From an uncultured delta proteobacterium (GTDB taxonomy: Bacteria; Myxococcota; Myxococcia; Myxococcales; Myxococcaceae), in the NCBI GenBank assembly GCA_963771175.1, contig CAVYSY010000032.1, forward strand, positions 448,001-512,000: DNA of 64,000 nucleotides, given 5' to 3'. This document shows positions 1-64,000 of the stretch, one piece after another; positions within the stretch are counted from its first letter, which is position 1, and each line of letters begins with the position of its first letter. The notes under the pieces are model-generated. The model saw nothing but the letters and a program-made list of their open reading frames with translations, did not search any database and was not told where the DNA came from. The translations under genes and the position numbers were made by a program.

Positions 1-1044
1 TTCCCGCAGTCCTTCGAGCTGTCCACGCTCGGCGGGTGGATCGTCACCCGCTCGCGCGGCCAGCAGTCACTCGGGTACGGGCGCATCGAGAACCTGTTCG
101 CCGGAGGGCGGCTCGAGTCCCCCGCCGGAACCGTGGTGCTGCCCACCTTCCCCGCCAGCTCCACCGGGCCGGAGGTGCGCGAGCTCGTCCTCGGCTCGGA
201 GGGGCGCATGGGCATCCTCACCGAGGCCACGGTGCGCATCACTCCCGTGCCCGAGCGGGAGGACTTCCACGCCCTCTTCTTCCCCGACTGGGAGCGGGCC
301 CGCACCGCCGTGCGCGAGCTGGTGCAGAGCGGCGCACCGTTCTCCATGCTGCGCCTGAGCACCTCCGAGGAGACGGCCATCAACCTCGCGCTGGCCGGCC
401 ATCCGCGCATGGTGGGGCTGCTGTCCGGAGCGCTCTCGCTGCGCGGGGTGGGCGCGAACGGCTGCATGCTGGTGCTCGGCCTGTCCGGGAGCGAGCGCGC
501 CGTGGCGCATGGGTGGCGGACGGCCCTGGACATCACGGGCAACCACGGCGCGGTGCGCATGCCCCTGCTGGGACAGAAGTGGCTCGAGGGCCGCTTCCGG
601 GCACCCTACTTCCGCAACGCCGCCTGGGAGCGCGGCTGGGGCGTGGACACCGTGGAGACGGCGACGAACTGGAGCAACGTGCCTCGGCTGCTCGCGGCCG
701 TCGAGGACGCTCTGCGTGGGGCCCTGGCGGATCGGAGCGAGCGGGTCCTCGCCTTCACGCACCTGTCCCACGTGTACGCGACCGGCTCCAACCTCTACAC
801 CACGTTCGTCTTCCGCCTGGGCCCCGATGCCGAGGAGACCCACGCCCGCTGGCGCGCACTCAAGACGGCCGCCAGCCGCGCCATGGTCGCCCACGGCGGA
901 ACCATCAGCCACCAGCACGGCGTGGGCACGGACCACCGGCCCTATCTGGAGGCGGAGAAGGGGCCACTCGGCATCTCCGCCATCCGCAACGTGCTGGGAG
1001 CATTCGATCCAACGGGCCTGCTCAATCCGGGCAAGCTCGTCTGA
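1..1044 (+). CDS. FAD-linked oxidoreductase, alkyl-dihydroxyacetonephosphate synthase-like (5' end outside window)
   Basis: Frame 1 is open from base 1 (FPQSFELSTLGGW...GSEGRMGILTEAT...HLSHVY...GGTISHQHGVG...NPGKL), the typical ADPS/VAO-family motifs. Confidence 0.85.
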   Translation, partial: FPQSFELSTLGGWIVTRSRGQQSLGYGRIENLFAGGRLESPAGTVVLPTFPASSTGPEVRELVLGSEGRMGILTEATVRITPVPEREDFHALFFPDWERARTAVRELVQSGAPFSMLRLSTSEETAINLALAGHPRMVGLLSGALSLRGVGANGCMLVLGLSGSERAVAHGWRTALDITGNHGAVRMPLLGQKWLEGRFRAPYFRNAAWERGWGVDTVETATNWSNVPRLLAAVEDALRGALADRSERVLAFTHLSHVYATGSNLYTTFVFRLGPDAEETHARWRALKTAASRAMVAHGGTISHQHGVGTDHRPYLEAEKGPLGISAIRNVLGAFDPTGLLNPGKLV

Positions 1045-1071
1045 CAAGCCGTCGGGGGGAGTCGCCACATC

Positions 1072-2643
1072 ATGTCCGCATCCACGCAACGCGAGGCGCT
1101 CTGGGGAGCACTCGCACGCCCCTGGGATTTGATCATCATCGGAGGAGGCATCACGGGTGCCTCGGTCCTCCGTGAGGCCACTCGCGCGGGCCTGAAGGCC
1201 CTGCTCGTCGAGCAGCGGGACTTCGCCTGGGGCACCTCCAGCCGCTCCACCAAGCTGGTCCACGGCGGCCTGCGCTACCTCGCGAGCGGCGACGTCCCCC
1301 TCGTCCGCCAGTCCATCCGCGAGCGCAAGCGGCTGATGGCCGAGGGCAACGGACTGGTGATGCCGCTCGACTTCATGCTCGCCACCCACCAGAAGGAGGG
1401 CGGCAAGCACTGGCAGGGCCGTGCCGGCATCTTCGTGTACGAGCTCCTCACCGGCAGGTGGCCTCGGGGCAACCACGACGGAAACCGGCTCCGCGAGCTG
1501 GTGCCCTCGCTCGTACAGGAGGAGGGGCTCCTCGGCGTGCCCTATGACGAGGCCTGGGTCGATGACGCGCGCCTCGTCCTGCGCATCCTCCGCGAGGCCG
1601 TGTCCGCGGGGGGCTCGGCGCTCAACTACGTGCGCGTCACCGGCCTGCTCCGAGAGGACGGCCGTGTAGCGGGCGTCGAGCTGCAGGACACCGTCGGCCA
1701 ACGCTCCACCACCGTCCGCGCCCGAGCCGTCGTCAACGCCACCGGCGTGTGGGCCGACCAGGTGCGCGCACACCTGTCCGCCGCGCCGAAGCTGCGCCCG
1801 CTGCGCGGCAGTCACCTCGTCTTCTCCTCCAGGCGCTTCCCCCTCACGCACGGCATCAGCTTCCGGCACCCACGCGACGGGCGCTTCGTGTGCGTCGTGC
1901 CCTGGGAGGACTCCACCCTCGTGGGGACCACGGACCTGGACCATGGCCCCTCACTGAACGAGGAGCCCGCCATCTCCGCCGAGGAGGTGGCCTACCTGAT
2001 GGAGGCAGTGGAGGCCCGGTTCCCCTCGCTCCAGCTCACCCGCGACGACGTGGTGTCGTGCTACGCCGGCGTGCGGCCCGTCATCTCCTCCGGCGCGAGC
2101 GACCCGTCCAAGGAGTCCCGCGAGCACCTCGTCCTCGAGGAGGAGGGGCTGGTCACCGTCACCGGCGGCAAGCTGACCACCTGCCGCGCCATCGCGCACG
2201 ATGCGCTGCGAGCCCTGCGGCGCCGGATTCCCGAGCTGGCCTCGTTGAAGTCGGACGGGCCCTTCCTCGACACTCCGCCGTCCCTGGAGGAGGTGCCCCT
2301 CGCTCCACCGGCCCGTCTGCGCCTGCGCGGGCGCTACGGAGCGGAGGCCGCCGCGCTGGTGGCCGAGGCCCGCCCCGGTGAGCTCGACTCCATCCCCGAC
2401 ACCTCCACCCTCTGGGCGGAACTGCGCTGGGCGGCCCGAAACGAGCAGGTCGTCCACCTGGATGACCTGCTGCTGCGGCGCGTGCGGCTGGGCCTGCTGT
2501 TGCCCAACGGAGGCGAGGCGCACCTGCCCGCCCTCGGCGCCCTCTGCCAGCAAGAGCTGGGCTGGGATGACACGCGCTGGGAATCCGAGACCCGGGCCTA
2601 CCTGACGCTCTGGCGTGCCCACTACGCCCTGCGTCAGACCTGA
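1072..2643 (+). CDS. glpD: FAD-dependent glycerol-3-phosphate dehydrogenase/oxidase
   Basis: DLIIIGGGITG, GTSSRSTKLVHGGLRYL, DDARL, YAGVRP and GGKLTT motifs. Confidence 0.85.
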   Translation: MSASTQREALWGALARPWDLIIIGGGITGASVLREATRAGLKALLVEQRDFAWGTSSRSTKLVHGGLRYLASGDVPLVRQSIRERKRLMAEGNGLVMPLDFMLATHQKEGGKHWQGRAGIFVYELLTGRWPRGNHDGNRLRELVPSLVQEEGLLGVPYDEAWVDDARLVLRILREAVSAGGSALNYVRVTGLLREDGRVAGVELQDTVGQRSTTVRARAVVNATGVWADQVRAHLSAAPKLRPLRGSHLVFSSRRFPLTHGISFRHPRDGRFVCVVPWEDSTLVGTTDLDHGPSLNEEPAISAEEVAYLMEAVEARFPSLQLTRDDVVSCYAGVRPVISSGASDPSKESREHLVLEEEGLVTVTGGKLTTCRAIAHDALRALRRRIPELASLKSDGPFLDTPPSLEEVPLAPPARLRLRGRYGAEAAALVAEARPGELDSIPDTSTLWAELRWAARNEQVVHLDDLLLRRVRLGLLLPNGGEAHLPALGALCQQELGWDDTRWESETRAYLTLWRAHYALRQT

Positions 2644-2707
2644 TGCACCTGGGCCACCAGGGTCCAGTGGGTCCGGTTCGAGCGGACGAAAGAGCAACCC
2701 GTCATGG

Positions 2708-3685
2708 CTACCGGCCGCCGCCGGCCATGCGCTGCATCTGCGCCGTGTACTCGGCCAGGGTGCCCAGGCCCACCGCGGCGCGGCGTGCGTCCACGTTGGC
2801 CTCGTCCTCGATGGGGCGCGGCACCAGCTTACCGTCCACCATGTGGAACTGGCTGCCGTAGCGCTGCGGCTTGCCCTCGGCCACCAGCACGCGGTCCGTC
2901 AGATACGCGAGGTCCTTCGCCGAGCCCTCGCCGGCCGCCACCGCCTTCTCCAGCAGCGGCAGGCACTCCTTCTGGAAGGCCGGGTCGAGGTCCGCGTGCT
3001 GCACCAGGAGCCACGCGGCCTTCGAGGCCTTCTCGCCCACCAGTGTCTTCGTGGGCCAGCCCTCCTGGGCGAGGATCTGCTTCATGCGCGCGGTGTTGCG
3101 CATGTCGATGGCCTTCATGCGCTCGCTGGCCGCCGGGTCCTTGAAGTTCGCCGCGGCCGACGCGCGCCGGGCGGTCTGGTCCTCCTCCATCATGCGCAGC
3201 AGCTCGTCGCGCAACTCCGGCTTCCGCGCCACGTTCAGCTTCGCCTCGTTGGCGGCCACCCGCTCGAGGATGCGCGCGAAGGCGGGGTCCTCACGCACCG
3301 AGACGAGGTCCGGATCCGCCTTCATGTGGCTGGCCTCGGCGAGGCCGGCCTCCGCGGTGCGCTCGAGCCAGGTGAGGGCCTCGGCCTTCTGGCCTTCGAG
3401 GGCCGCGGCGCAGGCGGCGTCGTAGAGGATGCCCTGGTCTCGGACGCCCTGCTCCCACGCCTGGCGGAAGAGCGGGAGCGCCTCGGCCGTCTTCCCGCTC
3501 ATGGCGAGCCCATCGGCCTGGCGCGCCAGAGCGAGGGCCTCGGCCGAGGGAGCCGGAGCCGAGGCCGGGGCGGAAGCGGCGGGAGCAGAGGCCACGGGGG
3601 CGGCCTCGGGAGCCTCGGAAGAAGCGGTGTGGACGCAGCCCGCGAGCAGGCTCAGGGCGGCGAGCCGGACGATGAGGCGATTCAT
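2708..3685 (-). CDS. Lipoprotein with TPR-like region and DUF6624-like domain
   Basis: Lipobox LLAGC; YDAACAAAL TPR-like segment; AAWLLVQHAD, AYLTDR and PQRYGSQF motifs. Confidence 0.75.
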   Translation of the reverse strand: MNRLIVRLAALSLLAGCVHTASSEAPEAAPVASAPAASAPASAPAPSAEALALARQADGLAMSGKTAEALPLFRQAWEQGVRDQGILYDAACAAALEGQKAEALTWLERTAEAGLAEASHMKADPDLVSVREDPAFARILERVAANEAKLNVARKPELRDELLRMMEEDQTARRASAAANFKDPAASERMKAIDMRNTARMKQILAQEGWPTKTLVGEKASKAAWLLVQHADLDPAFQKECLPLLEKAVAAGEGSAKDLAYLTDRVLVAEGKPQRYGSQFHMVDGKLVPRPIEDEANVDARRAAVGLGTLAEYTAQMQRMAGGGR

Positions 3686-3899
3686 TCAGGTATCTCCAGG
3701 AGTGGACCCGGGACCGACGGAATGCCGGCCCGAGCCTGCGATAGTAACGAAGGGCCTGACGGGCAATCTGCCGCTTGCAAGCCCGCCATGTCCCTGTCAC
3801 GAAGGTCCCGGGCTGTCGGGGTTTTCCCACCGGATCCCGGCCATGGTTTGAGCCCAAATCAGTTCAACGGACAGCCCTTGTCCGATAGAGTCGGGAGCC

Positions 3900-4727
3900 A
3901 TGAATTTCATGAGCCGGAACCTGTGGATTGTTGGAGGTCTGAGCCTGGCGTTGGGAGCGTGTGGACCGAAGCGCGTGGCGCCGGTGCAGCAGTACAGCCT
4001 GGGCATGTCGCGCGCGGAGTACCGCGACTACAACGCCGCCCAGGCCAACATCTGTGACGCGGAGCCGCGGTGGCTCTCGGAGGAACTGGGCGCGGTGAAC
4101 GGCCTGCTCAACCGCTTCCTGATCTCCACGGAGCAGGCGAAGAATCCGGACGCGGCGGAGCACGACCAGCAGGTGGCGCTCTTGAAGGAGGCATCGGGCT
4201 CGCTGGGCAAGGTGCTGGACGTACACCAGCGCAACCTCCAGGCGGTGCAGCGGTGCGGCTTCGCGAAGTCCGGGGGCATCCAGGAGCTGACGAAGCGCGG
4301 CACCTCGCTGGTGGAGCAGTCGCGGGCGCGGCTGGCCGAGGCCACCCAGGTGCTGGCCATGGAGGAGGCACAGAACAAGTGGAAGACCGAGGCGCCCCAG
4401 CGGGAGCAGACGGCGCGTCAGACGTGGTGCGCGAAGAACCCCGAGGTGGGCACCACCGACGTGTACTACGCGCGCAAGTTCGCCGATGGTCGCACCGAGT
4501 GGTTCTTCTGTGATGGCCACATCGTCCAGTCCGCCAGCGGCGCCGAGCCGACCCTCGTGTCGCCCGAGGGCCTGAGCGCGAAGGAGCGCCGCAAGGTGAA
4601 GCCGCCGCGCTACCTCGAGGCCGCGCGCGGCTACCCGGCGGAGGAGTTCGACAAGCAGCCGACCGCTGGTGGCGACCCGGCTCCCGCTCCCGCTGCCGCC
4701 CAGAGCTCGGACGCGAGCGGGGGCTGA
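3900..4727 (+). CDS. Hypothetical lipoprotein
   Basis: Lipobox LGAC, GC-rich third codon positions, GGGAG just upstream. Confidence 0.75.
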   Translation: MNFMSRNLWIVGGLSLALGACGPKRVAPVQQYSLGMSRAEYRDYNAAQANICDAEPRWLSEELGAVNGLLNRFLISTEQAKNPDAAEHDQQVALLKEASGSLGKVLDVHQRNLQAVQRCGFAKSGGIQELTKRGTSLVEQSRARLAEATQVLAMEEAQNKWKTEAPQREQTARQTWCAKNPEVGTTDVYYARKFADGRTEWFFCDGHIVQSASGAEPTLVSPEGLSAKERRKVKPPRYLEAARGYPAEEFDKQPTAGGDPAPAPAAAQSSDASGG

Positions 4728-4736
4728 GCGAGCGCG

Positions 4737-4880
4737 CTACGGCGCGTACGTCACCACCAGGTGGTTGGCGGTGAGCACCATCCGGCGCGGCACGGCGTTG
4801 CCGCCCTGGATGGTGAGGTCGAAGCCGAAGGGCGCGCGCAGCACGCGCACGGGCAACCAGCACCAGCGGGACCTGATCAT
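4737..4880 (-). pseudogene. 47-aa small ORF or C-terminal gene remnant
   Basis: MIRSRWCWLPVRVLRAPFGFDLTIQGGNAVPRRMVLTANHLVVTYAP*; all codons end in G/C; below the ORF-track cutoff. Confidence 0.45.
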
Positions 4881-4901
4881 GGCCCCGCTCGGTAGTACCC
4901 C

Positions 4902-5777
4902 TCACGCCCCCAGACGGGACAGGCGCTCGGAGAGGTGCGCGTCGCCTCCGGCATCGAGCCCGCGCAGCCAGGCCGGCAGCGAGCTGCCCGATGACAGCAG
5001 GTGCCCCTCGACGTGCGGGCGCAGCTCGCTCCAGCGCTTCTCCCACCCCTCCCCGGAGCCACCTCGCCCCTCGGGCCGCTCCGCCAGCAGCGCGCCCATG
5101 CGCAGCGCCAGCTCGGGCTCGCCCAGGGCCTCGGACTGGAGGGCCAGCGCGCGGGTGGCGGCCTGGGCCGGCGCTCCGGCGGGAGCCCGCTTCCACTGCT
5201 CCAGCGTCCGGAGGAAGACCGCGGCATCCAGCTCGGCCAGCAGCCCCATGGCCGCCCACAGCGGCAGCCGGGGCTGGTCCCGGGGCGCCACCACCTTCGC
5301 CATCAACGCGGTGAACACCGGGCCCAGGGCGGCGTGGCTGGCCGGGTCGAGCCCGCCGAGGGCCCGGAGCGCGCGCCGGGCCTGGCGGGCCTGGAGCGCC
5401 ACCTTCCAGCTCCGCCCGCCCACGAGGGAGTCCAGCGCGGAGAGCGCCTCGGCGGCCGCGGTCACCTGCGCCGCGGACGGCTTGCCCGCGCGCACCCGGG
5501 GAGCCAGCGTGAGCTTCGGCGAGGCCGCGGCCGCGCCCTTCGTCCCCTTGGGGGCCGCCGCTGGCGCCTCCGAGGACACCTCCTGGTAGCCCTCGCGCAC
5601 CTTCTCGGCCACCTTGCGCTCGTACTCGCGCCGCGCGCCCTCCGGGTCGGGGAAGTCCTTCTCCTTGCGCTGGCCCTCGGTGCCCAGCCGCCCGTACACC
5701 ACGATGAAGGTGGAGCCTTGGACGTCGGCCATCCAGAACTTCGCGCTGGTGCCCTCGACGAACTCGAACCTGCGCAT
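4902..5777 (-). CDS. WGR domain-containing protein
   Basis: N-terminal MRRFEFVEGTSAKFW...VVYGRLGTEGQ...EKVREGY. Confidence 0.85.
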   Translation of the reverse strand: MRRFEFVEGTSAKFWMADVQGSTFIVVYGRLGTEGQRKEKDFPDPEGARREYERKVAEKVREGYQEVSSEAPAAAPKGTKGAAAASPKLTLAPRVRAGKPSAAQVTAAAEALSALDSLVGGRSWKVALQARQARRALRALGGLDPASHAALGPVFTALMAKVVAPRDQPRLPLWAAMGLLAELDAAVFLRTLEQWKRAPAGAPAQAATRALALQSEALGEPELALRMGALLAERPEGRGGSGEGWEKRWSELRPHVEGHLLSSGSSLPAWLRGLDAGGDAHLSERLSRLGA

Positions 5778-5869
5778 GACGCTGTCCCCTCCCGTTTGCC
5801 GGGTGTGCGGTGCCCTCCGGACGCTACTACGGGCGCCACCGCCTCTCCCACTCCGGTAGCATCGCCCAC

Positions 5870-6346
5870 ATGATTCGTTCCGCGACCCCCTCGGACATCC
5901 CCACCATCGCCCGGCTCATCCGAGCCCTGGCCGAGTACGAGAAGCTCTCCCATGAGGTCGTCCTGCGCGAGGAGGACCTGCACCAGCACCTCTTCGGCGA
6001 CAAGCCCTATGCCGAGGTCGCCCTCGCCGAGGACGGCGGGCAGGTGGTGGGCATGGCCCTCTTCTTCCACAACTACTCCACCTTCCTGGCGAAGCCGGGC
6101 CTCTACCTGGAGGACCTCTTCGTCCTGCCCGAGCACCGGAGCAAGGGGCACGGCAAGGCGCTGCTGTCGCACCTGGCGAAGCTCGCCGTCGAGCGAGGCT
6201 GTGGGCGCTTCGAGTGGGCCGTGCTCGACTGGAACACGCCGGCCATCGAGTTCTACAAGTCGTTTGGCGCCGTGCCGCAGCACGACTGGACCGTCTTCCG
6301 CGTCACCGGCGACGCGCTGCGGCGGCTGGCGACGCGAGCCACTTGA
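5870..6346 (+). CDS. GNAT N-acetyltransferase (diamine/SSAT-like)
   Basis: LAEYEK, LYLEDLFVLPEHRSKGHG, WAVLDWNTPAIEFY. Confidence 0.9.
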   Translation: MIRSATPSDIPTIARLIRALAEYEKLSHEVVLREEDLHQHLFGDKPYAEVALAEDGGQVVGMALFFHNYSTFLAKPGLYLEDLFVLPEHRSKGHGKALLSHLAKLAVERGCGRFEWAVLDWNTPAIEFYKSFGAVPQHDWTVFRVTGDALRRLATRAT

Positions 6347-6463
6347 GCCCGGTCCCTGGCCGGGCGACCTGCCGCGGAGCATCGCCGCGCGTCAACCCAT
6401 GAATCAGTGCAACGATGCGTTTTCGCTGCCCCGAGGGCGTGACATCCTCGGGGGAGAGGTCGC

Positions 6464-9400
6464 ATGAAGTCCTTCGATGACAAGGAGCGCCGCACGCTCG
6501 TCGACGAGCGCCGTACGCCCGTGACGGACGATCGCCGCACGCTCGTCAAGGACGATCGCCGCACGCTCGCCCTTGGCCCGGGGGACGCTTCAGGTACCCA
6601 GAACCGGCCCCAACCTCCGGAGGCACCAGCGCTCGGCCGTGGCACGCCCCTGGACCGCTACGTGGTGCTGGATCCACTGGGCGAGGGCGGCATGGGGATG
6701 GTGTACGCCGCGTACGACTCGGTGCTGGACCGGAAGGTGGCGCTCAAGCTGCTGCCCCAGGAGACCGCCGACGGCAGCTCCGAGCCGACCTCGGGACGGG
6801 CCCGGCTGCTGCGCGAAGCGCAGGCCATGGCCAAGCTCTCCCACCCCAACGTGGTGGGCGTCTACGACGTGTACCAGCACGGGGCCCTCGTCTTCATGGC
6901 CATGGAGCTGGTGGAGGGCCAGACGCTGCTGCAGTGGCTGCAGGAGAAGCCGCGCGGCAAGAGGGAGATCCTCGCGGCCTTCCTGTCCGCGGGCCGGGGA
7001 CTGGCCGCCGCTCATGCCGCCGGGCTCGTGCACCGCGACTTCAAGCCCACCAACGTGCTGGTGGGCAAGGACGGCCGTGTCCGGGTAACGGACTTCGGTC
7101 TGGCGCGCACCCATGACGCACCTCCGGAGCCCCTGGCCGAGGATGCCGCGCCGTCCCCGAGCACCAGCCCGGTCAAGCCGCACAGCCTGCTGGAGCTGGA
7201 GCTGACGCAGAAGGGCGCGGTGCTGGGCACGCCGGCCTACATGGCGCCCGAGCAGTTCCGCGGCGCCACCGCGGACGCCCGGAGCGACCAGTTCTCCTTC
7301 GCCGTGTCGCTGTGGGAGGCCCTCTACGGCGAGCGCCCCTTCGAGGGCCGCTCCTCCAGCGAGCGCAAGGAGAAGGTGCTGGCGGGCCACACCAATCCCC
7401 CGCCGTCCCACTCCCGGGTCCCGCCGTGGATCCACCGCGCCCTGCTGCGGGCCCTCAGCACCGCGCCGGAGGCACGCTACCCCTCGCTGGACGCGCTGCT
7501 GGCCACCCTGGAGAGGGATCCGGCCCAGGTGCGCCGCCGCAGGCTGGCCGTCGCGGCTTTGCTGCTCCTCGTCACCGGCTCGGGCGTGATGGCCGGGATC
7601 ATCTGGCACCAGCGCAAGACGAGCCTGTGCACCGGCGTCCAGGAGAAGCTGGTGGGCATCTGGGACGCGCGGCGCCAGTCCGCCATCGAGAGGGCCTTCC
7701 TCGAGACCCGGCAGAGCTATGCCGGGGATACCTGGACGCGCGTGCGCGACGCCCTGAACACGTACACCGCGGTGTGGACGGGCATGCACCAGGACACCTG
7801 CGAGGCCACGCGAATCCGCGGTGAGCAGTCCGAGACCGTCATGTCCCTGCGCATGGCGTGCCTGGAGAGCCGCCGACAGGAGCTGGCCGCGCTCACCGAG
7901 GTCTTCACCGAGGCGGATGCCACCGTGGTGGAGAAGGCCATCTCCGCCGCCAGCTCCCTGCATCCCCTGCGGGGCTGCGCGGATGTGGAGGCCCTGCTGG
8001 CCGAGGTGAAGCCGCCCGAGGACGCCGCCACGCGACAGGCCGTGGAGGCCGCGCGCGCCCAGCTCGCCCGCGTCAAGGCCCACACCGACGCCGGTAAATA
8101 CAAGGAGGCGCTGGAGCTGGCGACGGCGGTGGCGCAGAAGACGGCCACGCTCGGCTACGGTCCCATCCACGCCGAGGCCCTCTTCATGCGGGCCTGGACG
8201 CAGATCATCTCCGGGGAGAGCCAGGGCGTCACCCCGCTGCTCACCGAGGCGCTGTGGCTCGCGCACGCCTCGCGGCACGACACCATCGTCGCCGAGGCTA
8301 CCGTGCGGCTGATGGGCTACTACAGCTACCGCGGGCCCAAGGAGGAGGAGGACCGCTGGGAGCACTTCGCGCGGGCCTCGCTCGACCGACTCCGGGAGAA
8401 TGGCGAGCTGCGGGCCATCTACCACAACAACCGGGGCCTCTCGTTCTACCAGCAGGGCAACTTCGCCGAGGCCTACGAGTCCTTCGACAAGGCCTTCGCC
8501 CTGGCGGAGCAGCACCTGGGCCCCGCCAACGCGACGACGCTGCGCTACGCCTCCAACTCCCAGGCCGCGTTGGGCAACATGGACCGTGTCGAGGACTCGC
8601 TGAGGGCCCTCGAGGCGCTCGTCCGCATGGGGGAGACGAACCTCGGTCCCACCCACCCGTTCCTCACCCAACCCCTGTCGAACCTGTCCAACGTGTATCT
8701 CATGCAGGGGCGGCTCGCCGACGCGCGCCGCGTGCTCGACCAGATGCGGGAGATCGGCCAGCAGGCCTACCAGCCCGGCTCGGAGGAGTGGGCGTACTTC
8801 CACCTCGCCTATGGCGACCTCGAGAGCGAGGAGGGCCGGGACGCCGAGTCCCTCCAGAACTACGAGGAGTCCGCGCGCCTGTTCCAGGAGCGCACGGGCG
8901 AGGAGAGCACGGACACGCTGCAGGCACTCGTGCGGGTGGCCGAGGCCCAGATGTCACTGGAGCGGCTGACCCAATCGCAGCAGACCTTCCAGCGGGTGCT
9001 GGAGCTGGCGAAGAAGGACCCGCAGCAGCGCGAGCACGTCTACACCCAGGCGCTGCTCGGGCTGGCGACGCTCCACTCGGTGCGCGGCCAGTACGACAAG
9101 GCGCTCCGGTTGCGCCAGCAGGCGCTGGAGCTGCGCGAGAAGTACCTGGGCTCCGAGCACTACAACACGTCCCTCGTCCGCCAGGACATCGCCAGCACCT
9201 ACCTCGAGCTGGGACAGCCCGCCCGCGCGCTCGTGCTCCTCGAGCAGGTGCTGGCCCGCTTCCAGAAGACGGACCTGGAGACTCCCGCCGGGGCCCTGCT
9301 GCTGGCCGGCAAGGGCAACGCGCTGTGGAAGCTGGGCAGGGCCTCCGAGGCCATCCCGCTCCTGGAGCACGCGCTCCAGCTCGTCGAGCACCGGCCGGGA

Positions 9401-9628
9401 CGCGCCGAGTACGTGGCCATCGTCCAGTCCATCCTGGCCCACACCCTCATGGACGCCGGGCAGCCGGAGCGCGCCCTGCGGCTCGCCACGGCGGCGCGCA
9501 CCACGTACTCCCGCGCCCCCGTCCTCCATGCCATCGAACTGGCCCGGCTCGACGCCCTGCTGAAGCACCGGGCCCCGGAAACGACCTCGGCCCCACCGGG
9601 CCCGTCGGCGCAGCCGCCCCCTCCGTGA
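6464..9628 (+). CDS. Membrane Ser/Thr protein kinase with C-terminal TPR repeats
   Basis: LGEGGMG, VALK, HRDFKPTN, DFG, GTPAYMAPE; one TM segment, then TPR repeats. Confidence 0.92.
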   Translation: MKSFDDKERRTLVDERRTPVTDDRRTLVKDDRRTLALGPGDASGTQNRPQPPEAPALGRGTPLDRYVVLDPLGEGGMGMVYAAYDSVLDRKVALKLLPQETADGSSEPTSGRARLLREAQAMAKLSHPNVVGVYDVYQHGALVFMAMELVEGQTLLQWLQEKPRGKREILAAFLSAGRGLAAAHAAGLVHRDFKPTNVLVGKDGRVRVTDFGLARTHDAPPEPLAEDAAPSPSTSPVKPHSLLELELTQKGAVLGTPAYMAPEQFRGATADARSDQFSFAVSLWEALYGERPFEGRSSSERKEKVLAGHTNPPPSHSRVPPWIHRALLRALSTAPEARYPSLDALLATLERDPAQVRRRRLAVAALLLLVTGSGVMAGIIWHQRKTSLCTGVQEKLVGIWDARRQSAIERAFLETRQSYAGDTWTRVRDALNTYTAVWTGMHQDTCEATRIRGEQSETVMSLRMACLESRRQELAALTEVFTEADATVVEKAISAASSLHPLRGCADVEALLAEVKPPEDAATRQAVEAARAQLARVKAHTDAGKYKEALELATAVAQKTATLGYGPIHAEALFMRAWTQIISGESQGVTPLLTEALWLAHASRHDTIVAEATVRLMGYYSYRGPKEEEDRWEHFARASLDRLRENGELRAIYHNNRGLSFYQQGNFAEAYESFDKAFALAEQHLGPANATTLRYASNSQAALGNMDRVEDSLRALEALVRMGETNLGPTHPFLTQPLSNLSNVYLMQGRLADARRVLDQMREIGQQAYQPGSEEWAYFHLAYGDLESEEGRDAESLQNYEESARLFQERTGEESTDTLQALVRVAEAQMSLERLTQSQQTFQRVLELAKKDPQQREHVYTQALLGLATLHSVRGQYDKALRLRQQALELREKYLGSEHYNTSLVRQDIASTYLELGQPARALVLLEQVLARFQKTDLETPAGALLLAGKGNALWKLGRASEAIPLLEHALQLVEHRPGRAEYVAIVQSILAHTLMDAGQPERALRLATAARTTYSRAPVLHAIELARLDALLKHRAPETTSAPPGPSAQPPPP
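6485..6571 (+). repeat. In-frame tandem repeat, 4 x (D/E)RRT(L/P), 21-24 nt units, at the kinase N-terminus
   Basis: gagcgccgcacgctc / gagcgccgtacgccc / gatcgccgcacgctc / gatcgccgcacgctc. Confidence 0.85.
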
Positions 9629-9631
9629 GGA

Positions 9632-9664
9632 CCGCTGCCCGCCCGAGAGAGGGCGGGCGAGCGG
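9632..9664. terminator. GC-rich hairpin between convergent genes
   Basis: gcccgccc-gagaga-gggcgggc, with flanking ccgct/agcgg pairing; no U-tract. Confidence 0.5.
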
Positions 9665-9670
9665 GGCGAC

Positions 9671-10099
9671 TCAGGCGGTAGCGGGCTCGGTGCGCGGCAT
9701 CGTCACCAGCGCGAGCTGCTTCATGATGCGCTCGATGTGCAGGGAGCAGGCGGCGAAGTGCTTCCAGTCCCTCGTGAGCCACGGCTCGAGCGCATCCCGC
9801 AGCTCGGCGAGCGCACCGGACTCCTTGCCCGTCCACAGCGCATCCACTTCCTTCTGGGCCTTGTCGCTGATCTTCCTGCCCGGCTCGGGCGCCTTGGGCA
9901 TGTGCGCCGCGCCGATCTTCTCGATGCGCTCGGCGAACGCCTTGAGCGCGTCCGGCGTCACGCCCTCGGCCCGGAGGCGATAGGCCATGCCCAGCGAGAA
10001 GTACCCGTTGATGCCCTCGCGCATCGAGCCCTCGGGGCTCAACGGCCCCTCCTTCAGATAGTCCCGCGGATGAATGGCGGAGAATTCATTCGGCTGCAT
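9671..10099 (-). CDS. Hypothetical protein, third gene of a three-gene operon
   Basis: 142-aa ORF with GAGGAG RBS, 10 nt after the previous stop. Confidence 0.75.
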   Translation of the reverse strand: MQPNEFSAIHPRDYLKEGPLSPEGSMREGINGYFSLGMAYRLRAEGVTPDALKAFAERIEKIGAAHMPKAPEPGRKISDKAQKEVDALWTGKESGALAELRDALEPWLTRDWKHFAACSLHIERIMKQLALVTMPRTEPATA

Positions 10100-10109
10100 G
10101 GATGACTCC

Positions 10110-10622
10110 TCACAGACGCGCCAGGGCGTCCGTCACGCGTTTCTTGAGTCGTGGCTTCTCGACGCTCTCCCAGATCGGTCCCGACCAGGTGAGCGCGTCG
10201 ATGGGTTTCGTGAGCGCCTCGAGTTGTTGCTTCTTCTGGTCCATCGGCAGGCCCGAGCGGCTGATGCGCTCGGCCTCGGTTCCCACCAGCGCGTTGAGCA
10301 GGTCGTACGCGCACACCAGGTAGATGTCCTCCTCCATCAACGGGCCCGTCGGCGGCGACATGCGACCGCTCTCGATGATCTTCTCGTGCTCCCGAGTGAC
10401 CTGGGCGAACCGCTCCGCGTAGGGAGCCGGCCCCGAGGCCAGGGAGACCAGACGCGAGAAGCCCTCGCGATAGACGGGACCGAGCTTCTTGAGGTCCTTG
10501 TGGCAGCGCTCGGCTTCAGGCTGGTAGGGCAGTTTGAACATGTTCGTGTCGGTAGGTGGCGGGCGGGTGCAACCGCCGAGAGCCATCAACAGGCCCGTGA
10601 GGACTACTCGTAGGTGACCCAA
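10110..10622 (-). CDS. Hypothetical lipoprotein, candidate immunity protein
   Basis: Probable TTG start overlapping the upstream stop; signal GHLRVVLTGLLMALGG-C (lipobox LGGC). Confidence 0.65.
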   Translation of the reverse strand: MGHLRVVLTGLLMALGGCTRPPPTDTNMFKLPYQPEAERCHKDLKKLGPVYREGFSRLVSLASGPAPYAERFAQVTREHEKIIESGRMSPPTGPLMEEDIYLVCAYDLLNALVGTEAERISRSGLPMDQKKQQLEALTKPIDALTWSGPIWESVEKPRLKKRVTDALARL

Positions 10623-12010
10623 AGACGTCCCTGACCGGCCGAGAAGTTCGTGTTCCCGTCCACGATGTCCTTGTGGTTCACCCACTGGGTATTGCCGTTC
10701 CACGGGTCGGTGAGGAGGTACTGGCGGTCATCCCCCCTGCCGCGCACGTCGGTCAGCATCTGCACGTGCGAGCCACCACCGGTCCACGCCACCACGATGG
10801 GGACGTCCTGACCATTTCGCAGGAGCTGGTCGGCACGGTCCATCGCGGCGGTGCGGGCCTCCGGCGTGTCGGGCAGGGTGTTCTTGGTATAGGTCTTGTT
10901 GGTGTACGTCCCCACCTTGTCGTTGAGCGTGTTGCCCGTCTCGGGCCACATGCCGATGCCACCGGCCTCGTTGGGGTCGCGCGTCTTGGCGGCACCGCCG
11001 TTGCCATCGAGGATGGCCCGCTGCTCGTCCGCGAGCATCCCCGTGGAGCCGAGGGTGTGGATGGGGTCCTTGTGCCCCGCGAGCGCGTAGACGGGGTCGG
11101 CGTCCGCCCGGGCGATCTGCATCGAGGTGGGGCCGCACGACATGGTGAAGCGCTGCTGCAGGGCCCCGGCACCGCCGTCCAGGTCGATGAAGGTGGCCTT
11201 GCGGACCAGCTCATCGCGCGGCATGCCCTTGATCTGCGCGGAGTAGTTGAGCACCTCCTGCATCGTCGAGGAGGGCTGGCCCACGAGGCCGCGAGCCTTG
11301 TCCCAGAAACCCGGGCTGGCCAGCTCGTCCTTGCGCGCCGCGACCGCCTTGAGGACGAGGGCGCGCTCGGTCTGCACGTCCGCGCCGCTCGCCTCGCACA
11401 CCTTGTCGCGCGCGCTGCCGTAGTCGAGCGTCTTCTTGAGCTGCTCGTAGTCGGACGCCGGCATGGTGATCATCGCCTGGGCCGCGTCGAGCGCCTGCTG
11501 CTTGCCGAGCACGCCCTCGGTGCCCGCGGTGCTGCCAGTCCGCGCCCGCGCCACACCATCCGTCAACGTGTGGACGACGTCGTTGGTGATGCGATCCGGA
11601 CGGGTGTCCTGCAGCGTCTTGAGCTGGAGGTAGGTCGAGAGCGCGCGGTCCGGGTTCTTCGAGGAGAGCACCGTCTGGAGATACGTCGTCTCCTGCTGCC
11701 GCGTGGCGGGGTCCATCTTCGCCAGGCGCTCGTTCATCTGCACGAGGTCCCCGGCGGGGATGGTGTCCTTGGGAAGCTTGTCGAGCGTCTTCTGCAGCTC
11801 CGGTGGAGTGGTCGCCCCGCCTCCGCCGGGAGCCGGAGAGCCCTTGACGAACTCGGACCGGGCCATCTGGTTGGCGGTGTTCTGCACCGCCGTGTTCTGG
11901 GTCGCCGTGTTCTGCACCGCCGGTTTCTGGACGGTGTTCTCGACAGGCGTCTCCGTGCGCTGCGTGGGCATCGACGTCTTGGGTGCGACGCGATCAATGG
12001 ACATGCGCAA
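10604..12010 (-). CDS. Protein with low-complexity N-terminus and C-terminal papain/C39-like cysteine peptidase domain
   Basis: QQRFTMSCGPTS (Q, C), GGSHVQML (H), LTDPW (D); QNTA repeats near the N-terminus. Confidence 0.65.
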   Translation of the reverse strand: MRMSIDRVAPKTSMPTQRTETPVENTVQKPAVQNTATQNTAVQNTANQMARSEFVKGSPAPGGGGATTPPELQKTLDKLPKDTIPAGDLVQMNERLAKMDPATRQQETTYLQTVLSSKNPDRALSTYLQLKTLQDTRPDRITNDVVHTLTDGVARARTGSTAGTEGVLGKQQALDAAQAMITMPASDYEQLKKTLDYGSARDKVCEASGADVQTERALVLKAVAARKDELASPGFWDKARGLVGQPSSTMQEVLNYSAQIKGMPRDELVRKATFIDLDGGAGALQQRFTMSCGPTSMQIARADADPVYALAGHKDPIHTLGSTGMLADEQRAILDGNGGAAKTRDPNEAGGIGMWPETGNTLNDKVGTYTNKTYTKNTLPDTPEARTAAMDRADQLLRNGQDVPIVVAWTGGGSHVQMLTDVRGRGDDRQYLLTDPWNGNTQWVNHKDIVDGNTNFSAGQGRLWVTYE

Positions 12011-12040
12011 ATCCCCCTTTGCTCAAGCCCGGTGACGCTA

Positions 12041-12406
12041 TCACAAGTGGTCGGATGCGAGCGCGCGGCGGATCACCGGGGTGAGCTCTGTCGCCCCGAG
12101 CGCGTCCAACGCAAGCTCCCAGCGGCCCTCGGCACAGAGACCGCTCATGCCCGCGTCCTCATAGGCCTGCCGAGCCGCTGACGACAGCGCCTCGCGCACC
12201 GCCTCGGCGACCGCGCGACCGGCTTCGTCGCAGCGTTTGCACTCGAGCTCGACACCGAGCCGGCTGCGCCGTCCCTCCTCGGTGAGGATCCACGGACGCT
12301 CCATCCACGGCGGCTGATGGCGCATGTGCTGCCGGTGGCCGCACGCGAGGTCGGCGACCCAGTGGTTCTCACTGTCGAGATGGAATCCCGTGATGGGCTG
12401 CTTCAT
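12041..12406 (-). CDS. DUF3565 domain protein with C-terminal helical extension
   Basis: MKQPITGFHLDSENHWVADLACGHRQHMRHQPPW...CKRCD. Confidence 0.8.
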   Translation of the reverse strand: MKQPITGFHLDSENHWVADLACGHRQHMRHQPPWMERPWILTEEGRRSRLGVELECKRCDEAGRAVAEAVREALSSAARQAYEDAGMSGLCAEGRWELALDALGATELTPVIRRALASDHL

Positions 12407-12492
12407 CAGCGCCGGCTCCTCTGGAGAGTACCCAGGCGACGGGGCGCCTCCGTCTTGTGCACTCCAGAACACATGCCCAACTTTCCAGGGTC

Positions 12493-12726
12493 ATGAAGAC
12501 CCTGAGCATGATGCCCGCCTGGATGCTGTACCTGCTCGCGCCGATGATGGCGCTCGCCCAGACCGCTCCGCCCTCCGACAGCCAGCGACAGGACCAGTAT
12601 GTCGTGAGCAGTCCCGCGCTCTGGCTCTGGGTGGCGATGCTCGTGGTGGCGGCGGCGGCCTTCGCGTTCGTCTCCTTCCGCCTGTCGAAGCGGAGGCAGC
12701 CACCGCACCGTCCGAGCACACCCTGA
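12493..12726 (+). CDS. Small protein with signal peptide and C-terminal TM anchor
   Basis: Signal ending ALA-Q, short linker, hydrophobic helix followed by RLSKRR. Confidence 0.6.
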   Translation: MKTLSMMPAWMLYLLAPMMALAQTAPPSDSQRQDQYVVSSPALWLWVAMLVVAAAAFAFVSFRLSKRRQPPHRPSTP

Positions 12727-12732
12727 CGCGGC

Positions 12733-13605
12733 TCAGGGCGAGTCCGCGGCGGCCTTGGCCTCGCCCTGCTTGCCCGAGGGGAGATCCGGAATCAGGAGGA
12801 TCTCGATGCGCCGGTTGCGAGCGCGACCCGTGGGCGTGGCATTGGTGGCCACGGGCTTGGTCTGGCCATGGCCCGCGGCCACGAGCCGGCCCGCCGGGAC
12901 AGCGGCATGCTCGTTCAGGAAGCGCACCACGTTCACCGCGCGGGCCACGGACAGCTCCCAGTTCGTCGGGTAGGTCGCCACCAGCCGCTGCGAGGGCGGC
13001 GCATCATCCGTGTGGCCCGACACGAAGATGGAGCGGCCCTCCACCTTCGCGAGCACCGCGCCCAGCCGCGACAGCACCTCGCTGCCACGCGGGTTGAGGC
13101 TGGCCTCGCCCGAGTCGAAGAGAATCTTGTCCACGAGGTCCACCTGGATGCGGCCCGCGGCCTGCGACAGACGGATCTCCCCATCGGCGATCTCCGCCTT
13201 CAGCTTCTGCTCGATGTCCTCGTAGGTGGCCTTGAGGCGCGCCAGCTCGGCCTCCTTCTCCGCCACCGTCTGCTGGAGCTGGTCGCGCTCGCTGGACAGC
13301 CGGGTGCGCTCGTCCTCGAGTGCCGTGAGCTTCTGGTCCCGCGCCGCGAGCTGCTCCGAGAGCTTCGCCTCCAGCTCCTTGCGCGCCTGCTCCGAGGTCT
13401 CTACCTGCGCGCGCGCGTCCGCGGCCGACTTCTCCGCGCCCTCCGCGCGAGCCTTCTGCTCCGACCAGGCTCCGAAGCCGTAGTAGCCCGCGACACCGGC
13501 GAGGAGCACCACCAGCACCGTCACCAGCCACGGAACCCAGGGCTTCGAGCCACGACTCCGGGGAGCAATCCCCTTGGCGTACACCGTCTCATTGTCTCCA
13601 GACAT
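12733..13605 (-). CDS. OmpA/MotB-family protein (TM, coiled coil, peptidoglycan-binding domain)
   Basis: ILFDSG, VSGHTD, TNWELSVARA, RARNRRIEI. Confidence 0.9.
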   Translation of the reverse strand: MSGDNETVYAKGIAPRSRGSKPWVPWLVTVLVVLLAGVAGYYGFGAWSEQKARAEGAEKSAADARAQVETSEQARKELEAKLSEQLAARDQKLTALEDERTRLSSERDQLQQTVAEKEAELARLKATYEDIEQKLKAEIADGEIRLSQAAGRIQVDLVDKILFDSGEASLNPRGSEVLSRLGAVLAKVEGRSIFVSGHTDDAPPSQRLVATYPTNWELSVARAVNVVRFLNEHAAVPAGRLVAAGHGQTKPVATNATPTGRARNRRIEILLIPDLPSGKQGEAKAAADSP

Positions 13606-13697
13606 GGCGGTGAAGCTAGAGGCCCCGCCCGGTGCGCCTCAAGGAGGCACAGGTGAGCGCAGGTGTCTGGAGGTGCAAGGTTCCACTCGTGGTGGAC

Positions 13698-14090
13698 TCA
13701 GACGGAGGGGCCGCTCGCCGCGCGCAGGGCGTCGATGAGCTCGTCGGCCGACACCGGGTGGCCCTGCCCTTCCGGCGTGAAGAAGATGCCCACCGGCATC
13801 CCCTCCTCGGCGAGCTGCGGCAGCACGTTGTCGATCAACTCCCGCAGCTTGATGGGGCGGGGCTGGAAGCCGGACCACAGCCGCGTGGCGCAGAGGGCGG
13901 CGAACTCGGGCGCGGGCCAGAGCGGCAGCACGTCCCGCCCGGCGTCGTCGAGCGCGAGCGCCCAGCCCTCGCCATCGAGCCCCCAGACCTCGCCGGATTC
14001 CACCACGCGCTGGAGGAAGTACGAATAGCGGCGGGCAGCGGGTAACCGCAGCACGGCCTGCACACGTTCCTGGCTTTGCTCACGTTCCAT
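13698..14090 (-). CDS. DUF2750 domain protein
   Basis: RYSYFLQRVVESGEVWGL...GWAL...LPLWP..EFA. Confidence 0.8.
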   Translation of the reverse strand: MEREQSQERVQAVLRLPAARRYSYFLQRVVESGEVWGLDGEGWALALDDAGRDVLPLWPAPEFAALCATRLWSGFQPRPIKLRELIDNVLPQLAEEGMPVGIFFTPEGQGHPVSADELIDALRAASGPSV

Positions 14091-15090
14091 TCGTCCTCCC
14101 ATTCCTCGAAGAAGGATTCATCACCGGTCCGACATGGGCCACGCCACCGGCGACCCCACCCACCAGCGAGGTCACCTCCTCGGCACAACCCCAGGAGAGC
14201 GTCACGCCCGCGCCTCCGTGTCCGTAGTTGTGGATGACGCACCGCCCCTCCACCCGCTCCACCTCGAGGCGCACCGAGGGCCGCCCGGGCCGCAGCCCCA
14301 CGAGGTGTTGCAGCACGTGGATGCGGGTGCCCTCGGGGAGCAGCCGCGCCGCGCGCGCGAGGATGGCCTCGGCCTGCGCCGGGTCGGGCTCCAGCGATGC
14401 GTTCCCCTCCTCGGCCGTGCCGCCGAGGATGCAGTCGTGGGTGCGGGGAATGATGTAGGTCATGCCGCGAGTCTCGTCTTCGTCGAGGAGGAAGCGCTCT
14501 ACCGGGAGCGGCGCCACGCGGAGCACCTCGCCGCGGATGGGGAAGAGCGACTCGTCCCCCAGCAGGGAGCGCGAGCCCAGGCCGGTGCAGTTGACCACCA
14601 GCGGAGCCACCGCCCAGGCCTCGTCCAGCGAGCGCACCTCGCGCGGATGGATGGAGCCCCCGAGCTGGCGGAAGCGCGCCAGCAGGTAGGGGAGGTAGCG
14701 CGGCATGTCGATGACGGGGGCCTCGAAGACGAAGCCATCCACGTAGCCGGGGAGCAGCTCGGCTGGAGTGGCCCGGCGGAAGTCGGGCACGCACGAGCGC
14801 CACCACGGGTCGGGAGCAGGCTCGCGCAGGAGCTCGAGCCCGAGGACCTTGCGCACGCCGGTGTCGGGCCGGGTGGCGAGCGCGCACAGCTCGTCGAAGG
14901 TGCGACCGGCCCAGGCGGTGACGCGCTCCTGGGGGAATGCGCGGTACGGGTACCAGACGGCCGCCGCGATATCGGAGGTGGTGTGCGGGGGCTGCTCGCG
15001 CGCCCAGATCTCCACCGTGTGACCGGCTTCAAGCAGCCGGACACCACAAGACAGGCCGGAGACTCCACAACCGAGAATGACGACGTGCAT
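14080..15090 (-). CDS. D-amino acid oxidase family FAD oxidoreductase
   Basis: GCGVSGLS, TTSDIAAA, VNCTGLGS, GLRPGR, HNYGHGGAGVTLSWGCA. Confidence 0.9.
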   Translation of the reverse strand: MHVVILGCGVSGLSCGVRLLEAGHTVEIWAREQPPHTTSDIAAAVWYPYRAFPQERVTAWAGRTFDELCALATRPDTGVRKVLGLELLREPAPDPWWRSCVPDFRRATPAELLPGYVDGFVFEAPVIDMPRYLPYLLARFRQLGGSIHPREVRSLDEAWAVAPLVVNCTGLGSRSLLGDESLFPIRGEVLRVAPLPVERFLLDEDETRGMTYIIPRTHDCILGGTAEEGNASLEPDPAQAEAILARAARLLPEGTRIHVLQHLVGLRPGRPSVRLEVERVEGRCVIHNYGHGGAGVTLSWGCAEEVTSLVGGVAGGVAHVGPVMNPSSRNGRTNGT

Positions 15091-15194
15091 GGGGGAACAG
15101 GGGAGCGATTCCCAGTTCTAGCGCGGATGGGGCCGGAAGCGTGAATGCCTCCCTCACTCCATGTAATCGAGGGGTGGAGGTATCTTCCCCGGCG

Positions 15195-15980
15195 ATGCCT
15201 CCCCCCATCGGTCTGCTGACGGATTTCGGCTTGACGGACACCTACGTGGGCCAGATGAAGGCGGCCATCCTCCGGGTCGCCCCGACGGCCGTCCTGGTGG
15301 ACCTCACGCATGCGGTGCCCGCCCAGGACGTGAGGGGAGGCGCGTTCCTACTGTGGAGCGCGGTGGAGGCCTTCCCCGAGGGCTCCTTGCAGCTCGCGGT
15401 GGTGGATCCGGGCGTGGGCTCGACGCGACGCGCCGTGGCGGCCCGGACGCGGCGGGGAGACGTGCTGGTGGGTCCGGACAACGGACTGCTGGTGCCGGCC
15501 ATCGAGCAGCTCGGGGGGCTGGCCGCGGCGGTCGAGCTGACCGAGCCCGCGTATTGGGGCCCTCGCAAGTCGAGAACCTTCCACGGAAGGGACCTGTTCG
15601 CTCCAGTGGTGGGGCACCTGGCGACGGGCGTCCCGCTGGAGAAGCTCGGCCCCGCGCTGCACCACCTGCAAACCCCCTTCTCCTTCCCACCGCCGACGGA
15701 GGAGGACGGGTGCCCGGTGGGCGAGGTCCTCCACGTGGACACCTACGGCAACCTCATCACCAACCTCCCCGGAGCGTTGCTGCCGGCGCGCTTCCGGGTG
15801 CACCTCGGGTCCACGGTCATCGAGGGCGCGCCCCACGCGCACTACCAGGTCGTCACTTCCGGTGAACCGCTCTCACTCGTGGGCAGTGCGGGGCTGTTGG
15901 AGGTGTCGGTGCGGGACGGCAGCGCGGCCGAGGTGCTCGGCGTGGGCCGGGGCGCACGCGTGCACATCGAGCCGGCTTGA
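15195..15980 (+). CDS. SAM hydroxide adenosyltransferase / SAM-dependent halogenase family (DUF62)
   Basis: LLTDFG..DTYVGQMK, VVDPGVGSTRR, GPDNGLL, SRTFHGRDLFAP, VDTYGN. Confidence 0.9.
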   Translation: MPPPIGLLTDFGLTDTYVGQMKAAILRVAPTAVLVDLTHAVPAQDVRGGAFLLWSAVEAFPEGSLQLAVVDPGVGSTRRAVAARTRRGDVLVGPDNGLLVPAIEQLGGLAAAVELTEPAYWGPRKSRTFHGRDLFAPVVGHLATGVPLEKLGPALHHLQTPFSFPPPTEEDGCPVGEVLHVDTYGNLITNLPGALLPARFRVHLGSTVIEGAPHAHYQVVTSGEPLSLVGSAGLLEVSVRDGSAAEVLGVGRGARVHIEPA

Positions 15981-16033
15981 CCCTTCCTGTCGAGCGACTC
16001 CGTGCCCAGCTTGTCCACGAAGGAGCCATGCGC

Positions 16034-16630
16034 ATGGGGACGGAGCGGCCGAGGCGGAAAGCACCCGGCTGGGCGAAGGCCCACATCTACACGGTAGGCC
16101 ACTCCACCCGCTCGACGGAGGAGCTGGTGGAGCTGCTGCACGCGCACGGCATCCGGACGCTCGTGGACATCCGCACGGTGCCCCGCTCTCGCACCAATCC
16201 CCAGTTCAACCAGGACACTCTTCCGAAGACGCTCGCACGGGCGGACATCCGGTACGTCCACCTGCCACGGCTCGGGGGCCTGCGCCACGCACGCAAGGAC
16301 TCACCCAATAGCGCGTGGCGCAACGCCAGCTTCCGGGGCTACGCGGACTACATGGGGACCGACGAGTTCGCCCAGGGGCTCGAGGAGTTGCGCGAGCTCA
16401 CCGAGGACGGGCCGCTGGCCCTCATGTGCGCCGAGGCCATGCGCTGGCGCTGCCACCGCACCCTCGTGGCGGACGCGCTGTACGCACGAGGCGTGGTGGC
16501 ACTGCACATCACCAGCCGCACCCGCGCCGTGCCCCACGAGCTCACGCCCTTCGCGGTGCTGCACGGCCGGCAGGTGCTCTACCCGGGCACGCCCGAGGCC
16601 GGGGCGGAGGCCTCCGCTCCCGCGCCTTGA
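16034..16630 (+). CDS. DUF488 domain protein
   Basis: IYTVGHSTR, LVDIRTVPRSR.NPQF, LGGLR, MCAE..WRCHR. Confidence 0.88.
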   Translation: MGTERPRRKAPGWAKAHIYTVGHSTRSTEELVELLHAHGIRTLVDIRTVPRSRTNPQFNQDTLPKTLARADIRYVHLPRLGGLRHARKDSPNSAWRNASFRGYADYMGTDEFAQGLEELRELTEDGPLALMCAEAMRWRCHRTLVADALYARGVVALHITSRTRAVPHELTPFAVLHGRQVLYPGTPEAGAEASAPAP

Positions 16631-16642
16631 GCCGGGTTCTCC

Positions 16643-17020
16643 TCAGGCAGTCTCGCGCACGCGCTGACCGAAGGGCGCGAGCGCGAGGAACGCGAGCTTC
16701 AAGTGCTGGAGCGCGAACGGGATGCCGATGATCGTCACCGCGAGCGACAACCCGAGCGCGAGGTGGCTCAGGAAGATCCACACCCCAGCGACCACGAGCC
16801 AGAAGACGTTCAGCACGCAGCCAATGCCGCCGCTGCCCTTCTGCTCGGTGATGTCCTTGCCGAAGGGCATCAGCGCCAGACCGGCGATCTTGAAGCACTG
16901 CACCCCAAAGGGGATGCCCACGATGGTGAGGCAGAGAAGCAGGCCGCCGAGCAGGTACTCGAGCCAGATGACGAACCCACCGCCGAACACGATCCACAAG
17001 AGGTTCAGGAGCAATCGCAT
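16643..17020 (-). CDS. yccF: YccF-family inner membrane protein
   Basis: Two repeats of LN..W....G...TI(V/I)GIPF....PFG. Confidence 0.85.
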   Translation of the reverse strand: MRLLLNLLWIVFGGGFVIWLEYLLGGLLLCLTIVGIPFGVQCFKIAGLALMPFGKDITEQKGSGGIGCVLNVFWLVVAGVWIFLSHLALGLSLAVTIIGIPFALQHLKLAFLALAPFGQRVRETA

Positions 17021-17101
17021 GTCCTGCACCTAAATGGGATTGGGCCCATCATTCAAGGGCCCAAGTACCTGGAGCCCGGCGCACTGCTATGCTCGGAGGC
17101 G

Positions 17102-17291
17102 ATGAAGCGCGCGTCGGAACCCGGGGGACAGCCAATCATGCTCGCGCTGTTCGTGTTCGCCGTGGCGGCGCTCCTCTTCGGCTCGCCCCTGCGCCAGCTC
17201 TGGCTGCGCGAGGGCGCCCCCTGGTACCAGCCCTTCACCGTGTGGCTCGGCGTCATCGGGCTCGGGGCCTGGGCCGCACGCCGGAGCGGCC

Positions 17292-17302
<11 letters not shown>
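17102..17302 (+). CDS. cbrX: CbrX-like small two-TM peptide overlapping the kinase start
   Basis: ...LLFGSPLRQLWLREGAPWYQPFTVWLGVI... resembles the LFSP...W...WYRP..LW pattern I recall for Pseudomonas CbrX; 11-nt overlap with the next gene. Confidence 0.7.
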
Positions 17303-20247
<2,945 letters not shown>

Positions 20248-20375
20248 CATGACGCGTCTCGTCACGCCGTTTGGAAGTGGACAGAAACCCGGGCAACGGG
20301 ACTACCCTCTCGGTCAAGCCTTCCGAGGGATTCGCCCAGTTCCCGCGAGCGGCCTCGGAAGGGGGGGCAGCAGCC

Positions 20376-21737
20376 ATGAGCCGCATCCTGGTCATCGAGG
20401 ACGAGCCCGTCATCCGCACCGAGCTGCGGCGCCTGTTGACGCGAGCGGGACACGACGTGGCCGAGGCGAGAGCCATCCACGAGGCCGAGACCGACTACGC
20501 GCTGGACACGTTCGACCTCATCCTGAGCGACCTGCGCCTGCCGGGCGCGCCGGGCACGGACGTCATCGCCAAGGCGCCGGGCGTGCCGGTGCTCATCATG
20601 ACGAGCTACGCCACGGTGCGCTCGGCGGTGGATGCCATGAAGCTGGGCGCGGTGGACTACATCGCCAAGCCCTTCGACCATGACGAGCTGCTGCTCCAGG
20701 TGGAGCGCGTGCTGCGCGAGGGCCGACTGAGCCGGCAGAACGCCGCGCTGAAGCGCGAGGTGGAGCGCGCGTACGCGGTGAGCGGGATGGTGGGCACCTG
20801 CGCGGCCATGCGTGAGGTATTCGAGCGCGTCCGCAAGGTGGCGGCCTCGCCGGCCACGGTGCTGGTGCTGGGCGAGTCCGGCACGGGCAAGGAGCTGGTG
20901 GCGCGCGCCCTCCACGCGCAGAGCCCCCGGCATGACGGGCCACTGGTGGCCGTCAACTGCGCCGCCATCCCCGAGGGCCTGCTGGAGTCCGAGCTGTTCG
21001 GCCACGAGAAGGGCGCCTTCACCGGAGCACAGACGGCGCACGCGGGCCTGGTGGAGAGCGCGGACGGGGGCACGCTCTTCCTCGACGAGATTGGCGAGCT
21101 TCCCGCCCCGGCCCAGGCCCGCCTGCTGCGGATGATGCAGGACGGAGAGGTTCGACGCGTGGGCGCCACGCGCTCGCGCAAGGTGGACGTGCGCATCGTC
21201 GCCGCCACCCACCGGGACCTGCCCAAGCGCGTCCAGGAGGGCGCCTTCCGGCAGGATCTCTACTTCCGCCTGCGCGTGGTGGAGATCAAGCTGCCGCCCC
21301 TGCGCGAACGTGGCGAGGACGTCCCGGCGCTCGCGAAGCACCTGCTGGAGAAGGCGTGCCAGCGGCTCAACCGCCCCCCCGCGACGTTCTCGCCCGAGGC
21401 GCTGGCGACCATCGCCACGCACCCCTGGCCCGGCAACGTGCGCGAGCTGGAGAACGCCCTCGAGCGGGCCGTCATCCTCGCCGATGGCCCGGTCATCACG
21501 CCCGGGCTGCTCGCGCTGGAGCCCGGTGGCAACAGCGCCTTCGAGACGCCGGAGCTGCCCGATCCCGGCATCGAGGGCAGCGCCTCGCCCGACTCGCTGG
21601 AGGAGTACTTCCGCCGCTTCGTGCTGGAGCACCAGGAGAAGTTGGGCGAGACGGAGCTGGCGCGCCGGCTGGGTATCAGCCGCAAGGCCCTCTGGGAGCG
21701 GCGCCAGCGGCTCGGCATTCCTCGCATGCGCGCCTGA
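20376..21737 (+). CDS. cbrB: CbrB-like sigma54-dependent response regulator
   Basis: REC domain, GESGTGKE, intact GAFTGA; C-terminal SLEEYFRRFVLEHQ...ETELARRLGISRKALWERRQRLGIPR closely resembles CbrB as I recall it. Confidence 0.85.
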   Translation: MSRILVIEDEPVIRTELRRLLTRAGHDVAEARAIHEAETDYALDTFDLILSDLRLPGAPGTDVIAKAPGVPVLIMTSYATVRSAVDAMKLGAVDYIAKPFDHDELLLQVERVLREGRLSRQNAALKREVERAYAVSGMVGTCAAMREVFERVRKVAASPATVLVLGESGTGKELVARALHAQSPRHDGPLVAVNCAAIPEGLLESELFGHEKGAFTGAQTAHAGLVESADGGTLFLDEIGELPAPAQARLLRMMQDGEVRRVGATRSRKVDVRIVAATHRDLPKRVQEGAFRQDLYFRLRVVEIKLPPLRERGEDVPALAKHLLEKACQRLNRPPATFSPEALATIATHPWPGNVRELENALERAVILADGPVITPGLLALEPGGNSAFETPELPDPGIEGSASPDSLEEYFRRFVLEHQEKLGETELARRLGISRKALWERRQRLGIPRMRA

Positions 21738-21899
21738 TGAAGCGCTCGTCAGTCCCCGCAGTGACCAATCCGTGACAGTCCGGGCGTGTTCTGCCCTCAA
21801 CGTCCGCACGCGCCGGGCCCGTGGGCCGAGCGCCATCCCGTGCTCTCTTGTGCTTCCAGACGCTCTCCCGGAGTTGGGGGGAGCAGGGGAGCCGCGTCC

Positions 21900-23804
21900 A
21901 TGCACAGCACATCCATCGTGGGAGTCGGGCTGGAGGGGACCCGGACACCGAAGCCGTCCGTCCCCTCGCCGCCCCGCCTTGGTCCATGGGCATGGGTCCT
22001 GGCGCGGCTGGACGCATGTCTCCCGGAGTCGCTGCGCCAGTCTTGTCCCGTGGAGCTCAGTCGGGGCCGGCTGCTGGTGGGCATCCTCGGGATGCTGCAG
22101 CTGCTCAACCTGCTGGTCCTGTTCTTCTACGTGCGGTTGAGCCCGGACCCGTGGCGCACCGGCTTCATCCAGATGGCGTGCCTGGTGGGCTTCACCGGAA
22201 CGCTGTGGAGACTGCGCCGGGCCTCGTCGCTCCGGTTGCCCTCGCTGGCTCTGTGCTTCCTCGTGACGGCGTCCGTGATCTCCGAGTCCTGGTTGACCGG
22301 ACAGCAGTTCGTGGCCGTGAACGTCATGGCCATGCTGGTGCCGATGCTGAGCGTGTACCTGCTGGGACTGCGCTGGGGCCTGTTCTTCACCGCGCTCATC
22401 GCCGTGAACACGGGCATCCTCCACCCCCTCGCCTTCCCGCCTCCGGGAGGCCCGATGCTGAACGCCTTCTCGGCGATCTTCGTCCTGTGCGGCTGGCTGG
22501 TGAGCTGGATGTTCCTCGCCTCGCGCGAGGGGGCACACGCGGCGCTCGAGCAGGCGCTGCGGACGATGCGCGACAGCGAGGGCAAGCTCGTCAGCCTCTT
22601 CGAGAGCACGGATGACCCGGTGTTCTCCCTCGACACGCGGGGGCGGATCATCACCACCAACCAGGCGGGGAAGGAGGAGTGCCACCAGCTCTTCGGGAGC
22701 GAGCCGACCCAGCTCGGGTCCATCTTCGACGTGCTCGCACCGGAGCATCGGACCCTCTGGAAGGAGCGGCTCGAGCAGACACTCAGTGGGCAGCGCGTCC
22801 GCTTCCAGGTGGACACCCTGGTGCAGGGCCGACTCCGGGTCATGGACATCAGCCTCAACCCCGTCTTCGGGGCCGAGGGACACCCGGTGGGGGTCACCCT
22901 CTTCGGGCGGAACATCACCGCGCTCAAGGAGGCCGAGGCCCGGCTGAGCGAGCTGCACCGCAGCCTGCTGGACGTGTCGCGCCAGGCGGGCATGGCGGAG
23001 ATGGCCACCGGCATCCTCCACAACGTGGGCAACACGCTCAACAGTGTGAACGTGTCGGCGGGGGTCATCTCCGAGCGGCTGCGCTCCCTGCGAGTGGCCG
23101 GCGTGTCCAGGGTCTCGGGGTTGCTGCGCGAGCACGCGCACGACCTGGGCGCCTTCTTCACCCAGGACCCCCGGGCCCAGCAGCTCCCCGCCTATATGGA
23201 GACGCTCTCCGAGCAGCTCGTCGCCGACCAGGAGGCGCTGCTGGCCGAGACGCGGGCGCTCAACCAGAGCGTCGAGCACATCAAGGCAGTGGTGAGCATG
23301 CAGCAGTCGCAGGCGCGCTCCTCCGGCATGCTGGAGCAGATATCGGTGCCCCAGCTCCTGGACGATGCACTGCGCCTGCACACCCTGTCCTTCGGGCGCC
23401 TGGGCATCCAGGTGCGCACCGAGTACGCCGCGGTGCCGCCCGCGATGGTGGATCGGCACAAGCTGCTTCAAATCCTGCACAACCTGCTGACCAACGCGCG
23501 GCACGCGGTGCTCGACAACGGCGGACCGGACAAGCTGATCTCCGTCCGCGTGGCACAACACCCCCAGGGGTGGCTGCGCATCGAGGTGACCGACAACGGC
23601 GTGGGCATCCGGCCGGAGCACCTGCCGCGCATGTTCACCCAGGGCTTCACCACGAAGAAGGATGGGCATGGCTTCGGCCTGCACATCAGCGCGCTGGCGG
23701 CCGAGGAGATGGGCGGCTCGCTCACGTGCGCGAGCGCGGGCACGGGCCAGGGAGCGACCTTCTCCATCGAGCTCCCCCTCGAGGGCCAGGAGCCCAGGGA
23801 CTGA
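21900..23804 (+). CDS. Membrane-bound PAS histidine kinase
   Basis: Several TM helices, PAS, GMAEMATGILHNVGN, DNGVGI, GFTTKKDGHGFGL. Confidence 0.88.
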   Translation: MHSTSIVGVGLEGTRTPKPSVPSPPRLGPWAWVLARLDACLPESLRQSCPVELSRGRLLVGILGMLQLLNLLVLFFYVRLSPDPWRTGFIQMACLVGFTGTLWRLRRASSLRLPSLALCFLVTASVISESWLTGQQFVAVNVMAMLVPMLSVYLLGLRWGLFFTALIAVNTGILHPLAFPPPGGPMLNAFSAIFVLCGWLVSWMFLASREGAHAALEQALRTMRDSEGKLVSLFESTDDPVFSLDTRGRIITTNQAGKEECHQLFGSEPTQLGSIFDVLAPEHRTLWKERLEQTLSGQRVRFQVDTLVQGRLRVMDISLNPVFGAEGHPVGVTLFGRNITALKEAEARLSELHRSLLDVSRQAGMAEMATGILHNVGNTLNSVNVSAGVISERLRSLRVAGVSRVSGLLREHAHDLGAFFTQDPRAQQLPAYMETLSEQLVADQEALLAETRALNQSVEHIKAVVSMQQSQARSSGMLEQISVPQLLDDALRLHTLSFGRLGIQVRTEYAAVPPAMVDRHKLLQILHNLLTNARHAVLDNGGPDKLISVRVAQHPQGWLRIEVTDNGVGIRPEHLPRMFTQGFTTKKDGHGFGLHISALAAEEMGGSLTCASAGTGQGATFSIELPLEGQEPRD

Positions 23805-23820
23805 CGCCCGCGCGCGAGCG

Positions 23821-24456
23821 CTACCGGATGTGGGACGGGTCGTCCGGCACCACCCACAGGTACAGGGTGGTCCCGTCGGATTCGACGGTGCGCTCCGGTT
23901 CCCAGCCCTCGATGTCGAAGGCATGCGAGACGATGCGCGTCCCCGGCTTCAGCTCGCCCAGCAGCTTCGGCTTGAGCTGGGTGTTGACGCTCGGCAGCAG
24001 GTACATCGTCACCACCGTCGCGTCGCCGATGTCCGCCTTGAAGATGTCCTCCTGACGGAACTCGGCGAGGTCCTGCACGCCCTCGGCGCGAGCGTTGGCC
24101 TCGGCCTCCTGGATGCGCTCGGGGTTGATGTCGATGCCCACCCCGTGCACGCCGTACCGCTTCGCCGCGGTGATGACGATACGCCCGTCTCCCGAGCCCA
24201 GGTCATAGAGCACGTCCCCCGGCTTCACGTCGGCCAGCTCCAGCATGTCGTCCACCACCTGCTGCGGGGTGGGCACGTACGGCACGTCCGGCGGCTTTTC
24301 GGGCAGGTCCGAACGTCCCAGGTTGTACGGCACGTACAGGGGCGCCGCGGATTCATCCTGGTCCTGGTTCTGGTCCTGTGACTGAGCCAGCGCCGAGAGC
24401 CCCAGCGCGCCCACGCCCATCAGCGCTACACCGAACGCGGCTTTCCGAATCTCCAT
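23821..24456 (-). CDS. Class I SAM-dependent methyltransferase with signal peptide
   Basis: DVPYVPTP, LYDLGSGDGRIVI, VTMYLL, GTRIVSH; signal MEIRKAAFGVALMGVGALGLSALA; GGAGG RBS. Confidence 0.85.
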   Translation of the reverse strand: MEIRKAAFGVALMGVGALGLSALAQSQDQNQDQDESAAPLYVPYNLGRSDLPEKPPDVPYVPTPQQVVDDMLELADVKPGDVLYDLGSGDGRIVITAAKRYGVHGVGIDINPERIQEAEANARAEGVQDLAEFRQEDIFKADIGDATVVTMYLLPSVNTQLKPKLLGELKPGTRIVSHAFDIEGWEPERTVESDGTTLYLWVVPDDPSHIR

Positions 24457-25887
24457 GTCTTGCGACCTCCAGGTGAGGGGTTTCCTCGCGGGCGGGCCTT
24501 CCGCCGGTGCATGAGCGCGAGCGGAATCAGGCCCGTGGCCAGCACCACCACCCCGACAAGCGCCCCCGCTCCGGTGTACGCGAGACTCGAATAGAGGAGA
24601 TACGCGCAGGTCGCGCAGAACAGCAGCGGGGTGAGCGGGTACAGCGGCACGCGGAAGGGGCGCACCACGTCCGGCTCGCGCCGGCGCAGCACCAGCAGCG
24701 ACACGCCCGTGAGCAGGAAGAAGAACCAGAAGACGGGCGCGGTGTACTCCACCATCGTCTCGAAACCGCGCCGGGTGATGGCGCCCACGCCCACCAGGAC
24801 CAGGGCGATGGCCCCCTGCACCAGCAGCGCGTTCACCGGCGAGCCCGCGCGCGCGCTCCACCGCCCCAGCGGGGAGAACATCGGGAAGTCCCGCCCCAGC
24901 GCGTAGTGGGTGCGCGAGCCCATGAGAATGGTGGCGTTGGACGAGGTGAGCACGGCCGCGCAGATGAGGAGGCTGATGAGCCGCGCGCCCGGGGCGCCGG
25001 CCACGTGCCGCAGGAGATCCGCCGCGACCGCCTCCGATTGCCCCATGCCCGCCAGCCCCAGCGCCTTCAGGTAGGCCACATTGACCAGCAGGTAGAGGCC
25101 CGTCACGGCCACCAGGCTCCACAGCAGCGCGGACACGATGCTCCGGCGTCCCGCCATGCAGCTCGCTGGAGATGTAGGCCGCCTCGTTCCACCCTCCGTA
25201 CGTCAGCAGCACGAACACCATCGCCAGACCCCAGGCGGCATGGCGCGGCCCGTCCTGAGCCATCTCGGCGGCGGGTGGCGGCGCGGCCGGTGGGAAGAAG
25301 AGCCCCGCGACGATGACCAGCCCCAGTCCCACCACCACCATCACCGTGAGGAGGTTCTGCGTCCACTTGCCCAACCGGATGCCGGCCACGTTCAACCCGG
25401 TGAGCACCACCACCGAGAGCGCGGCGTAGATGGCGGAGGAGTGCTCGCCCAGCGGCAACAGTTGCGAGGCGTAGTCCCCGAAGATGAACCCCAGCAGCGC
25501 GATGGAGCCGGTGGGAATGACCGTCAGCCGCGCCCAGGCGAACAGGAAGGCCAACGAGTCCCCGAGTGCCCGCCGCAGGTAGTGATAGTCCCCTCCGGCG
25601 TGGGGCCAGGTGCTGGCCAGCTCCGCGTAGCACAGGGCCCCGATGAGGGAGACCAGCCCGCCGAGGCCCCACAGCAGCAGCACGGAGGCCTCGCTCGACG
25701 CGTTCGCCGCCACCATCGAGGGCGTGCGGAAGATGCCCGCCCCCACCACGATGCCCACGATGAGCGCGATGGCGTCCGCGACGCGCAGGCTCGGCAGGGG
25801 GAGCGCCGCGGACCCCTCCGGCGGAGCGGCCGTGTCGAGGCGCGCCTCGCCTGGCCGCCCCTCCCCCTGGTCCCGCTCACGCCTCAT
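24426..25887 (-). CDS. APC-family amino acid permease (apparent frameshift near 25155)
   Basis: GIVVGAGIF, GALCYAEL..HAGGDYHYL, TYGGWNEA, RPFRVPLYP, split over two frames. Confidence 0.85.
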
Positions 25888-25991
25888 CAGCTCCACCCCC
25901 TGGATGTGTGAAGGGATGGACACCTCCCGGGAACGAGGCAATGTGCCCCGCTCCACCGAGTGCTCGGCGAGGGTCCAGCGGGGCGAGCCGG

Positions 25992-26028
25992 CGTTACCGG
26001 GGTGACGCATCCGTTACCTTTCGAAACG
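25992..26028 (+). promoter_or_regulatory. Candidate CbrB-type upstream activator sites (GTTAC boxes)
   Basis: CGTTAC 25992, GTGACG 26002, CGTTAC 26012, GAAACG 26023: two imperfect inverted pairs 20 bp apart, resembling the TGTTAC CbrB box. Confidence 0.5.
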
Positions 26029-26080
26029 TCCGACGCGGTGTGGCAGGCGCCAACCCCGCGAGAACATTCATGCTGCGGCC

Positions 26081-26096
26081 TGGAATGAGCGTTGCT
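26081..26096 (+). promoter_or_regulatory. Sigma54 -24/-12 promoter element
   Basis: TGGAATGAGCGTTGCT: GG-N10-GC with TTGC. Confidence 0.6.
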
Positions 26097-26109
26097 CATG
26101 GAGGCTCGC

Positions 26110-27258
26110 GTGCGACCCCACACACCGCCTCGACCCACCTCTCTCGTCGTCCTCCTGGCCGCGATGGCGGCCCTTGTCCTTCCCACCCCGGCTCACGCCG
26201 TGAAGGTTCCGCTGGGAGAAGGCCCGGCCACGCTCAACGTCAATGTGCTGGCACAACCCTGGGTGCAGCTCTCCAAGGACGGCGCACCCGCCGGCGGCAT
26301 GGGCACGGACTTCTTCCTGAGGCGAATCCGCCTCCTCGTCTTCGGCAACGTCACCGAGCGCGTCTCCTTCTTCATGGAGACGGACCAGCCCAACCTGGGG
26401 CGTGACGGCAACTGGGACCCGGCCTTCTTCGTCCAGGATGCCTTCATCTCCGTGAAGCTCACGGAGAGCCCCCAGTTCTTCATCGACGCGGGCATGATTC
26501 TCGCCCCCTTCACCCACCACTCGCTGCAGGGCGCCGTCGCGCTCAACACGGTGGACTACCACGCCTCGCTCGTCCGCTTCCCGCGCAACGAGGGGAAGAT
26601 CTGGCGCGATGCGGGCGTGCAGTTCCGCGGCTTCGCGGGGCCGCTGCACTTCCGCCTGGGCGTCTTCAACGGCATCGAGGGCACGAAGGCCACCGACACC
26701 GCACCCGCCATCAACCCGGACGACATCCCGCGCGTGGCGACCCACATCCGCTACAACTTCCTCGGCAAGGAAGAGAGCTTCTTCTTCAACGGCATCTACT
26801 TCGCGGACGCGCCGAAGCTGTCGGTGGGCGTGGGCGCGGACTACCAGCCGCGTGCGGTGCTGGCCGCTGGCCACGAGCGGGATGACCTGAACGTGGGCGT
26901 GGACCTCTTCCTCGACTACCCCATCGCCGAGAACCAGGAGCTCGTCTTCCAGACCAATGCCTTCCGCTACTGGCAGGGCCGGGAGAACACCAACAGCGGC
27001 TTCGGCATCTTCGGCGAGTTGGGCTACCGCATCGGCATCATCGAGCCCGTCTTCTCCGCCGAGTACTTCAACGCGGACGTGGCCGACACGGACTTCCTCG
27101 CGCTGCGGCCCGGGCTCAACGTCTGGATGATGAAGCACACCTTCAACTTCAAGGCGGAGGTGGCCGTCCAGCGCCAGCAGATGCCCGCCACCGCCGCCGC
27201 CGAGGCCAGCACCACCACCGCCGTGGTCGGCACCGCCCAGCTCCAGCTCTTCTACTGA
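26110..27258 (+). CDS. Outer-membrane porin (OprO/OprP-like beta-barrel)
   Basis: Signal ending PAHA, FFLRRIRL, VQDAFIS, amphipathic beta strands, C-terminal QLFY. Confidence 0.75.
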   Translation: MRPHTPPRPTSLVVLLAAMAALVLPTPAHAVKVPLGEGPATLNVNVLAQPWVQLSKDGAPAGGMGTDFFLRRIRLLVFGNVTERVSFFMETDQPNLGRDGNWDPAFFVQDAFISVKLTESPQFFIDAGMILAPFTHHSLQGAVALNTVDYHASLVRFPRNEGKIWRDAGVQFRGFAGPLHFRLGVFNGIEGTKATDTAPAINPDDIPRVATHIRYNFLGKEESFFFNGIYFADAPKLSVGVGADYQPRAVLAAGHERDDLNVGVDLFLDYPIAENQELVFQTNAFRYWQGRENTNSGFGIFGELGYRIGIIEPVFSAEYFNADVADTDFLALRPGLNVWMMKHTFNFKAEVAVQRQQMPATAAAEASTTTAVVGTAQLQLFY

Positions 27259-27291
27259 GCCCCCTTCCCCCGAGCCCCCAGGAGACACCGG

Positions 27292-29243
<1,952 letters not shown>

Positions 29244-29270
29244 CCCACCCCCAAGGAGAAATCCCGCACC

Positions 29271-29549
29271 ATGTCCCAGAAATCCAAGGCCGATGAGCTC
29301 GAAGCCCTGGCGGCGGCGCGCTGGCGCGTGGCCGCCGTCCTCACCGCCGCCACGCTGGTTTCCTACTTCGGATTCATCCTGCTCGTCGCGTTCAACAAGC
29401 CGCTGATGGGCAAGCAGATCGCCCCGGGGCTGTCGCTCGGCATCCTCCTCGGAGCACTGGTCATCGCCACCGCCTGGGTGCTCACCGGCATCTACGTCTG
29501 CTGGGCCAACAACCGCTACGACAAGGCCCTCCACCAGTACCGCCGCTGA
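29271..29549 (+). CDS. yjcH: DUF485 (YjcH-like) small membrane protein
   Basis: [10 protein letters not shown]...[12 protein letters not shown]; lies between acs and actP. Confidence 0.88.
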
Positions 29550-29565
29550 GCCCGGAGCCACTCGA

Positions 29566-31189
29566 ATGAATCCACAGCAGACAACGACCTCGATCGGCGA
29601 GCCCAACGCCATCGCCATCGCTCTTCTTCCTGGCGTTCGTGGGCCTCACGCTCGCCATCACGTACTGGGCGGCGCGCAAGACGAAGACGACCTCGGAGTT
29701 CTTCACCGCGGGCGGAGGGGTGAGCGCGCCTCCAGAACGGCTTCGCGCTCGCCGGCGACTACATGAGCGCCGCGAGCTTCCTGGGCATCGCCGGCCTGGT
29801 GGCGCTCTCCGGCTTCGACGGCCTCATCTACTCGGTGGGCTGGCTGGTGGGCTGGCCGGTGGTGACGTTCCTCATCGCCGAGCCGCTGCGCAACCTGGGC
29901 AAGTACACCTTCGCGGACGTGGTGGCCTACCGGCTGAAGCAGACGCCGGTGCGCATCTCGGCCGCGGTGGGCACGCTCACCGTGGTGAGCTTCTACCTGA
30001 TCGCCCAGATGGTGGGCGCCGGCAACCTCATCCGCATGATGTTCGGCCTGTCCTACGAGATGGCCGTCTGCATCGTGGGCGTGGTGATGATCCTCTACGT
30101 GCTCTTCGGCGGGATGATCGCCACCACGTGGGTGCAGATCGTCAAGGCGGTGCTGCTGCTGGCGGGCGCGACGCGTGCTGGCGGTGATGGTGCTGGCGAA
30201 GTTCGACTTCAGCCCGCTGGAGCTCTTCCAGACGGCGGCCAACCAGTACGGCCCGGAGGTGCTGGCGCCGGGCAAGCTGGTGTCGAGCCCGATGGAGGCG
30301 GTGTCGCTGGGCCTGGCGCTGATGTTCGGCACCGCGGGCCTGCCGCACATCCTCATGCGCTTCTACACGGTGCCCAACGCGAAGGCGGCGCGCAGCTCCG
30401 TGTTCTACGCCACCGGCCTCATCGGCTACTTCTACCTGGTGACGTTCATCCTCGGCTTCGGCGCCTCGGTGCTGGTGGGCCGCGCCGCGCATCACGGGCG
30501 TGGACAAGGGCGGCAACATGGCGGCGCCCATGCTGGCCGAGGCGCTGGGCGGCACGCCCTTCCTCGGCTTCATCTCCGCGGTGGCCTTCGCCACCATCCT
30601 CGCGGTGGTGGCCGGGCTGACGCTGTCGGGCGCGGCGGCGCTCTCGCACGACCTGTGGACGAGCGTGGTGCGCAAGGGCAAGGCGCCGGAGCACGAGCAG
30701 CTCCGGGTGGCCAAGCTGGCCAGCCTCGCCCTGGGAGTTCTCGCCATCCTCCTGGGCATCCTCTTCAAGGGGCAGAACGTGGCCTTCATGGTGGGCCTGG
30801 CCTTCGCCATCGCCGCGAGCGCCAACTTCCCCGCCCTGCTGCTGTCCATGGCCTGGAAGGGCTTCACCACGCGCGGCGCGGTGGCGAGCATGATCACCGG
30901 CGCGGTCAGCGCGGTGGTGCTCATCTTCCTGTCGCCCACGGTGCAGGTGGACCTGCTGGGCAACAAGGACGCGCTCTTCCCGCTGAAGAACCCGGCCCTC
31001 GTCACCATGCCGCTGTCCTTCCTGGTGGGCTGGATGGTGTCGATGATCTCCCCCGAGCCCGAGGCGTCCGGCCGCTTCGCCGAGGTGCGGCACCGCATGC
31101 ACGTGGGTGCCGAGGTCGAGGCGTCCCACGCCACCGCCAAACCCGCGACGGAGGCTCCCGTGGCGACCCCGGACGCCCAGACCACCTGA
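29566..31189 (+). CDS. actP: Cation/acetate symporter (about 4 apparent frameshifts)
   Basis: [55 protein letters not shown]. Confidence 0.9.
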
Positions 31190-31195
31190 GCACCC

Positions 31196-31226
31196 GCGGC
31201 GGGGACGGCATCCTCGTCCCCGCCGC
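31196..31226. terminator. 12-bp stem hairpin between convergent actP and kinase genes
   Basis: gcggcggggacg-gcatcct-cgtccccgccgc. Confidence 0.65.
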
Positions 31227-31234
31227 TTCCCCCT

Positions 31235-33281
31235 TCAGTGGGACTCCTCCTGCCGGTCTGGCCTCAGCGGCAGCTCCACGATGAAGGTCGCTCCCTCGGA
31301 GGGACGACTCTCCACGCGGATGCGCCCATCCATGGCCTCGATGATCTGCTTGGAGATGAACAGCCCCAGCCCCAACCCGCCGTAGTGTCGTTCCGACACC
31401 GCGCGCCCGAAGCGGCTGAACAGGCGGGATAGGCCCTCGGGGGCGATGCCGATCCCCTCGTCCCGGATACTCAGCACGGCATGCCCCGCTTCGACCTTCG
31501 CGCGCACGTGGATGGGCCTGCCCGCGCCGTACTTGGCCGCGTTGGAGAGCAGGTTGACCAGCACCTGCTCCAACCGGAGCAGGTCCCAGTACCCGAGCAC
31601 CGGCTCCGTGGGGGGAAAGTCCACGGAGCACTCAGCCAGGGAGAACACCTCCGAGAGCCGATCCAGCACCTCGCGGATGAGCTGGGTGAGCTCCATGTCG
31701 ATGGGCTCGAGCCTCAATCGGCCAGCGGTGATGCGGCTCACGTCCAGGAGGCTGTCCACGAGCGAGGAGAGCCGGCCCACCTGCCGGGCGGCCACCGAGA
31801 GCCTCGGAGCAACGGACTCCCGACACTCCCCGGGCAAGAATCGGTCGATGAGCTGATGCTGGAGCTTGAGCGAGGTGAGCGGCGTCTTCAGCTCATGGCT
31901 CGCGATGGAGAGGAACTCGTCGCGCAGACCCACGGCCTGCCGGGTTTCTCGAAAGAGGCGGAGGTTCTCGAGGGCCATGGCCAACCGGTGGGCCAGTTCC
32001 TCCGCGAGCGCCAGGTCCTCCTCGTCGAACCGCCGCTGGGGCGGGGCGGCGGCCAGGATCATCACCCCGAAAACCTTCCCACCGGCCCGGCATCGGCACG
32101 GTCATCACGGAGTGGGCATCCAGCGCGTTCATCACGTCCAGGTGAGCGGGGCTGACGGCGAACCGTCGCCGGACCTCCGGGTTGTTGAAGTCCCGGACGA
32201 GGATCGCCTCGCCGGTGCGCACCACCCCCAGCAGAGGGCTCGTCCCACCGCCACCGGGCACGATGAACTTCATGGCCTCCTGGACGAAATCCTCCTTCGA
32301 CGGCTCCCGGTGCGCCCCGGCCAACCGTCGCAGGCTGCCGTCCTCCTCCACCACGGTCATGATGCAGTAGGTGGAGATGGTGGAGGCGGCGAGTCGGGCA
32401 ACCCGCTGGAGCATCTCCTCGGTCTTGTCCAGGCGCTCCGCGAGGAGACGACTGGCCACCGAGAGGAAACGGGCGCTTGCCTCCGCCCGCTTGCGTTGGG
32501 TGATGTCCAACACGGTGCCGATGAAGCGGCAGGGCTGGCCCCTGGCGTCGAACTTGACAGTCCCCTGGGCGGCGATCCACCGCTCGACGCCATCCTTGAT
32601 GCCGATGAGCCGGTACTCGACGTCATAGCGCCCGCCACTCTCCGCACGCAGGACCTGCTGGACGACCTGATTCGTGCGTTCCCGGTCCTCGGGGTGGATG
32701 GTGGAGAGAAACAGGTCGTAGCTCACCGGGGTCTCCGAGGACACGCCGCAGAGTTCCTTGGTCCGTGCGTCCCACAGGAGCTCGTGGGTGACCAGGTTGA
32801 AGTCCCAGGTGCCGATGGCCGCCGCCTCGACGGCCATCCGCAGGCGCTCCTCGCTCTCCCGGATGGCCTCGCTCGCGCGCTGCTGGTCGGAGATGTCCTC
32901 GACGTATACGCAGACGCCCACCACCTCCACGCCGTCATGGATGGGGTAACAGCTCAACCGGGAGCACCGGCGTTGGCCAGCGGGTGGCCGCGCCTCCCAT
33001 TCCCCGTCGAGCTTCACGAGCGGCTGACCCGTCGCGAGAACCTGATGAAGGCCATGGAGGATGGTCCGCGTGGCCTCGCCAGGCGAGAGCACGTCAGCGA
33101 GCGTCTTGCCCAGGTGCGCCTCCGCGGGCAGTCCATTCATTCCCGCCAGGGCGGCATTGATGCGCTGAATCCGGAGCTGCCGATCCAGGAAGGCAATGCC
33201 GATGGGCGCGTTCCACAGCGCCTCGAGCTGAGCCGTGGCCAGCTCGAGCCTCGGCGTCGGCTTCGGCAAAGCGTCATTCAT
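31235..33281 (-). CDS. Cytoplasmic PAS-PAS-GAF histidine kinase (apparent frameshift near 32075)
   Basis: PAS/PAC segments, [32 protein letters not shown]. Confidence 0.88.
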
Positions 33282-33510
33282 CTCCGTGCCCCATCAGCTC
33301 CGTGCCCCCATGTCGGTCTTCGTAGAGATATTCTGGAATCAACATCACTCGACCCGGGGAGGAACAATACCGAGCCCCGCATCGCACACTCGTCCCGCCG
33401 AACGAGAGGCTGTCTCTCCCGTACTCGCTCGGTAGAAGGAGGGAGGGGCGAGCGCAATACTCCCTCCATCCCATTCGCGCCCTACTCTAGATGGCTGGAG
33501 GAGCCCTGAC

Positions 33511-34194
33511 ATGCGCATCCGAACACTGTTCCTGCTCGTTCCCCATATCACCCTGTTGGCCCTCGCCGGCTGTGCTGGCTCCCAGGCAGGCACTCGCGAG
33601 GACTCCGCCACGACGGGTGGGGCCTCCCAGCAGCAAGGGATGCAGGCCATGGCCGGCATGTGCCCCATGGAGGTGCAGGGCACGAAAGTCGAGGCCGCCG
33701 ACACCGACAACGGTGCGGCGCTGACCTTCACCACCACGGGCGATGTCGCGGAGTTGCGACGGCGCGTCACCGCCATGGCGGAGAGGCACAACGCCATGGC
33801 GGAGAAGCATCAAGCCCACCACCCCGGCGGGCAAGGCATGACCGGGTGTACCTGCCCCAGGCAGGAGGGCGAGGCCAAGGCCTGCAACTGCCCCTCGCCC
33901 GGGGCCGGACCGGGGCAGGGAGGCTCCGGGTGTCCCGCCTGCGAGCAGCAGGGAGGCCAGGCTTGCCCCCACTGCCCGATGCACGGCGCTGGGGGCCCGG
34001 GCATGAAGAAGGGCATGCACATGCCCGCATCGCGCGCCACCACCGAGGAGGTGCCGGGCGGCATCCGGCTGGTGCTGACGCCCGTGGAGGCAACGCAGCT
34101 CGACGCCCTGCGCGCGAGCGTCCGCCATCACGCCGAGCGGATGGGCTCGGGCCAGTGCCCGATGATGCAGGCCCCCCCGGCGCACGGCGGCTGA
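33511..34194 (+). CDS. Cys/His/Met-rich lipoprotein, possible metal-binding protein
   Basis: Lipobox LAGC; MCPM and CPMM motifs; central CTC, CNC, CPAC, CPHC cluster. Confidence 0.7.
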   Translation: MRIRTLFLLVPHITLLALAGCAGSQAGTREDSATTGGASQQQGMQAMAGMCPMEVQGTKVEAADTDNGAALTFTTTGDVAELRRRVTAMAERHNAMAEKHQAHHPGGQGMTGCTCPRQEGEAKACNCPSPGAGPGQGGSGCPACEQQGGQACPHCPMHGAGGPGMKKGMHMPASRATTEEVPGGIRLVLTPVEATQLDALRASVRHHAERMGSGQCPMMQAPPAHGG

Positions 34195-34342
34195 ACGAGG
34201 AGCCTCCGCTCCTGGCGGGACTGGGTCTCCCCCACCGTGAAGGAGGCCGCGGAGTCCCTCTCCTACGAGGAGGCCCTCGAGAGGCTCCGCGGGGCCTGCG
34301 GTGGCGCCCCGACGGGACTGGGCGCCTGGGTGCCCTGAGGGT

Positions 34343-35536
34343 TCAGAACATGTCGGGGATGGCCGGCGGCGGCCCGGAGAAGAGCGCCGCGGCCGTGCGC
34401 AGGGAGACCTCGTCGGCCTCGAGCGCCCCCGCGAACTGGAGGGCCGCGGGCGAGAGAAAGCCGGTGTAGAGCGGCGCGAGCGCCCGCACGTGCAGCCGCA
34501 CGTCCCCGTCTCCTCCGGGGCGCACCTCGGCCTCTCCGTCTTCCACCTCCAGCACGAAGCGACCGCGGTTCTCCGGGAAGAGGTCGTCATCCACCTCGAA
34601 GTGCAGCGCCCCCGAGATTCCGACCGGATAGCCACGGGCCTGGAGCACCGCGGGCACGTCCAGCACGCGCAGCATCCAGTGGAAGAGGTGCTTCACCTGG
34701 TACGTCTGCTCGCGCAGGAGGAAGAGGATCGGATCCACCGGTCCACCACGCCACACCGCCTCCCTCGCGAGCGAGCCGTGGTCGCCGATGAAGCTCAGCA
34801 GCCGCCGCCCAGCCGCCGGAGTGAGCGCGACCAGGTCGGTGAGGTTGAGCTCCTGCTGGAGCTCTCTCGGCTGCAGGGGCCTGCGCGTGAGGTAGAGGTA
34901 GCCCTCCACTCCGGCGCTGCCCTCCACGAGGTAGCCGTAGGCCGTCTCCCCCTTGGGATGGGTGACGCGGTTCCAGGTGTACGCGGTGCGGTCGAGCCAC
35001 CCCTGCTGCCGCTGCGCATAGCGGCGGTAGACGTCGTGGATGGCCGGCATGTCGGATGCCTCGATGGGCCGCAGCGCGAGGGTGCGCTCGTGGAAGTCGA
35101 GCCCCGAGACCTGCACGCGAATCTCGAAGCGCGAGCCGGCCTGCTCGAAGCCCACGCGCCGGTAGAGCGGCTGGGTGGCCGGGTAGAGGCTGGCGAGGGG
35201 GACGCCCTGCGTCCGCAGCTCGCGAAGGCCAGCCTGCATGAGTCGAGTGGCCGTGCCCTGGCCCCGACGGGCGGGCGCCACCCCCACTCCACCGATGCCC
35301 GTGACGGCCACCCGGCGGCCTCCGAACCACTGCCCCATGGGAATGAAGACGAGCGTGGCGACCGCCGAGCCGCCCTCGCGCAGCACCTTCAGGTGCCCGT
35401 TCCCGGCCTCGACCTTCTGCCTCCAGGGGGGCAGCTCCTCGGGGGGCATCCCGAAGGCCTGGGAAATGATGTCGTCCGCCGCGGCGAGCTCTCGCTCACC
35501 CTGTGGCGTGCCGAAATCCGCTGCTGTCGAGTCCAT
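34343..35536 (-). CDS. Eis-like GNAT acetyltransferase with SCP2-like C-terminus
   Basis: GIGGVGVAPARRGQG, SLYPATQPLYRRVGFE, LRVLDV..L..RGY, DDLFPEN.G. Confidence 0.88.
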   Translation of the reverse strand: MDSTAADFGTPQGERELAAADDIISQAFGMPPEELPPWRQKVEAGNGHLKVLREGGSAVATLVFIPMGQWFGGRRVAVTGIGGVGVAPARRGQGTATRLMQAGLRELRTQGVPLASLYPATQPLYRRVGFEQAGSRFEIRVQVSGLDFHERTLALRPIEASDMPAIHDVYRRYAQRQQGWLDRTAYTWNRVTHPKGETAYGYLVEGSAGVEGYLYLTRRPLQPRELQQELNLTDLVALTPAAGRRLLSFIGDHGSLAREAVWRGGPVDPILFLLREQTYQVKHLFHWMLRVLDVPAVLQARGYPVGISGALHFEVDDDLFPENRGRFVLEVEDGEAEVRPGGDGDVRLHVRALAPLYTGFLSPAALQFAGALEADEVSLRTAAALFSGPPPAIPDMF

Positions 35537-35681
35537 GCCGCCCTCCCGGGTCACAGGGGGCGCAGCCTAGGACATCGGTGTCCTGCCCGCCCCACTTCCA
35601 GGCGGGCCGTTGACTGGACAAGGCGTTTTCAATGGTTACAGGGAGGGCGTTCGCGCCCCCGAGGGGGCGCCCGGAGGCGAT

Positions 35682-37610
35682 ATGTCGGTCGAGACCCAGC
35701 GAGAGACCCACAAGTTCCAGGCGGAGATCAATCAGCTCCTGAACCTGGTCATCAACTCGCTCTACAGCCACAAGGAGATCTTCCTGCGCGAGCTCGTGTC
35801 GAACGCGTCGGACGCGCTCGACAAGCTGCGCTTCCGCTCGGTCACCGAGCCCGAGCTGCTCGAAGGAGCCTCCGCCCTCGAAATCCACATCCTCCCGGAC
35901 GAGGAGAAGGGCACGCTCACCATCGAGGACACCGGCATCGGCATGACGCATGACGAGCTGGTGAAGAACCTCGGCACCATCGCCCACTCCGGCTCGCGCG
36001 AGTTCCTGGAGCTGGCGGCGCAGCGGGGCCAGAAGGACATGAACCTGATCGGCCAGTTCGGCGTGGGCTTCTACAGCGCCTACCTGGTGGCCGATCGAGT
36101 GGAGGTGGTCAGCCGGGCGGCGGGCAAGGACTCCCAGGCGTGGCGGTGGGCCTCGGACGCCAAGGGCGCCTTCACGCTGGAGCCGGCCGAGCGCGCCACG
36201 CGCGGCACCTCCATCATCCTCCACCTCAAGGAGGACCAGAAGGAGTTCCTCGACGACCTGGCGCCTGCGCGCGCTGATTACGCAGTACTCGGACTACGTG
36301 AGCCACCCCATCAAGCTCCAGGTAGAGAAGACCACCGGAGAGGGGGACGCGAAGAAGACCGAGGCGCAGCTCGAGGTGGTGAACAAGGCCAGCGCCCTGT
36401 GGCAGCGGTCGAAGAGTGAGATCACCGACGAGCAGTACGCAGGAGTTCTACAAGCACCTCACGCACGACTGGGAGCCGCCGCTGGCGTGGACGCACTTCC
36501 GGATCGAGGGCAACCAGGTCTTCACCGGGCTGCTCTTCCTCCCGAAGCAGCCGCCGTTCGACCTGAACAGCCCCACGCAGCACGGGGTGCGCCTGTTCGT
36601 CAAGCGCGTGCTCATCATGGACCGGCTGCGAGGAGCTGCTGCCGCAGTGGCTGCGCTTCGTGCGCGGCGTGGTGGACTCGGACGACCTGCCGCTGAACGT
36701 GTCGCGCGAGCTGCTGCAGGACTCGGCGGTGGTGCAGGCCATCCGCAAGCAGGTGACGAAGAAGACGTTGGACATGCTGGAGAAGCTGGCCAAGGACAAG
36801 CCGGAGGACTACGGCACGTTCTGGAAGAGCTTCGGCACGGTGCTGAAGGAGGGCCTGGCGGTCGACACCGAGCACCGCGAGAAGCTGGGCGCGCTGGTGC
36901 GCTACGAGAGCTCGCGCGAGGAGGGCCTCACCTCACTGGCGGACTACGTGTCGCGGATGAAGGAGGGCCAGGAGGCCATCTATTACGTCTTCGGCGAGTC
37001 GCGGAAGGCGGTGGTGGACTCGCCGCACCTCGAGGCGCTGAAGAAGCGCGGGTACGAGGTGCTGTACATGACCGACCCGGTGGACGAGTGGGCGGCGCAG
37101 GGCCTGCGCGAGTACCAGGGCAAGCCGCTGGTGTCGGCGATGCACGCGGACCTGAAGCTCAAGGAGACGGACGAGGAGAAGCGCGAGAAGGAGGAGCGCG
37201 CCAAGGGGCTGGGGCCGCTCGCGGACCGCATGAAGGAGGTCCTCAAGGAGCACGTGCGCGAGGTGCGGGCGTCGGATCGGCTCACGGACTCGCCCTGCTG
37301 CCTCGTGGTGCCGGAGGGCGGCTCGCACGCGTTCGTGGAGCGACTGCTGCGTGAGCGGGGCCGGAGCGTGCCTCGCACCAAGCGCATCCTGGAGGTCAAC
37401 CCGTCGCACCCCATCATCGAGCACCTGCGCGCGCTGAACGAGAAGGAGTCGGGCTCGCCCCAGGTGACGGAGTGGGTGGAGATGCTCTACGACCAGGCGC
37501 TGCTCACCGAGGGCAGCAGCGTGGAGGATCCGAACCGCTTCGCGCGGCGGATGACGGCGCTGATGACGCAGGTGGCCGCGAGGCCCGAGACGCCGGTTCA
37601 GCACAACTGA
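35682..37610 (+). CDS. htpG: Hsp90 chaperone HtpG (about 3 apparent frameshifts)
   Basis: [56 protein letters not shown]. Confidence 0.95.
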
Positions 37611-37616
37611 GGAGCG

Positions 37617-38558
37617 TCATTCCAGACCGCGGCGGCGGGCCTCGGCATCCATGATGCGCTTCTCCACCTTCACGCGAGCGAAGTTGGAGAAGATGCCCCC
37701 CGGCTGCTTCGCTGGCAGCGAGCGCATCTGCAGCCGGAGATCCTCCAGCGTGTTCTCCGCCCGGTCCCGCCGGGCGAGCAAATCAGCGTTGGAGGCGAAG
37801 CGAATGGACAACATGGTGTCCACCTCGAGCCGCCCGTCCAGCTCGCGCTCCAGCAGCTTGAGGGAGATGGCGCACGGCGCCTTGGCCGTCAGCGCCTTCT
37901 CCACCAGGGTCCGGACGTCCAGCGCCGCCGTGCGCAGCGCGTTCATGTCCGCCGCGGCCTCCAGCCGCTCCATGCCCGTGGCCAGGTCCGCCAGCAGCGG
38001 AGTCATCGCCTTGCGGCCCGGCGGGGCCAGCAACTGCGTGACGTAGGCATCCATCCCGTCTCCGCCGGCCTGCTCCACCACCTGCCGCAGCAGGGGGAGC
38101 CAGTCCGTCTTGAGCTGCTCGCGCACGCTCCCCACCGTCGCACGCGACTGCGCGACCTTCTGGAACGCCTCGTCCAGGCCGTTCAGGATGGCCGTGGACG
38201 GCAGCACGCCACGAGGCGCGGCGGATCGGTCGTACCAGAGGCCCTTGCTCACCTCGGGGGCCACGCCGGTGAAGGCCGGGCGCCCGGGGTTGGTGCCCTC
38301 CCCGGTGAGCGCTGGCAGATTGGGGTTGGTGCCGCCGCGCGTGGGGAGGGCGGGGCGCCCCGGACTGGTGGGCCTCTCGGAGGCCTCGAAGCCGTCCCGA
38401 CCCGACCAGGCGGGACGTCCGACAACGGTGCGCTCGGTGTCGCGCGTGGGGGTGCGCGGGAGGACGAGCTTCCGCGGCTGCAACTGCGTGGGGGCCTCGT
38501 CGATGTCGAGCGGCACACCCGGGGTTGGGACCTTCGGCTTGGACGGCGGAGGCGGCAT
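37617..38558 (-). CDS. Hypothetical protein with Pro/Thr-rich repeated N-terminus
   Basis: Coding-type codon bias; repeats TSPGRPAL / TNPNLPAL / TNPGRPAF. Confidence 0.65.
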   Translation of the reverse strand: MPPPPSKPKVPTPGVPLDIDEAPTQLQPRKLVLPRTPTRDTERTVVGRPAWSGRDGFEASERPTSPGRPALPTRGGTNPNLPALTGEGTNPGRPAFTGVAPEVSKGLWYDRSAAPRGVLPSTAILNGLDEAFQKVAQSRATVGSVREQLKTDWLPLLRQVVEQAGGDGMDAYVTQLLAPPGRKAMTPLLADLATGMERLEAAADMNALRTAALDVRTLVEKALTAKAPCAISLKLLERELDGRLEVDTMLSIRFASNADLLARRDRAENTLEDLRLQMRSLPAKQPGGIFSNFARVKVEKRIMDAEARRRGLE

Positions 38559-38631
38559 GGGCACCCTCCCGACCCATGTTGCTACGACCGGGCCCGGTAA
38601 GGAAAGCCGGCCAGAGTAGGATGGTGGGCGG

Positions 38632-40210
38632 ATGCCGCGCGCCCCCACCGCTTCCCCCGTCCTCGACGAGGAGGAGCTCGTCCACCAGTTCCCCGGTCTC
38701 GACCGGCGTGCGCTCGGTGCGTTCTACACCCCCGCGCCACTGGTGGAGCGCACGCTGGCGCTCGCCCTGGCGCACGCCGGGGACGGGCCCCTCGCGGTGG
38801 TGGACCCGGCGTGTGGTGCGGGCGCCTTCCTCGCCGCCGCGGCACGCGCCCGCCCCGAGGCCTGGCTCACGGGTCTGGAGCTCTCCCCCGAGGTGGCCCA
38901 GTCCTGCCAGGCCCGCGTGCCCGGCGCGCACATCCGCGTGGGCGATGCCCTGCGCGGCGGGCTCGAGCCCCTCCTCGACGCGCTCCCCCCAGGTCATCGC
39001 GAGGTGTGGGTCGGAAACCCGCCCTACAACGGCACCTCCGCGCTCCTGAAGGACCGCGACGCCTATGCCCGACTCCGGGCCCTGATGCCCATTCTCGTTC
39101 CCGCCGGGCACCAGCCTGCGCGATGACTTCGCCTTCTTCCTCCTGCTCGCCGCGCACCGGCTCTCCTCCCGCCCGGGCGTGCTCGCCTTCATCACCCCTT
39201 CCAGTCTCCTCGACGCCTTCCTCTATGCGCCCCTGCGCGACACCTTGCTGCGCACGCTGTCGCTGCGCGAGGTGGTGGACCTCGGCCCCGGTGTCTTCGC
39301 GGGCACCCAGGTGCGCACCTGCATCACCGTGTGGACCTCGCCTCCGGATGCGCGGCTCCGGCCCGTGTACTCCCGGCACCCGCCCGCGCCGATTCCCTTC
39401 ACTCCCGAGGCCCCCGAGTGGCGCCTCGTGCCCACGCCTCCCGAGGCGGCGGAGTTGGACGCTCGCTGGCGCTCCGAGGGCGAGCCCCTCACCACGCTCG
39501 TCCCGGTGAGCCTGCCGGGCGTGAAGACGCGCTTCGACGAGCTGCTGGTGGATGAGGACCCCCAGCGACTCCTCACCCGCCTCGAGGACTTCGCGCGCAC
39601 GCCCCTGGAGTCCCTCGAGGACTTCGCCCGCTCCCATGGGATTCCCGAGTCGCTGCTGCCCAAGCTGCGCGCGTTGAAGGAGGGCCCGCCCGTCGCGGTG
39701 GACCCCGCCTGCGTACGCCCCTTCTTCCGCTACGCCGGAGCGCGCCACCGCGGCACCCTCCCTCCCGAGGCCCGCGCCTTCTGCTACCTGGATCGGCGCC
39801 TCATCCTCCGCGGCGACCACCGCCTGCGCGGCCCGTGGGATCCACACCGCGGCGAGGTGAAGCTCCTCTTCAACGTGCGCGAGCTGCCCCTCTCCGCCGC
39901 GCTCCTGGAGGAGGAGGGCTGTGTCCACGACCACCGGCACGCCCGCTTCGCCCCCCTGCTCGTGCCCCTACGCGTGCGCGACGAGGGGCTCGACATCACC
40001 CGCGTCACGCGCTCGGCGGAGGCCCTGGGCCCGCTCGTGCCCAACCTCTCGCCGAGAGGGCTCGCCTGGGCCGAGCAGCTCGGAGGCCCACTGGCCGCCT
40101 ACCAGGTAATCGTTCGATTCCTCAACGGCGCCGAAGTGCAGCAGCGCTGGGCTCCCGTCTACGGCGCCTCCCGTGTGGTCCACGTACCATTGGCTGCTCT
40201 CCAGCCTTGA
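38632..40210 (+). CDS. Amino (N6-adenine-type) DNA methyltransferase, orphan (apparent frameshift near 39110)
   Basis: GAFYTP, VDPACGAGAFL, VGNPPY, LAFITPSS. Confidence 0.8.
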
Positions 40211-40269
40211 GGAACGCGCCCGGCGCATTAGTGTCCACCTTCACTCTCGTTCCAACGGAGACACTCCAT

Positions 40270-40848
40270 ATGAAGACTCGCGCACTGCTGACCGCTGCTG
40301 TCCTCTGCCTCGCCGGCCCAGCCTTCGCCCAGGGCAAGGCCCCCGCCGCCAAGGAGAAGGCCGCTACCAAGAAGGAGGAGAAGACCGCCGAGAAGGCCGA
40401 GCAGAAGGCGGAGGGAGCCACCGCCCGCGCCGAGCTGAAGGACCAGAAGGGCCAGACGGTGGGAGAGGTGACGCTCACCGAGACGCCCCACGGCATTCTG
40501 GCGAAGGGGACGTTCTCCAACCTCCCGCCGGGCGAGCACGCCATCCACATCCACGAGACGGGCAAGTGCGAGGTGCCCTTCAAGACGGCCGGCGGTCACC
40601 TCAACCCGGACAAGAAGAAGCACGGCATCCTCGCCGCCGAGGGCAAGCACGAGGGAGACCTGCCCAACCTCCACGTGGGCGCTGACGGCAAGGTGCAGTT
40701 CGACTTCTTCGCCCACGACCTCAAAATGAAGGACGTGCAGGACCTGGACGGTGCGGCCGTCGTCGTCCACGCCACCGCGGACGACTACAAGAGCGACCCC
40801 GCCGGCAACGCGGGTGACCGCATCGCCTGCGGCGTCGTGACGAAGTAG
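40270..40848 (+). CDS. sodC: Periplasmic Cu/Zn superoxide dismutase
   Basis: Signal PAFA; HAIHIHE, AGGHLNP, HEGDLPN, VVHA..DD, GNAGDRIACG. Confidence 0.92.
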   Translation: MKTRALLTAAVLCLAGPAFAQGKAPAAKEKAATKKEEKTAEKAEQKAEGATARAELKDQKGQTVGEVTLTETPHGILAKGTFSNLPPGEHAIHIHETGKCEVPFKTAGGHLNPDKKKHGILAAEGKHEGDLPNLHVGADGKVQFDFFAHDLKMKDVQDLDGAAVVVHATADDYKSDPAGNAGDRIACGVVTK

Positions 40849-40857
40849 CAGGAGGCG

Positions 40858-40889
40858 CCGAGCCCTCCACTCACCTTCGGAGGGCTCGG
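40858..40889 (+). terminator. Hairpin downstream of sodC
   Basis: ccgagccctcc-N10-ggagggctcgg. Confidence 0.55.
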
Positions 40890-41011
40890 ATGTCCCTGTA
40901 GCCGCCCCCGCGGACGGCAATGGAGTGCCCTGTGGGAGGTGGATGAGTTGGTGAAGTGAGTTGCCAGCACGGGCCGCCTCCGAGCAGCATGCGCTTCGGA
41001 GGAAGAACCTG

Positions 41012-42154
41012 ATGAGCAGCCTTGGCAACTCCGACCACGAATCAGGAGCCGTCCGGCCCCCCAGCAACCTTCGCACCTACACCCTCGCTGGGCGCCGCGG
41101 TCTGCGAATCTCCCCCATCTCACTCGGCGCCGGCACCTTCGGCGATGGCTGGGACCCGGCCTGGCAATCGCCCCCCGACGAAATCGATCGCATCATCGAT
41201 GCCTACCTGGACGCGGGCGGCAACGTGATCGACACGGCGGACCGCTACCAGAACGGCCGGAGCGAGGAGCGCGTGGGCGCATACCTGCGCAAGTCGGGCC
41301 GGCGCGACGACGTGGTGCTCGCGACGAAGTGCGGGTATGGCGCGCCAGGTGACGTTCACCAGGGTGGGAACGCACGGCTGACGCTCCAGCGCGCCCTGGA
41401 GGCGTCGCTTCGAAGGCTCGGGACCGACGTCATCGACCTCTACCACGTGCACCTGTGGGATACGTTCACGCCGGTGGACGAGGTGATGGCGACGCTCGAC
41501 GCGTTCGTGCGGGCGGGGAAGATCCGCTACGTCGGGCTGAGCAACGTGCCCGCGTGGTACCTCGGGCGGGCGCAGACGCTGGCCGAGTGGCGCGGCTGGG
41601 AGCCGGTGGCGGTGGTGCAGGTGAACTACAGCCTGCTGGCGCGCACGGTCGAGTACGAGTTCGTCGATGCAGCGCAGGAGCTGGGTATCGGCCTCACTGC
41701 CTGGAGCCCGCTGGCGAATGGCCTGCTCACCGGCAAATACCGGGTGAACGAGCAGGGCCAGTTCGAGGGGGATGGGCGGGTGACGAAGACGTGGATCACC
41801 GACAACACGGTCGATGCATCTGCCCAGACGAAGCGGGTGCTGGACGCGCTCGTGGCCACGGCGGCCGAGCTGGAGCGAACGCCCGCCCAGGTCGCGCTGA
41901 ACTGGGTCATGAACCGGCCGGGCGTCGTCTCCACCATCATCGGTGCGAGAACCGAGGCGCAGCTCCGCGACAACCTCGCGGCGTTGGATTTCGAGCTGCC
42001 AGCAGCGCTCGCGGCCCGGTTGGAGGAGGTGGGGAGGCCCCCCGCGCAATACCCCTACTCGTTCTTCACCGATGCGTTCCACGACTCCACGGTCCGCTCC
42101 GGCCTTCCCGTGCAACGCGAACCGCGTGGATATCGCGGTCGCGGCTTTCGCTGA
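41012..42154 (+). CDS. Aldo/keto reductase
   Basis: GGNVIDTADRY, LATK, SLRRLGTDVIDLY, GKIRYVGLSN, WSPLANGLLTGKY. Confidence 0.92.
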   Translation: MSSLGNSDHESGAVRPPSNLRTYTLAGRRGLRISPISLGAGTFGDGWDPAWQSPPDEIDRIIDAYLDAGGNVIDTADRYQNGRSEERVGAYLRKSGRRDDVVLATKCGYGAPGDVHQGGNARLTLQRALEASLRRLGTDVIDLYHVHLWDTFTPVDEVMATLDAFVRAGKIRYVGLSNVPAWYLGRAQTLAEWRGWEPVAVVQVNYSLLARTVEYEFVDAAQELGIGLTAWSPLANGLLTGKYRVNEQGQFEGDGRVTKTWITDNTVDASAQTKRVLDALVATAAELERTPAQVALNWVMNRPGVVSTIIGARTEAQLRDNLAALDFELPAALAARLEEVGRPPAQYPYSFFTDAFHDSTVRSGLPVQREPRGYRGRGFR

Positions 42155-42171
42155 TATCCCAGGAGCCGTTC

Positions 42172-43717
42172 ATGAGCGCGGCGCACCCTCCCCGACGGCT
42201 GGGAGTGGCCATCTTCCTCGGCGCCCTCGTGCTGAACCTTCTCGTCAGCTACGGGGGAATCCGCTCGGCGGACAGCGAGGTCGTCTTCTCGCTGTGCGAG
42301 TCGCTCGTCACCCGGGGCAGTCTCGCCGCGGAGGGGACTCCGTTGTGGGAGGGCTTTGGACTGGCTCCCGGGAGGGATGGCCGGCGTTATCCCGTCTTCG
42401 GGCCGGGTGAGTCCTTCGCCTGCGTGCCGATGCTGGCGCTGGTGCGCGGACTGAATCGCACCGACTGGTACGAGTCGGGTCTCCTGCCGCCCCTCCATCC
42501 CAGCCATTACGTCCCCGAGGGGCTCAACCGCTTCCTCCTCGGGGAGCCGCTCCAGGACCTGGCGCCCCACGCGGACCGGCTCGCGCTGCCCCTCCTGAAC
42601 GTCCTGGTGGGGGCGCTCGGGGCGCTGGTGTTCTGGCACATCGCCTCGCGGCTCTCCCGCCACCCGGCGGCCGCGCTCGGAGTGACAGTGCTCTACGCCC
42701 TGGGCACCCTGGCGTGGCCCTACGCGGGTTCGGCCTTCAGCGAGCCCCTGGCGACCCTGCTCTCCCTGGCGGCGTTCGGGTTGCTCCTGCGAGCGGAACA
42801 GGCCTCACCCTCCTCGCGACTCTGGGCGGGCCTGGCGCTGGGTGGCGCCATCGCGACCCACATCACCACCCTGCTGTTCGTTCCCTTCTTCGCGGCGCTC
42901 GCCTTCCGGGGCGCGGAGGACCGCTGGCGCAAGGGCGCCTTCTTCCTGACGGGGCTGGGCGTCGTGCTGCTCGCGCTCGGCTATTACAACCACCTCCGGT
43001 TCGGCTCCCCGTGGGAGACGGGGCGCCATGTGAGCCCCGAGCTGGCGTTGCGCTACAGCTACGGCGAGGCCGTGGCGCCCTGGGAGGGCCTCTTCGGCCT
43101 CACCCTGAGCAGTGGCAAGGGGCTCTTCTTCTACTCACCCGCGGTGCTGCTCGGGCTGCATCGCTTGGCCGACGTTCCATCGCGAGCACCGCTTCCTCTC
43201 GTGGATGCTCGCGGGCGCCGCGCTGCTGCGCCTCGTCTTCATCGCCACGCGCAGCGACTGGCACGGCGGCTTCAGCCTGGGCCCGCGGCAGCTCGTCGTG
43301 CTCCTTCCATTCCTGCTCGTCCCGGTGGTGCCCTGGCTGGATCGGAAGCTCGAGGAGGGCAACCGCCGCGCGCTCCGCCTGTTCGCCGGCTTCTCGGTGC
43401 TGTGCATCGCGCAGCAGGTCGCCTTCTGCGTGGGCGAGGTGTTCTCGTACTTCCACATGATCCGCCGGGCCTACTCGGCGCAGGGCATCAACATCTTCGC
43501 GGACAATCGCATCTACCTGGACTGGGAGCTGTCCCCCCTGCTGTACCTGCTCGACGGCAAGCGCGGGCCGTGGCTGCTGTCAACGCTGCCGGTGGACAAC
43601 TACGCCCTCTGGGGCCTGCTGACCGCCCTCCTCACGGTGCTCTACTTCATCGGCCTGCGCCGGGTGGTGCGGACGCCCAAGGGGGCCCTGGTGCCTCCCG
43701 GCGAGCGAGCTTCCTAG
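42172..43717 (+). CDS. Polytopic membrane protein, GT-C (ArnT/PMT-like) glycosyltransferase candidate (apparent frameshift near 43160)
   Basis: Many TM helices; TLAWPYA..AFSEP, YNHLRFGSPWETG, GKGLFFYSP, GPRQLV. Confidence 0.6.
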
Positions 43718-43777
43718 AGGTCTCCTTCCGTGAAGCGGCCCCACCGGCAGCGCCGGTGACGAGGTGCGCGAGGAGCG

Positions 43778-46366
43778 CTACGTGCTGGCCGAGGCGTTGG
43801 CGAGCGGCAGGACGGGCACCGTGAAGAAGAACGTGGTGCCCTGGCCGGGCTCGCTCTCGACCCAGATCCGGCCCCCGTGGGCCTCGACGATGCCCTTGGC
43901 GATGGCCAGCCCGAGCCCCCGCCCCCGCCGGTCCGCGGAGTCCGCCTGCCAGAACCGATCGAAGATGTGCTGCCGTTGCACCTCGGGGATCCCCGCGCCG
44001 GTGTTCATGACGGAGAAGACCACCTCGTCACCCTGTACGGTGGCGCATAGGGACAGACGTCCGCCAACGGGGGTGAACTTCAACGCGTTTCCCAGGAGGT
44101 TGGCGAACACCTGGAGGATGCGGTCGCGATCCGCGAAGATCAGCGGCAGGCCGGGGCTCACCCTCTCCTCCAGCAGGAGCTGCCTGTCTTCCGCCTGCAA
44201 CTGCACCGACTCGACGGCCTCGTGGACGATCGACGCGGGCTCGACCGCACTGCGCTGAAAAGAGAGCCGCCCCTCTTCGATGCTCACGATGTCGAGCAGA
44301 TCCTCGATGAGCTTCCGCATGGTGCGGCTGGAGCGCAGGATGCGCTCAACGGAGGCGTGGAGCCACTCGCAGCCGCCCTCCTCCCCCACGCGCTGGGAGA
44401 TCTTCCGCACGGCGAGCTCGATTGCCTGTAGCGGGCTCCTCAAGTCATGGGAGACCACGCCGAGCATCTCATCCCGCGCCCGCACGGCGCGACGCAGCGC
44501 CTCCTCGACCTCCTTCAGAGCCGTGATGTCCTCGTTGACGACGACCGCCCCGGCGAACTTCCCGCGCTCGTCGTACAGCGGCATCGCCGAGTTGATGATC
44601 GTCTTGTACGTGCCGTCGAAGCACTGGATGCGGATCAGCTCTCCGAGAGAGGTCTCCCCTTTCTTCAGTGCGCGCGCCAGCGACCACTCCTCCGGGGAGA
44701 TCGGCTTGCCAGTGTCCACCCACCACCCCTTGTACACGCCAAGCTCGGGCCCGCCGACATAGTGGGCGCCGCCCCAGACGCGCAGCCCGGCGGGGTTCGT
44801 GCGGATGAGGCGCCCGGTATGGTCCGCGATCCACACCCCCACGGGGAGGAGCTCGAAGATGCCGTTCAAGAGGCGTTCATTCGCACGGATCGCCTCCTCG
44901 ACCTGCATCCGTTCGCTCACATCCTGGAACACGCCGACGCCGCCAATGATCTTCCCTTCGGCATCGCGGATGGGCGCGGCGCTCCCGAGGATCGGGATTC
45001 GCGAGCCAGGCGAGCGCTCGATGATGTACTCGACACCGACGACCGTCTCACCACTCCGAAGGACCCGGTTCGAGGCAAACTGCTCCAACGGAACGGGCGT
45101 CCCGTCGCGAAAGAAGACGCGGTCCCGGTACTGCTCAGTGCCTCCCGTGGGCGAGAACGTCGGGCCGAGGAGCTCTTCAGCCCGCTGATTGCAGGAGATC
45201 CCGCCATCGGGACTGAAGAGGAGCACTCCCACCGGAACGGTGTCGAGCACCGCCCTGAGCCAGCGCCGCTCCTCTTCGATCTCACCCATGAGGCGCTCGC
45301 GTTCTTCTTGAGCGCGCGTGCGCGCTGACACATCCCGGACAAACGCGAGCCAACGCTTGTCGGGCAGCATCCGCGCACTCACCTCGATGATCGCCGGAGT
45401 ACCGTCCCCGCGTCGAATCTTCCAGTCACTGACGTCCGAGGTCCCGGCGAGGAGCTTCTCCCGGACCGCGGACAAGCGCGCCAGCTCCTCTGGCACGACG
45501 AGGTCCGCGACGGTCATCGAAAGCATCTCCTCTTGCGTCCGACCGAGCATCTCGCGAAGCCTCGGGTTGACCGCGGTGTAGCGTCCCTCCGAGTTCGCGA
45601 TCGCAATGCCGTCGGACGCCTCCTCGAAGATGGCCCGGAGGCCTTCCTCACTCTGGCGAATCGACGCCTCCAGGCGCTTCTGGTGGGTAGTGTCGCGCAG
45701 TGCGATGACGAGCATCGTCTCCCCGTCGATCGGCGTCTCGGCCATCATCGCTTCTGCGGGAAATTCCTCGCCGGTCTTCCGCTGGAGGACGATCTCCCGG
45801 TGCATGGCCGTCCTCTCCTCCATCCCGTGTGTGGCCGCGAAGGAGGGCATCTGAGCGCGATGAGCGGCGCGAAGGCGCTCGGGGAGGAGCACCTCGAACG
45901 AGCCTCCGATGACCTCCCCGGCACTCCAGCCGAAGACACGCTCGGCGGCCAGGTTGAAGGCCCTGATGTGCTGTCCGGCATCAACCGTGATGAGGGCGGA
46001 AGGCGCATTCATGAAGAGCGTCTCCATGCTGGCCGCATGGGCGCGCAACCGTTCCTCCTCCTGCTTCCGGTCGGTGATGTCGAGTCCGACGGCGAGCGTC
46101 TCCTCGACCTGGCCCGCCGGGCTCACGCGCGGCGTCGTGGCCCAGGCGACCCATCGCACGGTCCCCTCGCGCGTCGGGAGCGGCCCCTCGAACCGACGAG
46201 GAGCGGACGATGGGATTCCCTCGAACCCTGGAAGGCTCCCTCGCCCACGGACCTCGGCGAGCGTCCAGCCCGTGGCCTCCTCGCAAGCACGGCTCCAGGA
46301 GAGGAGCCGTCCGGAGGGATCGAGGCTTAGAACGAGGACGCCATGGACCGCTTGAGGATCGAGCAT
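43778..46366 (-). CDS. Multi-PAS histidine kinase
   Basis: About five PAS/PAC units, VSHDLRSPL, NLLGNALKFT, GRGLGLAI. Confidence 0.9.
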   Translation of the reverse strand: MLDPQAVHGVLVLSLDPSGRLLSWSRACEEATGWTLAEVRGRGSLPGFEGIPSSAPRRFEGPLPTREGTVRWVAWATTPRVSPAGQVEETLAVGLDITDRKQEEERLRAHAASMETLFMNAPSALITVDAGQHIRAFNLAAERVFGWSAGEVIGGSFEVLLPERLRAAHRAQMPSFAATHGMEERTAMHREIVLQRKTGEEFPAEAMMAETPIDGETMLVIALRDTTHQKRLEASIRQSEEGLRAIFEEASDGIAIANSEGRYTAVNPRLREMLGRTQEEMLSMTVADLVVPEELARLSAVREKLLAGTSDVSDWKIRRGDGTPAIIEVSARMLPDKRWLAFVRDVSARTRAQEERERLMGEIEEERRWLRAVLDTVPVGVLLFSPDGGISCNQRAEELLGPTFSPTGGTEQYRDRVFFRDGTPVPLEQFASNRVLRSGETVVGVEYIIERSPGSRIPILGSAAPIRDAEGKIIGGVGVFQDVSERMQVEEAIRANERLLNGIFELLPVGVWIADHTGRLIRTNPAGLRVWGGAHYVGGPELGVYKGWWVDTGKPISPEEWSLARALKKGETSLGELIRIQCFDGTYKTIINSAMPLYDERGKFAGAVVVNEDITALKEVEEALRRAVRARDEMLGVVSHDLRSPLQAIELAVRKISQRVGEEGGCEWLHASVERILRSSRTMRKLIEDLLDIVSIEEGRLSFQRSAVEPASIVHEAVESVQLQAEDRQLLLEERVSPGLPLIFADRDRILQVFANLLGNALKFTPVGGRLSLCATVQGDEVVFSVMNTGAGIPEVQRQHIFDRFWQADSADRRGRGLGLAIAKGIVEAHGGRIWVESEPGQGTTFFFTVPVLPLANASAST

Positions 46367-46571
46367 GCCCCTCCAACACTGGCACCCAGCGCGGCCAAGT
46401 GCAGGCGGTTCCAGCCCCTCCCGCCGATCCGACAGGGGTTGGATGCGCTCGCGCACGGGACACAGCTCCTGGTGCTCGGCCCGTGGATTGTGCACCAGAT
46501 TCGGCTGGAGAGGAAGCATCCCAGCCGGTTTCCCCACGGGCAGGAGGGCTAGCGGGCGGGTACGCCGCGGC

Positions 46572-47825
46572 TCAGAGCGCCTCGCAGTAGCCGTAGTTGC
46601 AGGCGGGCGTGGACGACGGACAGTCCGCCGGCCCATTGCACGGCTTGCACGAGGAGGCCCCGTTGGCCACCAGGTCGAAGTAGCAGCCGCAGCGCGAATC
46701 GGTGGAGTACGAGCTCAGCGACCCCATCTCCGACGTGCGCTTCACCTTCATGGCGCACTTGGGCACCAGGTGCTTCTGGATGATGACGTCCAGCAGCTCC
46801 TTCTCCAGGCGGGCCGCGGCGAAGCGGCTCACGAGCACGGCGGCGGCCGGGCTGGGCAGGCCATTCTCGGTGCGCGTGTAGAAGTGCACCGGGCCCCAGA
46901 TGGGGTAGTGCCCATCCCGCACGTTCTGCTTGTCCTTGGCGAAGGGCGTGGAGTCCGGCAGGAATCCGCAGGACTGGCCGGAGGCCTGGAACGCCAGGAT
47001 GCGCAGGTTGCTGCGCTCCTCGTCCGCGATGTCCGTGGAGATGATGCCAATGGCCTTCTCGGCCGTGCTCGCGTCCAGGAGGACCTTCATGTTGCGGCGC
47101 ACGCCGTCACTGCCGCCCCGGTCCACCCCCCACCACTTGTCGGCGGGCACGCCGATGGCCCGGGCCAGCATCTGCTGCGTGCCGGAGCTGGCGTTGCGGA
47201 CGAAGTACAGGTTCGGGTCCGTCCATGGGGCGGCCGCCCCCTTGTTGCCCCCGGTGCCGAACACCATGTACGCCGCCTCGGCGCTGATGCTGCGCTGAGA
47301 GGAGGCCGCCGGCACCACGAAGGTCATCGGCTGGATGGGGCCCTCGTAGTCGGCGATCTGCACGTTCGCGGGTGCCGTCATGTCGCACGTGGAGGCGTAA
47401 ACGTCCGAGACGCCCACATCCACCACGTTGCCCTCCGGTGCCAGGAAGCACTCCTGCGCCGAGCCGTCCGCGTTGAAGAGGATGGCGTAGTTGGCCGCCT
47501 TGGAGCCGCTGGCGGGAATGTCCTTGATGATCTGCTGGCTCGGGTCCGTGCTGTAGATGGCCTTCACGCCCGTGCACGAGCCCTGCGACTGGTAGACGAT
47601 TCTCCAGGCGGGCGACTCCTTGGCGAGCAATGACGCCACCACCCCGAGGAACGGACGGATGGCGGAGGAGCCCGCCACGTAGATGGTGTTGGGGCCGGCG
47701 CAGTTGACGGTGGGCGTGTTGGTCTGCGCATGCGCCACGGTGCTCACGAGGGCCAGGGCGAGCAGGCCGGTCCAGAGCCCCGGCGCGAGCCGGCGAAGGT
47801 CGTATCTCATGCTGCGGATCTCCAT
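46572..47825 (-). CDS. Secreted PstS-like phosphate-binding protein with Cys-rich C-terminus
   Basis: Signal VAHA; AGSSA, YQSQGSCTG, GVSD, RNASSGT, GHYPIW match the PstS/PBP-like pattern. Confidence 0.7.
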   Translation of the reverse strand: MEIRSMRYDLRRLAPGLWTGLLALALVSTVAHAQTNTPTVNCAGPNTIYVAGSSAIRPFLGVVASLLAKESPAWRIVYQSQGSCTGVKAIYSTDPSQQIIKDIPASGSKAANYAILFNADGSAQECFLAPEGNVVDVGVSDVYASTCDMTAPANVQIADYEGPIQPMTFVVPAASSQRSISAEAAYMVFGTGGNKGAAAPWTDPNLYFVRNASSGTQQMLARAIGVPADKWWGVDRGGSDGVRRNMKVLLDASTAEKAIGIISTDIADEERSNLRILAFQASGQSCGFLPDSTPFAKDKQNVRDGHYPIWGPVHFYTRTENGLPSPAAAVLVSRFAAARLEKELLDVIIQKHLVPKCAMKVKRTSEMGSLSSYSTDSRCGCYFDLVANGASSCKPCNGPADCPSSTPACNYGYCEAL

Positions 47826-47827
47826 GG

Positions 47828-48181
47828 TCAGGGCTTGGGAACGAGCGGAGGCAGGCTGGCGCCGTTACAGAGCCCCAGCCGCGCGCAGTTGTCGAACGGG
47901 ATGCACTGCGCCAGGGTGCACTGGTTGCGGTACTGCTCCTCGGAGGAGGGCTCTCCTCGGAAGCAGCCCGGCGGGCCCAGCCCGGAAGGCACGCAGAGGC
48001 CTTCCTTGCAGACGGGATAGGAGCCGAACCGGACGCAGTCGTCGTCCGTGGCGCACTGGTCGGCGTTGCCGTCGATGACGAGCGAGCAACCCGTGCCCGC
48101 CAGCAGCAATACCGCCAGCAAGGCCCACCCCGGCCAACGGCCATGGGAAGAGCACCTGTCAGATTGAGGGTACATGCACAT
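47828..48181 (-). CDS. Small Cys-rich lipoprotein
   Basis: Lipobox GTGC; CATDDDC...C..GLC myxobacterial Cys motif. Confidence 0.7.
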   Translation of the reverse strand: MCMYPQSDRCSSHGRWPGWALLAVLLLAGTGCSLVIDGNADQCATDDDCVRFGSYPVCKEGLCVPSGLGPPGCFRGEPSSEEQYRNQCTLAQCIPFDNCARLGLCNGASLPPLVPKP

Positions 48182-48229
48182 GCCTCGTGAAATGGAGGGA
48201 AGCCAGCGGCCCGGAAGCGGGCCGCGGCG

Positions 48230-49224
48230 CTAGAAGGACCCCGAGACCCCCACGCTGCCCGGCCCCACCCCCACCTGCACTCCGGCGGAAGGAGTGGGCT
48301 CCGGCTCACGCAGGAGCGTCATCCAGGTGGACACCCCGACGGCCACCAGCGTGGCGCCCGCGAGCACGTCCGTGGTGAGCGCCAGGGTGCGCGTCCGGCC
48401 GCTGGCCTGGTCGAGCTCGGCCCGGCTCACCCCGAAGGTGTCGCGCCGGGTCTTCAGGTCACTCGAGGCATTCAGCGCCAGCACGGAGGAGACACCCGTG
48501 GCCACCGCCAGCCCCCCGGTGATGCCCCACGGCACCCAGGGAGAGACAGGCTGGGACTTGACGACCTCGGGCCGCGGAGCCTCGGGCGCGGGGCCTCGGG
48601 CCGCGAAGCCGGCGCGGGCGCGGCGGAAGCAACCGGCGCGGGCGCCGAGGGAGCGGCGAACTCCAGGGACACGTCGAGGGTGTCCCGGCCCGCCACGTCC
48701 ACCACGCGCGTCACCGGCGGGGTGCCCTGGAGCGAGGCGGAGATCTTCCGCCGCCCCGCGTTGAGCAGCAGCGGCTCGCGCAGCGGCGAGGTGCCCACCG
48801 GCACGTCATCCACGGAGATCTCCGCCCCCGGCTTGTTGACGGTGACGCGCACCGTGGCCACACGCACCTGGAGCCGGTCGATCTCCCGCTGGACCTCCTC
48901 GCGGCGCTGGGCCGGCAGCTCCCCTCCCCCTTCGTCGAGGTAGCGCTGGAAGCTGTCGAGCGCGCTGGCGTAGTCCTGGAGCTGATACTGCACCTGGGCG
49001 ATGTTGTAGAGGAGCCGGTAGCTCGGCGCGAGCTCGTAGGCGCGCTTGAACTCCACCAGCGCGGCCGGGAAGTCGTTCTCCTCGTAGAGCTCCCGCCCGC
49101 GCTGGTAGCGGTTCTGGGCTTCCTCGAGAGTGGCCTTCTTGGTGCGCCCCGCGGCACCGGCACTCCCGCCCGACAGCGCCAGCACGAGGGCGAGCGCGAT
49201 GGACCTGGACAGACGCATCATCAT
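48230..49224 (-). CDS. TPR-PEGA domain protein (apparent frameshift near 48600)
   Basis: Signal peptide, [37 protein letters not shown]-terminal VGVSGSF. Confidence 0.85.
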
Positions 49225-51112
49225 TCCTTCCATGGGTTGGTCGAATCCAGCTTGCGGTTGCTGCCGTTCCACGGGTCCTCACCATCGAGGCCACGCTTGG
49301 TGTCACCGCTCCAGGGGTTGTCCGCGTCGAGGCCGCGCTTCGCCTTGCTGGCGCCAGCGGCCGGCTTCGACGGCAGCTCGGCGAATCCGTCGTCGGCCGG
49401 CGCCACGGCCGGCTGCGGCGGGGCGGGAGCCCGGACCTTGGAGACACGCTCGCGGCGCACCACCAGGCTGCGCCGCTGCAGGTTGAGCTTCCAGCATCAG
49501 GTCCTTCTCGAAGCGGATCTGCTTCACCAGCGGCGCGAAGCCGGCGGCGGTGGCGCGCAACTCGTGCGAGGCGCCGTCCTTGGGGAAGCTGCCCGTGAAG
49601 GGATTGGACGGCAGCACCTCCCCGTCCAGCTGCACCACGGCGCCGCGCGGCACCACCTGGATGTGAAGCTCGACCACCTCCGAAGACGGCTCCTCCGCGT
49701 GCGCGGGGCGGCTCGACCGTCTCGGGACCGGGCGAGGCCACGGCCTGGGGCAGCGCGGCCGGGACCTCGGACGGTGGAGTGGGCAACGGAGTGGGGGGAG
49801 CGGGCGCGGGGGCCGGTGCGCTGGCCACCGGTGCGCTGGCCACCACGGCGGGTTGCACCTGGGGCTGGGGCTCGCGAGACCGGGAGCTGAACACCAGGGC
49901 CACGCCCCCGACCACCAGCAGCAGGGCCGCGCCCACGATGGGCAACACCCAGCGACGCCGGGGGGCGGCCCGCACCTCGGAGACGACATGCGCCTCGGTG
50001 AGGGACTCCGATTCGATCACCTGGGAGCGCGGCGCGGACAGGGTGGCCTCGGGAGGAGGAGGCGGCGGCCTCACCGGCGTCGCGGGCACGACGACACCGG
50101 GAAGGCTCCGGCGCGGCTTGCTGCCACTGCCGGGAGCCGGCGTGCCGAGCGGCCCCGAGCCACCGGACGGCAGCGAGAGCTGCGAGATGAGCTCCGCGAG
50201 CTGGAAGGCGCTCACCGGCTGGCCTTGCCCGAGCAGGAACTGCTCCAGGTCCGCCTGCATCTCCCGGCAGCTCTGGTAACGCTCCTCGCGGTCCTTGGCC
50301 AGCGCCCGCTCGATGATGCGCTGCAGGTCCTCGGGCACGTCGGCACGCCTGACGGATACGGGCGTGAAGGGCGAGTGGAGGATCGCGTTCATCAACGCGA
50401 TCTCGCTGCTGGCCTCGAAGGGCTTACGCCCCGCCACCAGTTCGTACAGCACGACCCCGAGCGCGTAGATGTCACTGCGCAGGTCGAGCGACTCGTTCCT
50501 GAGCTGCTCGGGCGCCATGTAGGGCACCTTCCCCTTGAGCGTGCCAACCTGGGTCTGGTGCACCTGATTGCTCGCCTTGGCGATGCCGAAGTCCACGACC
50601 TTCACGGACCCCGTTCGCGCCAGGAGGATGTTGTCGGGGCTGACGTCCCGGTGCACCAGGCCCAGCGGCTCACCGGTGTCGGGGTCGGCGAACTCGTGCG
50701 CGTAGGCGAGCCCCTCGCAGATGGCGGAGACGAGCTTCGCGCAGTGGGGCAGTGGCAGCGGCCGGCCCACCGCATGGGCCCTGCGCATCAGCGCGCGGAG
50801 GTTGGGGCCATCGATGTACTCCATGGCCAGGAAGTACACGCCGTCCGCCTCGCCGAAATCGAAGATCTGGACGATGTTGGGATGGTTGAGCTGGGCGGCG
50901 AGTCTGGCCTCGGACAGGAACATCTCGACGAACTGGGGCTCGTCGACCAGATGCGGGAGGATCTGCTTCACCACCAGGGTCTTCTCGAACCCCATGGGCC
51001 CCGCCACACGCGCCCGGTAGACCTTGGCCATACCGCCATGCCCAAGCTCTCCAAGCAGCTCGTACCGGCCCATCCGCGGGCTGTTCGGAACACTGTCTCG
51101 GGCGTCCAGCAC
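49221..51112 (-). CDS. Membrane Ser/Thr protein kinase with PEGA-like domain (apparent frameshifts near 49715 and 49480)
   Basis: [32 protein letters not shown] helix; extracytoplasmic tail ending in three (N/D)PW repeats. Confidence 0.88.
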
Positions 51113-51218
51113 CTGTTACCTCGGCGTCAAAATTAGCGTGCGGATAGCCTCTTTCTGGCACGCTGTCGAGATACCCAAGATACAAGACTTTGACTCCACG
51201 CGAGCAGTGGTGAAGTCA

Positions 51219-51285
51219 TGTCACGATCTTGTCACATATTCGGTGATAGGGATTTGTTCGCGATGAAGTGTCACGGTTTTGTCAC
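51219..51285. promoter_or_regulatory. Two Pho-box-like / OmpR-family direct repeats TGTCAC-N5-TGTCAC
   Basis: TGTCACgatctTGTCAC at 51219-51235 and TGTCACggtttTGTCAC at 51269-51285; 11-bp period. Confidence 0.6.
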
Positions 51286-51289
51286 GCCA

Positions 51290-51373
51290 AAGTTCGAGCT
51301 CATCGAGGCGGAGAAGACCCATTTCCCCGTGGACATCATGTGCCAGCAATTGGGCGTGTCGCGCTCGGGCTAA
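51290..51373 (+). mobile_element. IS3-family transposase OrfB N-terminal remnant
   Basis: KFELIEAEKTHFPVDIMCQQLGVSRSG*, resembling the IS3 FI.AEK..FPV...C..LGVSRSGYY motif. Confidence 0.75.
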
Positions 51374-51379
51374 TTTCGC

Positions 51380-51664
51380 CGACTCCTGGCAGGCGCTCAG
51401 TATCACCTCTATCGGAGCGACAGAGGTGCGGCCCTGGCCACGCTAGATGCACAGCTTGCGCGGCAACCCCAGAGCGTTGGGGCCCTCGCCTTCAAGGCGG
51501 AAATGATGGAAGACGCCGGCGAGTTGCTCCAGGCCTAGAAGCTTTACAATGCAGCGCTCGAGGCTCATTTCACGAAACGGCCCAACGCCCAGCATCCTCC
51601 CTTGGGGCTGATGGAGCGACGGGCCGCGCTCAGCAAGAAACTGTTCCCGGAAACGTTCAAGTAA
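51380..51664 (+). pseudogene. TPR-like gene 3' remnant with internal stop
   Basis: ...AALATLDAQLARQPQSVGALAFKAEMMEDAGELLQA*KLYNAALEAHFTKRPNAQHPPLGL...; TAG at 51536. Confidence 0.5.
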
Positions 51665-51806
51665 TCCTGAGCACGGTGTCGCTTCGTGTCGGCGGGCCGC
51701 GGGAGCCCTCGTGCCGGATGAACCGCCCGAGCGCGGAAAAGGGTTGCCTCGGCGGCCCGTCGCGTCAATCCTCCGCGTTCCCGCGGACGAGGGAGGGCAA
51801 GACCGC

Positions 51807-52238
51807 ATGCGTGGGACGTTCGGACTCCTGATTCTGGTGACGCTGGCTGGCTGCACCTCGGTGGACGTGGCCCGGGTGCCGTCGCTCCGCGACACGCGTG
51901 ACGTCTTCGTCACAACGGGGGACGTGAAGGGTCCCTACCAGAGCCTCGGTGTGGTGCAGGCCACGCGGCGCGGCGTGCTTCTCTTCGGCTTCGCGGACCC
52001 CGCGGGCACGGACCTGGAGGACGGGCTGCACGAGACGCTCATCCCCGAGGTGCGGCGCCTGGGCGGCGACGGCATCATGAACCTGCGCTTCCAGCAGACA
52101 CAGTACACCGTCCCCACCCGCCTCCTCTTCACCCTGCTCTTCTTCATCCCGCTGCCGAGCGAGGTCACCCTCAGCGGCGAGGTGGTGAAGCTCGGCCCGG
52201 GTGCCGCGCCGCCGTCGGCCGGTACCCCGTCGCGTTGA
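51807..52238 (+). CDS. Lipoprotein, YbjQ/heavy-metal-binding-like fold (paralog 1)
   Basis: Lipobox LAGC; PYQSLGVVQ...RRLGGDGIMNLRF...SGEVVK. Confidence 0.75.
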   Translation: MRGTFGLLILVTLAGCTSVDVARVPSLRDTRDVFVTTGDVKGPYQSLGVVQATRRGVLLFGFADPAGTDLEDGLHETLIPEVRRLGGDGIMNLRFQQTQYTVPTRLLFTLLFFIPLPSEVTLSGEVVKLGPGAAPPSAGTPSR

Positions 52239-52263
52239 ACCCGTTCCGCTCCTGGAGAACCCG

Positions 52264-52710
52264 GTGAGACTCCCGATCCTGCTCCCGTTGCTGCTGTGCG
52301 TCGGCTGCAGTGCCGTGTCGCGCGGCTCGAAGCTGTCGGACCGTCCGCCCGATGGCGAGCGCGGCCTGTACCTGAGCACCGGCGGCGCGCCGAGGCCCTA
52401 CCGCACCCTCGGGTTTACCCAGGTGCTGGGCTACGGCGTGACCGTGGCGGGCGTCTCGGACCTGGGCAACGCCGCCCTCGACAACACCATCAAGAAGACC
52501 CTGGTGGACACGGCCCTGAGGATGGGCGGCGATGGCGTCATCAACATCGAGTTCGAGGACGAGAACCCGCCCACCGACGTGGAGCGCGCGGCGGACCTCT
52601 CCGAGTCCATCACCAACGTGGCGAGCGGTCGCGGTGGCGGCGTGAAGACCCGCAACCGCAATGTGATCGTCACCGGCGAAGTCATCCAGTTCATCTCCTC
52701 CCAACCGTGA
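52264..52710 (+). CDS. Lipoprotein, YbjQ-like fold (paralog 2)
   Basis: Lipobox CVGC; PYRTLG...ALRMGGDGVINIEF...TGEVIQF. Confidence 0.72.
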   Translation: MRLPILLPLLLCVGCSAVSRGSKLSDRPPDGERGLYLSTGGAPRPYRTLGFTQVLGYGVTVAGVSDLGNAALDNTIKKTLVDTALRMGGDGVINIEFEDENPPTDVERAADLSESITNVASGRGGGVKTRNRNVIVTGEVIQFISSQP

Positions 52711-52721
52711 GAGCTCCTCCC

Positions 52722-53159
52722 ATGCGTCTCCTCCTCGCGCTCGCGCTCGTGGCGCTCACCGGCTGCACCGTCATCAACACCACCTCCGTCCCGTCCGACC
52801 GCAGCGGCAGGGACGTCTTCGTGTCGGCGGGCGACATCCCCGAGCCCTATGAGACGCTCGGCGTGGTCCAGGCCACGCGCTCGGGCGTGCTGCTCTTCGG
52901 CTTCGTGGACGTGATTGGCACGGACCTCGACGCCGGCTTCAAGGACGTGCTCATCCCCCAGGTGCGGGAGATGGGCGGCGATGGCGCCATCAACGTCCGC
53001 TTCCGCCAGACGCAGTACCTGCCGGTGACGAAGGTGTTCGGCGCCATCTTCTTCTTCATCCCGCTGCCCAGCAGCGTGACGGTGACGGCCGAGGTGGTGA
53101 AGCTCCAACGCCGCGCGGACCTGCCCGCCGAGAGCTCGGCGCCCGTCGTCTCCCGCTGA
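52722..53159 (+). CDS. Lipoprotein, YbjQ-like fold (paralog 3)
   Basis: Lipobox LTGC; PYETLGVVQATR...REMGGDGAINVRF; very similar to paralog 1. Confidence 0.75.
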   Translation: MRLLLALALVALTGCTVINTTSVPSDRSGRDVFVSAGDIPEPYETLGVVQATRSGVLLFGFVDVIGTDLDAGFKDVLIPQVREMGGDGAINVRFRQTQYLPVTKVFGAIFFFIPLPSSVTVTAEVVKLQRRADLPAESSAPVVSR

Positions 53160-53268
53160 AGGGAGCGCCCCTGGCGGCGCACGCCAGGCGTGCAGCGGAG
53201 CAGGCGCCGCGCTCCTCGGTCGCATGAGCGGGAGCGCGGCCGGCCTCGGCCGCGCCTACGTTTGCTTC

Positions 53269-54726
53269 GTGCACCTCGAAGAAGTCCACATCCAGCCGGT
53301 ATCGATGGACCGCTTCGATCCGCTCATTGGCCCGGAGCGGGCGGCGGAGCTGCATGCCGCGGTGGAGCTGGCCCGGCGGGTGCTCCACGGGCGCGTCGTC
53401 TTCAACGTGAACTCGACCGCCGTGGGCGGGGGGGTGGCGGAGATGCTGCAACCCCTCCTCTCCTACACACGCGGCGAGGGCATCGATACCCGTTGGCTCG
53501 TCATCCAGGGCAACGAGGACTTCTTCCGCATCACCAAGCGCCTGCACAACCGCTTCCACGGGGCGCCCGGGGACGGCGGGCCGCTCGGTGAGGCCGAGCG
53601 GGCCACCTACGAAACCGTCCTGAAGGAGAACGCGCTGGAGCTCTCGGCGCTCATCGCGCCCCGGGACATCGTGCTGCTGCACGATCCGCAGACCGCCGGG
53701 TTGATTCCCCTGTTGCGGCGCTTGGGGGTACTCGTGGTGTGGCGGAGCCACGTCGGGACCGAGCAGTGGAACGACTCCGTGCGCTCCGCCTGGAGCTTCC
53801 TCCGGCCGTACGTGGAACAGGCGTCGGCCGTCATCCTCACCCGCGCCGAGTACGCGCCGGACTGGCTGCGACACCCCGTCATCATCCCGCCCTCCATCGA
53901 TCCGTTCTCGGTGAAGAACGAACCGATGGCCGAGGAGACGGTCCGCGCCATCCTCTGCCGCGTGGGCATCCTGAGCGGGAATCCGGAGACGCCCGCCATC
54001 TACATCCACCGGGACGGAACACCCGGTCGCATCGACCACTACGCGGACCTGCTGCGCGCCGGACCACCGCCTTTGCCCGAAGTCCCACTGGTCGTGCAGG
54101 TGTCCCGGTGGGACCGGCTCAAGGACATGATTGGCGTCATGCACGGCTTCGCGCGCCGCGCTGGCACGCTCCTGGGCGCACACCTCGCGCTCGTGGGCCC
54201 GAACGTGAGCAGCGTCTCCGATGACCCCGAGGGCGCCTTGGTGCTCGGCGAGTGCACCGCGGCCTGGCGTGCGCTGCCACATGCCGTCCGGCGGCGCATC
54301 CAGCTCGTCTGTCTGCCGATGGTCGACCGGGACGAGAACGCGGCGATCGTCAACGCGCTCCAGCGGCACGCGACCGTCGTCGTGCAGAAGAGCCTCGCCG
54401 AGGGGTTCGGACTCACCATCGCGGAGGCCATGTGGAAGGCCCGCCCCGTCATCGGGAGCGCGGTCGGGGGCATCGTGGAGCAGATCGTGGATGGCGAGAG
54501 CGGGCTGCTGCTCGACCCGCCCACGGATCTGGACGCCTTCGGCGCGGCACTGGCGCGGTTGGTCTCGGACCGCTCCTTCGCCGAGCGGCTGGGGCAGAAC
54601 GCCCGTCAGCGGGTAATCGAGCACTTCATCGTGATCCGGCACCTCATCCAGTACGCGCGACTCTTCGACAGTCTGGAGCACGCGCAGCAGGCGCCGGAGA
54701 CCGCCGCGGGTAGCCCACCCTCGTGA
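53269..54726 (+). CDS. GT4 glycosyltransferase, TreT trehalose synthase-like
   Basis: VNSTAVGGGVAEML, HDPQTAGL, QVSRWDRLKD, QKSLAEGFGLTIAEAMWK. Confidence 0.85.
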   Translation: MHLEEVHIQPVSMDRFDPLIGPERAAELHAAVELARRVLHGRVVFNVNSTAVGGGVAEMLQPLLSYTRGEGIDTRWLVIQGNEDFFRITKRLHNRFHGAPGDGGPLGEAERATYETVLKENALELSALIAPRDIVLLHDPQTAGLIPLLRRLGVLVVWRSHVGTEQWNDSVRSAWSFLRPYVEQASAVILTRAEYAPDWLRHPVIIPPSIDPFSVKNEPMAEETVRAILCRVGILSGNPETPAIYIHRDGTPGRIDHYADLLRAGPPPLPEVPLVVQVSRWDRLKDMIGVMHGFARRAGTLLGAHLALVGPNVSSVSDDPEGALVLGECTAAWRALPHAVRRRIQLVCLPMVDRDENAAIVNALQRHATVVVQKSLAEGFGLTIAEAMWKARPVIGSAVGGIVEQIVDGESGLLLDPPTDLDAFGAALARLVSDRSFAERLGQNARQRVIEHFIVIRHLIQYARLFDSLEHAQQAPETAAGSPPS

Positions 54727-54749
54727 GCAGAGACGGCCCCGCGCCGCTG

Positions 54750-55556
54750 CTAATGCCGCCCCAATTCCCTGTCCCAGGCAGCCAACTGCACGGCCACCGT
54801 GTATTTCTCGGCGCTGGAGAGGTCGTCGAAGTCCTTCGGGGGAAGCGCGGAAAGGCGCTCGCGCAGGAAGTCCGGGTCGCTGAGCACCTCATGGTGCTTC
54901 AAGTCGTTGTCCCCCTCCACCAGGACAGGCATCAACCGGAGCACGGCCTCCTCGCACTCCTCGCGGGTGGCGCGAGCCATGCGCTCCACCGCCAGGGCCA
55001 TATGCTCGCGGACCAAGGCCGGGCCTCCGGGGCACCAGGCATCCAGGGTCTTGCGGTAGATGTCCGCTATGAGCTCGTCCAGCGTGTACTTCTGATCGAA
55101 CGACCAGAACGCATAGCGAGGGCCCTGGAGCACGTCCCAGAAGCGGAGCAGCGAGGCGAGCCGGTTCGCCATGCGTTCCGCGCTCCGCGGGGGGAGCGGA
55201 GACACGGTATAGTAGAGGGCCCCCCACGGGGTGCTCAGGCAGAAGGACTCAAAGGCCGCTTCAGTGCGTTGACGCTCCTCCTCCGGGACGCCTTCATTCA
55301 AGCCCATGAAGACGCTGGTGAACTTGTACATCCGCCAGCGCGGGCGGGGGGTTGGGTCGAAGTCGGCCCCCGAGTGCATCAACAGGACCTCGCCGGGCGG
55401 CACCTGGCGCATCTGCCGGGGCTGGGGAAAGGCACCGGTCTTGAGGTACTCCCGGGCCCACCAGCGGCCCTCGGCTATCAACTTGCGGAGGATGGCGGCG
55501 TTGGTGCTGTAGAGCATCGCTGGAAACTCGAGCACCGGGGAGTGTTCCGTGTTCAT
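54750..55556 (-). CDS. Hypothetical protein, candidate immunity partner
   Basis: 268-aa ORF downstream of the nuclease-like gene; no motif recognised. Confidence 0.6.
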   Translation of the reverse strand: MNTEHSPVLEFPAMLYSTNAAILRKLIAEGRWWAREYLKTGAFPQPRQMRQVPPGEVLLMHSGADFDPTPRPRWRMYKFTSVFMGLNEGVPEEERQRTEAAFESFCLSTPWGALYYTVSPLPPRSAERMANRLASLLRFWDVLQGPRYAFWSFDQKYTLDELIADIYRKTLDAWCPGGPALVREHMALAVERMARATREECEEAVLRLMPVLVEGDNDLKHHEVLSDPDFLRERLSALPPKDFDDLSSAEKYTVAVQLAAWDRELGRH

Positions 55557-55643
55557 GGCTTTTCGCCCTACCACAGAGGTCAGATGCTCCTCAAGCGACA
55601 GGCACTTCGCTCACTCCGAGGGCGGCGGATGCCTCCTGCCCGC

Positions 55644-56370
55644 TCAGCGGCAGTCCACAGGCAGGTAGACTTGGCCCTGGAAGCCCTTGGGGCTTTCGCC
55701 CCCTTCATAGGCAGCCCGGATCGCCTGCGCGGCCAACTCACCGCGCTGCTCTATTTCTTCCCCGGGCAACTTCTCTTCCTTCTGGGCCGCCCGCTCCTTC
55801 CAGGAAGCATGGGGCTGCTTGCGCCGGTAGCTCCAGCGATACAGTGTCACTCCGGGCTCTGGCGTGCGCCAGGACAACTGCCAGAGTGCTCCCCCGTTCT
55901 CGAATTCGAGGAAGAGCGACCCCTCGAAGCCGGTGCCTCCCATGAGCTTATTGTCAGGCTCGACGGCCTCATTCAGTGCCGCCAGGTAGCGCCCCGCCTG
56001 TTCTCTCCCTTCCACGCGCGACTGCTCATTGTCCGGCTTGAGCTCGAACAGCACGAAGAGACGGGTATCGGTGATGTCCGGGCGCAAGCGCCTCACGAAC
56101 TCTGAAAGACGCTCGGGGTCCCCCAACTTCCCCTCCTTTACAATGTCGTAGAGGTTGACGGTGTCGAGGAAGACGCGGTTGGTGGGATGCTGCACGCTGT
56201 ACGCTCTGCCAATGGCGTAATGTGCGGCCTTGCCAAGAAAAGCGCCCCAGGGCTCCCTGGAGTCCGGCTGACGGCCAGGGAGCTTGTAGGAGGGCGGCTC
56301 CGCCTGGGCGCCGAGGGCCGCCACGAGCACCAGGAGAAAACCCGCCAGCCCCAAGGTGCTCCTGCTTCAT
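55644..56370 (-). CDS. Exported protein with PD-(D/E)xK restriction-endonuclease-like motifs
   Basis: GKAAH...RLRPDITD...LFELKP...QAGRYL; start is either TTG 56354 or ATG 56370 with a 1-nt indel giving signal MKRSTLGLAGFLLVLVAALGAQA. Confidence 0.55.
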
Positions 56371-56466
56371 GTCCAACAGGCTCCTCCCGGTGCGGTGTAA
56401 GGATGGGGAGGGAACCATGAGGGGCTGACATGCCGATGACGACCGTGGGCCTTGTCGAGGGACGGG

Positions 56467-58753
56467 CTACACGTAGCCGAAGCGGCGGCGCAGGAACCAC
56501 TCGGCGCCCAGCAGGCCCACCAGCGCCATCAGGTAGTACCACCGGTCCCACAGCGGCTTGTCCTTCGCCCGGCCCACCTCCACCACCGGCGGGTCCAGCA
56601 GCGGCACGTCATCCGGCAGCCCGTCCATCGGCAGCCGGTACGACTTGCCCCCGGTGTACTTCGCGATCTGCTCCATGAGCGCCGGCCGCACCGAGGCGTC
56701 CGACAGCTCCGGGCCCACCGCTCGCACCGCCACCGCGTCCTCGCCCTTGCCCAGGTCCGTCTCGCCCTTCTTCGCCGTGGCCACCAGCTTGTACGGGCCC
56801 GGTGCCGGCGGAGCGAACTCCAGCCGCACCACGCCATCCGGCCCCGTCTGCCCCACCTGCACCGCCACCGGCTTCTGCGTGTCCACCGACACCAGTTCCA
56901 CCCGCACCTGCGCGTCCTGCGCCGGCTGGTAGTCCGACGTCCTCGACGACACCACCACGCCCACCGGCTTGCCCGGCTCCACCGACGGCGGATCCGCCGT
57001 CACGTTCAGCGTCGTCAGGTCAGGGTCTCTCACGAGCCAGCGCAGCGCGTTGCCCCAGAACCGGTCATAGGTGCGGCTGGGCGAGCCCTGCTTGTGCGAC
57101 GTGAAGGCCCAGTACCAGCTCGCGTCCGTCGCCATCACCAGCGCCCGGCCCCGGCCGTAGTCCCACACCGCCACCAGCGGCGCGTTCTTCCCGTCCACCG
57201 TCATGTGCGGGTGGTCCATCAGCACCGTCGCCCCCGGCTTCGCCCGCGTCTGGTTCGCGCCCGGAATCGCCGGCAGCTCCGCCCACGCAACCTCCGTGCT
57301 CGCTCCTCCCGAGGCCATCGCCGTCACCGGGTGACGCATCCCCTCGGGCGTCAGGCGCGCCTTGAAGGGCTCGGCGTTGGCCGGGCCCGCGCCCTCCACT
57401 GGCAGCGCCTCGTACAGCGTGGGCATGCTCGCGCGGCCCTCGCCCAGCACCGCGTCCCCGCCAATCAGCACCAACGCTCCGCCGTTGTGGACGTAGCGCT
57501 CCAGGTTGCGCTCGTACTGGGCAATCGACAGCGACTGATCCGCGTAGCCGAAGTTCTGGAAGATGACGACGTCGAAGGTGTCCAGCTTCGTGTCGAAGAT
57601 CTCCTCCATCGGGAACGGAATGAGCGACAGCTCGCGCTCCTGGCTCACCACGCCCGGGTCATCCGACATGGTCCGCAGGATGTAGAAGGACACCAGGTCC
57701 ACGTTGGCGTCCTGGCGCAGCAGGCCGCGCAGGAAGCGCTCGTCCCACGAGGGCCGGCCCACCACCAGCAGCACGCGCACGCGGTCGCGAATCACCTTCA
57801 GCACGAAGGAGCGGGTGTTGTTGTCCCCCACCGCCTCGTCCGGGAAGACGGGCATGCTCACCGTGTAGACGAAGCGCCCCGTCTGGTCCGGCGTGAAGGT
57901 GAAGCCCACCGGCTTCACGTCGTCCGAGGACTCGAAGCGCACCGACTTGCTCGCCACCACCTTGCCTTCCTGCTTCAGCACCACCGGCACGTCCTGGCCC
58001 GAGAAGCCCCGGCCGTGCACCTCCACCTCCACGGTGATGGAGTTGCGCACGAAGGCGAAGTCGTCCACCTTCACCCGCTCGACGGCCAGGTCCTTCAGCG
58101 CCTCCTTGCCCACGAGGAAGGTGGACACCGGCACGTCCAGGTCCGCCAGCGCCGCGCGCGCCCGGCCCACCGCCCCGCCCGCCAGCTCCACGTTGTCCGC
58201 GCCGTCACTCACCAGCAGGATGCCGCCCAGCTTCTTCGTGCCCTGCGCCCCCGCTCCCGCCGAGCGCAGCGCCGACAGCAGGTCCGACGTGCCCGCCCGC
58301 GCCGGCTCCTTCGCCAGCGCCTCGGCCGTGGTGGGCGACAGCTCCGGGTCGAAGCCGTACACCTCCACGGTGTAGCGGTCCTGCAGCGCCGCCAGCCCCG
58401 GCGCGGCCTTCTCCAGGAAGGAGGCCACCTGCGCCGAGCGCGTCATGCCCCCCGGCTCCACCGGGAAGTTCATCGAGGCCGAGCGGTCCACCAGCACCGC
58501 CACCCGGTTCTTCATCCGCGCCACCTGGAGGTTGCGGATGCCGGGCTCGAGCAGGAAGAAGAGCGCCGCCACGCCCGCGCCCGCGCGCAGCGCCCACAGC
58601 GCCCAGCGCCGCCAGCGCGAGGGCTCGCGCCGCACGCCCCACGCGGCCAGTCCCACGCCGAGCGCCAGCGCCCACGCCCAGCAGCACCAGCGCCCAGACG
58701 GGCAGCGGCGAGAGGCTGACGAGCTTCCAGGCATTGAAGGGAGTGGTGTCCAT
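56467..58753 (-). CDS. vWA / class I glutamine-amidotransferase-like membrane protein (apparent frameshift near 58680)
   Basis: VLVDRSASM, LLVSDGADN, GRPSWDERFLR, GGALVLIGG, C-terminal AEWFLRRRFG. Confidence 0.8.
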
Positions 58754-58774
58754 GAAGGGGGCGAGGGCCTCGGG

Positions 58775-59534
58775 TCAGCGACGCTTGTTGAGGATGAGGG
58801 GCAGGTGGACGGCGTCGTCCTTGTAGTCCAGGCAGAGGGCGTACATGCACAGGTTGATGCCCAGCCGGATGGCCAGCTCGCGCTGGGGCTCGCCGCCCGG
58901 GGAGACGTCGAACTCGTAGTCGCCCGCCTCGCTCGCGGCTCCACGCGCCCGCCACGTCGTTCTGCGAGTACATCACCGCCGCGCGCTTGCCGAGGTTGGC
59001 CGCCAGCAACTGTGGCTTGTTGAGCAACCGGCCCGGCGCCGAGTCCAGCAGGAAGAAGCTCTTGAAGACGACGTGGGTGGAGGGCACCGGGGCGAGCGGG
59101 CTCTGCGGCAGCACGCGCGCCATCTCGCGGCGGAAGCTGGCGTCGAAGCCGTCCCCGTCGCTGCCGTCGTTGGCGTCCGCCAGGAGGAAGCCGCCGAAGG
59201 TGAGGTAGCGCCGGAGGTTCTCCACCTCCGCGTCGCTGAAGGGCGGAAAGCCCCCGTCCCCGCCCAGGTAGAGGAAGGGGTACTCGAAGAGGTCCGGGCT
59301 GGAGAGCGCGAAGGGGCGCGCGTCCGGCACCACCTCCACCGAGGTGCGCCGCTGCAGCTCCCACGCAATCCGTCGGAGGCCGGACAGCCGGGCGTCCCAG
59401 CGGCCGCCGTGCCGGGCCACGGCGGGGATGAAGCGGCTCTTCTCTCCGAAGGCGGACGCACGTCCAGCCAGCAGCGGGACGAGCGCCGCGCTGCCGAGCA
59501 AGAGGTGTCGACGGCTGAGGGGGCGCGGGGGCAT
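58775..59534 (-). CDS. DUF4159 domain protein with Tat-like signal (apparent frameshift near 58935)
   Basis: LSRRHLL, YPFLYLGG, NLRRYLTFGGFL, LGINLCMYALCLDYKDDAVH. Confidence 0.82.
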
Positions 59535-59589
59535 GGGGTTTCTATATACCGTCGACGCGCCCTTGCATTCCCCGCTATAGAGGTCCCCC

Positions 59590-59851
59590 ATGGCGAAAGG
59601 CGGACAGACGCCGAGAGATCCTGCTTCCCCCCGGATGCAGGCGGCGTGGAAGCTCAAGGAATCGGGGGACGTGGTCGCGGCGCGCCGCGAGGCCGAGCGC
59701 ATCCTGGCGGACACTCCCAGCCCGGACGACAAGGCCCAGGCCGAGGAGCTGCTGCGCCGCAGCCATCACGCCCCCCGTCCTCTACGGCTTCGCGGCCCTG
59801 GCCGCCTTCATCCTCGTGCTGCTCGTGGTGCTCGCCACCACGCGCTACTAG
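59590..59851 (+). CDS. Small protein with C-terminal TM helix (apparent frameshift near 59762)
   Basis: GAGG RBS; helical N-terminal part; TM LYGFAALAAFILVLLVVLA in a shifted frame. Confidence 0.55.
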
Positions 59852-59860
59852 GGGCTCGTC

Positions 59861-60585
59861 GTGGACACGTACCTCCAGGCCCTCAAGGCCTACCAGACCT
59901 TCAATCCCTCCGGCTGGGTGGCCATCTACCGGCTGCTCCCCATGTGGGCCGGCATCGTGTGCGTGCGTGGTGGGGCTCGCCCTGCTGCTCTTCGGCGGCG
60001 AGGTCGCCTCTTCCGAGTGATCGCCGGCCCCATGGGCGCGCTCATCGGCCTGGGCTGGACGGGCGTGCTGACGGCGAAGCTCGGCCTCACCGCTGGACCC
60101 GCGCCTGCCCACGGCCGCCGCCGCGGTGCTCGCGGTGCTGGGCTTCGTCTTCCCCCCGGCCATCGTCTACGTCGGCGTGGGCATCCCCATGGGGCTGCTC
60201 GGCGGGGAGATCGCCGGGCCTAGCGACTTCCTGTTCGGCTTCGCGCCGGGCCTCATCCTCGGCGGGCCTGGTGGCGGTGTTGCTGCACCGGCAGGTGTCC
60301 GCCATCCTCGCCTCCGTGCTGGGCGCGTGGCTGCTCGTCATCGGCGCGCTGGCGGCCCTGCACCCGTTCGGCGGCATCGTCACCGCCATGGCCAGCCAGC
60401 CCTGGGGACGTCATCATCGCCGCGGGCCTCTTCGCCATCGCCGGGCAGCGTCTACCAGATCGCCGTCCGGCCCTCGCCCGAGGAGGCCGGAGCGCCAGCA
60501 GGCCGAGCGCGAGCGGTTGAAGCTGCGCGAAGGCCGAGCAGCGGCCGCTGGAGAAGCGCTGGGGCGCCGAGTGGGCGCGGGATAG
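59861..60585 (+). CDS. Polytopic membrane protein (several apparent frameshifts)
   Basis: Gly-rich hydrophobic helices continuing across frames. Confidence 0.55.
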
Positions 60586-60674
60586 ACCAGCGCAGAGAGT
60601 CATCCTTTACCTCCACCGGGGCCGGCGCATACATTCCGCGCCCCCTTCCACCCCCCCCGGGACGAGCGACACCG

Positions 60675-61503
60675 ATGGGCCAGGCCAGACGCAAGGAGAA
60701 GAACCTCGAGGTGACAGGAGCCCCAGCGCTCCGAGGCGCGAAGGCGCTCCCTCGGAGGCCCCGACTCCCGAGCCCTGGAAGAAGCCCGCGGGGACTCTCC
60801 GCCGGGGCTGGGCGGTGCTCGCCGCCGTCATCCTCTTCATCCAGTTCCCCCTCATCCACTACGCCCTGCTCCGGGGCGAGGCGCGACACCACCGCCACCG
60901 TGCCCTACAGCCAGGACTTCGCGGACCCGGGCGTGGTGCAGCGCGACTTCTTCTCCACCGGCGGCCACTGGCGCGTGGTGGACGGGCAGCTCCTCTCGCC
61001 CGGCGTGAAGAACAACCCGCTGTGGCTCCAGGCGAAGCTGCCTCGCGACGTGGCCGTCGAGTTCGACGTGCGCTCCGAGTCCCCCGAGGGCGACATCAAG
61101 GTGGAGCTCTTCGGCGACGGCACGGACCACGCCTCCGGGTACGTCTTCATCCACGGCGGGTGGAACAACTCGCTGTCCATCATCGCGCGGCTGGACGAGC
61201 ACGGGGCCTCGCTGGAGTCGCTCCAGCGGCGGGCGGGCGGCAAGGGTCTGGTGGAGACGGGCGTCTTCCGCCAGGACACGCACATGCGCGTGGAGGCCCG
61301 AGCCCTACCCGGTGGAGATCGGTCGCACCTATCACTGGCGTATCGAGCGCCGGGGCTCGCTGATACGCTGGTTCATTGATGGCAAGCCGTTCATGCAGTT
61401 CGATGACCCCCTCCCGCTCGAGGGAAAGGGTCATGATCGCTTCGGGTTCTCCAGTTGGGAGGCCCAGCTCTTCTTCGACAACCTGAAGATCGAGCCGCTG
61501 TGA
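60675..61503 (+). CDS. Membrane-anchored protein with concanavalin-like beta-sandwich (several apparent frameshifts)
   Basis: TM helix, then WRVVDGQL, VEFDVRS, GYVFIHGGWNN, FDNLKIEPL. Confidence 0.6.
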
Positions 61504-61548
61504 GCCGGGTAACGGCCAGCGGCGATATTCAGGACCAGGGGTAACAAC

Positions 61549-63139
61549 GTGCGCAGAGTCGGAATCTTCGGCTGGGGCGTCGTCGCGCCCCGCTCGCGGA
61601 ACATCGAGCCTTCGAGCGCAACCTCGCGTCAGCGAGAGCTGGCTGACTCCCTTCGAGCGGCTTCGGTCCCGACAACTTCCTCGTCGGCAAGCCGGACTTC
61701 GACTTCGCCGAGTACAAGCCCTGGATCGACGAGCGCTTCCCCGCCAACCGCTTCCCCCAGCTCGAGAAGAAGATGGGCATGCCGACGAAGTACGCGATCG
61801 GCGCCTTCATCCAGGCGCTGCGGCCAGAACCCGGGCCTGGAGCAGGAGCTGCAGGCGCTGGGGCACCCGCGCCCACGTCTACGTCGGCACCGGCCTGGGC
61901 GACCTGCCGCACCATCCACGACAGTCGCCGCTGGACCTGCACCGCGCCCAGCGGCGGTGGGACCGCTTCTGGGCCGCGCCCGAGCGCAACAGCGCCCTCG
62001 CGCCGCTGGCCGGCAGACGCGCGAGCCGCTGCCGGAGCCTGCCGCCCGAGCCCTCCGACGCGTGGACGAGGCCGACCGCGACGAGGCCGAGGAGCGCCTG
62101 GTGGCACTTCTGGGCCGGCCGCTCCCCGAGCTGCGCGAGTACCTCGCCGAGCTGCAGGAGATCGAGGCCTCGGCGTCGAGGGCGACGTGGAGACCGCCAA
62201 GCTCGGCCGTGATCAAGGAGAAGCGGACGCGCAACCAGCGCCTGCAGAAGAAGTGGGGCGCCCCGGAGCCGCCCTGGAACGAGGTGTCCGTCCGAACCTG
62301 CTCTGGAACATCCACAACACCGCCGGCCTCGCAGATCTCGATGCTGGGCCGCATCACGCGGCATGACGTTCGCGCCGGTGGCGGCCTGCTCCACGTTCGG
62401 CTACGGGCTGAAGCTGGCGATCGACGCCATCCGCCGGGGCGAGGCGAAGGCGGTGGTGCTGGGCGCATCACCGATCCGCCGCCGCACGCCGCTCACGGTG
62501 GGCGGCTTCTACAACGCGCGCGTGGTGACCGCGCGGACGGCGCGGTGTCCAAGCCGCTCACCGGCCTGCGCGGCACGCACGTCGCCGGCGGCTCGGTGGT
62601 GTGGATCGTCGGCGACCTCGAGTACTTCACCGCCAAGGGCTTCCAGCCGCTGGGCATGGAGCCGCTCGCCGTGGGCGTCACCTCGGACGCCGACCACATC
62701 ATCACGCCCTCGAAGGAGGGCCCGATCACCGTGGCGATCCGCGAGGCCCTCGGCCGCGGGCGCGGCGCCCGCCCGAGGACGTGGGGAGCTGGGACCTGCA
62801 CGCCACCGCCACCCCGGGCGACTACCTGGAGGTGGAGACGCTGCGCGCGCGTGCTGCCGGAGACGGTGCTGGTCACCGCGCGCAAGGGCACCTTCGGCCA
62901 CGGCATGGGCGCCGGCGGCGGCTGGGAGCTGACGGCGCAGTACCTCGGCTACGCCCGGGGCAAGGTGTTCCCCACCCCGCTCACCGAGGCCGAGCTCAAC
63001 CCGGAGATCGGCCGCGTCCACGAGCCGCTTCGTCTTCGACCAGGGCTGCGCCGCGCCCGCAGGGCTCGCCGGCAAGCTCTCCATGGGCGTGGGCGGCATC
63101 AACGCCTGCGTCATCTCGCGCCCCTGGGGCGCGAAGTAG
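61549..63139 (+). CDS. Beta-ketoacyl synthase (FabF-like), many apparent frameshifts
   Basis: AACSTF, SDADHIITPS, DLHATATP, KGTFGHGMG, SMGVGGINAC. Confidence 0.8.
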
Positions 63140-63254
63140 GACCCCGACCGCCGCGCCTCCTCCGGGCAGGCGCTGGCGGAATCCCCGCAGCCGCCGCAGC
63201 AAGGAGCCGGGCCTCACCACGCCGGGCTCCTGAAGAGCGGGTCTACCCCGGCGC

Positions 63255-63989
63255 CTAATCGATGTGCACGGTGTCGCCGACGATGCGCACCCTGTCGAGG
63301 GTGATGCCCATCATCTGCCCCAACAGGTCCTTCGCCAGCTCGCGGGCCGTCTTCATCTGCTCCGGACGCCCCTTGTCACGCCCCTCGTTGTAGAGGCCGA
63401 GGATGAGGGTGCCCGAGAGCACCACCGACTCGTACATCTCCTGCTTCTCCCGGTCGGACATGCGCCGCTCCTTGAGACCCATGGCGATGGCGGCGTTGAC
63501 CTGCTCCAGCATGCTCTCCTGCTGCGCCTCGGACAGCTCCTGGCCGTTCTTGAGGGCGTAGTAGGAGGTGATGAAGAGGAAGTTGAAGGCACCGGCGAGG
63601 TTGTTCTTCAGCCGCTGCTCATCGTTGTCCTCGAGGAGCTGGTCGTACCCCTTGAGCAGCTCCAGGAGGGCGCCCTCCAGCTCCTGACGATGCTCCACGT
63701 CGAGGTCCTGGATGCTGGCCGCCACCCGCTTGTGGATGACGGGAGCGCTCACGGAGCGGAACGACGACACCGAGAGCGGCAGCTTCTCCGGTGCGACCGT
63801 GGCGTCCGACTGCTGCCCACCGGCCGCCCCCCGCCACTGCTTCTGGAAGGCCTGTTTGAGGTTGCCGTTGACGAAGGAGCCGCTGTTGTACTGCCTGTAT
63901 GGGCTGGACTGCGCGCCCGCATCCCCGGCCGAAACGAGCAGGACGCATCCCGCTGCGATGGCCAGGACCATCCTGGAAACTTTGTTCAT
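63255..63989 (-). CDS. Secreted hypothetical protein (DUF6683-like)
   Basis: Signal ending AGA-Q; NNLAGA and SDREKQEMYE motifs; GGAGG RBS. Confidence 0.65.
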   Translation of the reverse strand: MNKVSRMVLAIAAGCVLLVSAGDAGAQSSPYRQYNSGSFVNGNLKQAFQKQWRGAAGGQQSDATVAPEKLPLSVSSFRSVSAPVIHKRVAASIQDLDVEHRQELEGALLELLKGYDQLLEDNDEQRLKNNLAGAFNFLFITSYYALKNGQELSEAQQESMLEQVNAAIAMGLKERRMSDREKQEMYESVVLSGTLILGLYNEGRDKGRPEQMKTARELAKDLLGQMMGITLDRVRIVGDTVHID

Positions 63990-64000
63990 GTCCCCCTCCA

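Follow-up and report, generated by a model that had tools for sequence, protein, structure and literature searches.

A PstS-fold protein as candidate phosphate receptor of a conserved myxobacterial Ser/Thr kinase cassette

A four-gene set that, judged by sequence, is conserved in many myxobacteria likely informs the cell about external phosphate along a path distinct from that of standard phosphate uptake. We hold it about evenly probable that the operon fills the variable slot of a kinase–adaptor envelope relay with a phosphate receptor. In the 64-kb stretch of DNA analyzed here (64,000 nucleotides, hereafter the window), the set is a co-oriented minus-strand quartet encoding a kinase, a TPR/PEGA adaptor, a Cys-rich lipoprotein, and a PstS-fold binding protein (Table 1). 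The kinase gene starts with GTG at 51112 and ends at 49221, sharing an ATGA with the TPR/PEGA gene, which starts at 49224; gaps of 48 nt (48230 to 48181) and 2 nt (47828 to 47825) precede the lipoprotein and binding protein genes. These coordinates bear out the close, co-oriented arrangement described in the original prediction, which left unmentioned the frame breaks in the kinase and TPR/PEGA genes discussed below. No sigma-70-type promoter was detected.

Table 1. Features of the cassette and its upstream region, in window coordinates.
Feature	Position	Strand	Description
Kinase, reading frame 1	49706..51112	-	Kinase domain, one membrane segment, Pro-rich linker; Pfam Pkinase 145 bits
Kinase, reading frame 2	49490..49705	-	Periplasmic PEGA-like domain; Pfam PEGA E 0.002, 18.4 bits, below the 20.8 cut-off
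Kinase, reading frame 3	49221..49489	-	Linker and C-terminal tail; R-x-[IL]-D-x-x-[ND]-P-[YW] motif three times
Adaptor	48230..49224	-	Signal peptide followed by TPR and PEGA, a linker, a pair of Gly/Ala-rich helices, and a terminal beta-hairpin with Phe as last residue; Pfam TPR_16 and PEGA
Small Cys-rich lipoprotein	47828..48181	-	Lipobox AGTGC-S
PstS-fold binding protein	46572..47825	-	Signal peptide, 13 Cys, Cys-rich tail; intact ORF
Distal direct repeat	51269..51285	+	11-bp period, Pho-box-like (OmpR/PhoB type); opposite strand to operon
Proximal direct repeat	51219..51235	+	11-bp period; extra half-sites alongside
Short IS-like remnant	51290..51395	+	Translation at cassette edge; single copy in genome

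The predicted model of the binding protein (pLDDT 91.6) argues strongly for a PstS fold, of the type II binding-protein class. In the comparison with PstS and DING that had been proposed as a check, the best structural match is PstS 4lat (Z 24.2, rmsd 2.9, 253 aligned), with DING proteins at Z 16.2–16.9. The top 38 matches are all phosphate-binding proteins, ModA and sulfate-binding protein score Z 14.2 and 13.7, and Foldseek on the predicted model likewise returns the PstS fold. The PstS-type motifs and Cys-rich tail claimed from the sequence are present: GSS at residues 52–54, GSCTG (GSxxG) at 82–86, SD at 140–141, RNASSGT (RxxxSGT) at 210–216, and the tail at 379–415. Three of these motifs align with the genome's own PstS, and SD would also fall in the pocket. 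Across 116 homologues the ligand positions are nearly invariant (S53 in 113, R210 in 115, and S83, S140, D141, G215, and T216 in all 116); in E. coli PstS, the binding-site Asp selects protonated phosphate. The protein is distant from, but modeled like, PstS: against the phosphate reading, its scores fall far below the family cut-offs for PBP_like_2 (PF12849; 22.4 vs 27) and TIGR02136 (41.2 vs 206.6; the genome's own PstS scores 248.3). A single-sequence PDB search gave no match, and a profile search of PDB gave weak PstS matches (E 0.0035); SH2-domain matches in the latter span 36 residues and were judged to be chance. The protein is likely an inorganic phosphate binder outside the inner membrane. 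Clustered at 50% identity, its family, mostly from Myxococcota, has at least 557 clusters, whose members are currently annotated as hypothetical or as ABC substrate-binding proteins.

The same relay might instead read another ligand, such as an organophosphate, a phosphonate, a polyphosphate end, arsenate, or another oxyanion, a reading we consider unlikely. In its favor are the 15–20% identity to solved PstS proteins, an invariant Cys adjoining the Ser83 ligand, an insertion around residues 95–135, and one sub-branch of the family with altered ligand residues. At 13 of 90 loci, mostly in one branch, the gene after that of the binding protein belongs to the PEP-mutase/isocitrate-lyase family, and distant members lie near ars genes (L151, L158, L217) or near genes that, read by eye, look like a sulfate ABC transporter set (L140). 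Against it, the window's branch shows almost no variation in any of the four PstS-type motifs, the Asp among them, and neither phosphonate- nor phosphite-binding proteins occur among the 50 structural matches listed.

Linkage of the four genes, counted by six-frame profile searches in the best 80 of 549 genome matches (near-duplicates included, the loci not being independent), favors a phosphate relay. In 76/76 loci the lipoprotein either neighbors the binding protein or is fused to it, with one shared reading frame in 41; the adaptor lies directly upstream in 61/68, the kinase plus adaptor upstream in 41/61, and a kinase within 5.5 kb in 56/61. Fusion of lipoprotein and binding protein, seen in about half of loci, is a frequent arrangement that the original prediction did not include. 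Loci from Myxococcaceae, Polyangiaceae, and Kofleriaceae, whose genes were called with a codon-score caller prone to missing genes at low GC, preserve gene order and translational coupling, and the predicted synteny of binding protein and kinase extends across Myxococcota. A second layout joins the binding protein directly to a kinase (L203–L206, L214, L218, L227). Cultured carriers include strains of Archangium, Pyxidicoccus, Hyalangium, Polyangium, and Sorangium; a literature search covering only a minority of subscription papers found no paper on this cassette.

The transporter genes expected of a canonical phosphate-uptake locus lie elsewhere. PstC, PstA, PstB, PhoU, and PstS have no match within the window, confirming the claim that no pstCAB-type permease or ATPase is adjacent, and a complete pstSCAB-phoU operon is found elsewhere in the genome, which also encodes a phosphate porin. 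Among related loci, pstCAB occurs at 1/100 and, in metagenomes, at 4/80, each with its own PstS. By gene content, then, the binding protein is one without a dedicated ABC permease. Family neighborhoods point to phosphate: PhoX, GDPD, and metallophosphoesterase genes are neighbors at Polyangium loci, pstSCAB-phoU adjoins L102, Porin_O_P adjoins binding-protein–kinase pairs, and PhoB-like regulators occur at six loci. Against the relay, the Polyangium cluster comes from a single genus, most kinase-type loci have no phosphate neighbor among those queried, and the six PhoB-like regulators are all at loci of the non-kinase type. A kinase-free setting, in which distant members of the family belong to porin/ExbBD/TonB operons near phoB and pstSCAB, likewise counts against the relay and is a second context absent from the earlier account.

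These operons also lend themselves to a reading of the protein as scavenger rather than sensor, to which we assign a low probability. The binding protein and lipoprotein would trap phosphate at the envelope and pass it to the porin and to the PstSCAB encoded elsewhere, or be secreted like DING, while the kinase and adaptor, co-transcribed for assembly or regulation, would read no ligand. Consistent with this, porin/ExbB/ExbD/TonB/receptor operons that begin with this very pair lie immediately behind pstSCAB-phoU in L149 and L150 or near phoB-like genes, and the genome does supply pstSCAB and the porin. Pairwise identities over 44 triplets, moreover, correlate poorly between kinase and binding protein (Spearman 0.11), compared with 0.57 for kinase and adaptor and 0.40 for adaptor and binding protein, a point that counts against the relay. 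The scavenger reading is opposed by the conserved order and translational coupling of all four genes in three families, by the second layout that joins binding protein to kinase, and by related adaptors in this genome, which pair with other extracellular partners in the same slot. A quick-mode tree of 137 rows gives no order of events, because a length and motif filter removed several TonB-type rows (e.g., L018–L020, L139, L143, L149, L150), one outgroup row was wrongly picked, and the branch bearing the true PstS rows is very long and lies amid TonB-type rows.

Upstream of the kinase start, at 107–173 nt, lie two copies of TGTCAC-N5-TGTCAC. The predicted sequence, 11-bp period, and distance stand; left unstated was that both copies read TGTCAC on the plus strand, facing away from the operon. 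They are the only exact copies in the 9.8-Mb genome (0.14 expected), and none of 100 window shuffles yielded two. Genome-wide spacing counts show no excess at period 11, with codon periodicity dominating. A Pho box is built from at least two direct repeat units of 11 nt (PMC4415409), and such units make up these repeats. They share a core with a box before phoBR (GTCAC-N6-GTCAC-N6-GTCAT), found in 17/18 genomes of the genus and 1/12 outside it, phoB and phoR being assigned as best matches with scores below cut-off. Among 61 genome matches to a phoBR-box matrix, the distal repeat ranks 5th and the proximal 25th, with high scores also at many genes unrelated to phosphate; by this distribution the motif seems not to be Pho-specific. 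The box recurs at ppk2, oriented as at the cassette, and this genome's phoX has no clear box.

The co-occurrence of repeats and cassette proposed for other genomes does hold across genera: repeats lie upstream of 15/60 cassettes vs 6/398 control regions, in mixed orientation among relatives. The vacated cassette site in this genome has none, and from these sequences the repeats appear to travel with the cassette. This association favors the phosphate relay; against it stand the 41 to 45 of 60 upstream regions without repeats, the outward orientation, the motif's high scores at genes unrelated to phosphate, the lack of a clear box at phoX, and the near absence of the phoBR box outside the genus. 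Two other owners of the repeats were rejected: a divergent DUF885 gene, a neighbor in three relatives, because this genome's DUF885 sits elsewhere without boxes and the repeats occur in genera lacking a DUF885 neighbor; and an IS end, because relatives without the remnant carry them. The remnant itself, which we take to resemble the start of an IS3-family transposase, had no match in a Pfam search; a close strain has 527 additional letters at its position.

The signaling components are well kept. HRD and DFG occur in 45/45 cassette kinases and the tail motif in 42/45, and intact relatives have the architecture of a receptor-type Hanks kinase, with an HRD/DFG domain, one membrane segment (a single hydrophobic segment in the intact relative), and an extracytoplasmic part. 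Docking of the C-terminal tail on the adaptor is weakly suggested by a predicted complex scoring 0.59 (best control 0.01; contact agreement between runs 58% or more; pLDDT of the partner about 50), a docking mark attained by 116/157 solved and 2/215 mismatched pairs, with 18/157 solved pairs and both mismatches at 0.60 or under. The adaptor layout in Table 1 draws in part on a model of the intact relative. The adaptor's C-terminal anchor (hydropathy 1.75) matched no named family; its hairpins may hold the adaptor in a membrane, and we favor the outer one. The lipoprotein had no family above cut-off in Pfam and further profile searches.

The relay we envisage would begin with the PstS-fold protein binding inorganic phosphate outside the inner membrane, tethered to the outer membrane by the lipoprotein. 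The signal would pass through lipoprotein and TPR/PEGA adaptor, the latter held by its hairpins and predicted to receive the kinase tail, to the membrane Ser/Thr kinase, where phosphate-driven closure of the binding protein may alter adaptor/kinase clustering and hence autophosphorylation. A PhoB-type regulator may tune the operon through the repeats.

Parts of this scheme have precedents. PstS of PstSCAB (PDB 4lat, 4ecf, 4gd5, 4omb) is alike in predicted fold and in the four ligand motifs; the cassette protein differs in its sub-threshold family scores, 13 Cys, insertion, and Cys-rich tail, and is paired or fused with a lipoprotein, with no permease or ATPase of its own and canonical PstS encoded separately. 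DING proteins, including PfluDING and human phosphate-binding protein, have a PstS fold with disulfides and are not known to be tied to an ABC transporter; the DINGGG signature at their N-terminus is absent from the cassette protein. HptA-HptS, LuxP-LuxQ, and TorT-TorS likewise reuse a transporter-type binding protein as receptor; there it contacts the kinase sensor domain directly and feeds a His-Asp relay, whereas the cassette has an adaptor and a Hanks kinase with a peptide tail. Structural match 42, 6lkg, presumably belongs to this binding-protein-dependent histidine kinase group.

A lipoprotein and periplasmic partner feed a membrane Hanks kinase in TagQ/TagR-PpkA of Pseudomonas aeruginosa (PMC13713981) and likewise in RtkS-PpkA of Serratia marcescens (PMC6082577). 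The cassette would share that scheme and differs in using a solute-binding fold as input and TPR/PEGA as adaptor. RtkS-PpkA structure 9k1u is a weak match only (E 1.4e-3), and no T6SS, Fha, or TagST genes occur among recurring neighbor clusters of cassette loci. In Mycobacterium tuberculosis, pstS2 and pknD form one predicted operon in which a gene for a phosphate-binding protein accompanies that of a membrane Ser/Thr kinase (PMC3322341). Unlike the cassette, this pair is not known to have an adaptor or a partner lipoprotein. PstS2 itself belongs to the canonical proteins of pst loci, and the sensor of PknD is a beta-propeller of its own.

As assembled, this copy is frameshifted, which tells against a working relay here. 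Two 1-base insertions in the kinase (about 49705 and 49489) and one break in the TPR/PEGA gene (about 48585–48600) mean that neither gene is a single ORF in this assembly. In relatives, the PEGA-like and kinase domains share one frame, and three relatives have an intact adaptor of 331–335 aa. Contigs about 98% identical lack the insertions at 49489 (3/4 runs) and 49705 (2/4) and keep one frame through the adaptor break (2/4); with close strains in frame, the frameshifts are probably assembly errors. Several frames also appear in 4/24 distinct non-cassette genes tested here, one of them encoding ATP synthase subunit a, which marks this assembly as one where indel errors are common. That the copy is instead decaying and recently moved, with kinase and adaptor true pseudogenes and the binding protein bereft of a relay, would fit three frame breaks within about 2.9 kb, a location differing from that in three relatives, the IS-like remnant at its edge, patchy presence (3/17 genomes of the genus), and a truncated remnant in G313, but seems very improbable given the in-frame contigs and multi-frame non-cassette genes, and bears on this copy alone, not on the family.

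We advance tentatively, at less than even likelihood, a second mode of myxobacterial phosphate sensing: a disulfide-rich PstS-fold receptor, drawn from a Pho-linked TonB uptake operon and tethered to the outer membrane, would signal across the periplasm to a eukaryote-like kinase by way of a TPR adaptor holding the tail of that kinase, independent of PstSCAB-PhoU-PhoR. This genome carries about 100 Ser/Thr kinase genes (101 in one count), and for most myxobacterial kinases no signal is known. If the relay reading is true, this would be the first of many myxobacterial kinase–adaptor–lipoprotein modules with a predictable ligand, the recognizable phosphate pocket in its input protein making that input directly testable. 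It would also give a name to the family, and set a transporter-independent, Ser/Thr-based phosphate sensor beside a field built on PhoR and PstSCAB-PhoU.

The gene junctions described in the original prediction were confirmed for all four minus-strand genes, which together form a cassette of a Ser/Thr kinase, a TPR/PEGA protein (hereafter, the adaptor), a Cys-rich lipoprotein and a PstS-fold binding protein. The assembly holding them (on contig C32) comprises 9.8 Mb (69% GC, 82% complete), and the closest named homologues come from Archangium.

Features of the cassette and its surroundings in the window
Feature	Position	Strand	Remark
Multi-PAS histidine kinase	43778-46400	-	directly downstream of binding protein
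Exported binding protein	47825 to 46572	-	417 residues
Small Cys-rich lipoprotein	48181 to 47828	-	
TPR/PEGA protein (adaptor)	49224 to 48230	-	two frames as assembled
Ser/Thr kinase	51112 to 49221	-	three frames as assembled
TGTCAC-N5-TGTCAC repeat	51219-51235	+	upstream of kinase
TGTCAC-N5-TGTCAC repeat	51269-51285	+	upstream of kinase
Three lipoprotein-like genes	51807-53159	+	tandem, about 143-151 aa
Two-gene pair	54750-56354	-	

By family rules the binding protein is no PstS, because it scores under the cut-offs of PF12849 (22.4, cut-off 27) and TIGR02136 (41.2, cut-off 206.6); the genome has two canonical PstS genes, one within a phoBR-porin-pstSCAB-phoU region. Structure prediction bears out the claim of a PstS-like fold: phosphate-binding proteins rank first for a confident model (pLDDT 91.6, built from 117 sequences; Foldseek, VIA), led by 4lat (Z 24.2, rmsd 2.9 over 253 residues), with weaker matches to DING proteins (Z 16-17), ModA (14.2) and a sulfate-binding protein (13.7). 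The four phosphate-ligand motifs that had been proposed are present and nearly invariant among 116 homologues, and a weak profile comparison (probability 2.75) lines three of them up with this genome's own PstS. Asp141, judging by its position, is presumably the counterpart of the Asp by which E. coli PstS selects phosphate.

The family comprises 1117 of the 7999 proteins scored and 557 clusters that reach an E-value of 1e-30 or better, with the nearest Atlas clusters unnamed and mostly from Myxococcota. Its distribution is patchy (11/60 relatives, 3/17 in the genus, 22/300 in a phylum sample). Phosphate-related neighbours recur on separate branches and are absent at most loci: pstSCAB-phoU at L102, L149 and L150; PhoB-like regulators at six loci, none of the kinase type (24 regulators tested); and PhoX, GDPD and metallophosphoesterase in one genus. 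That the receptor reads a ligand other than phosphate seems unlikely. In one sub-branch (L012, L021, L022, L141) GDT, SA and KST replace GSS, SD and SGT, and at L021 and L022 the gene adjoins an HTH_3 plus PBP_like regulator, a setting suggestive of another anion as ligand.

Among the 80 best of 549 genome matches, a set in which the window's branch is over-represented and near-duplicates are included, a lipoprotein lies just upstream of the binding protein or in the same frame at all 76 loci with enough flank (same frame in 41), and this gene fusion is the basis for a putative link between the two proteins. The adaptor is directly upstream at 61/68 loci of this set. In the same set, kinase plus adaptor are upstream at 41/61 and any kinase lies within 5.5 kb at 56/61, so the predicted synteny of kinase and binding protein holds elsewhere. 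As also described in the original prediction, no pstCAB-type transporter adjoins the binding protein in the window; pstCAB occurs at 1/100 genome loci and 4/80 metagenome loci, always with a separate PstS.

Distant members show two other layouts. A phosphate-selective porin adjoins the binding protein, followed by a kinase; or, without a kinase, the binding protein precedes a small lipoprotein, porin, lipoprotein, ExbB, ExbD, TonB and TonB-dependent receptor. The latter operon, with a further lipoprotein at its end, is found at L018:9335-18001, L019, L020, L139, L143, L145, L149, L150, L152 and L155, often adjoins phoB or pstSCAB, and may encode an energised system that takes up a phosphate compound across the outer membrane. 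For the window's protein, a role as scavenger rather than sensor is improbable. At 13/90 loci (L060, L066, L068, L070, L071, L073, L076, L082, L087, L089, L094, L095, L101) a PEP-mutase/isocitrate-lyase family gene lies 3' of the binding protein; the enzyme has a PKRCGH loop, scores under all NCBIfam cut-offs, and may in that branch be the cassette's output.

HRD and DFG are kept in all 45 cassette kinases, and 42 end in the motif R-x-[IL]-D-x-x-[ND]-P-[YW]. A similar ending occurs in 3/101 kinases of this genome. Two of these lie next to envelope proteins with TPR or PEGA, in one case a TPR-TonB-dependent receptor fusion, which by analogy favours an outer-membrane anchor for the adaptor. The locus L229:1164-6585 (contig C11 of genome G000) encodes a PEGA-bearing kinase that ends in DPY, then a TPR-TonB-dependent receptor fusion, then a lipoprotein. 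The adaptor model comprises TPR, PEGA, linker, helical hairpin and terminal beta-hairpin, and co-prediction of residues 28-200 with the kinase C-terminus (0.59 vs 0.01 for the best control) weakly suggests that this tail docks on the adaptor. Identities of kinase and binding protein correlate poorly (0.11). Other adaptors in this genome precede different partners, including an amino-acid-binding-protein fold: at L106:1990-4182 (G000 C31) a TPR protein that resembles the adaptor, also in its type of C-terminus, precedes a Peripla_BP_6 protein, with no transporter seen beside the pair.

Exact copies of the repeat number two in the whole genome, against 0.14 expected. Similar 11-bp-period pairs precede 15/60 cassettes vs 6/398 control regions, and half-sites 11 or 22 bp apart precede 19/60 vs 7/395, a contrast overstated since the cassette upstream regions are related to each other; the expected co-occurrence with the cassette is thereby seen in part, the remaining cassettes having no such pair. 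To judge from sequence comparison, the repeats move along with the cassette, because the site that it occupies in relatives stands vacant here and lacks a box. The claim that they are Pho-box-like fared similarly. They share the 11-nt unit of the published definition (in the part of PMC4415409 consulted) and the core of a triple box that precedes phoBR in 17/18 genomes of the genus, but the window boxes point away from the operon, those of relatives vary in orientation, and a phoBR-box matrix ranks them 5th and 25th of 61 genome matches, most at unrelated genes. Outside the genus a box pair precedes phoBR in only 1/12 genomes; ppk2 is preceded by a box too, and phoX of this genome has no clear one. 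The repeats are best called putative OmpR/PhoB-type sites, with PhoB the likeliest predicted binder. Triple 11-bp-period boxes also lie before an unnamed 377-aa protein (G000 C51:48600-48700, L107) and in the interval that separates a TetR-like gene from its divergently oriented neighbour (G000 C31:45546-45690).

In three relatives of the genus the kinase (596-615 residues) and adaptor (331-335 residues) are single ORFs. Alignment places 1-base insertions in the window's kinase near 49705 and 49489 and a frame break in the adaptor near 48585-48600; contigs about 98% identical lack the 49489 insertion in 3/4 runs and the 49705 insertion in 2/4, and are in frame at the adaptor break in 2/4. Multi-frame genes elsewhere in the assembly (4/24 distinct other genes) include ATP synthase subunit a. 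These breaks are probably assembly errors, and a decayed copy, no longer intact, is a distinctly remote prospect. One locus shows signs of cassette loss, the binding-protein gene being reduced to its last third (L148:7622-7939 of genome G313). Around the cassette, the histidine kinase has no counterpart beside the cassettes of examined relatives; the first of the tandem lipoprotein-like genes resembles the third, and none has a Pfam match; and the two-gene pair has, by eye, the look of a repeated module of a nuclease-like and an immunity-like gene. The first protein of this pair turns up several times in the genome, with similar starts at C40, C54 and C34.

As far as the available portions of the sources go, TagQ/TagR-PpkA (PMC13713981) and RtkS-PpkA (PMC6082577) resemble the cassette in envelope input to a Hanks kinase, and the pstS2-pknD operon (PMC3322341) is also reminiscent of it; the cassette is a member of none. 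No description of it was found in the portions of PMC7159879, PMC8538405 and PMC2996285 consulted, or in the literature searched, a scope outside which subscription papers and supplements fall. The cassette is real and conserved, and apparently an undescribed variant, in which a phosphate receptor, the PstS-fold binding protein, would feed a signal to the Ser/Thr kinase, a prediction that we hold to be evenly balanced.
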